Below, one piece after another: positions 1 to 44,427 of a stretch of DNA of 44,427 nucleotides. Numbering within the stretch: position 1 is the stretch's first letter; every line of letters begins with the position of its first letter. The notes below the pieces were generated by a model that saw only the letters and a list, made by a program, of their open reading frames with translations, did no database searches and had not been told where the DNA came from. Source of the stretch: an uncultured Bacilli bacterium (GTDB lineage: Bacteria; Bacillota_I; Bacilli_A; RF39; UBA660); contig CASPVX010000004.1 of the NCBI GenBank assembly GCA_949425575.1, positions 1-44,427 of the forward strand. The letters are read 5' to 3'. The position numbers and the translations under genes are program-made.

Positions 1-2
1 TA

Positions 3-14
3 CCCCCCCCCCCC
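3..14. repeat. C12/G12 homopolymer tract
   Basis: 12 consecutive C at 3-14 in an otherwise very AT-rich sequence, at the window edge. Confidence 0.9.
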
Positions 15-72
15 AGCATATTTGCAAGTGGGAACTGTATAATTTATTTAAAAAAACAAAAAAAGAAACTAT

Positions 73-534
73 TTAAATAGTCTCTTCTTCCTCTTCCTCG
101 CCTTCATCGTCCATGTCTTCACCTATAATTGATAAATCTTCTAATTCTTCTGAAGCGTCATCATCCTCTTCATCAACACCTTCTTCAAGTGTATTATAAT
201 CTAATTCTGGATCCTCTTCTTCGATTTCTTCTTCCTCTAATTCTTCTGTTTCAGTTTCTTCGTCTTCATCTAAAATAATTTCAATTTTATGTTTATCTTT
301 TAAATCCCAAGTACCATCTTCTAAAAACACAAATCTCTTATCTGTAGTTAAAGCAGTATAGTAATCCCCTACTTTATTTACATAATCATCATCAGTCAAC
401 TCTAATAGCCCACATATTTTTTTAAAAGCATCTGGTGTTGAAAGTGATTTATTTTCTTCCTCTAAAATCATCTTTGTTAAATCTGTATATGAAAGTAATT
501 CTAATTCTTCTTTTTTCATTTTATTTAACTTCAT
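73..534 (-). CDS. rpoE: DNA-directed RNA polymerase delta subunit
   Basis: N-terminal domain with YTALTTDKRFVFLEDGTWDLK and a long D/E-rich tail; start moved to ATG 534, which follows a GGAGG SD (ORF track starts at 570). Confidence 0.93.
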   Translation of the reverse strand: MKLNKMKKEELELLSYTDLTKMILEEENKSLSTPDAFKKICGLLELTDDDYVNKVGDYYTALTTDKRFVFLEDGTWDLKDKHKIEIILDEDEETETEELEEEEIEEEDPELDYNTLEEGVDEEDDDASEELEDLSIIGEDMDDEGEEEEEETI

Positions 535-595
535 GAAAATTCCTCCTAAAAAAGTATTAATATTTCTCATTTACTTACAGCATTATATCATATTT

Positions 596-961
596 TTATT
601 CGCTGTCAATACTATATTCTAGATTATAAATAAAATTAATTTTTTCATTTTTATCTAGCGTTAAATCATAGTTAACAAAAATTTTATTTTCTTCTATTTT
701 TAAATCGTTTGTAAAAATATCTAAATAGAAATTCTTATCATACATATTATATGTTGCTTCTGTTTTTTTACCCCTAATAAATTCCATTTTTAATAAATAA
801 TTTTCTTCTCTTGATATTATTATTTTTTCTTCTAAAATTTTTACTTTTGTTTTTATCTTATCTTCATAAAAAATTATTTCATTTTCCTTTAAAATTCCTT
901 TTCCAATAAAATTTATTTCATCATCACTAATTAAATGACTTTTAATACTTATTTTTTTCAT
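596..961 (-). CDS. DUF1934 (YwiB-like) beta-barrel protein
   Basis: 121 aa beta-rich pattern (KGIL..IIFYE..TKVKI..IIISRE..MEF..GK.T..Y); neighbour of rpoE as in Bacilli. Confidence 0.65.
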   Translation of the reverse strand: MKKISIKSHLISDDEINFIGKGILKENEIIFYEDKIKTKVKILEEKIIISREENYLLKMEFIRGKKTEATYNMYDKNFYLDIFTNDLKIEENKIFVNYDLTLDKNEKINFIYNLEYSIDSE

Positions 962-1054
962 TTTGAACTCCTTTTTTTGAATTATATCATAATATAATCT
1001 TTTTACTTATATTTTTTTATTTTTTTCCAATAATAAAATTAGAAATGGAGTGAT

Positions 1055-3004
1055 TTGATGAAAAAAATGAAAAAATTTTTTATCATTTTAGCAGTAATCA
1101 TTCTAGTTTTTATTCTTTTTTACTTCGGACTTTATGTATACGCTAAACTATCACCTGGTCTACCAATAAATGGGGCAAATGGATATCACCTATATGACAG
1201 TGAGGAACTAGCATTTAATGGTGATGATAATGAATGGGTTAAATTAGATAACATATCTAAAAATATTAGAAATGCGACTGTTTCTATCGAAGATAAAAAC
1301 TTTTATAAACATCTAGGATTTGATTATTTAAGAATTATAAAAGCGTTAATGATAAATGTTAAGTCAGGCGCAAATAAGCAAGGTGCTTCAACTATTACTC
1401 AACAATATTCCAAAAATTTATTTTTAGATTTTGACAAAACATGGTCTAGAAAATTAAAAGAAGCTTGGATCACAATTAGACTAGAAACACATTATAGTAA
1501 AGATGAAATTTTGGAAGGTTATTTAAACACTATTAATTATGGAGGGATTTTTGGTATTGAAAATGCTGCTAAATACTATTTTGATAAAAAAGCTTCTGAA
1601 CTTTCTTTAGCCGAAGCTAGTATGCTGGCAGGAATCCCTAAAAACCCTAGTAGATATTCCCCTATTACGCATCCAAAAGAAGCCAAAGAAAGACAAAAAT
1701 TAATTTTAGCATCAATGGTAGATAATGGTTACATTACCGAAAAAGAAATGAAAAGAGCTTTAAACGAGGAACTTAATTATGCTCAAGAAAAAGATGATAA
1801 TAAATCTAGTATGATTATGTATTATCAAGATGCGGTTATGAAAGAATTGGAAAAAATCGATTCAATTCCAACATCATTTTTAGAAACTGGGGGACTAAAA
1901 ATATACACTAATTTAGATTCTAATGCACAAAAAGTTTTAGAAGAAAATATAAATAAAAATATTAAAAGTGAAAATATTCAGTCTGCGGCTATCATGATGG
2001 ATCCAAACACTGGAAAAGTTCTCGCACTTACAGGAGGAATGAATTATTCTAAAAGTCAATTTAATAGAGCTTTAAGCGAAAATAGACAAGTTGGATCAAC
2101 AATAAAACCATTCCTTTATTACTCAGCACTAGAAAATGGCTTTACACCATCTACTACTTTTACTAGCGAAAAAACTAATTTTTCTTTAGACAACGGAAAA
2201 ACATATAGCCCTAAAAACTACAATGACGAATATGCTAAAGGGCCAATAAGTATGGCAACTGCACTTGCCTACTCGGATAATATTTATGCTGTTAAAACTC
2301 ACCTATTTTTAGGACAAAATTCTTTAGTCAACATGCTTAAAAGAGTCGGGATAAGCAAAAATGTTAAAGAACTACCTGCTCTTGCTCTTGGAGCAGAAGA
2401 AATCAGTTTGATTGATATGATGGGAGCTTATAGTACATTAGCTAATGAAGGAAACAAAATTAAGCCTCATTTTATTAGTAAAGTTACTGATATTGAAGGA
2501 AATATTTTATATGAATATAAACCTAAACCAGAAAATATTTTAAATAAAAGTACTGTATATGTATTAAATGAATTACTAACTTCAACATACGCTAAAGAAT
2601 TTATCGACTATAATTACCCTACTTGTTATGGTATTAGCTCAAAAATGACTAAAAAATATGCGATTAAAACAGGTACTACTGATACAGATAATTTAATATT
2701 TGGTTACAATAAGGATATTCTAGTTGGTATGTGGACTGGTTATGATAATAATAAAAATGTTAATGGAGCAGATAGTTCCAATATTAAAAACGCTTGGATA
2801 GATACTATAGAAGGTTATTTAAAAGATAAAAAAGATAATTGGTATAAAACACCTAGTAATGTAGTTGGTGTTGCTGTTAATCCGTTAGATGGAACATTAT
2901 CTAACGGAAAAGATATATCTAGAATCCAATACTACATAAAAGGGACTGAACCGTCTTCAAATAAATCATTAGATGAATCAATTCCTACTGTAAAAATGGA
3001 ATAA
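1055..3004 (+). CDS. Class A penicillin-binding protein (transglycosylase/transpeptidase), PbpG/YwhE-like
   Basis: N-terminal TM; GT motifs EDKNFYKHLG, GASTITQQ, RKLKE, KDEILEGYLN; TP motifs STIK, SDN, KTG. Confidence 0.93.
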   Translation: MMKKMKKFFIILAVIILVFILFYFGLYVYAKLSPGLPINGANGYHLYDSEELAFNGDDNEWVKLDNISKNIRNATVSIEDKNFYKHLGFDYLRIIKALMINVKSGANKQGASTITQQYSKNLFLDFDKTWSRKLKEAWITIRLETHYSKDEILEGYLNTINYGGIFGIENAAKYYFDKKASELSLAEASMLAGIPKNPSRYSPITHPKEAKERQKLILASMVDNGYITEKEMKRALNEELNYAQEKDDNKSSMIMYYQDAVMKELEKIDSIPTSFLETGGLKIYTNLDSNAQKVLEENINKNIKSENIQSAAIMMDPNTGKVLALTGGMNYSKSQFNRALSENRQVGSTIKPFLYYSALENGFTPSTTFTSEKTNFSLDNGKTYSPKNYNDEYAKGPISMATALAYSDNIYAVKTHLFLGQNSLVNMLKRVGISKNVKELPALALGAEEISLIDMMGAYSTLANEGNKIKPHFISKVTDIEGNILYEYKPKPENILNKSTVYVLNELLTSTYAKEFIDYNYPTCYGISSKMTKKYAIKTGTTDTDNLIFGYNKDILVGMWTGYDNNKNVNGADSSNIKNAWIDTIEGYLKDKKDNWYKTPSNVVGVAVNPLDGTLSNGKDISRIQYYIKGTEPSSNKSLDESIPTVKME

Positions 3005-3019
3005 AAAAGAAAGTGTTTT

Positions 3020-3595
3020 CTATTCACTTTCTTTTATTATTTCTACAACATCACCAGTTTTAAGTAAAAATGCATTAGCATCATCAGTATCTAAATGGCA
3101 TTCAAAATAAGCATTTTCTTGTACTTTTAAAAATACATTATTTAAAATCCCACTTTTTTCACCAGAAACATTTAAACTAACTGTATCTGTTTCATGTAAA
3201 TTTAATTCTTCTAACTTTTCTTTTGTTAAATGAATATGTCTAATTGCTTGAATACAACAATCTTCCTTTTTAATACTACCTTTTGGTCCTATTAAAGTAA
3301 CAGTTTCGCTACCCTTTAAATCTCCAGAGTTTCTAACTGGCGGATTTATTCCTAGTTTATAAGCGTCTGTTCTAGAAATTTCAACCTGCGTATATTTTCT
3401 TATAGGTCCTAGCACTCTTACATTAGTTATTTCTGATTTATCTGTTTTAATCGTTACTACATCAGTACTCGAAAATTCATTAGTTTGATTTAATGGTCTT
3501 AATTCTTTTAGTTCATAATTTTTTCCAAATAATATCTCTACATCTTGATTATTTAAATGTATATGTCTATTCGATACTCCTATTGGCACTATCAT
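3020..3595 (-). CDS. pduL: PduL-type phosphate acyltransferase (phosphotransacylase)
   Basis: VSNRHIHL, VRVLGP.R..TQVEIS.TDA..LG, RHIH and HLDTDDANA motifs. Confidence 0.9.
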   Translation of the reverse strand: MIVPIGVSNRHIHLNNQDVEILFGKNYELKELRPLNQTNEFSSTDVVTIKTDKSEITNVRVLGPIRKYTQVEISRTDAYKLGINPPVRNSGDLKGSETVTLIGPKGSIKKEDCCIQAIRHIHLTKEKLEELNLHETDTVSLNVSGEKSGILNNVFLKVQENAYFECHLDTDDANAFLLKTGDVVEIIKESE

Positions 3596-3667
3596 ATATA
3601 ATCACCCACTTAAATTTTAGCATACTTTGACAAAATAAATAATATATTTTTATAGAAAGGAGCTAAA

Positions 3668-4015
3668 ATGAACAATAATTATGTAAATAATTTTCCGGGT
3701 AAACCAATTTACTCTGGAACAATGACTGTACCAAATCAAAGTTCTGTGAATGAAATTCCAGATGAACAGTCATATATAGAAAATATTTTAAGATTAAACA
3801 GAGGGAAAACTGTCGAAGTTTATATGTCATTCCCTGATTCTAATGAATGGAGAGACAAAGTTTTCTATGGCGTTATAGAACAATCAGGAAGAGATCATAT
3901 TATCTTAAGTGATCCTAGAAGTGGTGATTGGTATTTATTATTAATGATATATGTTAATTACATTAAATTTGATGAAAGAATAATTTCTAGTGGTGAGTTT
4001 TACCCTACCAACTAA
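3668..4015 (+). CDS. gerQ: Spore coat protein GerQ
   Basis: EQSYIENILRLNRGK...GRDHIILSDP..G..YLLLMIY..YI.FDE signature; SD AAAGGAG. Confidence 0.92.
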   Translation: MNNNYVNNFPGKPIYSGTMTVPNQSSVNEIPDEQSYIENILRLNRGKTVEVYMSFPDSNEWRDKVFYGVIEQSGRDHIILSDPRSGDWYLLLMIYVNYIKFDERIISSGEFYPTN

Positions 4016-4044
4016 TTGAAAAAGAACATGTTATTTGTTATAAT
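4016..4044 (+). promoter_or_regulatory. sigma-A promoter of lemA
   Basis: TTGAAA-17nt-TATAAT with an extended TG. Confidence 0.6.
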
Positions 4045-4061
4045 GAATATAGGTGAAGTAT

Positions 4062-4601
4062 ATGCATATTTTTATAACTATAACATCAATTATTATTTGC
4101 GTTTGTCTAATTTTAATTTGGTTTATAAGCGTCTATAATAGATTTCAAGGCTTAATAATCAGAGTAAATGAAGCTGAAGTTAATATTGATTCAGTTTTAA
4201 GAAAAAGATTTGATTTATTAAATAAATCTATTGATATAATTACAGTAAATGTAAAACCAAAAGAAGAAGTTTTACCTATGATTGTAAAACTAAGATCAAA
4301 AAAACTAAATAATTTTGATTTAGACAGAAAATTATATGAGGGGCTTAAAGAATTTAATCACTATAAAGAAAGATACCCAGAATTAAAATTAGCTGAATCA
4401 TTTGTAAAAACAGATATTTCTTTAAATGAATCAGAAGCTGAAATTGAGGCTTTTAGAAGATATTATAATGATATAATTACTGATTACAATAAATTAGTTA
4501 GAACATTTCCATCAAATATAGCTGCACTTATTTTTAAACAAAAAAAGAAACCATATTTTGATGGAAAAGATCCAGAAACAAGTGATAGCGTAAAATTATA
4601 A
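4062..4601 (+). CDS. lemA: LemA family protein
   Basis: N-terminal TM, YN....RV.EA..NID..L.KRFDL, ERYPELK, RRYYN..I.DYN..V.TFPSNI.A; ATG 4062 follows AGGTGA (track starts at GTG 4053). Confidence 0.88.
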   Translation: MHIFITITSIIICVCLILIWFISVYNRFQGLIIRVNEAEVNIDSVLRKRFDLLNKSIDIITVNVKPKEEVLPMIVKLRSKKLNNFDLDRKLYEGLKEFNHYKERYPELKLAESFVKTDISLNESEAEIEAFRRYYNDIITDYNKLVRTFPSNIAALIFKQKKKPYFDGKDPETSDSVKL

Positions 4602-4625
4602 ACAAGATCATTTCTTGTTTTTCTT
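4600..4625 (+). terminator. Intrinsic terminator after lemA
   Basis: AAACAAGA-TCATT-TCTTGTTT followed by T-rich sequence. Confidence 0.5.
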
Positions 4626-4686
4626 TTTATATAAGGTAACAATCTCCATAAATTTACATTTTTCTCTATAAAAAAACCAAATAATT

Positions 4687-5133
4687 TTATTTGGTTTTCT
4701 TTTTATTTTTTTTACTTCTATTACTCATTTTATGTTTAATTGCTATATATATAATTATAAGTACTGTTAATATAGCAGAACCATACAATACATATTCTTG
4801 TTTTATTATAGATTTATCATCAGAATTTTTTTTATCATCTTCATCTACTTTAATAACATATTCCCCATCTTTAGTATAAAGATAATTTTCTCTCGCATAT
4901 CTTGCAACATAATCTTTATCTTGCAGTTTTGTTATTTCTGTTTTTAAATTATCTGCTTCTTTTTGCATATCCCTCAAATTAGTTTCTAATTGTTTTTGTT
5001 CTTTTTGTAGTGTATATAAATTATATCCCATACTAGCTATTGTAAATATACATGAAAAAATAGCTAATATAGATAGAGGAACTAAAATAACAAGTCTTCG
5101 TTTTGATTGTTTACTTACTCTTCGTTTAGCCAT
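4687..5133 (-). CDS. divIC: Septum formation initiator DivIC/FtsB family, with an extra C-terminal TM
   Basis: basic N-terminus, TM, coiled coil, L.DKDYVARYARENYLYTKDGE motif; yabP-yabQ-divIC synteny. Confidence 0.87.
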   Translation of the reverse strand: MAKRRVSKQSKRRLVILVPLSILAIFSCIFTIASMGYNLYTLQKEQKQLETNLRDMQKEADNLKTEITKLQDKDYVARYARENYLYTKDGEYVIKVDEDDKKNSDDKSIIKQEYVLYGSAILTVLIIIYIAIKHKMSNRSKKNKKKTK

Positions 5134-5164
5134 TTTTTCACCACCCTATCATAGGATGAGTATA

Positions 5165-5449
5165 TCATTTTTTAAATTTTTTCGCAAGGTACCTATATAG
5201 GGTACTTTCTAAAAAACTCCCTAATAATAAGGCAAAAACAAAATAAACGTGAAATGCTCCTGATGTAATATTCTTAAGAATTATAAAATAACCTAAAACA
5301 CCAATTAGAATAATTACTAAAGAAGATGCTATTTTAATATATTTTTTTGTTTCATATATCATTTTATGATTTAGACTAACAAACAAAGAATATAGAAATC
5401 CATATAGCAGTGAAAAAAATAATCCTGATATTTGTACACTTAAAATCAT
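5165..5449 (-). CDS. yabQ: Spore cortex biosynthesis protein YabQ (short, membrane domain only)
   Basis: MILSVQI...FSLLYG start, three hydrophobic segments, position between yabP and divIC. Confidence 0.75.
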   Translation of the reverse strand: MILSVQISGLFFSLLYGFLYSLFVSLNHKMIYETKKYIKIASSLVIILIGVLGYFIILKNITSGAFHVYFVFALLLGSFLESTLYRYLAKKFKK

Positions 5450-5736
5450 TTAAATAATTTAGTAAAAAGGCCCTCTTCTTTTCCCTTTTCTTTTGCTTCA
5501 GTATAGTGTAAATCATCAACATGACCTTTAATTGAAACATTTCCTTGATAAGTATCTAATTTAATAATTTCCAATTCTGAACCTTTAATTACTAAATTAC
5601 CTAATGTTGTTTCTAAAAAAAACTCACTATCATCAAAACTATCAATCTTTTTTACTCCTGTAATAATTATGTTTTTACGCTCATTAATAGATACACTATG
5701 TGTTAATGATGTAATTACTGTTTCCATCTTGTCCAT
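5446..5736 (-). CDS. yabP: Sporulation protein YabP
   Basis: H.V.I.ERK.I.ITGV...DSFD..EF.LET.LG.L.IKG.EL motif, C-terminal LFTKLFK. Confidence 0.93.
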   Translation of the reverse strand: MDKMETVITSLTHSVSINERKNIIITGVKKIDSFDDSEFFLETTLGNLVIKGSELEIIKLDTYQGNVSIKGHVDDLHYTEAKEKGKEEGLFTKLFK

Positions 5737-5752
5737 TTTTACCTCCCATAAA

Positions 5753-5780
5753 ATTATATGAAAGAAAAAAATAAATATGA
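5753..5780 (-). promoter_or_regulatory. Putative sigma-E promoter of yabPQ-divIC
   Basis: TCATATT-13nt-CATATAAT matches the B. subtilis sigma-E consensus. Confidence 0.65.
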
Positions 5781-5792
5781 AAAAAACAAGAA

Positions 5793-6047
5793 TTAATCTT
5801 GTTCGTTATAAGCATTTATTACTGCGTCATGAAACATTTGACGGCATTCTTTAGTAATTGGATGTGCTGTATCACAATATCTACCTGGAGCAACTTCATG
5901 GCTTGGCATTGCTACAAATAGTGAATCATCTTTTTCAATAATTCTAGCATGAACAACAAAGCAATCATCGAGAGTGATGTCGGCAGTAGCTTTCATTCTT
6001 GATCCTTCTTTTTCTTTTTTCTTAATTGTAACTGATGTAATCTTCAA
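5793..6047 (-). CDS. spoVG: SpoVG
   Basis: KIT.V.I....MKA.A.ITLD.CFVVH..RII.....LFVAMPS....D.AHPI; probable TTG start after GGGAG (track starts at 6065). Confidence 0.92.
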   Translation of the reverse strand: MKITSVTIKKKEKEGSRMKATADITLDDCFVVHARIIEKDDSLFVAMPSHEVAPGRYCDTAHPITKECRQMFHDAVINAYNEQD

Positions 6048-6121
6048 AATAACATCTCCCTTCATAGCTTATCTCATTTTCAGTATATAATATTTTGGAA
6101 AAAAATGCAAGGAATAGGTTT

Positions 6122-6358
6122 TTATTTATATATTTTTATAGTTTTTGTAATTAAATCCGAATATGAAAAAGATTTTGTTCCATTTGATACTTTTACTAAA
6201 AAAACTGCATTGTATAATTTATCAATTATCCCCTCATATTTTTCTATTTTATTTCGTCCTAAATTATATTCTATTAAAACTTTTTGTCCTATATACTTGC
6301 TAAGGATTGTTCGCATTGTTTTATTATCACAAACTACCTTATCTAGGATATCCAACAT
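6122..6358 (-). CDS. veg: Veg family protein
   Basis: IGQKV....N.GRNK....EG.I...Y..VF.V......SFSYSDLIT; yabG-veg synteny; start uncertain. Confidence 0.85.
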   Translation of the reverse strand: MLDILDKVVCDNKTMRTILSKYIGQKVLIEYNLGRNKIEKYEGIIDKLYNAVFLVKVSNGTKSFSYSDLITKTIKIYK

Positions 6359-7121
6359 ACATTGTTCCTTTCGTTATTATTCCTCCCATACCTTCTATAC
6401 CATATTTAGTATTTTCCAAAATACATTTTAAATTAATATCTTTGTTTATATCTGACAAACTCATTTTAGTAGCGACAATAGCTGGATCCAAAGCGTGAAT
6501 ATTGACTCTTTTTGGACTAGAAGCAAAATTAGCACCTGCTTTTATTAGTTCTTCATAATAAGAACTACACCCACCAGCTATTACAATTAATTTTTCATGA
6601 CTTTTTTCATATTTTCGAGCATTTTTAATTGCATCTACAAAATATTTACTGTTTTTATATGAATTGATATCTTTAGAATTTCCACCTTTATTAAATGCAT
6701 CATGACCCGTTATCACTACAATATCAGGTTTATACTCATTTAATAAATCTTCTATTTTATCTGGCATTTCTGCCTCCCTAAGTGAAATTCCCATTGCCCA
6801 AATGTCAATATCTTTATAATACTCTAAACATCTATTCAAATATTCATTATCACTATCAATATGAAGAATTTTTCCAGGCAAATAAAAATAGTCATCACGG
6901 TCTAAATCTAATGGCTTTTTTATTCTTGTTAAAAATTCTTTTTCTTTCTCAATATCAGCACTGCGATCATACTTTTTCAAATCTGACATCGGTCCATCAG
7001 CAACTAATCTAATATTAAAGCCTTTTAAAATGCAGACATCTTCTTCTATTCTTATAATTTTAAATATAATATCATTATTATAAGAATTTCGAGTTACTAA
7101 ATCTCCCTCCTTAAATTCCAT
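6339..7121 (-). CDS. yabG: Sporulation peptidase YabG
   Basis: GDLVTRNSY..DI.F, PGKILHID.D..YL..C, PDI.VITGHD, GANFASSP.RVNIHALDP; ATG 7121 follows GGGTGA. Confidence 0.95.
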   Translation of the reverse strand: MEFKEGDLVTRNSYNNDIIFKIIRIEEDVCILKGFNIRLVADGPMSDLKKYDRSADIEKEKEFLTRIKKPLDLDRDDYFYLPGKILHIDSDNEYLNRCLEYYKDIDIWAMGISLREAEMPDKIEDLLNEYKPDIVVITGHDAFNKGGNSKDINSYKNSKYFVDAIKNARKYEKSHEKLIVIAGGCSSYYEELIKAGANFASSPKRVNIHALDPAIVATKMSLSDINKDINLKCILENTKYGIEGMGGIITKGTMYVGYPR

Positions 7122-7136
7122 ATTATCACCCAACTA

Positions 7137-7164
7137 ATTGTATGTTATAAAAATACTTTTATTA
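7137..7164 (-). promoter_or_regulatory. Putative mother-cell (sigma-E/K type) promoter of yabG
   Basis: -10 CATACAAT at 7144-7137; -35 only partially matching. Confidence 0.45.
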
Positions 7165-7241
7165 CAACCTTTAAATTAATAGTAATAAATACAATTAATA
7201 TTTTTAACAAAAATATATAATATAAAAAGATTTAGTTTTTA

Positions 7242-8141
7242 CTAAATCTTTAAGTATTTTCTAACTGCTCTCCATGAACCAAACATACCTACTAATATAC
7301 CAATTCCTAAAAGAATTAATGATACGTAGTACATAAATGGCGATGGCGCTAATAATTTAATAAATGGCGAGAATAGTTGGCCATTAAAATGATGATAAAT
7401 TGTTGTATATCCATATATTGTTGCAATGATTGGAATGATTGCTCCAAAAGCTCCTAAGAATAACCCTTCCATAATAAATGGAATCTTAATGTTTAAGTTA
7501 GAAGCACCTACTAAACGCATAATTTCAATTTCTCTTTGTCTTGAGAAAATTGTTATCTTAATTGTATTAGAAATTAAAAATGCAGTTACTATAATCAAAG
7601 CAATAACAAGACCAATTGTAATTTTATGTACTGCATCGAAAGCACCAATTAATTGTTCTACCATGCCTTCTCCATATTTAACAATACTTACGCCTTCCAT
7701 ATCTTCAATTTCTTTTGCAATTTTGTTAATTTGTTCAATATCTTTTACTTTTACTTGAATTGCATTATATAATGGATTTTCTTCACTAGACCAATCTTTC
7801 ATAATATTTTCAAAATCAGATGATGATTCCATCATTTCTTCTTTAATTTGATCTTTTGATCTAAAATCATATGAAGCTACACCAGACATTGTTTTTATTT
7901 TAGTTTCGATTTCATCTATTTTATCTTGTTTTATATTTTTATCAAGAAAGGCTACAATAGTTACATCTTTTTCTACTAAGCTAGTAAAATTATTAACATT
8001 ATAAAAAAGTATTATAGAAACAGCTACAACAAGTAGTGTTATTGTTATACAAGATATTGATGCAAGTGAAAGTGAAAAATTTCTAAATACACTTTTAAAT
8101 GCATCTCTAATGTTTCTTCCAAAAATTCTAAATGCTTTCAT
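7242..8141 (-). CDS. ftsX: Cell division permease-like protein FtsX
   Basis: 4 TM, ISNTIKITIFSR.REIEIMRLVGA....I..PF..EG motif; overlaps ftsE; likely ATG 8141. Confidence 0.95.
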   Translation of the reverse strand: MKAFRIFGRNIRDAFKSVFRNFSLSLASISCITITLLVVAVSIILFYNVNNFTSLVEKDVTIVAFLDKNIKQDKIDEIETKIKTMSGVASYDFRSKDQIKEEMMESSSDFENIMKDWSSEENPLYNAIQVKVKDIEQINKIAKEIEDMEGVSIVKYGEGMVEQLIGAFDAVHKITIGLVIALIIVTAFLISNTIKITIFSRQREIEIMRLVGASNLNIKIPFIMEGLFLGAFGAIIPIIATIYGYTTIYHHFNGQLFSPFIKLLAPSPFMYYVSLILLGIGILVGMFGSWRAVRKYLKI

Positions 8142-8823
8142 CTTTAAATGTTCCTTTCGCATAATCTTTTAATATTCTTCCAGATTGTAACCTAATTGTT
8201 CTTTTTTTCATTTTTTTAACAATACTAATATCATGAGTAACCATTATAATTGTTGTTCCAAGTTTATTGATTTGATCTAAGACTTCCATAATTTCCATAC
8301 TAGTATTCGGATCTAAGTTTCCAGTTGGTTCATCACATATTAATAATTTTGGGCCATTAACAATAGCTCTTGCAATTGCAACCCTTTGTTGTTCACCACC
8401 TGAAAGTTGTCTAGGATAGTTTTTTATTTTATGTTTTAATCCTACTAATTCTAACACCTTAATAACCTTAGAATGTATTTCATCTTTAGGTAAACCGAAA
8501 ACTTCTAGTGAAAATGCTACATTTTCATAAACAGTTGCTTTTGGTAATAATTTAAAATCTTGAAACACAACTCCAATTTTTCTTCTTAATTTATATACTT
8601 TACCATTACGCAATTTTCCTACATCTATTCCACCAACAATAATTTGACCACTTGTTGGTTTTTCTTCACGGTAAAGCATTTTTATTAGTGTACTTTTTCC
8701 ACAACCAGTTGATCCAATAAGAAAAACAAAATCTCCTTTTTCAATTGATAAACTCATTTGTTGTATCGCAGTTACACCAGTTTTATATGTTTTTTTAACA
8801 TCTCTTAATCTAATTAAATCCAT
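8128..8823 (-). CDS. ftsE: Cell division ATP-binding protein FtsE
   Basis: Walker A GSTGCGKST, LRRKIGVVFQDFKLL, LSGGEQQR, DEPTGNLD. Confidence 0.96.
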   Translation of the reverse strand: MDLIRLRDVKKTYKTGVTAIQQMSLSIEKGDFVFLIGSTGCGKSTLIKMLYREEKPTSGQIIVGGIDVGKLRNGKVYKLRRKIGVVFQDFKLLPKATVYENVAFSLEVFGLPKDEIHSKVIKVLELVGLKHKIKNYPRQLSGGEQQRVAIARAIVNGPKLLICDEPTGNLDPNTSMEIMEVLDQINKLGTTIIMVTHDISIVKKMKKRTIRLQSGRILKDYAKGTFKDESI

Positions 8824-8832
8824 TGTTACCTC

Positions 8833-9717
8833 CTACTCTCCACCAGATACTTCATAAGCATCGGTTACTATATAAAACGCTGTCGGATCGATAAGTTTTA
8901 TTCCCTCTTTAACAATATAATATTGCCTAGTAGGAACAGTACAAAGTAGCACTTTTCTTTTAGCACCTGTATAACCACCACGTGCCTCAAGTGAAGTTAC
9001 TCCTCTATTTAAATCCTTTAATATAAAATTTATTACTTCTTTTTCCTTTGATGTTACTATTTTGAATGTTTTATGATCCGAAATTCCAATCATCATTTTA
9101 TCAGTTAAATAGCTAACTATTGCAAGTAAAATAACTGAATAAATAAACACTTGCCATCCAAAAGTAATTAATCCTAATAAAACAATTGCTCCTTCTACAT
9201 AAATAGTTGCTTTCCCCATTGGCATTTTACAATATTTAGAAACAATCTTTTTAACTATATCACTTCCACCACTATTATAGCCAGCTTTAAATACCATTCC
9301 TGTACCAACACCTGATATTATGGCACCAGATACAGCAATAACAACTGTTTCAAGTCCAGTTAAATCAATATAATTAGGTAAAAATGAAGTCATTTGAACA
9401 AATACTGGGTATAAAATAGAGCCTACAACTCCTTGCATAGTATATTTTTTTCCTAAAAATACTAGACTTGCAATAATTAATAAAACATTAGCAAGAAGTA
9501 TAACACTAGATGGATTAATACCCATCGTTTCTTTTAAAACAACACTGATACCACTAACACCACTAACTAAATGAAGTGGTAAAATAAATACATTAAACGC
9601 TACAGCAAGAAGAATTAAACCAATAATAAAACTAACTATTTTTTTAATTTTATGGCTATTATTTATTTCTGCCATAATATTTTTTGAATAAATTTCTTTA
9701 TTAAATATTTTTATCAT
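8833..9717 (-). CDS. YitT family membrane protein (DUF161/DUF2179)
   Basis: multi-TM with SGVSG and SGGSD motifs; C-terminal RGVT....GGYT....IDP.AF..V.DAYEV.G. Confidence 0.88.
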   Translation of the reverse strand: MIKIFNKEIYSKNIMAEINNSHKIKKIVSFIIGLILLAVAFNVFILPLHLVSGVSGISVVLKETMGINPSSVILLANVLLIIASLVFLGKKYTMQGVVGSILYPVFVQMTSFLPNYIDLTGLETVVIAVSGAIISGVGTGMVFKAGYNSGGSDIVKKIVSKYCKMPMGKATIYVEGAIVLLGLITFGWQVFIYSVILLAIVSYLTDKMMIGISDHKTFKIVTSKEKEVINFILKDLNRGVTSLEARGGYTGAKRKVLLCTVPTRQYYIVKEGIKLIDPTAFYIVTDAYEVSGGE

Positions 9718-10812
9718 TTTCTTTTCCCCTTTAAGTTATCTTCTATAAATAAATCTATCTCCCCATCTAATACTTTACTAACGTTTGATGTTTCCGTGTT
9801 TGTTCTATGGTCTTTTACCATAGAATATGGATGCATCACATAACTTCTTATTTGTGATCCAAAATTAATATCTTGTTTTTCTCCCTTAATACTATCTAGT
9901 TCTTGTTTTTTCTTTTCAAGCTCTAATTGTAACAATTTACTCTTTAGTATTTCCATACATTTTTCTTTATTTTGAATCTGACTTCTTTCATTTTGACAAG
10001 TTACTACTATTTTTGTAGGCAAATGTGTTATTCTAACTGCACTATCAGTTGTATTAACACCTTGTCCTCCAGCACCTGTACTTCTATAAACATCTATTCT
10101 TAAATCCTTATCATCAATATCAATATTTACTTCTTTATCAACCTTAGGACTTACTATAGCTGATGCAAATGATGTATGCCTTCTTGCATTGCTATCGAAA
10201 GGCGAAATTCTAACTAACCTGTGAATCCCATTTTCATTTTTTAAATAACCATAAGCAAATGGTCCCTTAATAAGCATAGTTAAAGATTTAATTCCAACTT
10301 CTAAACCATCTTGCCTATCTAAAACTTCTATTTTATAGTTTTTACTAGTTGCCCATCTTGTATACATTCGATAAATCATATCTGCCCAATCACAAGCTTC
10401 TGTTCCGCCAGCACCAGAGTGAATTTCCATTATTGCATCATTTTTATCATATTCGCCATTTAATAATACTTTAATTTCAATATCATCGAGCCTTTTTTGA
10501 ACACTATCAATTTCACTTTCCAGTAGTAACAAAGTTTCTTTGTCATCTGGAAGTACAATTTTTGCCATTTCTAAATATGTTTCAATATCTTCTTTCAAAG
10601 AAGAAAAACCATCTAAAATTGAAGTAATCGCATTTACCTCATTTATTATTTCTTCACTACGTCTTCTATCATTCCAAAAATTAGGATCTTCCATTTCATG
10701 TTTCAAAAAATCTAATCTTTTTTGTTTTTCAGAAGAGTCAAAGTGACCTCCATAACTCTTGGACTATTTCTAAAAAGCTATCATACAAATTTACTATTTC
10801 TTTTATTTCCAT
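9714..10812 (-). CDS. prfB: Peptide chain release factor 2 (programmed +1 frameshift, about 365 aa)
   Basis: 24-codon first frame MEIKEIV...LWRSL ends in CTT TGA C; the +1 frame continues into the ORF with SPF and GGQ motifs. Confidence 0.97.
10737..10751 (-). promoter_or_regulatory. prfB frameshift signal
   Basis: internal SD GGAGG, 3 nt spacer, then CTT TGA C. Confidence 0.95.
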
Positions 10813-10940
10813 AATATCATAGCCTCCCTTAGCTTCCAGTATCTATAATTATAACATTTTAAAGTCGTTTTGACTAGAGAGATAAGGATTATTTTAGGTA
10901 AATTTATTTTTTTATGTTATACTTTGAAATAGGTGGTTTT

Positions 10941-11879
10941 ATGAACGAATTTCCTTATTCTAATTCTAACAAAAGGTATCATACACTAGATTATTTTTAT
11001 AAAAATAAATTTGGTAGTAAAGTTTTCAAAGTAAGTTTAAATGCTGGATTTACTTGTCCTAATATAGATGGAACTGTTGGAACTAATGGATGCATATATT
11101 GTTCTAAAAGTGGTAGCGGTGAATATGGTGGAAATCCAAATGATGAATTAATAAAACAATTTAATGAAGTTAAAAATAGAATGCATAAAAAATGGCCTGG
11201 TGCTAAATATATTGGTTATTTTCAAGCAAGAACAAATACTTATTCGCACGTTACCGTTTTAAAGGAAAAATATGAGACTATTTTAAATTTAGACAATGTT
11301 GTAGGGCTTTCTATTGCTACAAGACCTGATGCAATAAGTGATGAGTGTTTAGATTATTTAGAAGAACTTAATAAAAAAACATTTTTAACCATTGAACTTG
11401 GACTTCAAACAATCCATGAATCTACCACAAAGTTAATTAACAGGTGCCATGACTTAAATTGCTTTGATAATATGGTTAAAAAACTCAAAAAAAGAAATAT
11501 CTTTGTAGTAGCTCATATAATAAATGGGCTTCCATATGAAAATAAAGAAATGATGATTGAAACAGTTAAACATTTAAACGAAATTAAAGTTGATGGAATA
11601 AAAATACATATGTTAAGTATAATAAAAGATACTATCTTAGAAAAAATGTATAATGAAAAACCATTTCATATATTAACTGAAGAAGAATATGTTGATATAG
11701 TGTGTGATCAACTTGAGTACTTAAATAAAGAAATTGTTATTCAAAGATTAACAGGCGATCCTGAAGCTACTTCTTTAATAACTCCAAATTGGCTTATAAA
11801 GAAAGTACAAGTTTTAAATGATATTGATAAATTAATGGCAAAACGAAATACTTATCAAGGAAAAAAGGTAGATAATTAA
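10941..11879 (+). CDS. Radical SAM protein, TIGR01212 (YtqA/YhcC) family
   Basis: AGFTCPNIDG..G..GCIYC, ATRPD, ELGLQT, RLTGD motifs; ATG 10941 follows AGGTGG. Confidence 0.92.
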   Translation: MNEFPYSNSNKRYHTLDYFYKNKFGSKVFKVSLNAGFTCPNIDGTVGTNGCIYCSKSGSGEYGGNPNDELIKQFNEVKNRMHKKWPGAKYIGYFQARTNTYSHVTVLKEKYETILNLDNVVGLSIATRPDAISDECLDYLEELNKKTFLTIELGLQTIHESTTKLINRCHDLNCFDNMVKKLKKRNIFVVAHIINGLPYENKEMMIETVKHLNEIKVDGIKIHMLSIIKDTILEKMYNEKPFHILTEEEYVDIVCDQLEYLNKEIVIQRLTGDPEATSLITPNWLIKKVQVLNDIDKLMAKRNTYQGKKVDN

Positions 11880-11887
11880 TCTACCTT

Positions 11888-12607
11888 TTATAATGAAATA
11901 ACACATCCATTTCTTTTGCTTGTTTTATTTCTTCTATATGAATGATAATTAATATTACAATATGTACACTCATCTAAAATAAAAATATTTTGTTCTAAAA
12001 TACCATTTTCTATTAATAAATCCTTATTAAGTTTTACTAAATCTAAATAGTATTTATTTTTTCCTTTTATTTTTTTTGTTAAAACAATATATTTTTCCAC
12101 AACATTACCTATTTTTTGTTTAAAAATATTTAATACATCACTTTCTATTTCAAAATGACATGCATGAATAGATGGATTAAAAAAGCATAAAATATCTTTC
12201 TTATTTGAATTAAATTCTAAAATCATTTTATCTATAGATTTAATAACTATTTTTTCAGATACGCCTTTCCACCCTGAATGAATATTTCCAATTACTTTTT
12301 TCACAGGGTCATATAAAAAGATCCCCTGACAATCAGCTACATAAGTAAGTAATGTAATTCCTTTTACATTAGTAATCAATCCATCATTATTATCAAATTT
12401 CTTCATATCTAAAGTATCTTTCTTTTTAACAACTTGAACACTTGATGTATGGCATTGATTTGAAAAAAATATTTTATTTTCATCTACTTGTAGTATATCA
12501 GCTATTTCTTTTTTTCTATTTAAATTAGTTGGTCCCAAATCATAAGGCATTGAAATAAATGCATGTTTAATTCCATAATTATTTAAAATTTCAAATTTTT
12601 TTATCAT
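11888..12607 (-). CDS. pgeF: PgeF/YlmD/YfiH family (peptidoglycan editing factor / purine nucleoside phosphorylase)
   Basis: Q.H, DGLIT, ADC, HSGWKG, CTYC...HSYRR motifs. Confidence 0.88.
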   Translation of the reverse strand: MIKKFEILNNYGIKHAFISMPYDLGPTNLNRKKEIADILQVDENKIFFSNQCHTSSVQVVKKKDTLDMKKFDNNDGLITNVKGITLLTYVADCQGIFLYDPVKKVIGNIHSGWKGVSEKIVIKSIDKMILEFNSNKKDILCFFNPSIHACHFEIESDVLNIFKQKIGNVVEKYIVLTKKIKGKNKYYLDLVKLNKDLLIENGILEQNIFILDECTYCNINYHSYRRNKTSKRNGCVISL

Positions 12608-12885
12608 TTTGATGCTTTCTTAAGAACAAAATAACCACAACCATAAGCACAATTAGCTTTAATATAATTATCTAAATTATTAAAATTATTTATTTCGTTA
12701 CACTTATTATTGTTTTCATCACAAAAACCTTTTAATCTAAGCTTACTATAAGAATAATCTCCAACTATATAATCATACTCTAAAAAATAATCAGTAACTA
12801 AATTTAAAAACATTTCTTTATCAAAACAATTTTTATGATTAGTAATAAGTTCATATTCTAAATCTAAAGCTTTTATTTTTTTCAT
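12604..12885 (-). CDS. yutD: YutD family protein (DUF1027)
   Basis: YDYIVGD.SY.KLRLKGF and CAYGC.YFVL motifs. Confidence 0.9.
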   Translation of the reverse strand: MKKIKALDLEYELITNHKNCFDKEMFLNLVTDYFLEYDYIVGDYSYSKLRLKGFCDENNNKCNEINNFNNLDNYIKANCAYGCGYFVLKKASK

Positions 12886-12924
12886 ATTATCACCAACTTC
12901 ATTATATCATGTATATTAATTATA

Positions 12925-13686
12925 TCAATCATCTTCCGTAGGAACTACCACAGATGGACTATTTTCATTAAGTCCCTTCATATAGTATTTAGGAACAGAG
13001 CCCGTAATCATTTTTAAAGCAACAGGTATTTTTGTTTCAATTTCAATTTGATTTTGAAAGAAAGGAATCATAACTTGTTCTGTGACCTTTAAATTAACAT
13101 AAACCTGTATTAATGCATTATTTATTCCATAATTAGTAACATCAGTAGATACACTACTAGTTACATCACCTATTAAACTAAGTCTTACTGGAATTTTAGG
13201 CCCTATGTTAGCTAAGAAGGCATTATTGAATATTACACCTGAACTAACTTCATATATAACTCCTTTTTTTAATTTTTCTTTATCGTATTTATCAAATACA
13301 TTATTAGATAACTTTAAAGATTCAACATCACCAGCTTCAACTTTTTTTAAATCCTCTTGTATTGCTTTAGTAGCCTTAGTTAAAAAATTATTGATATGAG
13401 GCGAATTAAAATCAATTGATTGTATTTCTCCACTTTCTTCTTTTGTAATTTTAAACATTTTATCTAATTCTAAATCATTAGTGATATTTTTATCCACAGC
13501 ATCTGTAATAATTATACTAGATATTTTTTTTGCTTCCATTTCAGCATAATTCATTATTATTTTAGATCCCTTTGTACTTATATATTTAAATGAAAAAATT
13601 ACTCCTATAAAAATAAGCAGAATCGAAAATAAAAATATATTAATTTTTTTAATTTTAAATTGTTTTTTTAATCTTACTGTCTTCAT
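12925..13686 (-). CDS. yunB: Sporulation protein YunB
   Basis: N-terminal TM; N..LAN.GPKIPVR...IG.V, YGINN, G.VP.YY motifs. Confidence 0.92.
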   Translation of the reverse strand: MKTVRLKKQFKIKKINIFLFSILLIFIGVIFSFKYISTKGSKIIMNYAEMEAKKISSIIITDAVDKNITNDLELDKMFKITKEESGEIQSIDFNSPHINNFLTKATKAIQEDLKKVEAGDVESLKLSNNVFDKYDKEKLKKGVIYEVSSGVIFNNAFLANIGPKIPVRLSLIGDVTSSVSTDVTNYGINNALIQVYVNLKVTEQVMIPFFQNQIEIETKIPVALKMITGSVPKYYMKGLNENSPSVVVPTEDD

Positions 13687-13692
13687 ATTATA

Positions 13693-13700
13693 ATTGTATG
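13693..13700 (-). promoter_or_regulatory. sigma-E type -10 element 6 nt before the yunB ATG
   Basis: CATACAAT exact consensus; no SD between it and the start codon. Confidence 0.5.
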
Positions 13701-13701
13701 C

Positions 13702-13724
13702 AAAAAAAAAGCTTTTAGCTTTTT
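13702..13724 (-). terminator. Terminator of the 446-aa gene
   Basis: AAAAGC-TAAAA-GCTTTT followed by a T run on the minus strand. Confidence 0.45.
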
Positions 13725-15055
13725 CTATATTTAAATTTATAAGATACTTCTACTCTTACCCCTTCGTCTTTAGCAAATTTAGGTACTGTTGTTCCAATTC
13801 TTTTTAAAAATGTCTCTCTACTTACTGGTTTATCAAATATTGGTAAAGAGTTTAATTCGTATTTTACTTGGAATCTTGTTTGAGTTTTAGTCTCTTCTAC
13901 TCTATATGCTGCATTAGATGAATTAAGAGATGATGTTTCACTCCATGAAGAGTTCCCACCTAGTGAATACAATTCCTCATCTTTATATTTGTATTCTGAT
14001 TTTGGTGATGATGTATAATTAGAGTAATTTCTTCTTTGTCCATTATACCATCGCCATGTCTTATCACGATATCTAAACATAGTAGTCGTTTCAGGTTCCA
14101 TATAAGGGTATTTTTCTTTATCAGCCTCTACTGAATATTTACCATTATTATAGTATACCTTTTGATTATTTTCATCTAAATAATAATATTTATAAGCAGT
14201 ATATCTTTGAATAGTTCTATATTCTTTTTCTTCAGGAATTTTATATAAATATTCAGACCATTCAGTTAATTTTTCGGTATTTGTATCTTTATTAGAATAT
14301 CCCTTAGGTTGTTCTGATGAATATTCACTATAGTTACCTACTATATCATACCATTTCCATGTTTTATCTTGATAACTATACATAACTCGTTGTTCTGTAT
14401 TAAGCCCTAAAATTTTAACATCTGACGGTACTTCAGGTAGTGGCCTTTCAGCAGGAATTCTTGTGTTATATGTTTTATCAACAGTTGTTGTTAATTCCTC
14501 TTCATCATAAAAATTAGACCAATCAGTAACCCCCATTTCTACTTCATAATAATTATAATATGGAAAGACATCTACAATGGCTTTACCTCTAGGATAAGAA
14601 TTTTTAAGATCACTCCAACCACCATATCTTTTACTTGTTGTACATGAATTACAACTTGTTAAATTTAACGTATATACATAATCATCTTTATACTTAGTTA
14701 CTTTAACTTTTCCAGAGCATTCTGTATTATTGGTTTCATAGTTACTCAAATAACGTTTTTCATACAACTCCATAATACTTAAATCCACACTTTCACCTTC
14801 AAATGATGGAAGCTTATTTTTACTAGATAGATATTCTTTTGAAGCAGATTTAATCTTATCGTATGTTTTATTACAATTAATATTAGAAAAAATTTGATAT
14901 CCAATAAAGCCTAGTACTATAACAGGAAGAATAGTTCCAATTATAAAATATATATTAGTTTTAAACTTTAATGATTCATCTCCTGATATTTTGTTCCCTT
15001 TTGAATCAACATATGCTGGTCTTCTCATTTGGATCATGCCCCCTATGTTATTCAT
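13715..15055 (-). CDS. Membrane-anchored extracellular protein with a Cys-containing pilin-like domain and Trp/Tyr-rich internal repeats
   Basis: single TM near the N-terminus; duplicated YxYxDKTWxWY motif 101 codons apart; start may be ATG 15028. Confidence 0.75.
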   Translation of the reverse strand: MNNIGGMIQMRRPAYVDSKGNKISGDESLKFKTNIYFIIGTILPVIVLGFIGYQIFSNINCNKTYDKIKSASKEYLSSKNKLPSFEGESVDLSIMELYEKRYLSNYETNNTECSGKVKVTKYKDDYVYTLNLTSCNSCTTSKRYGGWSDLKNSYPRGKAIVDVFPYYNYYEVEMGVTDWSNFYDEEELTTTVDKTYNTRIPAERPLPEVPSDVKILGLNTEQRVMYSYQDKTWKWYDIVGNYSEYSSEQPKGYSNKDTNTEKLTEWSEYLYKIPEEKEYRTIQRYTAYKYYYLDENNQKVYYNNGKYSVEADKEKYPYMEPETTTMFRYRDKTWRWYNGQRRNYSNYTSSPKSEYKYKDEELYSLGGNSSWSETSSLNSSNAAYRVEETKTQTRFQVKYELNSLPIFDKPVSRETFLKRIGTTVPKFAKDEGVRVEVSYKFKYRKS

Positions 15056-15108
15056 TTTAACATATTTATAATTTTAAATAAAGAAAAAAGAAACATTAAA
15101 GTTTCTTT

Positions 15109-15660
15109 TTATACATATACATTTTGTGGTTTTGTAGCTAATGGTTTATAAGTTCTTTCATCCTTATATTCAGGTACTAAAATAACTTGGCCTTTTTCTA
15201 AACTCTGTTTTACATCTATTATTCTTTGATTTCTAGATCCTTTATAATATAAATTAAGACTACGCTCTTCAATAACAAATTTTCCATCTACTAAAACATC
15301 AATATATTTTAACAGTTCTAGCGCATCTTTATCTTTAATTAAATCTTCAAATAAGAATCCCGTAAAACACCAAATATTTTGCCCTTTTTTCTTAACATGT
15401 TTACAAATCTGTAAACATTGTTTTTTTTGAAATAAAGGATCTCCACCAGATAAGGTTATACCATCTTGAGCTTCAATTTTATCAAGTTCTTTGATAACAT
15501 CATCAACATCAACTAAAAATCCACCTTTAAAGTCATGCGTTGCTTGATTGTGACATCCAGGACAATTATGGCTACACCCTTGTGTCCAAATAACAGTTCT
15601 AATTCCTGGACCATCAACTATGCTGTCAGATTGTAAATCACCCGCTAACCTAATTTTCAT
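15109..15660 (-). CDS. nrdG: Anaerobic RNR activating enzyme
   Basis: SIVDGPGIR, GCSHNCPGCHN radical-SAM motif, SGGDP, GSRNQR. Confidence 0.96.
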   Translation of the reverse strand: MKIRLAGDLQSDSIVDGPGIRTVIWTQGCSHNCPGCHNQATHDFKGGFLVDVDDVIKELDKIEAQDGITLSGGDPLFQKKQCLQICKHVKKKGQNIWCFTGFLFEDLIKDKDALELLKYIDVLVDGKFVIEERSLNLYYKGSRNQRIIDVKQSLEKGQVILVPEYKDERTYKPLATKPQNVYV

Positions 15661-15662
15661 TA

Positions 15663-15824
15663 TTATTTACCTAATACTTCTTTAGTTCCGTGTTTAACAC
15701 GAGCTCTTTCTTCGGCTTTTTTAGCATTGTTGAATCTATTAGTTGTTCCTACTAAATAACCTGTAATTCTTCTAATTCTTTCAAAACCTACACCTTCACC
15801 GATTTTCTTTTCTTCTGCTTTCAT
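15663..15824 (-). CDS. Stand-alone NrdD glycyl-radical domain (53 aa)
   Basis: GEGVGFERIRRITGYLVG...FNNAKKAEE.ARVKH is the NrdD C-terminal Gly-radical loop; own SD AGGAGGA 6 nt before ATG 15824. Confidence 0.9.
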   Translation of the reverse strand: MKAEEKKIGEGVGFERIRRITGYLVGTTNRFNNAKKAEERARVKHGTKEVLGK

Positions 15825-15835
15825 TTTATTTCCTC

Positions 15836-18139
15836 CTATCTTCCACCGCAAGTATTTAAACTAGCGTTTTTAACTCTTTCAATTGGCACACCTTCGCCAT
15901 CTTTACGTCCACAACCTGGACAATAATCTCCAATTACCCCAGTGTATCCACATACTGGGTCTCTATCTACTGGGTGATTGATTGCACCATAACCTATATT
16001 ATTATCATGCATTAATCTTACAATTTTTTCAAAGGCATCAACATTCATCGCTGTATCGCCATCTAATTCTACATAACTAATATGTCCTCCATTAGTAAGT
16101 TCATGATAAGGACCTTCTAATTTCAATTTAGATGCTATCGAAATGTCATAGTAAACTGGAATATGGAATGAATTAGTATAATAATCTTTATCAGTAATTC
16201 CAGTTAATTTACCATAAATCGCTTTATCCATATTAGTAAATCTTCCTGATAATCCTTCAGCTGGAGTTGCAATTAAAGAGAAATTTAAATTATACTCTTT
16301 TGCATATTCATCCATTTTATTTCGCATAAATCCGATTATCTCTAAACCTAATTTTTGAGAAGCTTTACTTTCTCCATGATGCTTACCAGTTAAAGCTGTT
16401 AAACATTCAGCAAGACCGATAAATCCAATTGTAAGTGTTCCATGTTTTAAAGCTTTTCTAAGTCTATCTGTATCTTTTAATTTGTCACTATCCATCCAAA
16501 TACCTTGTCCTAATAAAAATGGAAAGTTATATACTCTTCTTGAACATTGAATTTCAAATCTGTCTAACAATTGATCTTTTACTAAATCCATTTTTTCTTC
16601 TAGTTCTTTATAGAATTCATCCATATTTGTTTTACCACTAGGAAGACCATGTTTAATTCCAAGTCTTGGTAAATTAATTGAAGTGAATGACAAATTTCCT
16701 CTTCCAGGAGTAAGTGACTTGTTAGGATCAGCTACATTAGTAAGTACTCTTGTACGACATCCCATATAACCTACTTCTGTTCTATAATCATTTGGATCAT
16801 ATGTAACTTTATTGAATGTTGAATCAATAAATGAGAAATTAGGGAATAGTCTTTTTGCTGAAACTTCACAAGCTAATCTAAACAAATCATAGTTTGGATC
16901 TTCTTTTTCGTAGTTTACTCCCTCTTTTAATTTGAAAATTGAAATTGGGAATATTGGTGTTTCATTTTTTCCAAGTCCTGCATCTGTAGCAAGTAAATAA
17001 TTTTTAATAACCATTCTTCCCTCAGCTGAAGTATCTGTACCAAAGTTAATAGATGAAAATGGTACTTGAGCTCCTGCTCTTGAATGCATTGTATTTAAAT
17101 TATGAATAAATGCTTCCATAGCTTGATATGTTGCTCTATCAGTTCTTTGAAGTGCTTTTTCATAAGCTTTAGTTAATATTTTTTCAACTTCTTTTGATCC
17201 TTTTGCATAACTATAAAAATCAGCTATATCAAAATCGATTGTATTTAATTTATCAACATCTTTAGCAACTTTATCCATATTAATAAAATTAATAAAATCA
17301 GTTACTTCTAAGAAATCACAAATAGCTTGTTTAAATTGTTTTTTAAATGTTTGAAGTACTCCTGGTGCCATATAGTAATCAAAAGCAGGAATACTTTGAC
17401 CACCATGTTGATCATTTTGATTTGCTTGAATAGCAATTGCAGCTAAAGCTGAATAACTAATAATATCATTTGGTTTTCTTAAATGACCATGTCCAGTAGA
17501 AAAACCACCTTCAAATAATTTTTGCAAATCAATTTGCATACAAGTAGTTGTTCCCATTGGCATGAAATCCATATCATGAATATGAATATCACCATTATCA
17601 TGAGCTTCTGCGATTTTCTTTTTCATTAAATATGATTTTGCAAATTCTTTAGAAACTGTACTTCCATATTGAAGCATTGTTCCCATTGCTGTATCTCCAT
17701 CAACATTAGCATTTTCTCTCTTTGAATCTTCTTCTGCTGCTGACTTAAGACCTAAACTTTCAATTGCTTTTAAAAATTTATGTTGTTTCTTTTCTCCCAT
17801 AAATAATTGTCTTGAAGCGGCTCTTCTTTCTCTATATTCAGCAAATGAAGTATAAACATCTTCATATTTTTCTTTTTTTAACTCTTCCTCAATTAAATCT
17901 TGAATTGTTTCAATTTTAATTTTTCCATCTGCAGCAAATTCTTTTTCAATTCTATCAACTACAGCATTATAAACTTTATTTATATCTTTTTCAGTATATT
18001 TAGGTTCATTTTCTTCATCATGAATACTATCAAAACCTTTTTTTATTGCCATGGCAATTTTAGTTGGATTCCATTCAACCTTTCTGCCAGTACGTTTTAC
18101 AACTTCAAAGTTGCTTAATTTTTCTTCAGTGTTAACCAT
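15836..18139 (-). CDS. nrdD: Class III anaerobic ribonucleoside-triphosphate reductase large subunit, lacking the Gly-radical loop
   Basis: ATP cone VVKRTG, HIHD, TTTC, QHGGQ, MGCRT thiyl Cys, TPAE, YYTNSFH, GGHISY, DPVC..CPGC; no RxxGY at the C-terminus. Confidence 0.95.
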   Translation of the reverse strand: MVNTEEKLSNFEVVKRTGRKVEWNPTKIAMAIKKGFDSIHDEENEPKYTEKDINKVYNAVVDRIEKEFAADGKIKIETIQDLIEEELKKEKYEDVYTSFAEYRERRAASRQLFMGEKKQHKFLKAIESLGLKSAAEEDSKRENANVDGDTAMGTMLQYGSTVSKEFAKSYLMKKKIAEAHDNGDIHIHDMDFMPMGTTTCMQIDLQKLFEGGFSTGHGHLRKPNDIISYSALAAIAIQANQNDQHGGQSIPAFDYYMAPGVLQTFKKQFKQAICDFLEVTDFINFINMDKVAKDVDKLNTIDFDIADFYSYAKGSKEVEKILTKAYEKALQRTDRATYQAMEAFIHNLNTMHSRAGAQVPFSSINFGTDTSAEGRMVIKNYLLATDAGLGKNETPIFPISIFKLKEGVNYEKEDPNYDLFRLACEVSAKRLFPNFSFIDSTFNKVTYDPNDYRTEVGYMGCRTRVLTNVADPNKSLTPGRGNLSFTSINLPRLGIKHGLPSGKTNMDEFYKELEEKMDLVKDQLLDRFEIQCSRRVYNFPFLLGQGIWMDSDKLKDTDRLRKALKHGTLTIGFIGLAECLTALTGKHHGESKASQKLGLEIIGFMRNKMDEYAKEYNLNFSLIATPAEGLSGRFTNMDKAIYGKLTGITDKDYYTNSFHIPVYYDISIASKLKLEGPYHELTNGGHISYVELDGDTAMNVDAFEKIVRLMHDNNIGYGAINHPVDRDPVCGYTGVIGDYCPGCGRKDGEGVPIERVKNASLNTCGGR

Positions 18140-18167
18140 AAAACTTCCTCCTACCTTGCTACTTCTG

Positions 18168-18196
18168 ATTATAGTAAATTTAAATTAAATCGTCAA
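18168..18196 (-). promoter_or_regulatory. sigma-A promoter of the nrd operon
   Basis: TTGACG-17nt-TATAAT. Confidence 0.75.
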
Positions 18197-18562
18197 CAAA
18201 AAAAACGAACATTTTTAAACTTTTTTTTATGAGTTTAAAAACGCCCTTATTTTACGTCGTTTTTTACAAAAAAATATTTTTTAAGAATTTACATTTTATT
18301 AACTTTTTTGATTTTTTGTTTTTTTGTCAAAAAAACATTTTGGGGTTAATCCTTTGTTTTTACTAGGTTTTCCCATTTTTCAGAAAAAATACTTTTTTTG
18401 TTTTTTGAGAATTTACCAATTTTCGCTTTTTGTTATTTTTAATTTTTTCTATTTTTTGTTTTTTTGTTTTTTTTGATATTTTTTAATACAAAAAGGTAAA
18501 ATGTTCGCTTTTTATAGTAGAATGTTTGTGTTTTTTTTGAATAGAATTATAATGGTGAAATT

Positions 18563-19771
18563 ATGAAAAAACTATTACTTATTTTTACTATACTAATTTG
18601 TTTAACTGGTTGTACAAAAGAAACTGAAGTAAGGACAATTATTGAAAATAATAATGCATATGTTTCAATAAATTATCCGATTACTAAAAATAAAAAATTA
18701 GATATTGAAATAAAAAAGCACATAGATAAAACATATAATATGTTTCAAAACACTTATAATGATAGTAATATACCTGAACTAAATATAAGTTATAAATATA
18801 AGTTACTTAATAATAATTTTATCAGTATTAATTTAAATACTTTTAAAAATGATGGTATTAATACATCCAATGTTATTACTACTTTTAACTATGATATTAA
18901 AAATAAAGATTTCATAAAATTGGAAAGCTTACTAGATATAAATAAGCTAAATTACTTAATGAAAAAAGAAATTTTACAAAAATATAAATCATGTACAGCT
19001 ACTTGTTTAAAAAATCTGAAAATTAAAAGTTATTTTTTAGATGAAAATAATATTACTTTATTTTTTAATTCCAAGGATTTAAATATTGATAGTTCAAAAA
19101 TCATTTCTATTGAAATACCAAATAAAAAATTAGATTTATCATTAAAAAGTAATAATAAAAATCCCACAATCCAAATTAAAAATAATAAATTAAATCCTAC
19201 AAATAAAGTTGTTGCACTAACGTTTGATGATGGCCCAAGTAAATACACTGATAAAATACTTAAAATTTTGGAAAAGGAAGACGCTAAAGCAACTTTCTTT
19301 ATCGTTGGTAATAAGGTAGAGCTGTATAATGAAACTCTTCTTAAAATGGTTAGTAATGGCAATGAAATTGGTAACCATTCGTTTGATCATAAACTACTAA
19401 CACGATTAACTGATGAAGAATTTAAAAACGATATTAAAAAAACACAAGAAACTATTTTTGAAAATACAGGCTTTATGCCCAAATTAATAAGGCCTACTTA
19501 TGGTGGTTATAACGATAAACTTATGAGCAATGTAGATTTAAAACTAACACTTTGGGATGTAGATGCATCTGATTGGAAATACAAAAGCGAAAGAAGGATA
19601 GTTAATAATGTTGTTAAAAATGTTAATGATGGTGATATTATTTTAATGCATGATATTTTTAATAGAAGTGTCGGTAGCGCTGAAAAAATAATTAAAACAT
19701 TGAAAAAAGAAGGCTACTCATTTGTTACAGTTAGTGAATTAAACAAAATTAAAGAAAAGAGAAAAAACTAA
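18563..19771 (+). CDS. Lipoprotein polysaccharide (peptidoglycan) deacetylase, CE4, PgdA/PdaC-like
   Basis: lipobox LTGC; TFDDGP, HSFDH, RPTYG, DW, LMHD motifs. Confidence 0.9.
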   Translation: MKKLLLIFTILICLTGCTKETEVRTIIENNNAYVSINYPITKNKKLDIEIKKHIDKTYNMFQNTYNDSNIPELNISYKYKLLNNNFISINLNTFKNDGINTSNVITTFNYDIKNKDFIKLESLLDINKLNYLMKKEILQKYKSCTATCLKNLKIKSYFLDENNITLFFNSKDLNIDSSKIISIEIPNKKLDLSLKSNNKNPTIQIKNNKLNPTNKVVALTFDDGPSKYTDKILKILEKEDAKATFFIVGNKVELYNETLLKMVSNGNEIGNHSFDHKLLTRLTDEEFKNDIKKTQETIFENTGFMPKLIRPTYGGYNDKLMSNVDLKLTLWDVDASDWKYKSERRIVNNVVKNVNDGDIILMHDIFNRSVGSAEKIIKTLKKEGYSFVTVSELNKIKEKRKN

Positions 19772-19788
19772 ATGTCATATACTTTATT

Positions 19789-20178
19789 ATGACAAACTAT
19801 AATTTAGAAGAATTAGAATCATTTAATATACAACTTATACTGACTGCTTTAACAATAGGAACGCTTTTAATTTCTATGACTTTAACGTACAATGAAAAAT
19901 TAAAAATACAAAATAAGCCTCCAATTCTTACCGATGATGAATCTTCTAATCTTCTTGTTATAAATAGAACTATTGCCGTGTTTATTGGAATTGGTTTTCT
20001 TCTTTTAAATATTCAAGATAGAAAGACTAAAGAACATGATGGTAAAATTAATTTAAAATTTGCTGATATGCAAATAGAGGCTAGTACTTTATCACTAATT
20101 AGTGCTTTTATTGTTTTATATGTAGCAATGAATGATAGTGAGCAAGCTTTTATTGCTAATGAGAATCCACAATTATAA
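19789..20178 (+). CDS. Hypothetical membrane protein (3 TM)
   Basis: 129-aa ORF with three hydrophobic segments; CATATACT 5 nt before the ATG, no SD. Confidence 0.7.
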   Translation: MTNYNLEELESFNIQLILTALTIGTLLISMTLTYNEKLKIQNKPPILTDDESSNLLVINRTIAVFIGIGFLLLNIQDRKTKEHDGKINLKFADMQIEASTLSLISAFIVLYVAMNDSEQAFIANENPQL

Positions 20179-20265
20179 AAAAGTCTATTATAAGCTATTC
20201 TTTTATACATATATACAATTATAATAAATTTACAATTTAGAAAAATACTTATAAAAAAAGAAGCT

Positions 20266-21819
20266 TTATTTAGCTTCTTCTGTTGCTCTTGTTTCTCTAA
20301 TAACTACAACTTTAATTGTACCAGGATATTGAAGTTTATCTTCAATTTTTGTTTTTATATCTCTAGCCACTTTATGACTTTTTAAATCATCAACTTCATC
20401 TGGTTTAACAATAATACGAAGTTCTCTACCTGCTTGAAGAGCATAAGCTTTTTCCACTCCATCTACTTCATTACCAATCGCTTCAAGTTCAGTTAATCTT
20501 TGAATATAGTTTTCAAGTGAATCATTTCTAGCACCTGGGCGAGACGCTGATAAAGCATCTGCAACCGCAACTAAAACTGAAATAACACTAGTTGCCTCTT
20601 TATCACCATGATGTGATTCAATAGCATTAATAACTAGTTCACTTTCATTATATTTACGAGCTAAATTTGCCCCTAACTCCACATGACTTCCCTCAATTTC
20701 ATGATCAATTGATTTTCCTATATCATGTAAAAGTCCAGCACGTCTTGCTAAGGTAACATTTTCACCCAACTCACCTGCAAGAACACCAGCTAAATGAGCA
20801 ACCTCTAAACTATGAGTTAAGGCATTTTGACCAAAACTAGTTCTGAATTGTAATTTTCCTATTAATTCAACTAATTCTGGGTCTACTTTAGTTAACCCTA
20901 ATTCAAATAAGGCATTTTCACCATACTCTAATAATTTCGCTTTCATATCATTTGAAGACTTATCGTAAACTTCTTCAATACGTGATGGATGAATTCTTCC
21001 ATCTTTTATTAAAGTATCTAAAGTTACCCTTGCTATTTCTCTTCTATAAGGATCAAAACTAGAAAGTACAATAGCTTCTGGAGTATCATCAATAATTAAA
21101 TCTACACCTGTAACAGCTTCTATTGTTCTTATATTTCGCCCTTCACGACCTATAATACGTCCCTTCATTTCATCATTAGGTAAACTAACGACTGTGACTG
21201 TTTGTTCACTCGCTACATCAGCGGCATATTTTTGCATAGCTGATACTAGCATTGTTTTTGATTTTTTATCAACTTCTAATTTAGCTTCTGCTTCTCTTTC
21301 CTTAATGTAAGCAGCTATTTCTAAATTCATCATTTCTTCTACTTTTTTAAGTACAAGACTGCGAGCCTCTTGTTTAGATAAACTCGCTATGCTTTCTAGT
21401 TGTTCTAATTCTTTTTGTTTGATTTCTTCCAATTCTACTTGCTTATTTTGAAGATCTTTTTGTTTAGAGATTAAATTATTTTCTTTTTCTTCTAGCATAA
21501 GTTCACGATTTTGTAATGTTTGATCACGACGATCCATACTCTCTTCACGTGCTAAAAGTCTATCTTCAGATTGTTTAATTTCTTCTTTTTTCTCTTTAAT
21601 CTCTATATCTAATTCTTTTTTTAATCTATGTGCTTCTTCCTTAGCTTCAAGAATACTGTCTCTCTTTGCTTTTTCAGCCTCCTTTTTAGCTTTTTCCACA
21701 AAGTTTTCAGCTTTCTTCATGCTCGCTGCGCCTCTAATATAATTGAATATTACTACAATTACAACACCAACAAAAAGTCCAATTAAAACTAGCAAAATGG
21801 AGAAAATGGTTCCTTCCAT
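20266..21819 (-). CDS. rny: Ribonuclease Y
   Basis: TM, coiled coil, KH motif [15 protein letters not shown] motif [20 protein letters not shown]. Confidence 0.97.
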
Positions 21820-21871
21820 ATTAATACCTCCATATCGTCTGTTTAAGAGATGGTTATACCCATCTAATTAC

Positions 21872-21900
21872 ATTTTAAATGTAATATGATAATAAGTCAA
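21872..21900 (-). promoter_or_regulatory. sigma-A promoter of rny
   Basis: TTGACT-17nt-TAAAAT. Confidence 0.6.
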
Positions 21901-21933
21901 GAAAATAAATTATAACAAAAAAAGAGTAATTAA

Positions 21934-22467
21934 CTACTCCTTTATTTTTTCAAGTTCAGCACTTACTCTGCCACTCTTTATATTATTTGTAATTATTTTC
22001 CCCTTTTTATAATCTAATTCAATTATATTTTTACAGTTTGGATATTCACATTTCCTAGCAGTAGAATCGGGTACTGGCATGCAAAGTTTATTGTATAAGT
22101 ATATTTTATTACTTCCCATTGCATATGTTCCCTCTGCATTTGACTTTCCTATGCAAGAATCATAATTTTCATAAATAAAAGTTCCATCTTCTTTTAAAGT
22201 CAAATTAACTTCAACATCACATGCACTATCATGTTTTTTATATAGATACTTCCCCACAATAAAACTAATATCTAAAGTTTCACTCATTTCCTTAGAATTA
22301 TTTTCTAAATCTGAAATTTTATTTTCTAACTTTTTAATGTCATCTTGATATTTATTAATATTTGCTTTATAAGTTTTATTACTATTTATCATAGTATAAA
22401 TTAAATAACCAACTACACAAACAATTAAAATAATTATTAAAGTTAATAATATTTGTTTCTTTTGCAT
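21934..22467 (-). CDS. Hypothetical membrane-anchored protein (coiled coil + Cys-containing beta domain)
   Basis: N-terminal TM, heptad stretch, beta-strand pattern IVGKY...LTLKEDGTF...GTY; SD AGGAGG. Confidence 0.75.
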   Translation of the reverse strand: MQKKQILLTLIIILIVCVVGYLIYTMINSNKTYKANINKYQDDIKKLENKISDLENNSKEMSETLDISFIVGKYLYKKHDSACDVEVNLTLKEDGTFIYENYDSCIGKSNAEGTYAMGSNKIYLYNKLCMPVPDSTARKCEYPNCKNIIELDYKKGKIITNNIKSGRVSAELEKIKE

Positions 22468-22520
22468 ACTGCCCTCCTACAATTCAATATATCAAAAAAA
22501 TAAAGTAACATAAAGTCACT

Positions 22521-23531
22521 TTATTTCTTTTCCTCTTTTTTTACACCGATTTCGTAAAAATCTTTAACCTTTTTAGATATTTCTTCTTTTATTTTTGGGT
22601 TGGCTTTAAGGAATTCTTTTACATTTTCTTTTCCTTGTCCTATCTTTTCGCCATTATATGAATACCATGCACCTGCTTTTTCCACAACATTAGCTTCTGC
22701 AGCTAAATCAACAAGTTCTCCCTCAGCTGAAATTCCAGTTCCATACATAATATCTACTTGACAAGTTTTAAAGGGAGGGGCCATTTTATTTTTTACAACC
22801 TTAATATTAGTTTTATTTCCAATAATATCAGTTCCTAATTTAATTTGTTCACTTCTTCGAATATCTAATCTAATAGAAGAATAAAACTTAAGCGCTCTTC
22901 CTCCTGGAGTTACTTCTGGATTTCCAAACATGACACCCACTTTTTCACGTAATTGGTTGATAAAAATAGCCACAGTTCCTGTTTTATTAATAATACCTGC
23001 TAATTTTCTAAGTGCTTGACTCATAAGTCTAGCTTGAAGGCCAACATGAGAATCTCCCATTTCACCTTCAATTTCAGCTTGTGGAACTAAAGCAGCAACT
23101 GAATCAATTACTATTACACTAATTGCGCCACTTCTAACTAGTGCTTCTGCAATTTCTAAAGCTTGTTCTCCATTATCAGGTTGTGATAATAAAAGTTCAT
23201 TAATATCAACCCCAAGTCTTGCAGCATACTGTGGGTCTAGTGAATTTTCAGCATCAATAAATGCTACTTTACCACCTTGTTTTTGCGCTTCAGCAATTGC
23301 ATGAAGAGCAAATGTAGTTTTACCACTAGATTCAGGTCCATATATTTCTACAATTCTCCCTTTAGGATATCCTCCTATACCTAGTGCTATATCTAATGCC
23401 AAAGAACCACTAGGAACTACATCTATTTCTCTATTAGCATTATCTCCAAGTTTCATTACTGATCCTTTTCCAAATTGTTTTTCAATATCTTTTAATACTT
23501 GACTTAAATTGTCATCATTTCCTTTTGTCAT
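22521..23531 (-). CDS. recA: Recombinase RecA
   Basis: [34 protein letters not shown]; ATG 23531 follows GAGGAGG. Confidence 0.99.
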
Positions 23532-23557
23532 TTGTATCCTCCTCGTACTATATTTCA

Positions 23558-23586
23558 ATTTTATAATAATCAAAATGGTTTGTCAA
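23558..23586 (-). promoter_or_regulatory. sigma-A promoter of recA
   Basis: TTGACA-17nt-TAAAAT. Confidence 0.75.
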
Positions 23587-23594
23587 TAGTTTTT

Positions 23595-23608
23595 CGAACA
23601 TTTGTTCT
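23595..23608. promoter_or_regulatory. LexA operator (Cheo/SOS box)
   Basis: CGAAC-ATTT-GTTCT matches the Firmicute GAAC-N4-GTTC consensus, just upstream of the recA -35. Confidence 0.88.
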
Positions 23609-23701
23609 TCATTTACATAATCCATTAAAATTACTTAATTATTAGTCTAACACACTTCTATTTATTTGTATAATGACAGTTTATGGAAATTGGTTAATAA
23701 A

Positions 23702-23736
23702 AAAAAGGTAAATTGATTAGGTCAATTTACCTTTTT
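23702..23736. terminator. Intrinsic terminator after pgsA
   Basis: 15-bp inverted repeat AAAAAGGTAAATTGA / TCAATTTACCTTTTT with a 5-nt loop. Confidence 0.8.
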
Positions 23737-23749
23737 ACTATATATAAAT

Positions 23750-24355
23750 TTATGAAATTAATTGTTTTTCAGCAAAACTATTTTTATATTTATTATAATA
23801 TTGAATTCCAGAAATAATAGATAAGACTGCTGCCAAAATAAGTAAGAAATCTGCAACTCTTAAATTAAATAATTCAAATGGTAAATTATAAAATAACGTT
23901 AATGTAATTCCTATCATTAAACAAGCAGTTTTTGCTTTACCAATTGGTACAGTAGCAATTACTTTACCTTCAGAGCTTGCTGCCGTTTTTATCGAATTAA
24001 CTATTATATCTCTTCCAATAATGATGACTGGAATAATCGGATGAACAAATCCTTGTGATGCTAAAATAATTAAAACAGAATCTACTAATATTTTTCCGGC
24101 AATAGTATCAGCCATTTTTTCAAATTCTGTTGTTTTATTACTTTTCTTCAAAACAAATGCATCCATAAAATCAACAATTGCCATAACTAAAAATAAAATT
24201 CCAACAATTAAATATCTTATATCAATAACAATTGCTTCATTAACAAACAATTGTGGCATATTAAATCCTGTTGCATCGAATGGAAATAGTAATAAAGCAA
24301 TAATTAAAAACGTAAGAAAGAATCTTCCCACAGTAAATTTATTTGGTAATTTCAT
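23750..24355 (-). CDS. pgsA: PgsA-family CDP-alcohol phosphatidyltransferase homologue with a degenerate active site
   Basis: LPN..T..R start, 6-TM pattern, GK.KT motif, rodZ-pgsA-recA synteny; signature reads DFMDAFVLKK...EKMADTIAGK. Confidence 0.8.
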   Translation of the reverse strand: MKLPNKFTVGRFFLTFLIIALLLFPFDATGFNMPQLFVNEAIVIDIRYLIVGILFLVMAIVDFMDAFVLKKSNKTTEFEKMADTIAGKILVDSVLIILASQGFVHPIIPVIIIGRDIIVNSIKTAASSEGKVIATVPIGKAKTACLMIGITLTLFYNLPFELFNLRVADFLLILAAVLSIISGIQYYNKYKNSFAEKQLIS

Positions 24356-24363
24356 AAATCCTC

Positions 24364-24831
24364 CTAATTACTCTCTGATATAACAGTACCTTCTTTGAAA
24401 TCATCATCATCATGTTCTAAATTAACAACAATATAAGCTATTATAGCAATTAAAATAATAATTACGCCATATATAACAAAAGGAATAATTGGTAATTTAG
24501 ATTTACGTTCAATTGTATATGGTGATTTTATCTTTTTAGGTTCTGCCTTACCTTTTTTTGCGTTCTTTATATCATCTAATGAAAGTTTTGATGTATAATC
24601 AAATAAATATTCATTAAACTCATCTACTAAATCATCTTTATCTAATCCTAAATATTTAGCATAATCTCTAATAAAGTATTTCAAATAAAAAACATCTTTA
24701 AAAGCTTCCATATTACCAGATTCAATGTTTTCAATTTGTGAAGGTCTTATTTTTAAATCTTCAGCAACTTCTTCAATCGAAACACCAATGCTGTCTCTAG
24801 CATCTTTTAGTTTCTCTCCTATGTCTTTCAT
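24364..24831 (-). CDS. rodZ: RodZ/YmfM-like HTH membrane protein (short)
   Basis: IGEKLK.AR...G.SIEEVA..LKI......IE.G...Y...FIRDYA.YLGL HTH followed by one TM; ATG 24831. Confidence 0.8.
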   Translation of the reverse strand: MKDIGEKLKDARDSIGVSIEEVAEDLKIRPSQIENIESGNMEAFKDVFYLKYFIRDYAKYLGLDKDDLVDEFNEYLFDYTSKLSLDDIKNAKKGKAEPKKIKSPYTIERKSKLPIIPFVIYGVIIILIAIIAYIVVNLEHDDDDFKEGTVISESN

Positions 24832-24863
24832 TATATCCTTCCTTTTAAATAAAAAAAACAAAA

Positions 24864-25213
24864 TAATATTTTATAAGCCATATTCTGTTCCTACAAAGTA
24901 GGTGGCAAACATTTATCTATTGAATAATCAATCCCATGAACAGTTTGATTCCCATTCATTAGGTTCCCCTACCAAAATTTGGGTTTCTTGCTTGCGGGGT
25001 TTACCTCGTTTCACTTTTTCGTTTCCGAAAAATTCGTCACTGTGGCACTTTAGTTTTTTAGTCATATCAAAGACTTAGACTTCAAAACGCCGTTAGCATT
25101 AAAGCTACCCTAGGTTATTTTTTCCCTAGGCACAAACACTACTATCATCGCAGATAGTGCAAGTATGGACTTTCCTCTACATTATTATAAATGCAGCGTT
25201 TGCCAAAATATTA
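24864..25213 (-). ncRNA. rnpB: RNase P RNA, type B
   Basis: minus strand has GAGGAAAGTCCATA, AAAGTGCCACAGTGACG, GGTAAACCCC, ACAGAATATGGCTTA; P1 TAATATTTT/AAAATATTA; P2 GGCAAAC/GTTTGCC; downstream of gpsB as in Bacilli. Confidence 0.97.
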
Positions 25214-25531
25214 CTTGTTTCCATATATAATTTTTTCTAAATTTGATATTCTTCTAAGTACATCAGCACTAGTGGTATCGCCTGTTGATTCACTTAATAA
25301 ATCAATCTTTGATCTAAGATTACGAATCTCTTGTTTTAAGCGCATATTATCTTCAGTTAAAGCTTTCTTATCGCCCTTAAGTTCTCTAATTATAGAAAAC
25401 ATCTCTTCATAATCACTAATAATAGTATCTAAATACTTATCAACTTCTTGTGGTCTATAACCTCTAGTATCAATTTTAAATTCTTTTTCAAGAATATCTT
25501 TGGGAGTTAATAAAATTCTTTCATTATACAT
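25211..25531 (-). CDS. gpsB: Cell division regulator GpsB (DivIVA domain)
   Basis: LTPKDILEKEFK...RGY.P.EVD.YLD.II.DY and DVLRRISNLEK motifs; ATG 25531 follows GAGGGG. Confidence 0.93.
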   Translation of the reverse strand: MYNERILLTPKDILEKEFKIDTRGYRPQEVDKYLDTIISDYEEMFSIIRELKGDKKALTEDNMRLKQEIRNLRSKIDLLSESTGDTTSADVLRRISNLEKIIYGNK

Positions 25532-25597
25532 AACTATCCCCTCTTTCTCTAATATTCTCTCAAAAAATATACCTTTTGTCAATGAATATAGACAATT

Positions 25598-25619
25598 AAA
25601 AAAGCCCAATATGGACTTT
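25598..25619 (-). terminator. Terminator after the small ORF
   Basis: AAAGTCCA-TAT-TGGGCTTT followed by T residues on the minus strand. Confidence 0.55.
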
Positions 25620-25728
25620 AAACATTTTCTTTATTTTTCTTAATAAGCGAAATAAATGTTTCAATTTTAATTTTTGGAATACTATCAATCATTTCATCAA
25701 ACATTCTATCAATTTCTTCTTTTTTCAT
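25618..25728 (-). CDS. Unannotated 36-aa small protein
   Basis: MKKEEIDRMFDEMIDSIPKIKIETFISLIKKNKENV*; upstream AGGTGAAAAGGGT; terminator directly downstream. Confidence 0.6.
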   Translation of the reverse strand: MKKEEIDRMFDEMIDSIPKIKIETFISLIKKNKENV

Positions 25729-25780
25729 ACCCTTTTCACCTATGACAAATCTAACACAATTTTATATTTCTTTCATTAGT

Positions 25781-25787
25781 TTCGACA
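25781..25787 (-). promoter_or_regulatory. Possible Spo0A box
   Basis: exact TGTCGAA in the divergent intergenic region; a single 7-mer is weak evidence. Confidence 0.35.
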
Positions 25788-25870
25788 ATAGTAGATATAT
25801 TTAGAAAAAACTAAGCATTTTTTATATGGTAAATTTTCTATATTTATAGTATAATTATAATGGTGTTAAT

Positions 25871-26446
25871 ATGAGATATCCTAATGGAGTAAAAAAAGAA
25901 ATAAAAACTTATACCAACTATGGTAATCGTGGTATGGGTCTTGAAAATGATATTGGTATCAGCAACGAATATTATTTAAGTAATGATATCGCTATTATTC
26001 ATAAAAAACCCACACCAATAACAATTGCTAAGGTAGACTACCCTTCAAGGTTAGAAGCAGTAATTAAAGAAGGCTATTTTAAAACTCCATCAACAACTGA
26101 TTACAACGGTATTTATAAGGGAAAGTATATTGATTTTGAAGCGAAGGAAACAAAATCTAAAACAAGTTTTCCATTAAATAATATCCATTCTCATCAGATA
26201 AAACACTTAGAAAAAATCCACAAACATGGTGGTATCGGATTTTTAATTGTAAGATTTTCAATGTTAAATAAAACTTTTCTTCTATTAGTAGAAGATTTAT
26301 TAGAACATTTAAAAAATGAAAAAAAATCTATTTCTTTAAAATATTTTGAAGATAGAGGTTATTTAATAAAAGAAAAATATCTACCTAGAGTAGATTATAT
26401 TGAAATTATTGATAAAATCTATTTTGGAGGCAGTTATGAGAAATAA
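25871..26446 (+). CDS. recU: Holliday junction resolvase RecU
   Basis: MRYPNG, NRGM.LE, HKKPTP, STTDYNG.YKG.YIDFEAKET, HQI.HL motifs. Confidence 0.97.
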   Translation: MRYPNGVKKEIKTYTNYGNRGMGLENDIGISNEYYLSNDIAIIHKKPTPITIAKVDYPSRLEAVIKEGYFKTPSTTDYNGIYKGKYIDFEAKETKSKTSFPLNNIHSHQIKHLEKIHKHGGIGFLIVRFSMLNKTFLLLVEDLLEHLKNEKKSISLKYFEDRGYLIKEKYLPRVDYIEIIDKIYFGGSYEK

Positions 26447-29417
26447 TTTTTTAAAAATTTTTAAACACATAAAAGATGATCCATTTAATTTAATTGTTGT
26501 AATTATGAGTTTACTCATTTTAGTATTTGGATCATTATCAATAAATTTTTTTATTATATTATTTATTGTAGTAATTTTTAATCTAATATGGATCATTCCA
26601 TTTATTAAAAATAATAATTTTATAAAAGAAAGAATAGAAAGTAGTGATAACATGGCGAAGGTAAAAAAATTAAAAACAAAAGTTCCAAAAAACACAAATA
26701 TTAAAAATACAAAAAAATCAAAACCTAAAAATAATAGTAAAAAGAAAAAAATCGGAAAAATTGTTTTATTAAGTGCATTAGGATTTTTCTTATTATGTAT
26801 GATAATTGGAATTATTTTTCTAGTTTATATTGTCGTTTCGGCTGATAAATTTGATCCAAATAAACTTTATACTAAAGAAGCCAGTATTTTATATGATACT
26901 GACGGAAAAGAGTTTGCTAAACTAGGGTCTGAGATGAGACAAAAAATTAAATATGATGAGATGAGTGAAGAATTAATAAATGCCATCGTTGCTACCGAAG
27001 ATTCAAGATTCTTCCAACACAACGGATTTGATCTTCCAAGATTCTTAAAAGCTTCTATGGGTCAAGCCTTAGGACAAAGCGCTGGTGGAGCATCAACACT
27101 TACAATGCAAGTTTCGAAAAACTTCTTAACTTCTAAAAAATCAAGTGGTTTTGAAGGTATTAAACGTAAATTTACTGATATTTATATGTCTATTTTCCAA
27201 ATAGAAAAAAATTATTCAAAACAAGAAATCATTGAATTTTATGCTAATGCAAACTATCTAGGAAGTGGTTCTTATGGTGTAGAAGCTGCTTGTCAAACAT
27301 ATTTTGGTAAACACGCTAAAGATTTAAATGTTTCAGAAGCTGCTTTAATTGCTGGTTTATTCCAAGCACCTTATTCATATGATCCAAACATTAATCCAGA
27401 TCAAACTGAAAAAAGAAGATTACTTGTTTTAAAACTTATGAAACGTCATGGTTACATAAATAATAATGAGTATGAAGCAGCCAAAGCATTAACTACTGAA
27501 AAAATAGTTAAATTTGGAAACAATGCTAACTCTGATAATTCTAAGTATCAAGGTTTTATCGATACTGTAGCTAGCGATGTTAAAGAAAAAACAGATTTAG
27601 ATCCATATAGTCATTCAATGAAAATTTATACAACTATGGATAGAAAAAAACAAGACGAAGTAAATGATATTATGAATGGTAAAGCATTCAACTGGGAAAA
27701 CGATAAAGTTGATGCTGGTACTGTTGTTCTAAATGTTAAAACAGGAGATATTGTGGCTGTTGGTAGTGGTAGAGCATCTAAAGGTGCCAAATCATTTAAC
27801 AATGCTACAATGATGAAAAAACAAATTGGTTCTACAGCAAAACCATTATTCGATTATGGTCCTGCTATAGAATATAATGGATGGAATACTGCTCATCCAA
27901 TAATTGATGCACCTCATACATATAGTGATGGTACTGAAATTAATAACTGGGATGGTGGATATAAAGGAACAATTACAATAAGGGATGCCTTAATTGATTC
28001 AAGAAATATTCCAGCACTTAAAACATTCCAAAGTGTTAAAAATTCTAATATTAGAGAGTTTGTTACAAAATTAGGTCTTTCACCTGAAGGTAATGGGACA
28101 CTTCATGAAGCACACTCTATTGGGGGTTATAATGGAGAATCACCTCTTACTGTAGCTGCTGCTTATGGTGCATTTGCTAACGATGGTTATTACCAAGAAC
28201 CTCGTAGCTTTACGAAAATAGTATTTGATAATGGTGATAAAGACTACGAAAATAAACCTGAAAAAGTAAAAGTAATGAGTCCTGAAACAGCATATATGAT
28301 AACTGATATGCTTGTAGATACTGGTAAATCAGCACTAGGAAGATACAACAATATTAATGGTGCAACATTTGCTGCTAAAACAGGAACTACAAACTTTGAT
28401 GAAGCTACAATGAAAGCTAAACGTTTACCAAGCAATGCTGTTAATGATTTATGGGTTGCTGGTTATGACTCTGAATATGCAATTGCAGTTTGGTACGGTT
28501 ATGATAAAATATCTGATGGTCAAAATAGGTTTGGTTCTAGTCAAAACTCAAGATTATTCCAAGCTGTAGCTAAAAACTTCTTTAGTTCTAAATCTAAGTT
28601 TTCAAAACCTAGTGGAATTGTAGAAGTTACAGTTGAAAGAAACTGTGGAAATCCATTACTTCCAAGTGAAAATACTCCAGATAATATGAAAACAACTGAA
28701 TTATTCAAAAAAGGAAGTGAACCTAGTGAAGTTTCTGCTCGTTATAATAAACTAGCAAAACCTACAAATGTAAAAGCAACAGTAAATGGTGATAAAGCTT
28801 CAATTACATGGAATAAGATAGAAACACCTGAAGCATTAAGTGATTCATACTGGTCTCCTATAGTAAATAAAGCCTTTACTTTAGCAAAAGATCAAAAACA
28901 ATACTTAGGCTATATAATGAATTTTAATAAAAGTTCATTGGGTGGTGTAGTTTATAAAATATACGTTAAAACAAATAGTGGTGTTAGATTGTTAGATACA
29001 ACTAGTAATACTTCAGCTACAGTTAATTTACCTGACGTTTCTAATCCAACAATTATAGTAAAAGCTTCATATTCTAAATTTGGTGGATGTGAAAGTGATG
29101 GTGCTGAAGTTAATTTAAGTTATGATGGCGGTAGTATCGATGGTGTAACTGCTGAATTAAATGGTGAAGCTACCATATCAGTTAAATCAGGTACTGCTTA
29201 CCACGACTTTGATCCTCCAGTGAGAGTATATAAAGATGGTGAAGCTGTGAATGCTACTATTACAACAACTGTTTTAGATGCTAACGGAAACCCTGTTTCT
29301 AAAGCAAGTAGTTATATGGTTGATAGTTCAAACCCAAAATATACATTCGAATATAAAATAACTTATAAAGGGAAAACTATTCCAGGAAACTTCACAAGAG
29401 AAGTTATTGCAAGCTAA
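26436..29417 (+). CDS. ponA: Class A PBP1A (PonA) with an N-terminal hydrophobic extension and C-terminal Fn3/Ig-like domains
   Basis: EDSRFFQHNG, GASTLTMQ, STAK, SRN, KTG; recU-ponA operon; ATG 26436 follows GGAGG. Confidence 0.92.
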   Translation: MRNNFLKIFKHIKDDPFNLIVVIMSLLILVFGSLSINFFIILFIVVIFNLIWIIPFIKNNNFIKERIESSDNMAKVKKLKTKVPKNTNIKNTKKSKPKNNSKKKKIGKIVLLSALGFFLLCMIIGIIFLVYIVVSADKFDPNKLYTKEASILYDTDGKEFAKLGSEMRQKIKYDEMSEELINAIVATEDSRFFQHNGFDLPRFLKASMGQALGQSAGGASTLTMQVSKNFLTSKKSSGFEGIKRKFTDIYMSIFQIEKNYSKQEIIEFYANANYLGSGSYGVEAACQTYFGKHAKDLNVSEAALIAGLFQAPYSYDPNINPDQTEKRRLLVLKLMKRHGYINNNEYEAAKALTTEKIVKFGNNANSDNSKYQGFIDTVASDVKEKTDLDPYSHSMKIYTTMDRKKQDEVNDIMNGKAFNWENDKVDAGTVVLNVKTGDIVAVGSGRASKGAKSFNNATMMKKQIGSTAKPLFDYGPAIEYNGWNTAHPIIDAPHTYSDGTEINNWDGGYKGTITIRDALIDSRNIPALKTFQSVKNSNIREFVTKLGLSPEGNGTLHEAHSIGGYNGESPLTVAAAYGAFANDGYYQEPRSFTKIVFDNGDKDYENKPEKVKVMSPETAYMITDMLVDTGKSALGRYNNINGATFAAKTGTTNFDEATMKAKRLPSNAVNDLWVAGYDSEYAIAVWYGYDKISDGQNRFGSSQNSRLFQAVAKNFFSSKSKFSKPSGIVEVTVERNCGNPLLPSENTPDNMKTTELFKKGSEPSEVSARYNKLAKPTNVKATVNGDKASITWNKIETPEALSDSYWSPIVNKAFTLAKDQKQYLGYIMNFNKSSLGGVVYKIYVKTNSGVRLLDTTSNTSATVNLPDVSNPTIIVKASYSKFGGCESDGAEVNLSYDGGSIDGVTAELNGEATISVKSGTAYHDFDPPVRVYKDGEAVNATITTTVLDANGNPVSKASSYMVDSSNPKYTFEYKITYKGKTIPGNFTREVIAS

Positions 29418-29427
29418 AAGAGCAAAA

Positions 29428-30063
29428 TTAATTGCTCTTTTTTTCTTTACATATATCTTTTAATTTACAAGAATCACAAAGTGGTCCTCTTGCCTTACAA
29501 TAGTATCTTCCAAATAAAACTAATTGATGATGTCTTTTACAAAGATCCTCTTTTTTAAATTTTTTGCTTATTTTTTCTTCTATTTCAAATGGTGTATCCT
29601 TTTCCTTAGCAAGGCCTAATCTTTTACTAACTCTTGCCACATGAGTATCTACTGCAATACATGGAACATCAAATATATTACTTAAAACTACATTTGCGGT
29701 TTTTCGCCCAACACCTGGAAGAGATTCTAAGTATTCCCTATCATTAGGTAGTTTTCCACCATAATCCTCTAATAATCTTTTTGATATTTCAATTACATTT
29801 TCACTTTTTTTACGAAAAGTTCCAACAGGTCTAATTATATCTATTATGTCATCTAAATTGGCATTAGCTAAATCCTCTAAAGAGGGATACTTACTAAATA
29901 AAATACTGGTAGACATATTAACCCTTTTGTCGGTTGTTTGAGCACTTAGCATAGTGGCAATCAATAATTCATAGTCTTTAGAGTAATTAAGCTCACACTT
30001 TGGATTAGGTATTAATTCATCAAGATAAGTTTCAATCTTGGTCATTAAGCCAGTCATATTCAA
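29428..30063 (-). CDS. nth: Endonuclease III
   Basis: LSAQTTD, HhH LPGVGRKTA, VDTHV, C-x6-C-x2-C-x5-C Fe-S motif; exact start uncertain. Confidence 0.96.
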   Translation of the reverse strand: MNMTGLMTKIETYLDELIPNPKCELNYSKDYELLIATMLSAQTTDKRVNMSTSILFSKYPSLEDLANANLDDIIDIIRPVGTFRKKSENVIEISKRLLEDYGGKLPNDREYLESLPGVGRKTANVVLSNIFDVPCIAVDTHVARVSKRLGLAKEKDTPFEIEEKISKKFKKEDLCKRHHQLVLFGRYYCKARGPLCDSCKLKDICKEKKSN

Positions 30064-30643
30064 ATAATGCCTCCCTTTTTGTTTCTACCCTTTCACTTTT
30101 ATTCTCTTTTTTACCGTTCTTTTGCCAATCATAAACAATTTTATCAATATATCTTAAGTTGGTTACACCATTATAAATAGCTTCTTTTAAAGCATCTCTT
30201 ATTAATTCCTCTTTAATTCCACCATCTATCCATGCACCAATAATTTCATATTCCATTGGACTTAATGGCCTACCAAACTCTTTTTCAAATTCATCATATA
30301 TTGTACTTAAAGTTTCTTCCTCTTTTTCGTTTATAATAAGTAGGGCAAGTTTATTATAAAGTTCTTCTAAGCAAAAATATTCTTCCCTTATACCATTTCT
30401 AGTAACACTCTCTAATTTTATTAAATCCTTATTAGATAAACTATCAACTAAAGTTAATGCTTCAACTGAAGATATTTGCAAATCATTTGAAATTTGGGCT
30501 GGATCAAAATCATCATTATTAATTAAATATATTAAAATAATTAATTCTTTATCTGTTATATTAAGCTCTTTATAGTGAGTAATTAATAGTTTAGGAACTG
30601 TAAGTGTTCCACTTTTTAATATCTTTATTATTTTTTCTGTCAT
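30032..30643 (-). CDS. dnaD: Primosomal protein DnaD
   Basis: FEKEFGRPLSPMEYE.I..W, ALKEA....LRYIDKI..DW, YDWL; dnaD-nth synteny. Confidence 0.93.
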   Translation of the reverse strand: MTEKIIKILKSGTLTVPKLLITHYKELNITDKELIILIYLINNDDFDPAQISNDLQISSVEALTLVDSLSNKDLIKLESVTRNGIREEYFCLEELYNKLALLIINEKEEETLSTIYDEFEKEFGRPLSPMEYEIIGAWIDGGIKEELIRDALKEAIYNGVTNLRYIDKIVYDWQKNGKKENKSERVETKREALFEYDWLNDQD

Positions 30644-30759
30644 AATGATTCACCTACCTATTTCTTCTGCAAATATTATAACACAAACCTTTCATTTATA
30701 AGTTATTAAAATAGTAATATAATTCAAAAACCTACATTTTTCACAAAATAAAAGCAGAT

Positions 30760-31857
30760 TTAATCTGCTTTATATGTTTTTCTAATATAATTTATAATAT
30801 CTTCTTTTTCATTTTTGACGATTTCCGATAATATTTTATCTTCCAAATCTTTTATTAATTCTTTTAAAAATGCCCCCGGTTCTTTATTAAGAACCTCACA
30901 AATTTCCACTGGTTTTAATTCAATGTCTAATTTATTTTTAATTGGCATTTCATTATACATTTTTGTAATTTCTGTTTTATCTATATCTTGCAGTTCTCCA
31001 ACTAAACTACACACATATAATCCATATTCATATAAAACTTTTCTATTAAGGACTTTTATATCTTTCAACTTCACAATATCATCTATTAAATCCTTTTCAG
31101 ATACTGTAAAATTATATTTATTATTTACTTCCAATAATGCCCAAGTCACTAAAGATGAAGGTGTTATTTTTATACTTTTCAGTTTTGGTATTTCTAATGC
31201 ATCTATTAATTTTAATTCACATAATAGCTTAATCCCTTTTTCTTTATTAGTACTTGCAAAAATACGATCTAATTCTTCTTTTTTTCTATCATAAGAAAGT
31301 TTTTTTAGCAAGTGAGCATATTTCTTTATATAGTTTTTTAAATTACTATCTATTTCAAAGTCTAATATAGTTGCGAATCTAATTGCTCTTAAAATGCGTA
31401 AAGCATCCTCTTTTAAACGTATTTTAGGATCTCCAATCATTCTTATTATTTTATCATTTATGTCCTTATTTGCCCCTAATAAATCTATTTCACGACCGTT
31501 TTTGTCAAGGCATAAGGTATTCATTACAAAATCACGACGATCTAAGTCTTCTTTTAAACTATCAATATATTGTATTTTTGATGGTTTTCTATTCCCTGTA
31601 TATGAAATTTCTTTTCTGAATGTAGTTATTTCAAATCTTGTCTTTTCAAATGTAACAATAATTGTTCCGTACTCGGAATTAACAGCATCTGTATCAGGAA
31701 AAATATTCATTATTTCCATAGGTGTTGCATCAGTACAAATATCTATATCTTTTGTTTTTCTTCCAAGTTTTAAATCTCTTGGAAAACCACCAACTATATA
31801 TGCTTCATAACCATAATCTGAAATTCTTTGAAGTAAATTAAGAGAACTCTCTAACAT
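30760..31857 (-). CDS. cca: CCA tRNA nucleotidyltransferase
   Basis: VGGFPRD, DIDI.T, EITTFR, RRDF..N, EDALRILRA.RF motifs. Confidence 0.9.
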   Translation of the reverse strand: MLESSLNLLQRISDYGYEAYIVGGFPRDLKLGRKTKDIDICTDATPMEIMNIFPDTDAVNSEYGTIIVTFEKTRFEITTFRKEISYTGNRKPSKIQYIDSLKEDLDRRDFVMNTLCLDKNGREIDLLGANKDINDKIIRMIGDPKIRLKEDALRILRAIRFATILDFEIDSNLKNYIKKYAHLLKKLSYDRKKEELDRIFASTNKEKGIKLLCELKLIDALEIPKLKSIKITPSSLVTWALLEVNNKYNFTVSEKDLIDDIVKLKDIKVLNRKVLYEYGLYVCSLVGELQDIDKTEITKMYNEMPIKNKLDIELKPVEICEVLNKEPGAFLKELIKDLEDKILSEIVKNEKEDIINYIRKTYKAD

Positions 31858-31898
31858 ATTACATCACACCCTTTAATTGATTCAAGAAAAAAAGACGC

Positions 31899-32171
31899 TT
31901 AGTTAACTGCGTCTTTTAGTTTAGCACCAGCTTTAATAGAAACAGCAGTTCTTGCAGCGATGTTAACTACTTCACCAGTTCTAGGATTACGTCCTTGTCT
32001 AGCTTCTTTATGTTGAGTAGCAAAAGTACAGAATCCTGTTAAGGCAACTTTACCTTCCTTTTTTAAACCTTCTACGATACCACTCATAGTAGCATCTAAT
32101 GCACGTGTAGCATCTGCTTTAGTTAATCCTGTTTCTTCTGCAATATAAGCTACTAAATCTGTTTTTGTCAT
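31899..32171 (-). CDS. hup: DNA-binding protein HU
   Basis: MTKTDLV..IAE..GLTK, GF.TF, AR.GRNPRTGE motifs. Confidence 0.96.
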   Translation of the reverse strand: MTKTDLVAYIAEETGLTKADATRALDATMSGIVEGLKKEGKVALTGFCTFATQHKEARQGRNPRTGEVVNIAARTAVSIKAGAKLKDAVN

Positions 32172-32347
32172 TATAATACCTCCTCTATTTCGTTAAGCTA
32201 TCATGCTTACATCTTAAGAATACCACCATTTTATTAGAAAAGTCAATATAAACAATAGCTTTTTGACAGTTTTTTAAATGCTTTTATGCTACTTTTATAA
32301 AAACAATAACAAGGAGCTAATTTTAAAGAAAAAAGACCATATGGCCT

Positions 32348-33823
32348 TTATATTACAATGGCAAATAAATTACCAGAACCTTTATTAACTAATTTAGATA
32401 AAGTTTGTTGTAATTTAAATCTAGCATTTTCTGGCATCAATGAAAGTTTAGCTTGAATGCCTTCTTTAACAATAACATCTAAACTTCTACCAAAAATCTC
32501 ACTTTTCCATATATTAGAAGGATCTGTATCATAATCTTTCATTAAGTAATTAATAAGTTCCTTACTTTGAATTTCAGATCCAATAATTGGTTCAAAGGTA
32601 CTTTCAACATCGATTCTAATCATATGAATTGATGGCGCTACAGCTTTTAATTTAACACCATATCTACTTCCTTGTTTTATAATTTCAGGTGTATCTAATG
32701 TCATATCTTCTAATGATGGTGATGCTACGCCATAACCAGTTGTTTTAACCATTTTAAGTGCTGTTTTAACTTGATCATATTCTCTTTTAGCCTCATTATA
32801 ATCTTGAAGTAATGATAATAAATCAGCTCTATTAGTTATATCAACACCTATTATTTCTTTTAACACTCTATTATATAGAGTTTCATCACATCTTAGAGTA
32901 ACTGTAACTTCTCCAGTTCCTGTATCAACATTGGTTAAAGCAGCTTTTTCTATATACTCACAAGTTTCTAAAGATGTTGTTATTTTTTCAATATCTCTTA
33001 ATTTATCGATTTCATGTACACTTTCTTTTATTGTTTCTACATACGATTTTTTTAGCCAATTGTCAGGTGCAAGACATGCAATCCAATCTGGCATTTCTAT
33101 ATTAATACAACTTGCTGGAAATTCATATAATGCCTCCCTTAAAATACTATAAGCATCTCTTTCGCTCATATTTTCAATATTCATTGGTATTACTGGAACA
33201 TTATATGTTTCATTTAAACTTTCAGCAAGTCTTTCTGTTTCTGGTAACATTGGATGAGTTGAATTTAAAATAACAATATGTGGTTTTCCAATTTCAGAAA
33301 GTTCTTTTGCAATTCTTTCTTCTACCTCAATATAATTATTTCTTTCGAATTCACCTATAGAACCATCGCTTGTTATAAGAATTCCAATACTTGAATGGTC
33401 ACGAATTACCTTTTCTGTACCTATTTCAGCAGCTTCTACAAATGGTATTTCTTCTTCATACCATGGAGTTCTTACCATTCTTGGACCATTTTCATCCTCA
33501 TAACCTTTAGCTCCATTTATAACATAACCAACACAGTCAACCAATCTAACATCAGCGCTAAAATCATCTATTTTTATTTTAGCACCATTACTAGGAACGA
33601 ATTTAGGCTCTGTTGTCATAATTGTTTTGCCCTGTGCACTTTGAGGTATTTCATCTAGAGTTCTTTTTCTTTCATATTCATCTTCAATGTTTGGTACTAC
33701 TAGATTTTCTATAAATCTTTTAATGAATGTTGATTTCCCTGTACGAACAGCTCCAACGACACCTAAGTATATATCGCCTCCAGTTCTTTCGGTAATACTC
33801 TTTATTATTTCGTTTTTTTCCAT
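32348..33823 (-). CDS. spoIVA: Stage IV sporulation protein A
   Basis: RTGGDIYLGVVGAVRTGKSTFIKRF, MTTEPKFVP, DCVGY, IWKSEIFG motifs. Confidence 0.98.
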   Translation of the reverse strand: MEKNEIIKSITERTGGDIYLGVVGAVRTGKSTFIKRFIENLVVPNIEDEYERKRTLDEIPQSAQGKTIMTTEPKFVPSNGAKIKIDDFSADVRLVDCVGYVINGAKGYEDENGPRMVRTPWYEEEIPFVEAAEIGTEKVIRDHSSIGILITSDGSIGEFERNNYIEVEERIAKELSEIGKPHIVILNSTHPMLPETERLAESLNETYNVPVIPMNIENMSERDAYSILREALYEFPASCINIEMPDWIACLAPDNWLKKSYVETIKESVHEIDKLRDIEKITTSLETCEYIEKAALTNVDTGTGEVTVTLRCDETLYNRVLKEIIGVDITNRADLLSLLQDYNEAKREYDQVKTALKMVKTTGYGVASPSLEDMTLDTPEIIKQGSRYGVKLKAVAPSIHMIRIDVESTFEPIIGSEIQSKELINYLMKDYDTDPSNIWKSEIFGRSLDVIVKEGIQAKLSLMPENARFKLQQTLSKLVNKGSGNLFAIVI

Positions 33824-33846
33824 CTAATCCCTACTTTCTTTAATTA

Positions 33847-33875
33847 ACTATATGGATTAAATACTTAAAATATGA
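33847..33875 (-). promoter_or_regulatory. sigma-E promoter of spoIVA
   Basis: TCATATT-14nt-CATATAGT. Confidence 0.72.
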
Positions 33876-33877
33876 AA

Positions 33878-33900
33878 AAAATCACTGATTTAGTGATTTT
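33878..33900 (-). terminator. Terminator after the Tam41-like gene
   Basis: AAAATCACT-GATTT-AGTGATTTT inverted repeat with an A/T run. Confidence 0.6.
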
Positions 33901-34933
33901 ATCTTTTTGTTGCTTTATTTATTTTTCTAAGTCCATAGGCAACTGTATTTACTACGCCAGTAGAATGAAGACCTCTTAGTGGCTGCGTTCTACTTTCAAG
34001 TTTATTTCTTTCATCAATATATTCTGAAAAAGCAGCAGCTAATTTAACTCTATCTTCATATGAAGATAGATCAGAATAAACAAGCTTAATACTTCTAACC
34101 ACATTTTTAAATGCTTCTGGTAATAAGAAATACCAATTTCTAGGTATTTTCTTTTTTACATATTCCATAGAAATACCATCTATTTCACAAACTTCTCTTG
34201 TATGCATTATTCTACCATAATACTTATCTAAGTGTTCTTCTTGATTAGCAAGCAATTTTTCTAATTTGTCAGGAGCTTCTGCAATCCCATTTCGCACATC
34301 ATTTTTATAAGAAGATCCATAAACCCTTTCATAATGATTAGAAAGTGGTTCATAAAGTTCAGGCTCTAAAAGAGCTGCTACTAAATCAAATGATCCTCTA
34401 CATACATACAATGCATCATCAAACATTGGTGTACTTTTAGCAATATAACATTTTTTTAATAATCTAAATGGAATATATTGGCTATCAAATGTTATCATAC
34501 TGTTTAGTGTTTCCATATAATCACAAAACCCTATTTTTATATATCTTTTTATTGGTTCTATATATACATAAGTCATATAAATTACATTAGTATGTCTTGT
34601 TAAATCTTCATCTGCTCTAGAGTCGATACCTGCAGCGATTCTTTCTGTATGACATTCAGGAAAAACTTTTAACCCTTCGGTAAATGCTTCTCTAACACTG
34701 TCACATAATATTAAACAATCATATTGATCTTCATCTTTTTTCCATAAAATTTCATTTATAGTAGCAAAAGGAAGGGTAATTCCTTTAAAATGTCTTCTCT
34801 CTAATTTTCTTTCTGTCTTAAGTTTTTCTAACTGTTCACTACTTTTTGAAAATTCTGATCCATATCCTATAAATACTTCAATACCAGGTATTCTTTCCTG
34901 TAAATAGTTATAAATTAATTTTGCCTCAGTCAT
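33899..34933 (-). CDS. Tam41/Mmp37-type phosphatidate cytidylyltransferase (CDP-DAG synthase) homologue
   Basis: ordered Tam41-like motifs: GYGS, YDCLIL.D, VIYM.YV, IKIG, F.S.YI..RL.K, SYKNDVR...AE.PDK, Q.L.G..S.G....V.Y..RK..K. Confidence 0.75.
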   Translation of the reverse strand: MTEAKLIYNYLQERIPGIEVFIGYGSEFSKSSEQLEKLKTERKLERRHFKGITLPFATINEILWKKDEDQYDCLILCDSVREAFTEGLKVFPECHTERIAAGIDSRADEDLTRHTNVIYMTYVYIEPIKRYIKIGFCDYMETLNSMITFDSQYIPFRLLKKCYIAKSTPMFDDALYVCRGSFDLVAALLEPELYEPLSNHYERVYGSSYKNDVRNGIAEAPDKLEKLLANQEEHLDKYYGRIMHTREVCEIDGISMEYVKKKIPRNWYFLLPEAFKNVVRSIKLVYSDLSSYEDRVKLAAAFSEYIDERNKLESRTQPLRGLHSTGVVNTVAYGLRKINKATKR

Positions 34934-34955
34934 AAATTTTCCCCCATAAAAATAT

Positions 34956-34984
34956 ATTATAGTTTTTTATTTTTTAAATGTCAA
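34956..34984 (-). promoter_or_regulatory. Consensus sigma-A promoter of the Tam41-like gene
   Basis: TTGACA-17nt-TATAAT, perfect match. Confidence 0.85.
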
Positions 34985-34986
34985 TT

Positions 34987-35016
34987 AAAAAATCTAGTTA
35001 ATAAATAACTAGATTT
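34987..35016 (-). terminator. atp operon terminator
   Basis: AAATCTAGTTA-5nt-TAACTAGATTT followed by T residues. Confidence 0.7.
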
Positions 35017-35425
35017 AATCTCTTATACTCGCTGTCTTAAGTGCAGCTTTAGTTCTTTCAATAGAAGCAGTTAATTCGGCTTTTCTTTCTAAATCATGCT
35101 TTCCATTTTCAAGTTCTTCTTCTGCTCTTTTTTGTTCTTTAAGAATTAACTCAGTATTTAGTTTATCAGGCCATCCAGCAAAATCAACAATAGCAGATAC
35201 TTTACTTCTTGTTACTTCAATAAAACCTTCACCTATATATGCATGTTTTTTCTTTTTATCTTTTTCAATTTCTAAGGTACAAGGTTTCACTGCTATAAGC
35301 ATTGGTTCATGATTAGCCATTATTCCTATATCTCCTGTGATAGCATGAAAACTAACAAAATCTACAGTATCTTCAAAAAAGATACCTGTAGGAGAAACTA
35401 CTTCGAATTTAAATGTTTTACTCAT
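35015..35425 (-). CDS. atpC: ATP synthase epsilon
   Basis: VVSPTG, GDIGIMANHEP, GFIEV; operon position. Confidence 0.93.
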   Translation of the reverse strand: MSKTFKFEVVSPTGIFFEDTVDFVSFHAITGDIGIMANHEPMLIAVKPCTLEIEKDKKKKHAYIGEGFIEVTRSKVSAIVDFAGWPDKLNTELILKEQKRAEEELENGKHDLERKAELTASIERTKAALKTASIRD

Positions 35426-35436
35426 AAATTCACCTA

Positions 35437-36825
<1,389 letters not shown>

Positions 36826-36843
36826 TTATAATCACCCTTTCTT

Positions 36844-37677
36844 TTAATTTGCATTCATTGCTCCACCAATGATCTCAGAAATTTCTTGAGTTATAGCTTG
36901 TTGTCTAGCTCTATTATAATCTAATGTAAGTTTTTTAGAAACTTTCTCGGCATTACTTGTAGCTGCATCCATAGCGTTCATACGTGCAAAGTGTTCACCA
37001 TATAAAACACCTTTTAAATATTGTCTTGTTAATCTTTCAAATACTACCTCAGGTGATGGTTCAAATTCTAAATTTTGTTTCATTTCCCCATCTTCAAAGT
37101 CTTTTAATTCTAAAGGAAGTAATTTGATAGAATTTGGTACAAAATTCATTGCAGTTTCTAATTCTGTATAAATAAGTTCCAATTCATCAATATCGCCTCG
37201 TTTAAACATTTTTAGTAAATGTTTGGCAATATCTGCAGCAGTTATTGTTGTAACTGAATATCTTTCTATTCCTAAATCCATACTTACATTATAGCCGTGT
37301 TTAATCATATAGTTTCTTACTACATTACCGATTGGAAACACCACAGAATTTTCTTTATCAATGATTTTAACAGCTTCTTTTATAACATTACTATTATAAC
37401 CACCATTAAGACCACTATCTGAAGATATTACAATATAAGCTTTCGTTCTTTTTTTCTTTTGTTTTCTTTGATCAAAGTACACTAATTGTAATTCTGGTGT
37501 ACTTTTCATTATATCTGCCATAACTTCTTGAATATGTTTGAAAAATGGTAAAGTTCTTTCATGCATTTCTCTTGCTTTTTTTAGTTTTGAAGCAGCAATT
37601 AATTTCATTGCTTTGGTAATTTTCTTAGTACCTTCAACACCTCTAATTCTAAGTTTTATTTCCCTAGTATTAGCCAT
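36844..37677 (-). CDS. atpG: ATP synthase gamma (apparent in-frame deletion of about 8 aa)
   Basis: KITKAMKLIAASKL, SD.GL.GGYN, ARM.AMD.AT.NA, NRARQ..ITQEISEI. Confidence 0.96.
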   Translation of the reverse strand: MANTREIKLRIRGVEGTKKITKAMKLIAASKLKKAREMHERTLPFFKHIQEVMADIMKSTPELQLVYFDQRKQKKKRTKAYIVISSDSGLNGGYNSNVIKEAVKIIDKENSVVFPIGNVVRNYMIKHGYNVSMDLGIERYSVTTITAADIAKHLLKMFKRGDIDELELIYTELETAMNFVPNSIKLLPLELKDFEDGEMKQNLEFEPSPEVVFERLTRQYLKGVLYGEHFARMNAMDAATSNAEKVSKKLTLDYNRARQQAITQEISEIIGGAMNAN

Positions 37678-37694
37678 TTACTTCACCACCATTT

Positions 37695-39206
37695 CTATAA
37701 ACTAAAGATTTTTTTGTATTCATTAATACTTTCTTTAATTTCATCTTCAATTTCTTTTGTTAAATCTTTTTTAGTTTTAATTTCGTTTAATAGTTTTGGA
37801 TGTTTTTCTTCTATATGATCGATTAATCCTTTATTAAACTCTTTAACTTTACTATTTTCAATATCAGCTAAATAACCATTAACAGCTGCATAAAGCATAA
37901 CTACTTGTTTCTCAACTGGAATAGTTTGATATTGTGGTTGTTTTATTAATTCTAAAATTCTTTCACCTTGAATTAATTTATCTTGTGTAGATTTATCTAA
38001 ATCTGAACCAAACTGTGCAAATGAAGCAAGTTCACGATATTGTGCCAAATCAATTCTTATTCTTCCTGAAAGTTTTTTCATTGCTTTAATTTGAGCAGCA
38101 CCACCAACACGTGATACTGAAAGTCCAGCATTTACAGCAGGTCTTTGACCTCCGAAGAAAAGTTCACTTTCAAGATAAATTTGTCCATCTGTTATTGAGA
38201 TAACATTTGTTGGAACATAAGCAGAAACATCGCCTGCTAAAGTTTCAATTATAGGTAAAGCTGTAATTGATCCTCCACCATGTTCATCATCTAATTTAGC
38301 AGCTCTTTCAAGTAATCTTGAATGTAAATAGAATACATCTCCTGGATATGCTTCACGACCAGGTGAACGACGTAATAATAAACTCATTGCTCTATAACTT
38401 TGAGCGTGTTTTGATAAATCATCATAAACGATTAAAACATCTTTACCTTGTTCATACATAAAATATTCAGCAATAGCACTTCCTGCATAAGGTGCTAGGA
38501 ATTGAATTGGTGCTGAATCACTTGCTGTTGATGAAACAACAATTGTATAATCCATTGCTCCATGTTTTTTTAATGTATCTACTACACCTGCAACTGATGA
38601 AGATTTTTGACCGATTGCTACATAAATACAAATTACATCTTGTCCTTTTTGGTTAATAATTGTATCTATTGCAATAGCACTTTTTCCTGTTTGTCTATCT
38701 CCAATTATTAATTCTCTTTGTCCTCTTCCTATTGGTATCATAGAATCGATTGCTAAAATACCTGTTTGAAGTGGTGTATCAACTGATTTTCTAATCATTA
38801 CACTTGGCGCTAAAAATTCAACATCTCTATATTTATCTACTTTATATGGCTCTTTTCCATCAAGAACTTCTCCTAATGGATTTACAACTCTACCAATAAT
38901 ATCATCACTAACACCTATACTTACTGGTTTTCCTGTTCTTTTAGCAATAGTGCCTTCTTTTACTTCTGTTTCCCCACCAAATAAAACGCATCCTACATTT
39001 TCTTCTTCAAGGTTCATAGCCATTCCATAAACACCATTACCAAAATCAATAAGTTCATTTGCCATACAGTTTTTAAGTCCAAAAATTTTAACAACGCCAT
39101 CGCCTGATTCAATAACGTGACCAACTTCATCGATTTTCATTTTTGAATCATAGCCATCTATTTTTTTTCTAATAATGTCACTAATTTCTTCTGGTTTTAT
39201 TAACAC
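37695..39206 (-). CDS. atpA: ATP synthase alpha
   Basis: [34 protein letters not shown]. Confidence 0.99.
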
Positions 39207-39220
39207 TTTGATTTCCTCCT

Positions 39221-39730
39221 TTATAGCATTTCATCTAATTTTGTTTTAATTGTATCATCATATATTTTGCCACCAGCAATAATCTTAATACCGCCAATTA
39301 AAGATTTATCAATCTTAATTTTATAAGCGATATCTTTAGCTTTATACATTTTTTTAAACTTTTCAGTTATTCCTTGTAATTCTTTTTCTGAAAGCTCACA
39401 TGAAGCAATTATATCGATATTTATCTTTTTATTTTGTTCATCTAACATATTTTGATATTTTTGATAAATATCATTAATTAAATTAAAGCGTTTTTCTTTT
39501 AAAACTAAACTTATAAAATTGATAAATTTATCATTTTTTTTATTAGAGATAACTTCCTTAATAATATCAACTTTAACTTCATCAGCTACTCTTGGATTAT
39601 TAAATGTCTCTTTAAATTCTGAATTTGTTTTATAAAGTTTAGCAACGTTTTCTAAACACTTACAAACTTCATCTTTATTATCTACTGAATTTATAAGAGC
39701 ATCTGCATATCTTGTACTTACTGCAGCCAT
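39221..39730 (-). CDS. atpH: ATP synthase delta
   Basis: RYADAL, NP, D.SLIGG...I...G..YD.TI; ATG 39730 follows GAGGTG. Confidence 0.92.
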
Positions 39731-39744
39731 TAAAATCACCTCTT

Positions 39745-40230
39745 CTATTTTTCATCATTTATAAATTTATCAATAAGTTTTCTATTAGATTTTGTATCTA
39801 AGTTTTCCTCTATTACTTTTTTACTTGCCTCTAATACTAAGTCAGCAATTTCATCTTTAAGACCAGCAATTAATTGTTCTTTTTCGATTTCTAATTCTTG
39901 TCTTGTATTTTCAGTAATTTTTGATGAATCCTCTTTTGCCTTAGCAATAATATTTTCATACTCTTTTTGTGCTTTTTTCTCATAAGAAGCTATAAGAGCA
40001 TTTCCTTCTTCTTTTATTTCTTTCATTCTTTCCTTATGTTCATCTTCCATTTTTGAAGCCATTTCTTTTGCTTCTGCAGCTAAAGCTAATGCTTCTTCAA
40101 TTTTTGTTGTTCGAGCTAACATATATTTACTAACGGGTTTAAACAATATTTTTTTCAAAATGAAATATAGTATTAAAATATTTAATATAGTAAAAAATAG
40201 TGTAGACCAGAATTCTCTATTTATTTCCAT
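39745..40230 (-). CDS. atpF: ATP synthase b
   Basis: TM N..IL..IL...LFKPV..M..R followed by a long charged helix. Confidence 0.92.
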   Translation of the reverse strand: MEINREFWSTLFFTILNILILYFILKKILFKPVSKYMLARTTKIEEALALAAEAKEMASKMEDEHKERMKEIKEEGNALIASYEKKAQKEYENIIAKAKEDSSKITENTRQELEIEKEQLIAGLKDEIADLVLEASKKVIEENLDTKSNRKLIDKFINDEK

Positions 40231-40263
40231 ATCGTAACTCCATTTCTATTTAATTATAACGAT

Positions 40264-40298
40264 TAAAACTTCAAGTTTAAATTAAACTTGAAGTTTTA
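40264..40298. terminator. Near-perfect 35-bp palindrome between atpE and atpF
   Basis: TAAAACTTCAAGTTTAA-A-TTAAACTTGAAGTTTTA. Confidence 0.7.
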
Positions 40299-40304
40299 TT
40301 GGTA

Positions 40305-40526
40305 TTACATTTTACCCATAATCATTATTGCAATAACTAATCCATAGATTGCTGTTGCTTCTGCAAGGGCAGCACCTAATAATAGGATAGTTTGAATTTT
40401 TCCTGAAGCCTCAGGTTGTCTAGCAATTGCCTCTGATGCTTTACCAGTAGCAACACCGATACCAATACCAGCTCCTACACCAGTAAATACAGCGATACCT
40501 GCACCAATTAAACCTAACATTTCCAT
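40305..40526 (-). CDS. atpE: ATP synthase c
   Basis: GxGxGxG, ARQPE loop, AEATAIY. Confidence 0.97.
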
Positions 40527-40550
40527 ACTTTCACCACCTTCAATAATTTT

Positions 40551-41249
40551 CTATTCTTCTTCGTGAACTTCCTCTGATATATATAATACTGTTAGAAGTA
40601 CAAAGACAAATGCTTGTAGCCCACCATCGAATAAGTCAAAATACATACACGCAATACTTGGTATTATTGCTGGTAAGCTAGCAGATAGTAATTCCATTAG
40701 GATATAAGCTCCTAATATATTACCAAAAAGTCGCATACTTAGCGATAATGGTTTTGTGATAAATTCTAATAAATTAAATGGGAATAAGAATGGTAATGGA
40801 GAAAATAATCTCTTAACAAACCCTTTAATTCCTTTAACATATATTCCAGCACCTATAGCTACAACAATAGTCATTACAGCTAAAGCAACAGTTACACCAA
40901 ATGATCTTGTTGGTGGGGCAATAAGCCCATGAGTTAATCCACTCATAAATAATGCACCTAAGGTATTAGAGATAATTAAGAAAAGACCAATTGTACCAAC
41001 ATAAGCGGCAAATTTTTTTCCTTTTTCTCCCATGAAACTTACAGTAAAATTAGTAATACCTTCAACTACTAGCTCTGCAGTATTTTGAAGTCCTGCTGGA
41101 ACTAGTCTCATTTTTCTTGTTGCCAAAAAAGCCCAAGCAATTATAACGCCCATTGCAATCCATGACATTATAACAACATTGGTTACTGGAATATTAAAAT
41201 AAGGTATTTCAAATATTGTACTCACATGATCATTCATACTCTCACCCAT
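40551..41249 (-). CDS. atpB: ATP synthase a
   Basis: P..LQN..E, PPT, KPLSLSMRLFGN, LQAFVF..LT..YI; start may be ATG 41237. Confidence 0.96.
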   Translation of the reverse strand: MGESMNDHVSTIFEIPYFNIPVTNVVIMSWIAMGVIIAWAFLATRKMRLVPAGLQNTAELVVEGITNFTVSFMGEKGKKFAAYVGTIGLFLIISNTLGALFMSGLTHGLIAPPTRSFGVTVALAVMTIVVAIGAGIYVKGIKGFVKRLFSPLPFLFPFNLLEFITKPLSLSMRLFGNILGAYILMELLSASLPAIIPSIACMYFDLFDGGLQAFVFVLLTVLYISEEVHEEE

Positions 41250-41287
41250 TCATAATCTTGTGTTAAAAATTACCACACGCAATATTA

Positions 41288-41317
41288 ATTATATCTCAAA
41301 AAAAAGTTAGTTGTCAA
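41288..41317 (-). promoter_or_regulatory. sigma-A promoter of the atp operon (no atpI)
   Basis: TTGACA-18nt-TATAAT. Confidence 0.72.
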
Positions 41318-41346
41318 TGGAAAAGCCATATTTTATATTAGGAAAT

Positions 41347-41372
41347 AAAAACAGTATAATTGTTTATACTGT
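41347..41372 (-). terminator. Terminator after the tail-collar gene
   Basis: ACAGTATAA-4nt-TTATACTGT followed by a T run on the minus strand. Confidence 0.65.
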
Positions 41373-41374
41373 CT

Positions 41375-43245
41375 TTAATGCTTAACTATATAATTAAGAG
41401 CTATAAAAGAATTTTGAACTGAAATAGATACTGATGGATTTCCAGTAGACCCTGACGCTTTAGCTACTGTAGTAATGTTATGAGGATGAGCTCCTGATGA
41501 GGCTACCTTATAAACTATCCCTTTTCCCCATTCACTATAATTAGAATTTTCAAGTGCCATAGAAAAAGCTCTATTTGCAGTATATACTTCCCACCTATTA
41601 GAAACAGAGTTACTGTTTTTATTGAATGTCCATGTTGCAGCATTAGCATTAACAGAATCTACATTGTGTTGATGAGCTCCTGCCGATGCTGCTGTCCCTG
41701 ATAATTTGGGTACTTTATGTGTATGATTTGGTATATTTGATAATGCTACATTAACCGTATTTGAGCCGCCTACTATTCCATTTACATCAGAAGAGTTATT
41801 CCCATTTATTTGTTTTCCTTGCATATTTGGTAAGTTGAATGTTGTACTTCCATCTCCAGAACCATATGTTGTTCCTATTTTTTCAAACAATTTTGAATAT
41901 GTTTCTCTTGATATTGCTCTTCCATCACAAAGTAAATAACCATCTGGGACACTATTTGATGACCATATTTTTATTGTGCCAGGTGATATACCTGAAGACC
42001 CCTGATTCTTTATTAAATACTTTTCTGTTATATATGGATTTTGTATATTAATGGAACTTCCACTTCCAGCACCACCTGTTGTATTTTCATTTGTTGCTAT
42101 GTTATGAGTATGGGCTCCTGCTGAAGCTACTTTGGTTACTCTACCCTTTCCCCAATCTCGGTACATTCCTGATGTAGTAACATAATTTGCGAAATAACTT
42201 TTTTTGGAAACAGATATAATTAAATTCGATACATTATCACTATTAGAGGCCATCGAAATAGCATAAGCATTCACATTCGCCGAATCTATATTATGCTGAT
42301 GCGCTCCTGCCGATGCGGCTGTTCCTGATAATGATGGAATACTATGTGTATGACTTGGTATATTTGAGTTTGTAAGTGTTACGGTAGTACTTCCTCCAAC
42401 ATTACCAACAGTACCACCTTTTAAAGTTCTATTTAACGTATTTGGTAAATTAAATGTTGTATTTCTATCGCCTACTCCATATGTTGTTCCTATTTCCTCA
42501 AACAATTCTGATGACTCTTCTCTAGAAACACTCTGACCATTTCCTACCAAATAACCTTCTGGGATATTATTTGAACTCCATACTATAATTTTTCCTGTTC
42601 GTGTACTTTTAGTCCCTAAGTTATATGCATTATTTAAATTATTATTTTTTACTTTTATATAATATTTCATTTTTATATATGGGTTTTCAACATTAAATTC
42701 AATTCCACTTCCAGTACTTCCAGATGTATTAGCTACTGTAGTTACACTATGATTGTGGGCACCTGCTGACGCTACTTTATTTACTCTTCCTTGCCCCCAA
42801 TCTCCATACCAGCCTGATGAACTCTTAGCAAAACCCTTTTTATCACTATATTTAGTCCAGATATTAGAAACACTATTACTATTGATTGCTAAAGTAATAG
42901 TTCCTGCATTTGCACTTGCTGAATCAATATTGTGCTGATGGGCTCCTGCGGATGCTGCTGTTCCTGATAACACTGGAATATTATGTGTATGGGCTGGCAT
43001 AGAGGTTAACTTTGAAGTATTACTTCCGCCTGTTGTACCTAGTGGCACTGCATTACTACTTCCTATTACCTTTCTATCAGTTATATTAGGTAAATTAAAT
43101 GTTGTACTTCCATTTCCTGATCCATATGTTGTCCCGATTATTTCAAATAATTCAGAATATTCTTCTCTTGATATCGCCCTTCCATCACATGGCAAATAAT
43201 TTTCTAATTCTTTATTTCCTGCATATATTATTATCTCTCCTAATA
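41375..43245 (-). repeat. Three ~630-bp tandem intragenic repeats
   Basis: 35-bp cores at 41670-41704, 42297-42331 and 42936-42970 (periods 627 and 639 nt) differ only at synonymous positions. Confidence 0.9.
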
Positions 43246-44427
43246 GGCTTTCATCTATTTTAATTACATTATATACATTACTTGTTACATAGTTTACTCC
43301 ATCTGTTACTCTAGCTATTACGCTTCCTTCTGTTATAAAATCTAATGTTTGAATAGTTTTAGCTTCTTCCCATGTACTACCATCAAAACTATACTCTTTT
43401 ACTAAATTATCATTATTATAATTTATTGTTAGTGTTTTACTATCCGCATATTCTAATTTATCTATTTGAAATGTTGGCATTTCTATTTTTATTGTTTTTA
43501 CTACTTCTTCTTTTTCAGTTTGGTTCCCTACTTTATCTGTTACTCTTACTTTTATTTTATATTCTGTATTATGCACTAGTTCATCGAATGTATAATTATT
43601 ATATTTTCCATTATCTATATAATCTTCGTCATTTATAGAATATTCATATTTTTCAATTCCACTTTCATCTATCGCATTTCCTATTACAGTTATACTTTTT
43701 GTTGTTGTACTTGTGTTTATTGTTAACTCTGGAGCCTTATTATCTATTTTTATAACTTCTTTTGTTATTTCTGTAATATTTCCTTCGTTTTCTATCTTCG
43801 CATATATACTAGTATTTTCTTCTACATTTATTTCCTTAGGGTTCGTAGCTTCTATATATTCGTTACTTCCTATTTTATAATAATATTTTGATCCTTCTAT
43901 TTCTGGATATTCTATTGTTACTTTTTTACTTCTTGTCCAATTATTTTCATTTTCTACTTTTATTATACTGTTTGTTATATCTTGTGTTGTAATCCATTTA
44001 CTTTCTGTTACGTAGTTTCCATCTTTATCTTCTACTTTATAATATACTGTATATCGCTTGTTTGGTATTAAACCTGTAAATGTATATGTATTATTTTCTG
44101 AGGCTTCAGTATAGTTCTTATCATCTAAACTATATGAATATCTTAAGCCATTTCCTTTTGCTTTTACTGTCACTTTTATGCTTGTATAATCACTTTCTTC
44201 TATTGTGCTTTCTATCTCTAGTTTATTTGATTCTATTCCATCCTCTGGTTCATTAAATATTTGGTTATCATCTTGGATTATTTCTGTAAATACTTCTATT
44301 TTGCTTGTTATATCTTCATTAATCTTTGTTCCTTCTGGTATACAAACTCTTACTATATATTCTAGTGTTTCCCCTGCTTTTAATATTTGTCCTTTTTCTA
44401 TTCCTCTTGTCTCTACTAATACTTGTT
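41375..44427 (-). CDS. Large protein (5' end outside the window): Fn3/Ig-like stalk + three tandem phage tail-collar/HxH fibre-tip modules
   Basis: frame is open from the window edge (QVLVETRG...SIKVTVKAKG); Fn3-like YTF.GL.PN..Y.V...V.D..GN twice; three collar motifs (YL.CDG.A.SR..Y..LF..IGTTYG.G.GSTTFNLP in modules 1 and 3, diverged in module 2). Confidence 0.9.
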   Translation of the reverse strand, partial: QVLVETRGIEKGQILKAGETLEYIVRVCIPEGTKINEDITSKIEVFTEIIQDDNQIFNEPEDGIESNKLEIESTIEESDYTSIKVTVKAKGNGLRYSYSLDDKNYTEASENNTYTFTGLIPNKRYTVYYKVEDKDGNYVTESKWITTQDITNSIIKVENENNWTRSKKVTIEYPEIEGSKYYYKIGSNEYIEATNPKEINVEENTSIYAKIENEGNITEITKEVIKIDNKAPELTINTSTTTKSITVIGNAIDESGIEKYEYSINDEDYIDNGKYNNYTFDELVHNTEYKIKVRVTDKVGNQTEKEEVVKTIKIEMPTFQIDKLEYADSKTLTINYNNDNLVKEYSFDGSTWEEAKTIQTLDFITEGSVIARVTDGVNYVTSNVYNVIKIDESLLGEIIIYAGNKELENYLPCDGRAISREEYSELFEIIGTTYGSGNGSTTFNLPNITDRKVIGSSNAVPLGTTGGSNTSKLTSMPAHTHNIPVLSGTAASAGAHQHNIDSASANAGTITLAINSNSVSNIWTKYSDKKGFAKSSSGWYGDWGQGRVNKVASAGAHNHSVTTVANTSGSTGSGIEFNVENPYIKMKYYIKVKNNNLNNAYNLGTKSTRTGKIIVWSSNNIPEGYLVGNGQSVSREESSELFEEIGTTYGVGDRNTTFNLPNTLNRTLKGGTVGNVGGSTTVTLTNSNIPSHTHSIPSLSGTAASAGAHQHNIDSANVNAYAISMASNSDNVSNLIISVSKKSYFANYVTTSGMYRDWGKGRVTKVASAGAHTHNIATNENTTGGAGSGSSINIQNPYITEKYLIKNQGSSGISPGTIKIWSSNSVPDGYLLCDGRAISRETYSKLFEKIGTTYGSGDGSTTFNLPNMQGKQINGNNSSDVNGIVGGSNTVNVALSNIPNHTHKVPKLSGTAASAGAHQHNVDSVNANAATWTFNKNSNSVSNRWEVYTANRAFSMALENSNYSEWGKGIVYKVASSGAHPHNITTVAKASGSTGNPSVSISVQNSFIALNYIVKH

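What the first reader, a model, noticed from the sequence alone, without database searches (positions are those of the whole stretch)
15663..18139. Two-piece class III ribonucleotide reductase: the glycyl-radical loop is a separate 53-aa gene
Seen: NrdD (767 aa) has the ATP cone, thiyl Cys (MGCRT) and metal-binding motif, but ends ...DGEGVPIERVKNASLNTCGGR* with no RxxGY loop. The loop (RRITGYL) is in the next ORF, which has its own strong SD (AGGAGGA, overlapping the nrdD TAG, 6 nt before ATG 15824) and ends 2 nt before nrdG. The segment GEGVxxER occurs in both chains (GEGVPIERVK and GEGVGFERIR), which fits fission by duplication rather than a single-base sequencing frameshift. Established: the glycyl radical of class III RNR normally lies in the NrdD C-terminus, O2 cleaves the backbone at that glycine, and pyruvate formate-lyase is repaired by the autonomous spare part GrcA/YfiD. 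Inference: here the radical carrier is an obligatory, cheap and exchangeable subunit, so O2 exposure would destroy 53 residues rather than about 800. I recall similar short NrdD-annotated proteins in gut Firmicutes, so the architecture may be widespread; I know of no characterisation.
Basis: partly seen in the sequence, partly recalled or inferred. Interest (0 to 1): 0.82.

Follow-up and report, generated by a model that had tools for sequence, protein, structure and literature searches.

The report
Two-piece anaerobic ribonucleotide reductase
In this gut bacterium the oxygen-sensitive radical loop of the enzyme that makes DNA building blocks without oxygen is a separate 53-residue protein, a layout that proves common in gut anaerobes and appears undescribed.

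Summary
nrdD (15836-18139, minus strand, 767 aa) matches NrdD models up to the zinc site and stops. The next ORF (15663-15824, 53 aa) has its own AGGAGGA and ATG and supplies exactly the missing glycyl-radical loop. nrdG follows 2 nt later.

It is not an artefact. In 125 distinct split loci the relative frames are 40/44/41, every small ORF has an SD-like site, and 122 start with ATG. dN/dS of the small ORF is 0.13, against 0.15 for the NrdD body. An independent DNA contig bridges the junction without indels. No class I/II RNR was found in 10 of 10 genomes of the family, so the two-piece enzyme must work.

It occurs in many genera of this Bacilli family, and in records labelled Oscillospiraceae, Lachnospiraceae and Fibrobacter.

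All split NrdDs keep a conserved tail that duplicates the strand leading into the loop. A complex model pairs that tail with the small protein (score 0.64, best control 0.00).

The oxygen-economy and exchange idea is plausible but untested. I found no description in print. A 2026 review calls spare parts outside pyruvate formate-lyase an open question.

The parts
18168..18196 (-). Promoter-like site upstream of nrdD (TTGACG, 17 nt, TATAAT)
   Evidence: Best site in the scan, 11 of 12 matches. It is a consensus match only. No comparable site lies between nrdD and the small ORF.
15836..18139 (-). nrdD body: class III RNR catalytic chain, 767 aa, without a glycyl loop (stop TAG 15836-15838)
   Evidence: Pfam NRDD profile 1-532 of 562, E 3e-190. 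NCBIfam PRK07111 at 1008 bits against a cut-off of 764. Closest solved chain is 8p23_A, aligned 13-745 to 9-704.
17819..18103 (-). ATP-cone (residues 13-107)
   Evidence: Pfam PF03477, E 2.7e-13.
16757..16759 (-). Codon of Cys461 in MGCRT, the presumed thiyl-radical cysteine of the finger loop
   Evidence: Invariant in 39 of 39 aligned split NrdDs. Residues 460-462 lie in the modelled interface with the small protein. Its role is assigned by homology.
15911..15952 (-). Metal-site segment C730...C740-P-G-C743
   Evidence: C730, C740, P741, C743, G744 and R745 are invariant in 39 rows. A fourth ligand was not identified here.
15839..15904 (-). NrdD tail (residues 746-767): a degenerate copy of the strand and loop, with Leu where the radical Gly would be
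   Evidence: The first 11 tail positions fit one pattern in 111 of 113 distinct tails, and 0 of 113 carry RxxGY. dN/dS of the first 12 codons is 0.41. Residues 747-753 and 756 touch small-protein residues 8-14 in the model.
15831..15837 (-). Shine-Dalgarno AGGAGGA of the small ORF, overlapping the nrdD stop
   Evidence: Read from the sequence. An SD-like site with at least 4 of 6 matches precedes the small ORF in 125 of 125 distinct split loci, and with at least 5 of 6 in 112.
15663..15824 (-). Small ORF, 53 aa: stand-alone glycyl-radical loop subunit (stop TAA 15663-15665)
   Evidence: Pfam NRDD profile 533-562 of 562, 30.3 bits against a cut-off of 26.2. 19 residues are invariant in 58 homologues. 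dN/dS is 0.13. It aligns to 8p23_A residues 708-740.
15759..15761 (-). Codon of Gly22 in RRITGYL, the presumed radical glycine
   Evidence: G22 is invariant in 58 of 58 sequences. Its role is assigned by homology to the NrdD C-terminus.
15109..15660 (-). nrdG: radical-SAM activase, 183 aa, starting 2 nt after the small ORF's stop
   Evidence: TIGR02491 at 167 bits against a cut-off of 126.1; Pfam Fer4_12 and Radical_SAM. An nrdG-like ORF lies directly downstream in 106 of 125 split loci, judged by a crude motif filter.

Best explanation
This is a working class III ribonucleotide reductase built from two polypeptides, encoded in one nrdD-small ORF-nrdG operon.

The 767-aa NrdD chain carries the ATP-cone, the catalytic barrel with Cys461, the metal site and a short conserved tail. 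It has no radical glycine. The 53-aa chain is translated from its own ribosome-binding site and carries the glycyl-radical loop (Gly22) and the C-terminal helix.

Inferred steps:
1. NrdG abstracts a hydrogen from Gly22 of the small chain.
2. The small chain docks on NrdD. Its N-terminal strand (residues 8-17) pairs with the metal-site hairpin (724-729) on one side and with the duplicated tail strand (747-753) on the other.
3. Its loop enters the barrel next to Cys461, and catalysis proceeds as in single-chain NrdD.
4. O2 cleaves the backbone at the glycyl radical, so damage would fall on the small chain alone. A newly made small chain could probably replace it. That would make this a built-in version of the spare-part repair known for pyruvate formate-lyase.

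The layout most likely arose by tandem duplication of the segment that encodes the strand and loop, followed by decay of the upstream copy. Deletion between the two repeats could restore a fused gene.
For: Shown by calls:
- The two ORFs match complementary, non-overlapping parts of the NrdD models. They map to residues 9-704 and 708-740 of solved chain 8p23_A.
- Separate translation is the only consistent reading. In 125 distinct split loci the relative frames are 40/44/41, gaps run from -1 to 192 nt, all have an SD-like site, and 122 start with ATG.
- Purifying selection acts on both parts: small-ORF core dN/dS is 0.13 (0.05 within the genus), and the NrdD body is 0.15.
- PF02867 (class I/II) was found in 0 of 5 split genomes, two of them single-contig. 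Each of four of them examined for NrdD has one NrdD locus.
- Five further genomes of the family have fused NrdD and also lack PF02867.
- Independent DNA contig X2 record 16 spans 15771-16439 with no indels.
- The tail is conserved in 111 of 113 distinct tails, and none has RxxGY.
- Complex model: ipSAE 0.64, 0.64 and 0.62, with the best of 3 controls at 0.00. That mark was reached by 58 of 80 solved complexes and by 2 of 110 mismatched pairs. The runs agree in at least 89% of their contacts. Partner pLDDT is 73-75.
- The modelled interface includes 460-462, 724-729 and 747-753 against small-protein residues 5-26.
- Some genomes carry two or three small-ORF copies.

From papers (passages read):
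- The GRD flips out of the core for activation by NrdG (PMC12662201).
- O2 cleaves the backbone at the glycyl radical, and YfiD/GrcA replaces the cleaved PFL domain (PMC13450708).
Against: - There is no direct evidence of the protein, the radical, binding or activity.
- The complex pass may come from the model's memory of solved single-chain NrdDs (8p23, 9d3x, 1h78), as is expected for halves of a split gene.
- RNA-library contigs cover all three genes. None of those listed bridges the nrdD/small-ORF junction, and such libraries can contain DNA.
- Exchange and repair are pure inference. A tightly bound, never-exchanged subunit fits all the data equally well.
- The cultured carriers examined (G575, G576) also have a class I/II-type RNR, so essentiality holds only for this family and for the Fibrobacter MAG G578.
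- The tail is less constrained (dN/dS 0.41) than the rest.
- G000 is only 79% complete.
Confidence: 0.8

Rival explanations
1. It is a two-subunit enzyme, but the fission is neutral. The small chain binds once and permanently, is never exchanged, and gives no advantage under oxygen. The layout persists and spreads only because it is harmless and easily made or undone.
For: The split and fused states are labile on the NrdD tree: 10 changes on the ML tree and at least 5 forced by well-supported branches. Close relatives with fused genes live in the same family. Most genomes have a single small-ORF copy. Tight operon linkage, usually with nrdG next (106 of 125), suits stoichiometric co-expression.
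Against: The tail strand is conserved in 111 of 113 distinct tails across phyla. Extra small-ORF copies, unlinked stand-alone forms and copies in mobile-looking contexts exist. These suggest the loop module is used as a separable part. None of this is decisive.
Confidence: 0.4
2. One polypeptide is made after all, by stop-codon read-through, ribosomal frameshifting or bypassing across the junction.
For: In several species of the genus the small ORF is in frame with nrdD and separated by a single TAG. G009 and G012 read as one 831-850 aa frame with 1 TAG, and their gap is 12 nt in frame 0.
Against: Across 125 distinct loci the three relative frames are equally common (40/44/41). Gaps range from -1 to 192 nt, and each small ORF has its own SD and start codon. 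In this window the nrdD frame meets a second stop (TGA) 12 nt after the TAG, and the small ORF is in another frame. No single recoding signal could serve all of these.
Confidence: 0.03
3. It is an assembly or sequencing artefact, or a decaying pseudogene. A normal nrdD was broken, and the small ORF is a relic.
For: The window comes from a 68-contig, 79% complete genome bin. In two other records (L091, L111) the NrdD frame is broken elsewhere.
Against: The same break recurs with abundant synonymous changes: 19 of 24 other species of the genus have the loop in a short frame (55-70 aa), 12 loci of the genus were read at DNA level, and 82 of 101 matching genomes of the order are split. An independent contig reproduces the junction without indels. 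dN/dS is 0.13 for the small ORF. No other RNR was found in these genomes.
Confidence: 0.01
4. The small protein is only a spare part for a different, complete NrdD elsewhere in the genome, and the truncated NrdD beside it is inactive.
For: Some Clostridia-type genomes hold both a fused and a split NrdD (G577, G579). Stand-alone loop proteins coexist with intact NrdD in 13 of 14 cases in the class survey.
Against: The two single-contig genomes of this genus (G009, G012) and G067 and G096 show one NrdD locus only, the split one. The own genome shows only the two pieces. The truncated NrdD body is as constrained as expected for an active enzyme (dN/dS 0.15).
Confidence: 0.03

Closest known systems
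Canonical single-chain class III RNR (NrdD): solved chains 8p23, 9d3x and 1h78/1h79 (T4), with activase NrdG
   Same: The same family by every model. It shares the ATP-cone, the barrel with the finger-loop Cys, the metal site, the RxxGYL loop followed by a helix, and the nrdG neighbour. In Prevotella copri NrdD the GRD (676-739) is a Zn site, then the buried Gly711 loop, then a tail (PMC11226230, passage).
   Different: Here the chain is cut between the metal site and the loop, corresponding to 8p23_A residues about 704-708. The loop is a separate gene product. The large chain has gained a conserved tail that duplicates the strand leading into the loop.
GrcA/YfiD of E. coli and Y06I of phage T4: autonomous glycyl radical cofactors, the spare parts for pyruvate formate-lyase
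   Same: All are small free-standing proteins that carry a glycyl-radical loop, are activated by the parent enzyme's activase and complement a parent chain that lacks the loop. YfiD also overlaps a strand retained in O2-cleaved PFL, and that strand is needed for rescue (PMC13450708, passage). This parallels the duplicated strand here.
   Different: GrcA is homologous to the PFL C-terminus, whereas this protein is homologous to the NrdD C-terminus and has no Pfam Gly_radical hit. GrcA backs up an intact PFL. Here the parent never has a loop, so the small chain is obligatory. It is adjacent to its parent gene, and at 53 aa it lacks a long N-terminal region.
Split class II RNR NrdJa/NrdJb (Pseudomonas aeruginosa and a subclade of class II)
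   Same: A ribonucleotide reductase whose C-terminal functional module is a separate chain encoded next to the catalytic chain (PMC9669993, passages).
   Different: It belongs to a different class and carries a different module: an IscU-like domain, a zinc finger and a Cys pair for reduction, not the radical site. It involves no radical carrier and no activase.
Uncharacterised stand-alone 87-95 aa NrdD-type loop proteins, named 'anaerobic ribonucleoside-triphosphate reductase' by NCBI in Thomasclavelia, Longibaculum and Candidatus Stoquefichus
   Same: The loop and helix are the same, 62-77% identical to small-ORF residues about 12-47. They match only the last 30 positions of the NRDD models.
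   Different: They carry a conserved, confidently folded beta-beta-alpha-beta-beta N-terminal domain of about 60 residues (pLDDT about 85). They are unlinked to nrdD and usually coexist with an intact NrdD (13 of 14). They look like true spare parts rather than halves of a split gene.

Membership tests
Class III RNR catalytic subunit (NrdD) | Sequence membership: match to curated NrdD models above their cut-offs | tested here: met
   NF005497 at 1008 bits (cut-off 764), NF011292 at 781 bits (736), TIGR02487 at 584 bits (326), and Pfam NRDD at E 3e-190.
Class III RNR catalytic subunit (NrdD) | Conserved finger-loop cysteine that becomes the thiyl radical | tested here: met
   C461 in MGCRT is invariant in 39 of 39 sequences. 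Residues 460-462 lie in the modelled interface with the loop chain. Its chemical role is by homology only.
Class III RNR catalytic subunit (NrdD) | C-terminal metal (Zn) site of four ligands before the loop | tested here: inconclusive
   C730, C740 and C743 are invariant. A fourth Cys is not evident. H722 is invariant and might serve as the fourth ligand. This was not tested further.
Class III RNR catalytic subunit (NrdD) | Radical glycine (RxxGY loop) in the C-terminus of the same polypeptide | tested here: not met
   The chain ends 24 residues after C743, with Leu at the aligned Gly position. 0 of 113 distinct split-NrdD tails carry RxxGY. The loop is supplied by the next ORF.
Class III RNR catalytic subunit (NrdD) | Adjacent radical-SAM activase NrdG | tested here: met
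   TIGR02491 at 167 bits (cut-off 126.1) for ORF 15109-15660.
Class III RNR catalytic subunit (NrdD) | Glycyl radical formation and NTP reduction | not testable with these tools
   This needs anaerobic biochemistry and EPR.
GrcA/YfiD autonomous glycyl radical cofactor (PFL spare part) | Small free-standing protein carrying a glycyl-radical loop | tested here: met
   A 53-aa ORF with its own SD and ATG. The RRITGYL residues G22, Y23 and L24 are invariant in 58 sequences.
GrcA/YfiD autonomous glycyl radical cofactor (PFL spare part) | [quoted passage not shown] | tested here: not met
   The only Pfam and NCBIfam hits are NrdD models.
GrcA/YfiD autonomous glycyl radical cofactor (PFL spare part) | Backs up a parent enzyme that has its own loop, replacing it after O2 cleavage | tested here: not met
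   The only NrdD in these genomes has no loop, so the small chain is a constitutive subunit. Rescue after O2 damage is not testable here.
Split RNR (class II NrdJa/NrdJb type) | Class II (B12-dependent) catalytic chain with a separate C-terminal chain | tested here: not met
   No PF02867 match in the genome. The protein is class III. The resemblance is one of architecture only.

The most novel reading that the evidence does not exclude
The glycyl-radical loop of class III RNR is a free-standing, replaceable radical cartridge in a large share of gut anaerobes. It occurs in several forms:
- as the obligatory small subunit of a split NrdD (this window);
- in extra tandem or unlinked copies;
- as stand-alone proteins with their own folded N-domain beside an intact NrdD, or beside a NrdD that has lost its loop (G326);
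- in mobile or phage-like contexts.

Together these would be the first spare-part system for a glycyl radical enzyme other than pyruvate formate-lyase. NrdG would charge the free small chain, and O2-cleaved chains would be swapped out while the roughly 770-aa catalytic chain survives. Duplication and deletion between the repeated strand would switch lineages between the fused and cartridge forms.
Probability: 0.45. Interest if true: 0.9.

Novelty: new variant of a known kind. Interest (0 to 1): 0.8.

Why it matters
Class III RNR is the only source of deoxyribonucleotides found in this bacterial family. It is also a textbook single-chain glycyl radical enzyme.

A natural form with the radical site on a separate 53-residue chain changes that picture in two ways. 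It gives a direct experimental handle on how the activase reaches the glycine. It also lets one ask whether the radical domain can be exchanged after oxygen damage.

A June 2026 review states that spare-part proteins are known only for formate lyases, and that it is undetermined whether they exist for other glycyl radical enzymes (PMC13450708, passages). These genes make that question testable. Cultured carriers are available: Scatolibacter rhodanostii Marseille-P3890 (L147) and Bacterium 1XD42-1 (L139).

There is a practical side too. Annotation pipelines name both the 53-aa and the roughly 92-aa proteins, where they name them at all, as 'anaerobic ribonucleoside-triphosphate reductase' or hypothetical. 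Surveys that require a C-terminal loop would misread thousands of NrdDs as defective.

Tried and rejected
- Read-through, frameshift or bypass: rejected on the frame and gap statistics.
- Trans-splicing by a split intein: considered and rejected from the sequences. The tail is 12-51 aa and the small chain has only about 8-20 residues before the conserved strand. Neither is long enough for intein halves, and no intein family was hit.
- An NrdR box or riboswitch upstream of nrdD: I saw none on reading 18140-18560. Rfam at gathering thresholds found only RNase P in the window.
- Co-transcription from RNA-library contigs. X15 record 1 bridges the small ORF and nrdG (15129-15736) and record 4 covers nrdD from 15839. 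No listed RNA contig bridges 15817-15839. Such libraries may hold DNA and contigs cannot show transcripts, so I draw no conclusion.
- Single origin of the split. This was not excluded within the family set (76 rows, 4 changes, only 1 forced). It is not upheld in the wider set (158 rows, 10 changes, at least 5 forced). The direction of change (fission or re-fusion) is unresolved. No AU test was run, and the root was a midpoint.
- Rows dropped:
  - In one search, L028 and L040 gave no motif by my first regex and were left out of the 76-row tree.
  - L001, L002, L041, L042, L091, L111, L133, L136, L146 and L151 were left out of the 158-row tree.
  - Rows with fewer than 470 residues before the CxxC motif were also left out of that tree.
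- The Cys pair at the tail's end as a reductant shuttle: 59 of 113 distinct tails have at least two Cys in the last 8 residues. It is missing in many genera, and this window has one Cys, so I do not claim it.
- Counts (65 short, 7 intermediate and 73 long frames of 145 matches) were made by hand from the table.
- Counts are lower bounds. Only 8000 candidates were scored, and they may include fragments cut at contig ends.
- Literature searches that found no description of a split NrdD or an NrdD-type spare part. Passages were checked. Subscription journals and supplements were not searchable, so a description there, or in RNRdb, cannot be excluded.
Full report
**The observation.** On the minus strand the window holds three tightly packed genes.
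- nrdD runs 18139-15836 (767 aa, stop TAG).
- A small ORF runs from ATG 15824 to 15663 (53 aa).
- nrdG starts at 15660, two bases after the small ORF's stop.
- AGGAGGA (15831-15837) overlaps the nrdD stop and sits six bases before the small ORF's ATG.

Pfam's NRDD model splits cleanly between the two ORFs: positions 1-532 of 562 in the large ORF and 533-562 in the small one. NCBIfam PRK07111 does the same (4-713 and 711-745 of 746), and nrdG is a clear TIGR02491 member. The two ORFs are in different frames, and the nrdD frame meets a second stop 12 nt on. The best promoter-like site (11 of 12) lies upstream of nrdD at 18196-18168, and none of comparable quality precedes the small ORF.

**It is not an artefact, a pseudogene or recoding.**
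- Within the genus, 19 of 24 other species genomes hold the loop in an open frame of 55-70 aa. The five matches from outside the genus in the same draw were in frames of 614-796 aa.
- DNA alignments of 12 loci show the same stop, the same SD and many synonymous changes.
- In a draw of 201 genomes of the order, 101 matched: 82 in frames of 54-78 aa and 19 in long frames.
The gap runs from -1 to 192 nt (median 22).
- In those loci an SD-like site with at least 4 of 6 matches precedes every start (at least 5 of 6 in 112). The start is ATG in 122, GTG in 2 and TTG in 1. The length is 43-75 aa.
- No read-through or frameshift signal could serve all three frames.
- A DNA contig of an independent public study (X2 record 16, 15771-16439) crosses the junction with two substitutions and no indel.
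- By my own Nei-Gojobori script, dN/dS is 0.13 for the 38-codon core of the small ORF (0.05 within the genus). It is 0.15 for 150 codons of the NrdD body and 0.41 for the first 12 tail codons.

**It must work.**
- PF02867, which covers class I and II catalytic chains and rang in 12 of 14 control genomes, was found in 0 of 5 split genomes. These included two single-contig genomes of the genus and the 79%-complete own genome.
- Each of the four split genomes other than the own one shows one NrdD locus. The own genome shows only the two pieces.
- Five genomes of the family that lacked a match to the small ORF turned out to carry a different, fused NrdD. They too lack PF02867.
- Class III RNR is thus the only RNR found in 10 of 10 genomes of this family that I examined.

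**Distribution.**
- A search of 29-93 aa proteins returned 7979 clusters at E<=0.001 among the 8000 candidates scored.
- A profile of 58 small proteins found 2735 representatives of 50%-identity clusters. The best 150 are almost all 54-95 aa.
- I reclassified the 80 best loci from species-representative genomes. 72 are split, 4 are fused, and 4 are small loop genes with no nrdD beside them.
- Record titles include uncultured Bacilli, Tenericutes and Mollicutes, Clostridium sp. CAG:417, Oscillospiraceae, Faecousia, Lachnospiraceae, Ruminococcaceae, Mogibacterium and Peptococcaceae. They also include Fibrobacter and the cultured Scatolibacter rhodanostii Marseille-P3890 and Bacterium 1XD42-1.
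- In 301 genomes of the order of the Scatolibacter genome, 126 matched. By my hand count, 65 of 145 matches lie in frames under 200 aa and 73 in frames of 700 aa or more.
- Some genomes carry both a split and a fused NrdD (G577, G579).
- The two cultured carriers also have a class I/II-type RNR. The Fibrobacter MAG has none.
- The window's own sequence is held mainly by mouse-gut metagenome runs.

**Anatomy of the break.**
- Against the closest solved chain (8p23_A, 743 residues), the NrdD body aligns to 9-704 and the small protein to 708-740. The cut falls between the metal site and the loop.
- This matches the domain plan described for Prevotella copri NrdD: a Zn site, then the buried Gly711 loop, then a tail (PMC11226230, passage).
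- Fused relatives in the same family read CPGCGR, then about four residues, then D-G-V-x-F-E-R-I-R-R-I-T-G-Y.
- Split NrdDs keep a copy of that strand after the CxxCxR motif and then diverge. The first eleven tail positions fit one pattern in 111 of 113 distinct tails. Position 4 is E in 106, position 6 is V, I or L in 113, and position 9 is E in 102. None has RxxGY.
- In this window Leu stands where the radical Gly would be, and the chain ends six residues later.
- Bacilli-type tails are 17-22 aa. Clostridia-type tails are 25-29 aa with a further conserved helix-like motif. A few reach 41-51 aa.
- The small protein repeats the strand (G-E-G-V-x-F-E-R-I) and then carries the loop. G9, F14, R16-R19, T21, G22, Y23, L24, G26 and eight later residues are invariant in 58 sequences.
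- The overlap is what a tandem duplication followed by decay of the upstream copy would leave.

**Complex model.**
- With my own alignments (39 and 58 rows), the complex scored ipSAE 0.64, 0.64 and 0.62. The best of 3 controls scored 0.00.
- That mark was reached by 58 of 80 solved complexes and by 2 of 110 mismatched pairs. The runs agree in at least 89% of their contacts, and partner pLDDT is 73-75.
- The most confident contacts put small-protein residues 12-17 against NrdD 724-729, and residues 8-14 against tail residues 747-750, both running antiparallel.
- NrdD 460-462, which contains Cys461, is in the interface.
- This supports binding and suggests that the tail acts as a docking strand.
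- Because single-chain NrdDs are solved, the pass may reflect memory of those structures. It shows likeness, not proof.

**Evolution.**
- On a tree of 158 NrdD bodies (118 split, 40 fused, with the tail and loop excluded) the label needs 10 changes. At least 5 of them are forced by branches with SH-aLRT of 95 or more. Shuffled labels need 35.8 on average, and 0 of 500 shuffles did as well.
- Under a midpoint root, split forms are basal and fused forms nested in both major clades. The direction is not established.
- The two direct repeats offer a simple route both ways: duplication to split, and deletion between the repeats to fuse. This is inference.

**Related forms seen on the way.**
- In the class survey, 14 matches lay in 92-114 aa frames, 13 of them in genomes that also have a full-length NrdD.
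- These proteins (L041, L042) have a conserved N-terminal domain and match only the last 30 positions of the NrdD models. At least 7988 clusters exist.
- Where NCBI names them, it calls them 'anaerobic ribonucleoside-triphosphate reductase', in Thomasclavelia, Longibaculum and Candidatus Stoquefichus.
- An AlphaFold2 model gives a beta-beta-alpha-beta-beta domain at pLDDT of about 85, followed by a low-confidence loop and a helix.
- One closed genome (G326) has a NrdD whose loop has decayed, followed directly by nrdG with no small ORF. It also has the stand-alone protein 1.4 Mb away and a second, fused NrdD.
- Other genomes have two tandem small ORFs (L185), or a second copy nearby (L186).
- A small loop gene sits next to a Dam-like methylase (L187).
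- Eggerthella phage EL753P1 has nrdD followed by a separate, frameshifted loop ORF.
- These forms suggest that the loop module is used as a separable part. They do not prove it.

**Mechanism: what is shown and what is inferred.**
- Shown: two genes, separately startable, both under purifying selection; the only RNR found; a conserved duplicated strand; a confident predicted interface.
- Established elsewhere:
  - The GRD flips out for activation by NrdG (PMC12662201, passage).
  - O2 cleaves the chain at the glycyl radical.
  - YfiD/GrcA, charged by the PFL activase, replaces the cleaved PFL domain and needs an overlapping strand retained in cleaved PFL (PMC13450708, passages).
- Inferred: NrdG charges Gly22 of the small chain. 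The chain docks by strand pairing and inserts its loop beside Cys461. O2 damage is confined to the small chain, which can be replaced.

**Novelty.**
- Eight full-text searches and passages from nine papers gave no description of a split class III RNR or of an NrdD-type spare part.
- The split class II NrdJa/NrdJb is known (PMC9669993).
- The 2026 review says spare parts are known only for formate lyases, and that their existence for other glycyl radical enzymes is undetermined. The 2021 JBC paper says the same (PMC8683613).
- Supplements, subscription journals and RNRdb could not be checked.
- A split class I RNR in phage Aeh1, created by a homing endonuclease, is recalled from memory only.

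**Limits.**
- There is no protein-level evidence.
- The taxon labels are record titles, and some are plainly mis-binned.
- My ORF and motif scripts are crude.

Noticed in passing
L041:1361-1624(-), L042:1486-1773(-): Stand-alone 87-95 aa proteins, divergent from dapF-like genes. They have a conserved folded N-terminal domain (beta-beta-alpha-beta-beta, pLDDT about 85) fused to an NrdD-type glycyl loop and helix. They occur in genomes that also have a full NrdD. There is no dedicated Pfam or NCBIfam family. NCBI names them 'anaerobic ribonucleoside-triphosphate reductase'. They are a candidate true spare part for class III RNR.
   Followed up: partly
L183:1090-3333(-) (G326): A 748-aa NrdD whose glycyl loop has decayed and which ends early, followed directly by nrdG with no small ORF. 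The same closed genome holds the stand-alone loop protein about 1.4 Mb away and a second, fused NrdD. This may be an unlinked version of the two-piece enzyme.
   Followed up: partly
L185:2920-3553(+); L186:1336-1530(-) and 4829-4999(+): Extra copies of the small loop gene. In L185 two tandem small ORFs lie between nrdD and nrdG. In L186 a second small ORF lies about 3.3 kb from the first on the other strand.
   Followed up: partly
L187:849-1037(-); L133, L136, L146, L151: Small NrdD-type loop genes with no nrdD beside them. Some lie among small or phage-like genes, and in L187 the neighbour is a Dam-like methylase. The contexts were not analysed with family searches.
   Followed up: no
L188:2896-3137(+) (Eggerthella phage EL753P1, OP172808.1): The phage nrdD is followed by a 102-aa hypothetical gene and then a separate loop ORF. 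That ORF is interrupted by a frameshift inside the RRITGY motif and is annotated as a 42-aa hypothetical protein. This could be a sequencing error, decay or recoding. It was not resolved.
   Followed up: partly
L091, L111: Two records (one of them a MAG filed as a chromosome) have the split layout, but the NrdD body itself is broken into several frames. These may be indel errors or real decay.
   Followed up: no
L083, L086, L109, L113, L116, L160: The record titles (uncultured Muribaculaceae, thaumarchaeote, Rickettsiales) sit oddly with split loci whose NrdD tails and small ORFs closely resemble those of the uncultured-Bacilli or Clostridia records. This is probably mis-binning or mislabelling.
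   Followed up: no
window 24869-25211 (-): A bacterial RNase P RNA of class B at 294 bits, in keeping with a Firmicutes-type organism.
   Followed up: no
window 15744-15785: The stretch that encodes the RRITGYL region attracts contigs of other organisms at much higher depth in metatranscriptome and metagenome runs (X15 record 2 at depth 652). This shows how conserved the loop-coding DNA is across gut taxa. Depth there says nothing about this organism.
   Followed up: no

What the first reader, a model, noticed from the sequence alone, without database searches (positions are those of the whole stretch)
41375..44427. Possible domesticated phage fibre tip: exactly three collar + HxH needle modules in one chain on an Fn3/Ig stalk
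Seen: the C-terminal ~620 aa are three ~210-aa modules (about 43245-42650, 42598-42005, 41983-41378). Each has a phage tail-collar domain followed by three HxH motifs (HTH/HQH/HNH; HTH/HQH/HTH; HTH/HQH/HPH), a variable aromatic-rich loop between the 2nd and 3rd HxH, and a closing NPY..x.Y.IK-type strand. Upstream are Fn3/Ig-like repeats. The gene sits next to the atp operon, has its own terminator, and no other phage gene is visible. Established: T4 gp12/gp37-type fibre tips are homotrimers in which HxH motifs from three chains octahedrally bind Zn/Fe, and the distal loop binds the receptor. Inference: three in-chain copies could fold as an intramolecular pseudo-trimer with three 6-His metal sites and an asymmetric binding head, displayed as a cellular adhesin for host glycans or other bacteria. 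This could be an undescribed adhesin class.
Basis: partly seen in the sequence, partly recalled or inferred. Interest (0 to 1): 0.82.

Follow-up and report, generated by a model that had tools for sequence, protein, structure and literature searches.

The report
Single-chain three-module phage-fibre-tip surface protein
A small-genome gut bacterium carries a cell-surface protein whose tip is three fused copies of a phage tail-fibre tip module, and close relatives encode the same three modules as three neighbouring genes, which suggests a normally three-chain viral binding device rebuilt as one chain.

Summary
The frame 41375-44425 (-) ends in three about 205-aa modules. Each has a Pfam Collar domain, three HxH motifs at aligned positions and a closing strand.

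It is not a prophage gene:
- The window and the flanks of nine related loci are housekeeping genes.
- No capsid, portal, tape-measure or sheath family was found in the 79%-complete genome.

A near-identical 1124-aa protein supplies the 5' end: a hydrophobic N-terminal helix, an Ig-like domain found in 61 of 61 genomes of the genus, and an Ig/Fn3 stalk.

The key new evidence is that same-genus relatives hold the unfused form. They have one stalk gene ending in one module, followed by two short signal-peptide genes with one module each. Junction motifs match the window's modules position by position. Among wider homologues, 54 of 58 pilin-headed proteins have exactly three collars.

AlphaFold gave pTM 0.61 with three confident collars but unresolved HxH regions.

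My reading is a one-chain pseudo-trimeric adhesin head, confidence about 0.6. The fold assembly, metal binding and ligand are inferred. It is a new variant of a known kind.

The parts
41375..44425 (-). 3' 1016 codons plus stop of a surface-protein gene. The frame is open to the contig end. A near-identical full-length protein in the protein collection is 1124 aa.
   Evidence: P0002, 100% identical over residues 390-1016; about 90% over the repeated stalk part
43247..44425 (-). Ig/Fn3-like stalk (residues 1-393 of the visible frame). Its 5' part is shared at 82-93% identity with paralogues on other contigs, and assemblies break there.
   Evidence: summed contig depth about 10 times higher at 43990-44427 in three DNA runs
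42647..43246 (-). Module 1: Collar domain, HxH region and closing strand. HxH motifs at 42983-42991, 42932-42940, 42749-42757.
42629..42646 (-). Linker 1 (6 codons). It stands where the relative G043 has the stop of gene 1 and the signal peptide of gene 2.
   Evidence: alignment A3; ORFs of L068
42008..42628 (-). Module 2. It includes the stretch homologous to the mature N-terminus of the relative's gene 2. HxH motifs at 42344-42352, 42293-42301, 42104-42112.
41984..42007 (-). Linker 2 (8 codons), in place of the stop of gene 2 and the signal peptide of gene 3 in the relative.
41378..42004 (-). Module 3. HxH motifs at 41717-41725, 41666-41674, 41480-41488.
41346..41377 (-). AU-rich 14-bp hairpin that starts at the stop codon and is followed by a U run: a possible intrinsic terminator.
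   Evidence: fold, z -2.25; not found by the consensus scan
41288..41317 (-). Perfect sigma-70-type promoter match (12 of 12) between this gene and atpB. It is probably the atp promoter, so the fibre-tip gene is likely a separate transcription unit.
40551..41249 (-). atpB, first gene of the atpBEFHAGDC operon downstream (context only).

Best explanation
The gene encodes a cell-surface protein of an uncultured, small-genome (about 1.3 Mb), wall-bearing Bacilli lineage from animal guts.

Its parts, from the N-terminus:
- A hydrophobic helix exports or anchors it.
- A lineage-specific Ig-like 'handle' domain and about four Ig/Fn3 domains form a single-chain stalk.
- The C-terminal 620 residues are three tandem phage-fibre-tip modules, each a Collar domain, three HxH motifs and a closing strand.

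I read the three modules as folding around one pseudo-threefold axis. They would reproduce within one chain the homotrimeric receptor-binding tip of T4 gp12/gp37/gp10-type fibres. Each of the three HxH layers would give a six-histidine metal site, and the three diverged loops between the 2nd and 3rd HxH would form an asymmetric binding face.

The gene arose by in-frame fusion of a three-gene locus (stalk gene with one module, plus two secreted one-module genes) that relatives still have. Fusion fixes the one-stalk, one-trimeric-head stoichiometry.

Shown: the domain content, the cellular context, the split and fused forms and their collinearity.
Inferred: the pseudo-trimeric fold, metal binding, the direction of the fusion, the adhesin role and the ligand.
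For: 1. Three Collar matches and nine aligned HxH. All six His positions are invariant in the 3 window modules and the 3 genes of relative G043.

2. The unfused form in the same genus. Collar was found in 8 of 61 genomes, and only the window has three collars in one frame.
- G043:C3, G075:C30 and G047:C6 have a long gene ending in one module, then two short genes with N-terminal signal/TM segments and one module each.
- Window modules are 49-56% identical to the G043 genes. The same-position gene is highest each time: 56/54/51, 49/52/50, 50/51/53.
- Junction motifs are position-specific. The mature N-terminus of gene 2 matches the window's linker plus module 2 in about 20 of 28 residues. The 'GTIK.WSS' motif marks position 3 in both.

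3. HxH number co-varies between the chains of a locus: 3/3/3 (G043, own C33, own C7), 5/5/5 (G075), 5/5 (own C16). Heads are alike within a locus and differ between loci.

4. The carriers are monomer-type: an Ig stalk here, and a type IV pilin-like N-terminus on the long chain of G047. 54 of 58 pilin-motif homologues have exactly 3 collars.

5. Of 114 three-collar proteins, 90 have equal HxH counts in the three modules, and 67 have module spacings equal within 3 residues. This holds at a median 55% identity between modules.

6. AlphaFold2 on the 626-aa region:
- All three collars and all three closing strands have pLDDT 82-96.
- Each closing strand returns to its collar.
- pTM is 0.61 although only 297 residues are at or above pLDDT 70. 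By the definition of pTM this needs the three units in one predicted rigid arrangement (my inference, no coordinates seen).

7. No phage context. The N-terminal handle is native to the genus (61 of 61 genomes).

8. The three-module region is intact in an independent run: one 8155-nt contig, 15 substitutions, no indels.
Against: - The HxH regions (residues 89-179, 307-394 and 513-603 of the 626) stayed below pLDDT 50, so the six-stranded needle and the metal sites were not modelled.
- AlphaFold may arrange repeated collars like the homotrimers it was trained on.
- Overall identity gives only a 2-5 point preference for positional orthology.
- In a tree of 168 modules from 56 proteins, modules cluster by protein and not by position: 76 label changes against 79.8 in shuffles. 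The triplication is therefore either repeated or homogenised, and neither alternative proves co-folding.
- Module number is not always three. In the top 150 representatives 56 have 2, 11 have 4, 4 have 1 and 2 have 5.
- 5 of 7 resolved loci in the own genome have only one short gene.
- A same-genus stalk protein (G013) ends in a single module.
- No binding, metal or expression data exist. RNA-library contigs over the gene are short and thin (depth 3-6, against 214 on atpB), and the tool warns that DNA may be present in such a library.
Confidence: 0.6

Rival explanations
1. Inter-chain trimer. Three copies of the protein assemble side by side, and each module trimerises with the same module of the other two chains. 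This gives a homotrimeric fibre with three successive collar/needle segments, as in ordinary phage fibres with several domains.
For: All solved relatives are homotrimers: 8KEC, T4 gp12 1OCY/5IV5, gp37 2XGF. Many phage-like homologues without an export signal have 1 or 2 collars (30 and 74 of 166), so serial collars in a trimeric fibre do exist.
Against: - In the model the closing strand of each module returns to its own collar. The linkers are only 6-8 residues, so a module ends where it began. That suits side-by-side packing, not end-to-end stacking.
- The stalk is made of Ig/Fn3 domains with no coiled coil before module 1. The split paralogues do have a helical neck before each module.
- Relatives supply modules 2 and 3 as separate secreted chains without a stalk.
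- Pilin-headed forms have exactly 3 collars in 54 of 58.
Confidence: 0.13
2. Beads on a string. The three modules fold independently, each as a separate lectin-like domain, and tandem repetition only raises avidity.
For: The complex prediction gave no specific support for inter-module contacts and so does not help either side. Modules of one protein are each other's closest relatives, as in simple tandem duplication.
Against: - An HxH site in the known fibres needs histidines from three chains (HxH iron site described in the passage of PMC11821841; T4 details recalled).
- Equal HxH numbers and equal module lengths are kept at about 55% identity.
- pTM 0.61 is too high for three independently placed units of about 100 confident residues each (inference).
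- Copy number is fixed at three on pilins.
Confidence: 0.1
3. A phage, tailocin or other mobile-element remnant: a tail fibre gene left by a decayed prophage, with no cellular role.
For: The modules match PHROGs tail families. The tips are patchy in the genus: Collar in 8 of 61 genomes and Gp10_C in 20 of 61, so they were probably acquired from phages at some time.
Against: - No capsid, portal, tape-measure or sheath family in the genome (79% complete).
- Housekeeping genes flank every locus I checked.
- The N-terminal helix and handle domain belong to a family present in 61 of 61 genomes of the genus.
- The nearest phage record is only 37% identical.
- The frame is intact in an independent sample.
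Confidence: 0.03
4. A pseudo-trimeric head with a role other than adhesion. Candidates are sensing, contact-dependent antagonism, or anchoring an unidentified filament built from the 164-aa handle proteins.
For: The function of cellular Collar proteins is untested. Triads of about 170-aa Collar genes without signal peptides, followed by an ORF that I read by eye as acetyltransferase-like (no family search was run), occur in Mesorhizobium, Flavobacterium and Brevibacillus, where a surface adhesin role is not obvious.
Against: The export segment, the long stalk and the many paralogues with different heads fit a display and binding role best.
Confidence: 0.14

Closest known systems
Homotrimeric fibre tips of T4 gp12 / gp37 / gp10 type, and cyanophage A-1(L) tail fibre (PDB 8KEC)
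   Same: Collar domain, HxH motifs, closing strand. 8KEC is the best sequence match (E 4.9e-12) and the best fold match (Foldseek E 4e-6). 1OCY, 5IV5, 2XGF and 2FKK follow weakly.
   Different: Those are three identical chains on a virion. Here three diverged modules sit in one chain on an Ig stalk of a cell. No listed solved chain matches more than about one module's length (at most 307 alignment columns; TM-score normalised to the model at most 0.20).
Tripartite tail proteins of virophage DSLV2 (PMC12724248; abstract and outline read)
   Same: Three consecutive genes with gp37-like / PF07484 modules, reported to form a heterotrimer with a receptor-binding region. This is the same logic as the split loci of this genus.
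   Different: It is a virion component that binds Synechococcus LPS. There is no stalk or anchor chain, and the genes are not fused.
Shufflon PilV - phage tail collar fusion gene (PMC9881135; passages read)
   Same: A pilus protein carrying a PF07484 domain. The authors proposed it as repurposing of a phage tail domain for target specificity.
   Different: That paper notes a Collar domain at one locus of a conjugative-pilus system, diversified by inversions. It says nothing of three modules or a pseudo-trimer.
Pilin-headed three-collar proteins of Saccharibacteria and others. Sources name them tail fiber protein, prepilin-type N-terminal cleavage/methylation domain-containing protein, or microcystin-dependent protein.
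   Same: N-terminal carrier, Fn3, and three Collar (+Gp10_C) modules. Identity to the window's tip is 28-35% over about 80% of it.
   Different: The carrier is a type IV pilin motif, absent here. Modules are mostly shorter (160-190 aa) with 1-2 HxH. I found no paper describing them.
Bdellovibrio mosaic adhesive trimer fibres (PMC10769870; search listing and start of abstract only)
   Same: Cellular, not viral, use of fibre proteins with varied tips for recognising other cells.
   Different: Those are described as trimers. They have neither the one-chain three-module tip nor the Ig stalk (my comparison rests on the title and on recall).
C24 of a Bizionia argentinensis prophage (PDB 6OV6)
   Same: Weak fold match to the modules (Foldseek E 0.29-0.89). 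It is described as a prophage long-tail-fibre tip (passage in PMC11821841).
   Different: It comes from a prophage. The match is too weak to count as membership.

Membership tests
Pfam Collar (PF07484), phage tail collar domain | Profile match above the curated cut-off | tested here: met
   200 bits against a cut-off of 24, three stretches. Also found by the genome-wide family search.
T4 gp12/gp37-type fibre tip | HxH motifs placed to form inter-subunit six-histidine metal sites | tested here: inconclusive
   Nine HxH at three aligned positions per module, invariant in 6 of 6 aligned modules. The site geometry was not modelled (HxH regions below pLDDT 50) and no metal was measured.
T4 gp12/gp37-type fibre tip | Homotrimer of identical chains | not testable with these tools
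   A trimer of the 626-aa region exceeds the size limit of complex prediction. Comparative evidence points to one chain supplying all three parts.
T4 gp12/gp37-type fibre tip | Encoded with tail or baseplate genes and carried on a virion or tailocin | tested here: not met
   Phage_capsid, Phage_portal, PhageMin_Tail and Phage_sheath_1 were not found in the 79%-complete genome. The neighbours are housekeeping genes.
Type IV pilin-borne tip proteins (N_methyl, PF07963) | Prepilin cleavage/methylation motif at the N-terminus | tested here: not met
   No PF07963 match in the full-length P0002, and its N-terminus lacks the G-F-T-L-x-E pattern. The motif is present in relative G047's long chain and in 58 of 255 homologues.
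Three-gene heterotrimeric tail proteins (virophage DSLV2 type) | Three consecutive genes, each with one gp37/Collar-like module | tested here: not met
   In the window the three modules are in one frame. The feature is met in same-genus relatives G043, G075 and G047 and, with Gp10_C-type modules, in own loci C33 and C7.
Pfam Gp10_C (PF21939) | Profile match above the cut-off | tested here: not met
   No match at E up to 0.1 for the window's protein. The split paralogues of the same genome do match (70-83 bits against 27).
SipW/TasA-type signal peptide proteins (a lead recalled from memory) | Match to the signal-motif model; TasA-like jelly-roll domain | tested here: inconclusive
   No NCBIfam match at E up to 0.01. 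The modelled handle is a generic 8-strand Ig-like sandwich, with best Z 6.9 to unrelated PapD/MSP-like domains.

The most novel reading that the evidence does not exclude
Phage fibre tips have been converted, repeatedly and in distant phyla, from homotrimers into 'one carrier, one three-part head' devices. The head is completed either in cis (three tandem modules in one chain) or in trans (one carrier chain plus one or two secreted partner chains). A single pilin or a single Ig stalk can then carry a trimeric receptor-binding tip. This genus would show both states, and loci where a single stop codon separates carrier and partner. In Saccharibacteria the cis form would be a pilus-tip device for recognising host cells.
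Probability: 0.45. Interest if true: 0.8.

Novelty: new variant of a known kind. Interest (0 to 1): 0.68.

Why it matters
If the one-chain head folds as proposed, it is a natural single-chain version of a trimeric phage receptor-binding tip.

- It would explain how a monomeric carrier (a pilin, or an Ig stalk) can display a trimeric viral binding module.
- It would give phage-RBP engineers a template for asymmetric heads, with three different loops on one axis.
- It would point to candidate host-recognition proteins on the pili of Saccharibacteria and in small-genome gut Bacilli, whose way of attaching is unknown.
- The split and fused forms within one genus make the idea directly testable, by co-expressing three genes against one.

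Tried and rejected
1. Complex prediction. I sent the three modules as separate chains (cut from alignment A1) with 3 Fe. The verdict was 'no answer': score 0.33; controls with the partner replaced 0.00 and 0.00; control with chain 2 replaced 0.37. I use it neither for nor against.

2. The search for related loci with P0002 alone in genome contigs: 41 pattern matches, none confirmed. The second scan, with alignment A1, worked.

3. Positional orthology across distant homologues. The tree of 168 modules shows no clustering by position (76 changes against 79.8 shuffled; 36 of 200 shuffles as low). The idea of one ancient triplication is rejected. The window's three modules form their own clade.

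4. The consensus terminator scan found none. Only folding shows a hairpin.

5. Fold of the N-terminal handle. Foldseek had no match at E up to 0.001. The wide VIA search gave best Z 6.9 to generic Ig/PapD/MSP-like sandwiches, and a Sulfolobus AAP pilin appeared at Foldseek rank 29 (E 0.023). No family can be assigned. NCBIfam had no signal-motif hit. The ESM Atlas gave only unnamed Bacillota clusters and one CARDB cluster at 0.91.

6. Expression. The one RNA library (X19) gave 9 laid contigs of 96-283 nt over the gene, at depth 3-6. That is too thin, and DNA carry-over cannot be excluded. Parts without cover say nothing.

7. Phage database. The best tblastn hit is 37% identical over 83% of module 3 (Sinorhizobium phage phiM6), so no donor can be named.

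8. I considered a non-standard genetic code. Table 11 gives 90% coding and TGA ends 70 of 697 long ORFs, so I rejected it.

9. The 'open_frame_aa' column of the genome search reads through stops (C18 and C28 show 544 and 587). I therefore did not count G053 or G069 as partial fusions.

10. Supplements of papers were not seen. Those of PMC9881135 (Table S12) and PMC13278184 (gene neighbourhood figures) may bear on pilin-collar fusions.
Full report
WHAT IS THERE. The window is a whole contig (C4) of a 1.05-Mb, 68-contig genome bin that is 79% complete, with about 28% G+C. It uses the standard code. On the minus strand a frame is open from the contig end (44425) to a stop at 41375-41377, giving 1016 codons.

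Pfam finds the phage tail Collar domain three times (E 4.2e-60). PHROGs tail, tail-collar and tail-fibre families match three times each. A profile built from the three modules places them at residues 394-591, 606-806 and 814-1016.

Upstream, fn3 just passes its cut-off and other Ig-like families fall below theirs. Downstream lies the complete atpBEFHAGDC operon, behind a perfect sigma-70-type promoter match. The simple terminator scan found nothing. An AU-rich 14-bp hairpin with a U run begins at the stop codon.

THE MISSING 5' END AND THE CARRIER. The protein collection holds a 1124-aa protein (P0002) from a 44,982-nt contig. It is 100% identical over the three modules and about 90% identical over the repeated stalk part. 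It begins with a short basic stretch and a hydrophobic helix of about 20 residues.

The same N-terminus is seen in the own genome, at the start of contig C31 (last 19 residues identical to the first 19 of the window's frame) and on C40. There is no prepilin motif.

AlphaFold2 on this part (28 sequences, pLDDT 80.5) gives an N-terminal helix followed by an eight-strand Ig-like sandwich. Fold searches give only generic sandwiches, with Z at most 6.9.

This 'handle' is native to the lineage. It was found in 61 of 61 genomes of the genus, with 3 to 52 matches each, in frames ranging from stand-alone 164-aa proteins to more than 1000 aa. So the fibre tip sits on a pre-existing family of exported proteins.

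NOT A PROPHAGE.
- Twenty further ORFs of the window were scanned. Nineteen match housekeeping families: ATP synthase, SpoIVA, two class A PBPs, NrdD, RNase Y, RecA, RF2, FtsX and the CCA enzyme. One of 446 aa matched nothing.
- Neighbours of the related loci on other contigs are FeoB, DcuC, transketolase, IleRS, PolC, RF1 and FtsW.
- Phage capsid, portal, tape-measure and sheath families were not found anywhere in the bin. It is 79% complete, so absence is not proven.
- The nearest phage record is 37% identical.

The organism:
- It has RNase P class B and PolC.
- Its AtpD is 99% identical to proteins that NCBI names 'MAG: Bacilli bacterium'.
- 16 runs from 12 studies, mostly labelled mouse gut, hold at least half of the gene's sampled words.
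- In one of them a single 8155-nt contig covers 41000-43808 with 15 substitutions and no indel.

PARALOGUES IN THE SAME GENOME: THE TIP IN PIECES. tblastn and the module profile find related modules at the ends of contigs C33, C7, C17, C16, C18, C30, C28 and C15. These are Pfam Gp10_C-type rather than Collar-type.

Each locus starts with a long gene that shares the stalk. Assemblies break in it, and summed depth there is about ten times higher. The long gene ends in a helical neck and one module with HxH motifs.

It is followed by one short gene (C17, C16, C18, C30, C28) or two (C33, C7). Each short gene has its own signal peptide, a helical neck and one module.

Within a locus the chains have the same number of HxH (3/3/3 in C33 and C7, 5/5 in C16) and near-identical head inserts. 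Between loci the heads differ. In C18 and C28 the long and short genes are in the same frame, separated by a single stop codon.

The simplest reading is one anchored chain plus two secreted chains (A-B-C, or A-B-B) forming one trimeric head. This is inference.

THE UNFUSED COUNTERPART OF THE WINDOW'S GENE. In 61 genomes of the genus, Collar was found in 8 and Gp10_C in 20. Only the window has three collars in one frame.

Three relatives (G043:C3, G075:C30, G047:C6) have a long gene ending in one Collar/HxH module, followed by two short genes with one module each. Two others have a long gene plus one short gene. G013 has a stalk protein with a single module.

The G043 genes include the two best single-module hits of the 1.84-billion-protein search, P0133 and P0134, at 54% and 52% identity to module 3 over its whole length.

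Aligned with the window's modules, all six sequences are 49-57% identical. The same-position gene is always the best of the three: 56/54/51, 49/52/50, 50/51/53. That margin is small.

The junctions are clearer. The mature N-terminus of gene 2 aligns with the window's linker and the start of module 2 in about 20 of 28 residues. Position 3 shares its own motif. The stalk-to-module-1 junction is also collinear. In the window, six and eight residues stand where the relative has a stop codon plus a signal peptide.

The window's gene is thus a collinear in-frame fusion (or, less parsimoniously, the relatives are fissions) of a three-gene unit. HxH numbers again agree within loci: 3/3/3 in G043, 5/5/5 in G075, and 5, 4 plus one degenerate, and 5 in G047. 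The long chain of G047 starts with a type IV pilin-like motif.

WIDER HOMOLOGUES. Searching with the three modules found 545 proteins. Searching all 1.84 billion representatives with module 3 found 51,179 at E up to 0.001.

In the top 150 of the second search, collar counts are 1:4, 2:56, 3:67, 4:11, 5:2, 6:8, 9:1 and 11:1. The sixes are two triplets separated by long spacers. Ranking by summed score favours multi-module proteins, and the first search favoured three-module ones, so these are not population frequencies.

Sorting 255 homologues by their N-terminus:
- Of 58 with a pilin motif, 54 have exactly 3 collars and 4 have 2. One of those four has double spacing.
- Of 31 with another hydrophobic N-terminus, 18 have 3, 4 have 6 and 1 has 11.
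- Of 166 with neither, which look phage-like, 30 have 1, 74 have 2 and 43 have 3.

Sources name several of the pilin-headed proteins as Saccharibacteria proteins.

Among 114 three-collar proteins, 90 have equal HxH counts in all three modules: 1/1/1 in 49, 2/2/2 in 18, 0/0/0 in 13, 3/3/3 in 5, 4/4/4 in 4 and 6/6/6 in 1. In 67 the two module spacings agree within 3 residues. The median identity between modules 1 and 2 is 55%.

A scan of species-representative genomes confirmed 586 of 600 candidate stretches. Most of the best 80 cover about three modules. I opened 3 of the 80 (Mesorhizobium, Flavobacterium, Brevibacillus). All three are triads of about 170-aa Collar genes with one HxH each, collinear between phyla, and followed by an ORF that I read by eye as acetyltransferase-like.

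STRUCTURE PREDICTION. AlphaFold2 on the 626-aa region with 56 sequences gave mean pLDDT 64.5 and pTM 0.61.
- The three collars and the three closing strands are at pLDDT 82-96.
- The three HxH regions are below 50.
- Each closing strand pairs back with its collar, so a module begins and ends at the same place.

That topology lets 6-8-residue linkers join modules side by side. Only 297 residues are at or above pLDDT 70. A pTM of 0.61 therefore requires all three confident units to sit in one predicted frame. This is my inference from how pTM is defined; I could not see coordinates.

Foldseek finds the cyanophage A-1(L) fibre (E 4e-6), then weakly T4 gp12, gp37, gp10 and Bizionia C24. No listed solved chain matches more than about one module's length.

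HOW IT MOST LIKELY WORKS. The protein is exported and held by its N-terminal helix and handle, and its Ig stalk projects it through the wall. The genome encodes PBPs and FtsW. The three modules then close into one pseudo-trimeric head, stapled by three six-histidine metal sites. The three diverged aromatic-rich loops form the binding face.

The many paralogues with different heads on a shared stalk suggest a repertoire of specificities. Possible targets are gut glycans or other bacteria. The fold, the metal and the ligand are all inferred.

WHAT IS KNOWN.
- Homotrimeric HxH fibre tips are textbook. An HxH iron site is described in the passage of PMC11821841 that I read. The T4 details are recalled.
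- A heterotrimer from three consecutive tail genes is reported for a virophage (PMC12724248, abstract).
- A PilV-tail-collar fusion, read as repurposing of a phage domain on a pilus, is reported at one locus (PMC9881135, passages).
- A CPR pilus preprint mentions a 'tail fibre-like protein' near ATP synthase genes without analysis (PMC13278184, section 9).
- The TM7x pilus paper contains neither 'collar' nor 'tail fib'.
- Searches of the held library found no description of a one-chain three-module tip, or of stalk-plus-partner loci in bacteria. Subscription journals are largely missing from that library.

CAVEATS.
- The genome is a bin, and its repeats are collapsed.
- The 5' end is taken from a sister assembly.
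- Kin in the genus are not independent.
- The direction of fusion is by parsimony.
- After no scripts could be run, so the later HxH counts are by eye.

Noticed in passing
C31:2-412(-), C40:1-591(-) of the own genome; L030-L058 in relatives: A genus-wide, heavily expanded family of exported proteins. Each has an N-terminal hydrophobic helix and an Ig-like domain of about 130 aa. It occurs as 164-aa stand-alone proteins and as the head of proteins up to over 1000 aa. It was found in 61 of 61 genomes, with 3-52 matches each. No Pfam or NCBIfam family matches it and the fold is generic. The conserved G-[YF]-A-A-F motif at the end of the helix recalls SipW-type signals (recalled, not tested).
   Followed up: partly
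window 43990-44427 and the ends of C33, C17, C40, C31: The 5' stalk region is shared at 82-100% identity between paralogues, breaks the assembly, and has about 10 times the depth in three DNA runs. Such a shared stalk with different 3' heads could allow heads to be swapped by recombination. This was not tested.
   Followed up: no
L014 (C18) 869-871; L015 (C28) 13250-13252: In two own-genome loci the stalk gene and the following short partner gene lie in the same frame, separated by a single stop codon. That is one mutation away from a two-module fusion.
   Followed up: partly
L088 2905-4551, L125 3034-4634, L111 2917-4593: Triads of three consecutive Collar genes of about 170 aa, with one HxH each and no signal peptide, followed by an ORF that I read by eye as acetyltransferase-like (no family search was run). 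They are collinear between Mesorhizobium, Flavobacterium and Brevibacillus. Most of the best 80 loci of the genome scan cover about three modules. I found no paper on them.
   Followed up: partly
L071 789-3242 (G047:C6): A same-genus 817-aa protein has a type IV pilin-like N-terminus, an Ig stalk and one Collar/HxH module, and is followed by two one-module partner genes. This is the in-trans counterpart of the pilin-headed three-collar proteins of Saccharibacteria.
   Followed up: partly
L008 2002-3159 (own C17): A prepilin-type (N_methyl) protein with bacterial Ig-like domains lies directly after a stalk-plus-partner locus.
   Followed up: no
L011 11236-13410(-) (own C31): A family member with the same stalk but another C-terminus: Listeria-Bacteroides (Flg_new) repeats, Ig-like domains and a Trp/Tyr-rich repeat tail that looks like wall- or glucan-binding repeats (by eye).
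   Followed up: no
window 32348-33823 (-): A complete SpoIVA (three Pfam domains) in a genome of only about 1.3 Mb hints at sporulation in this reduced Bacilli lineage.
   Followed up: no
window 40551-41249 and PMC13278184 section 9: The gene abuts the atp operon. [quoted passage not shown] This may be coincidence.
   Followed up: no
L019 (G013:C1): A same-genus protein (856-aa open frame, of which 663 aa lie in the fetched locus) with repeats that look Flg_new-like by eye (no family search was run), Ig domains and only one C-terminal Collar/HxH module. I did not look for partner genes.
   Followed up: no
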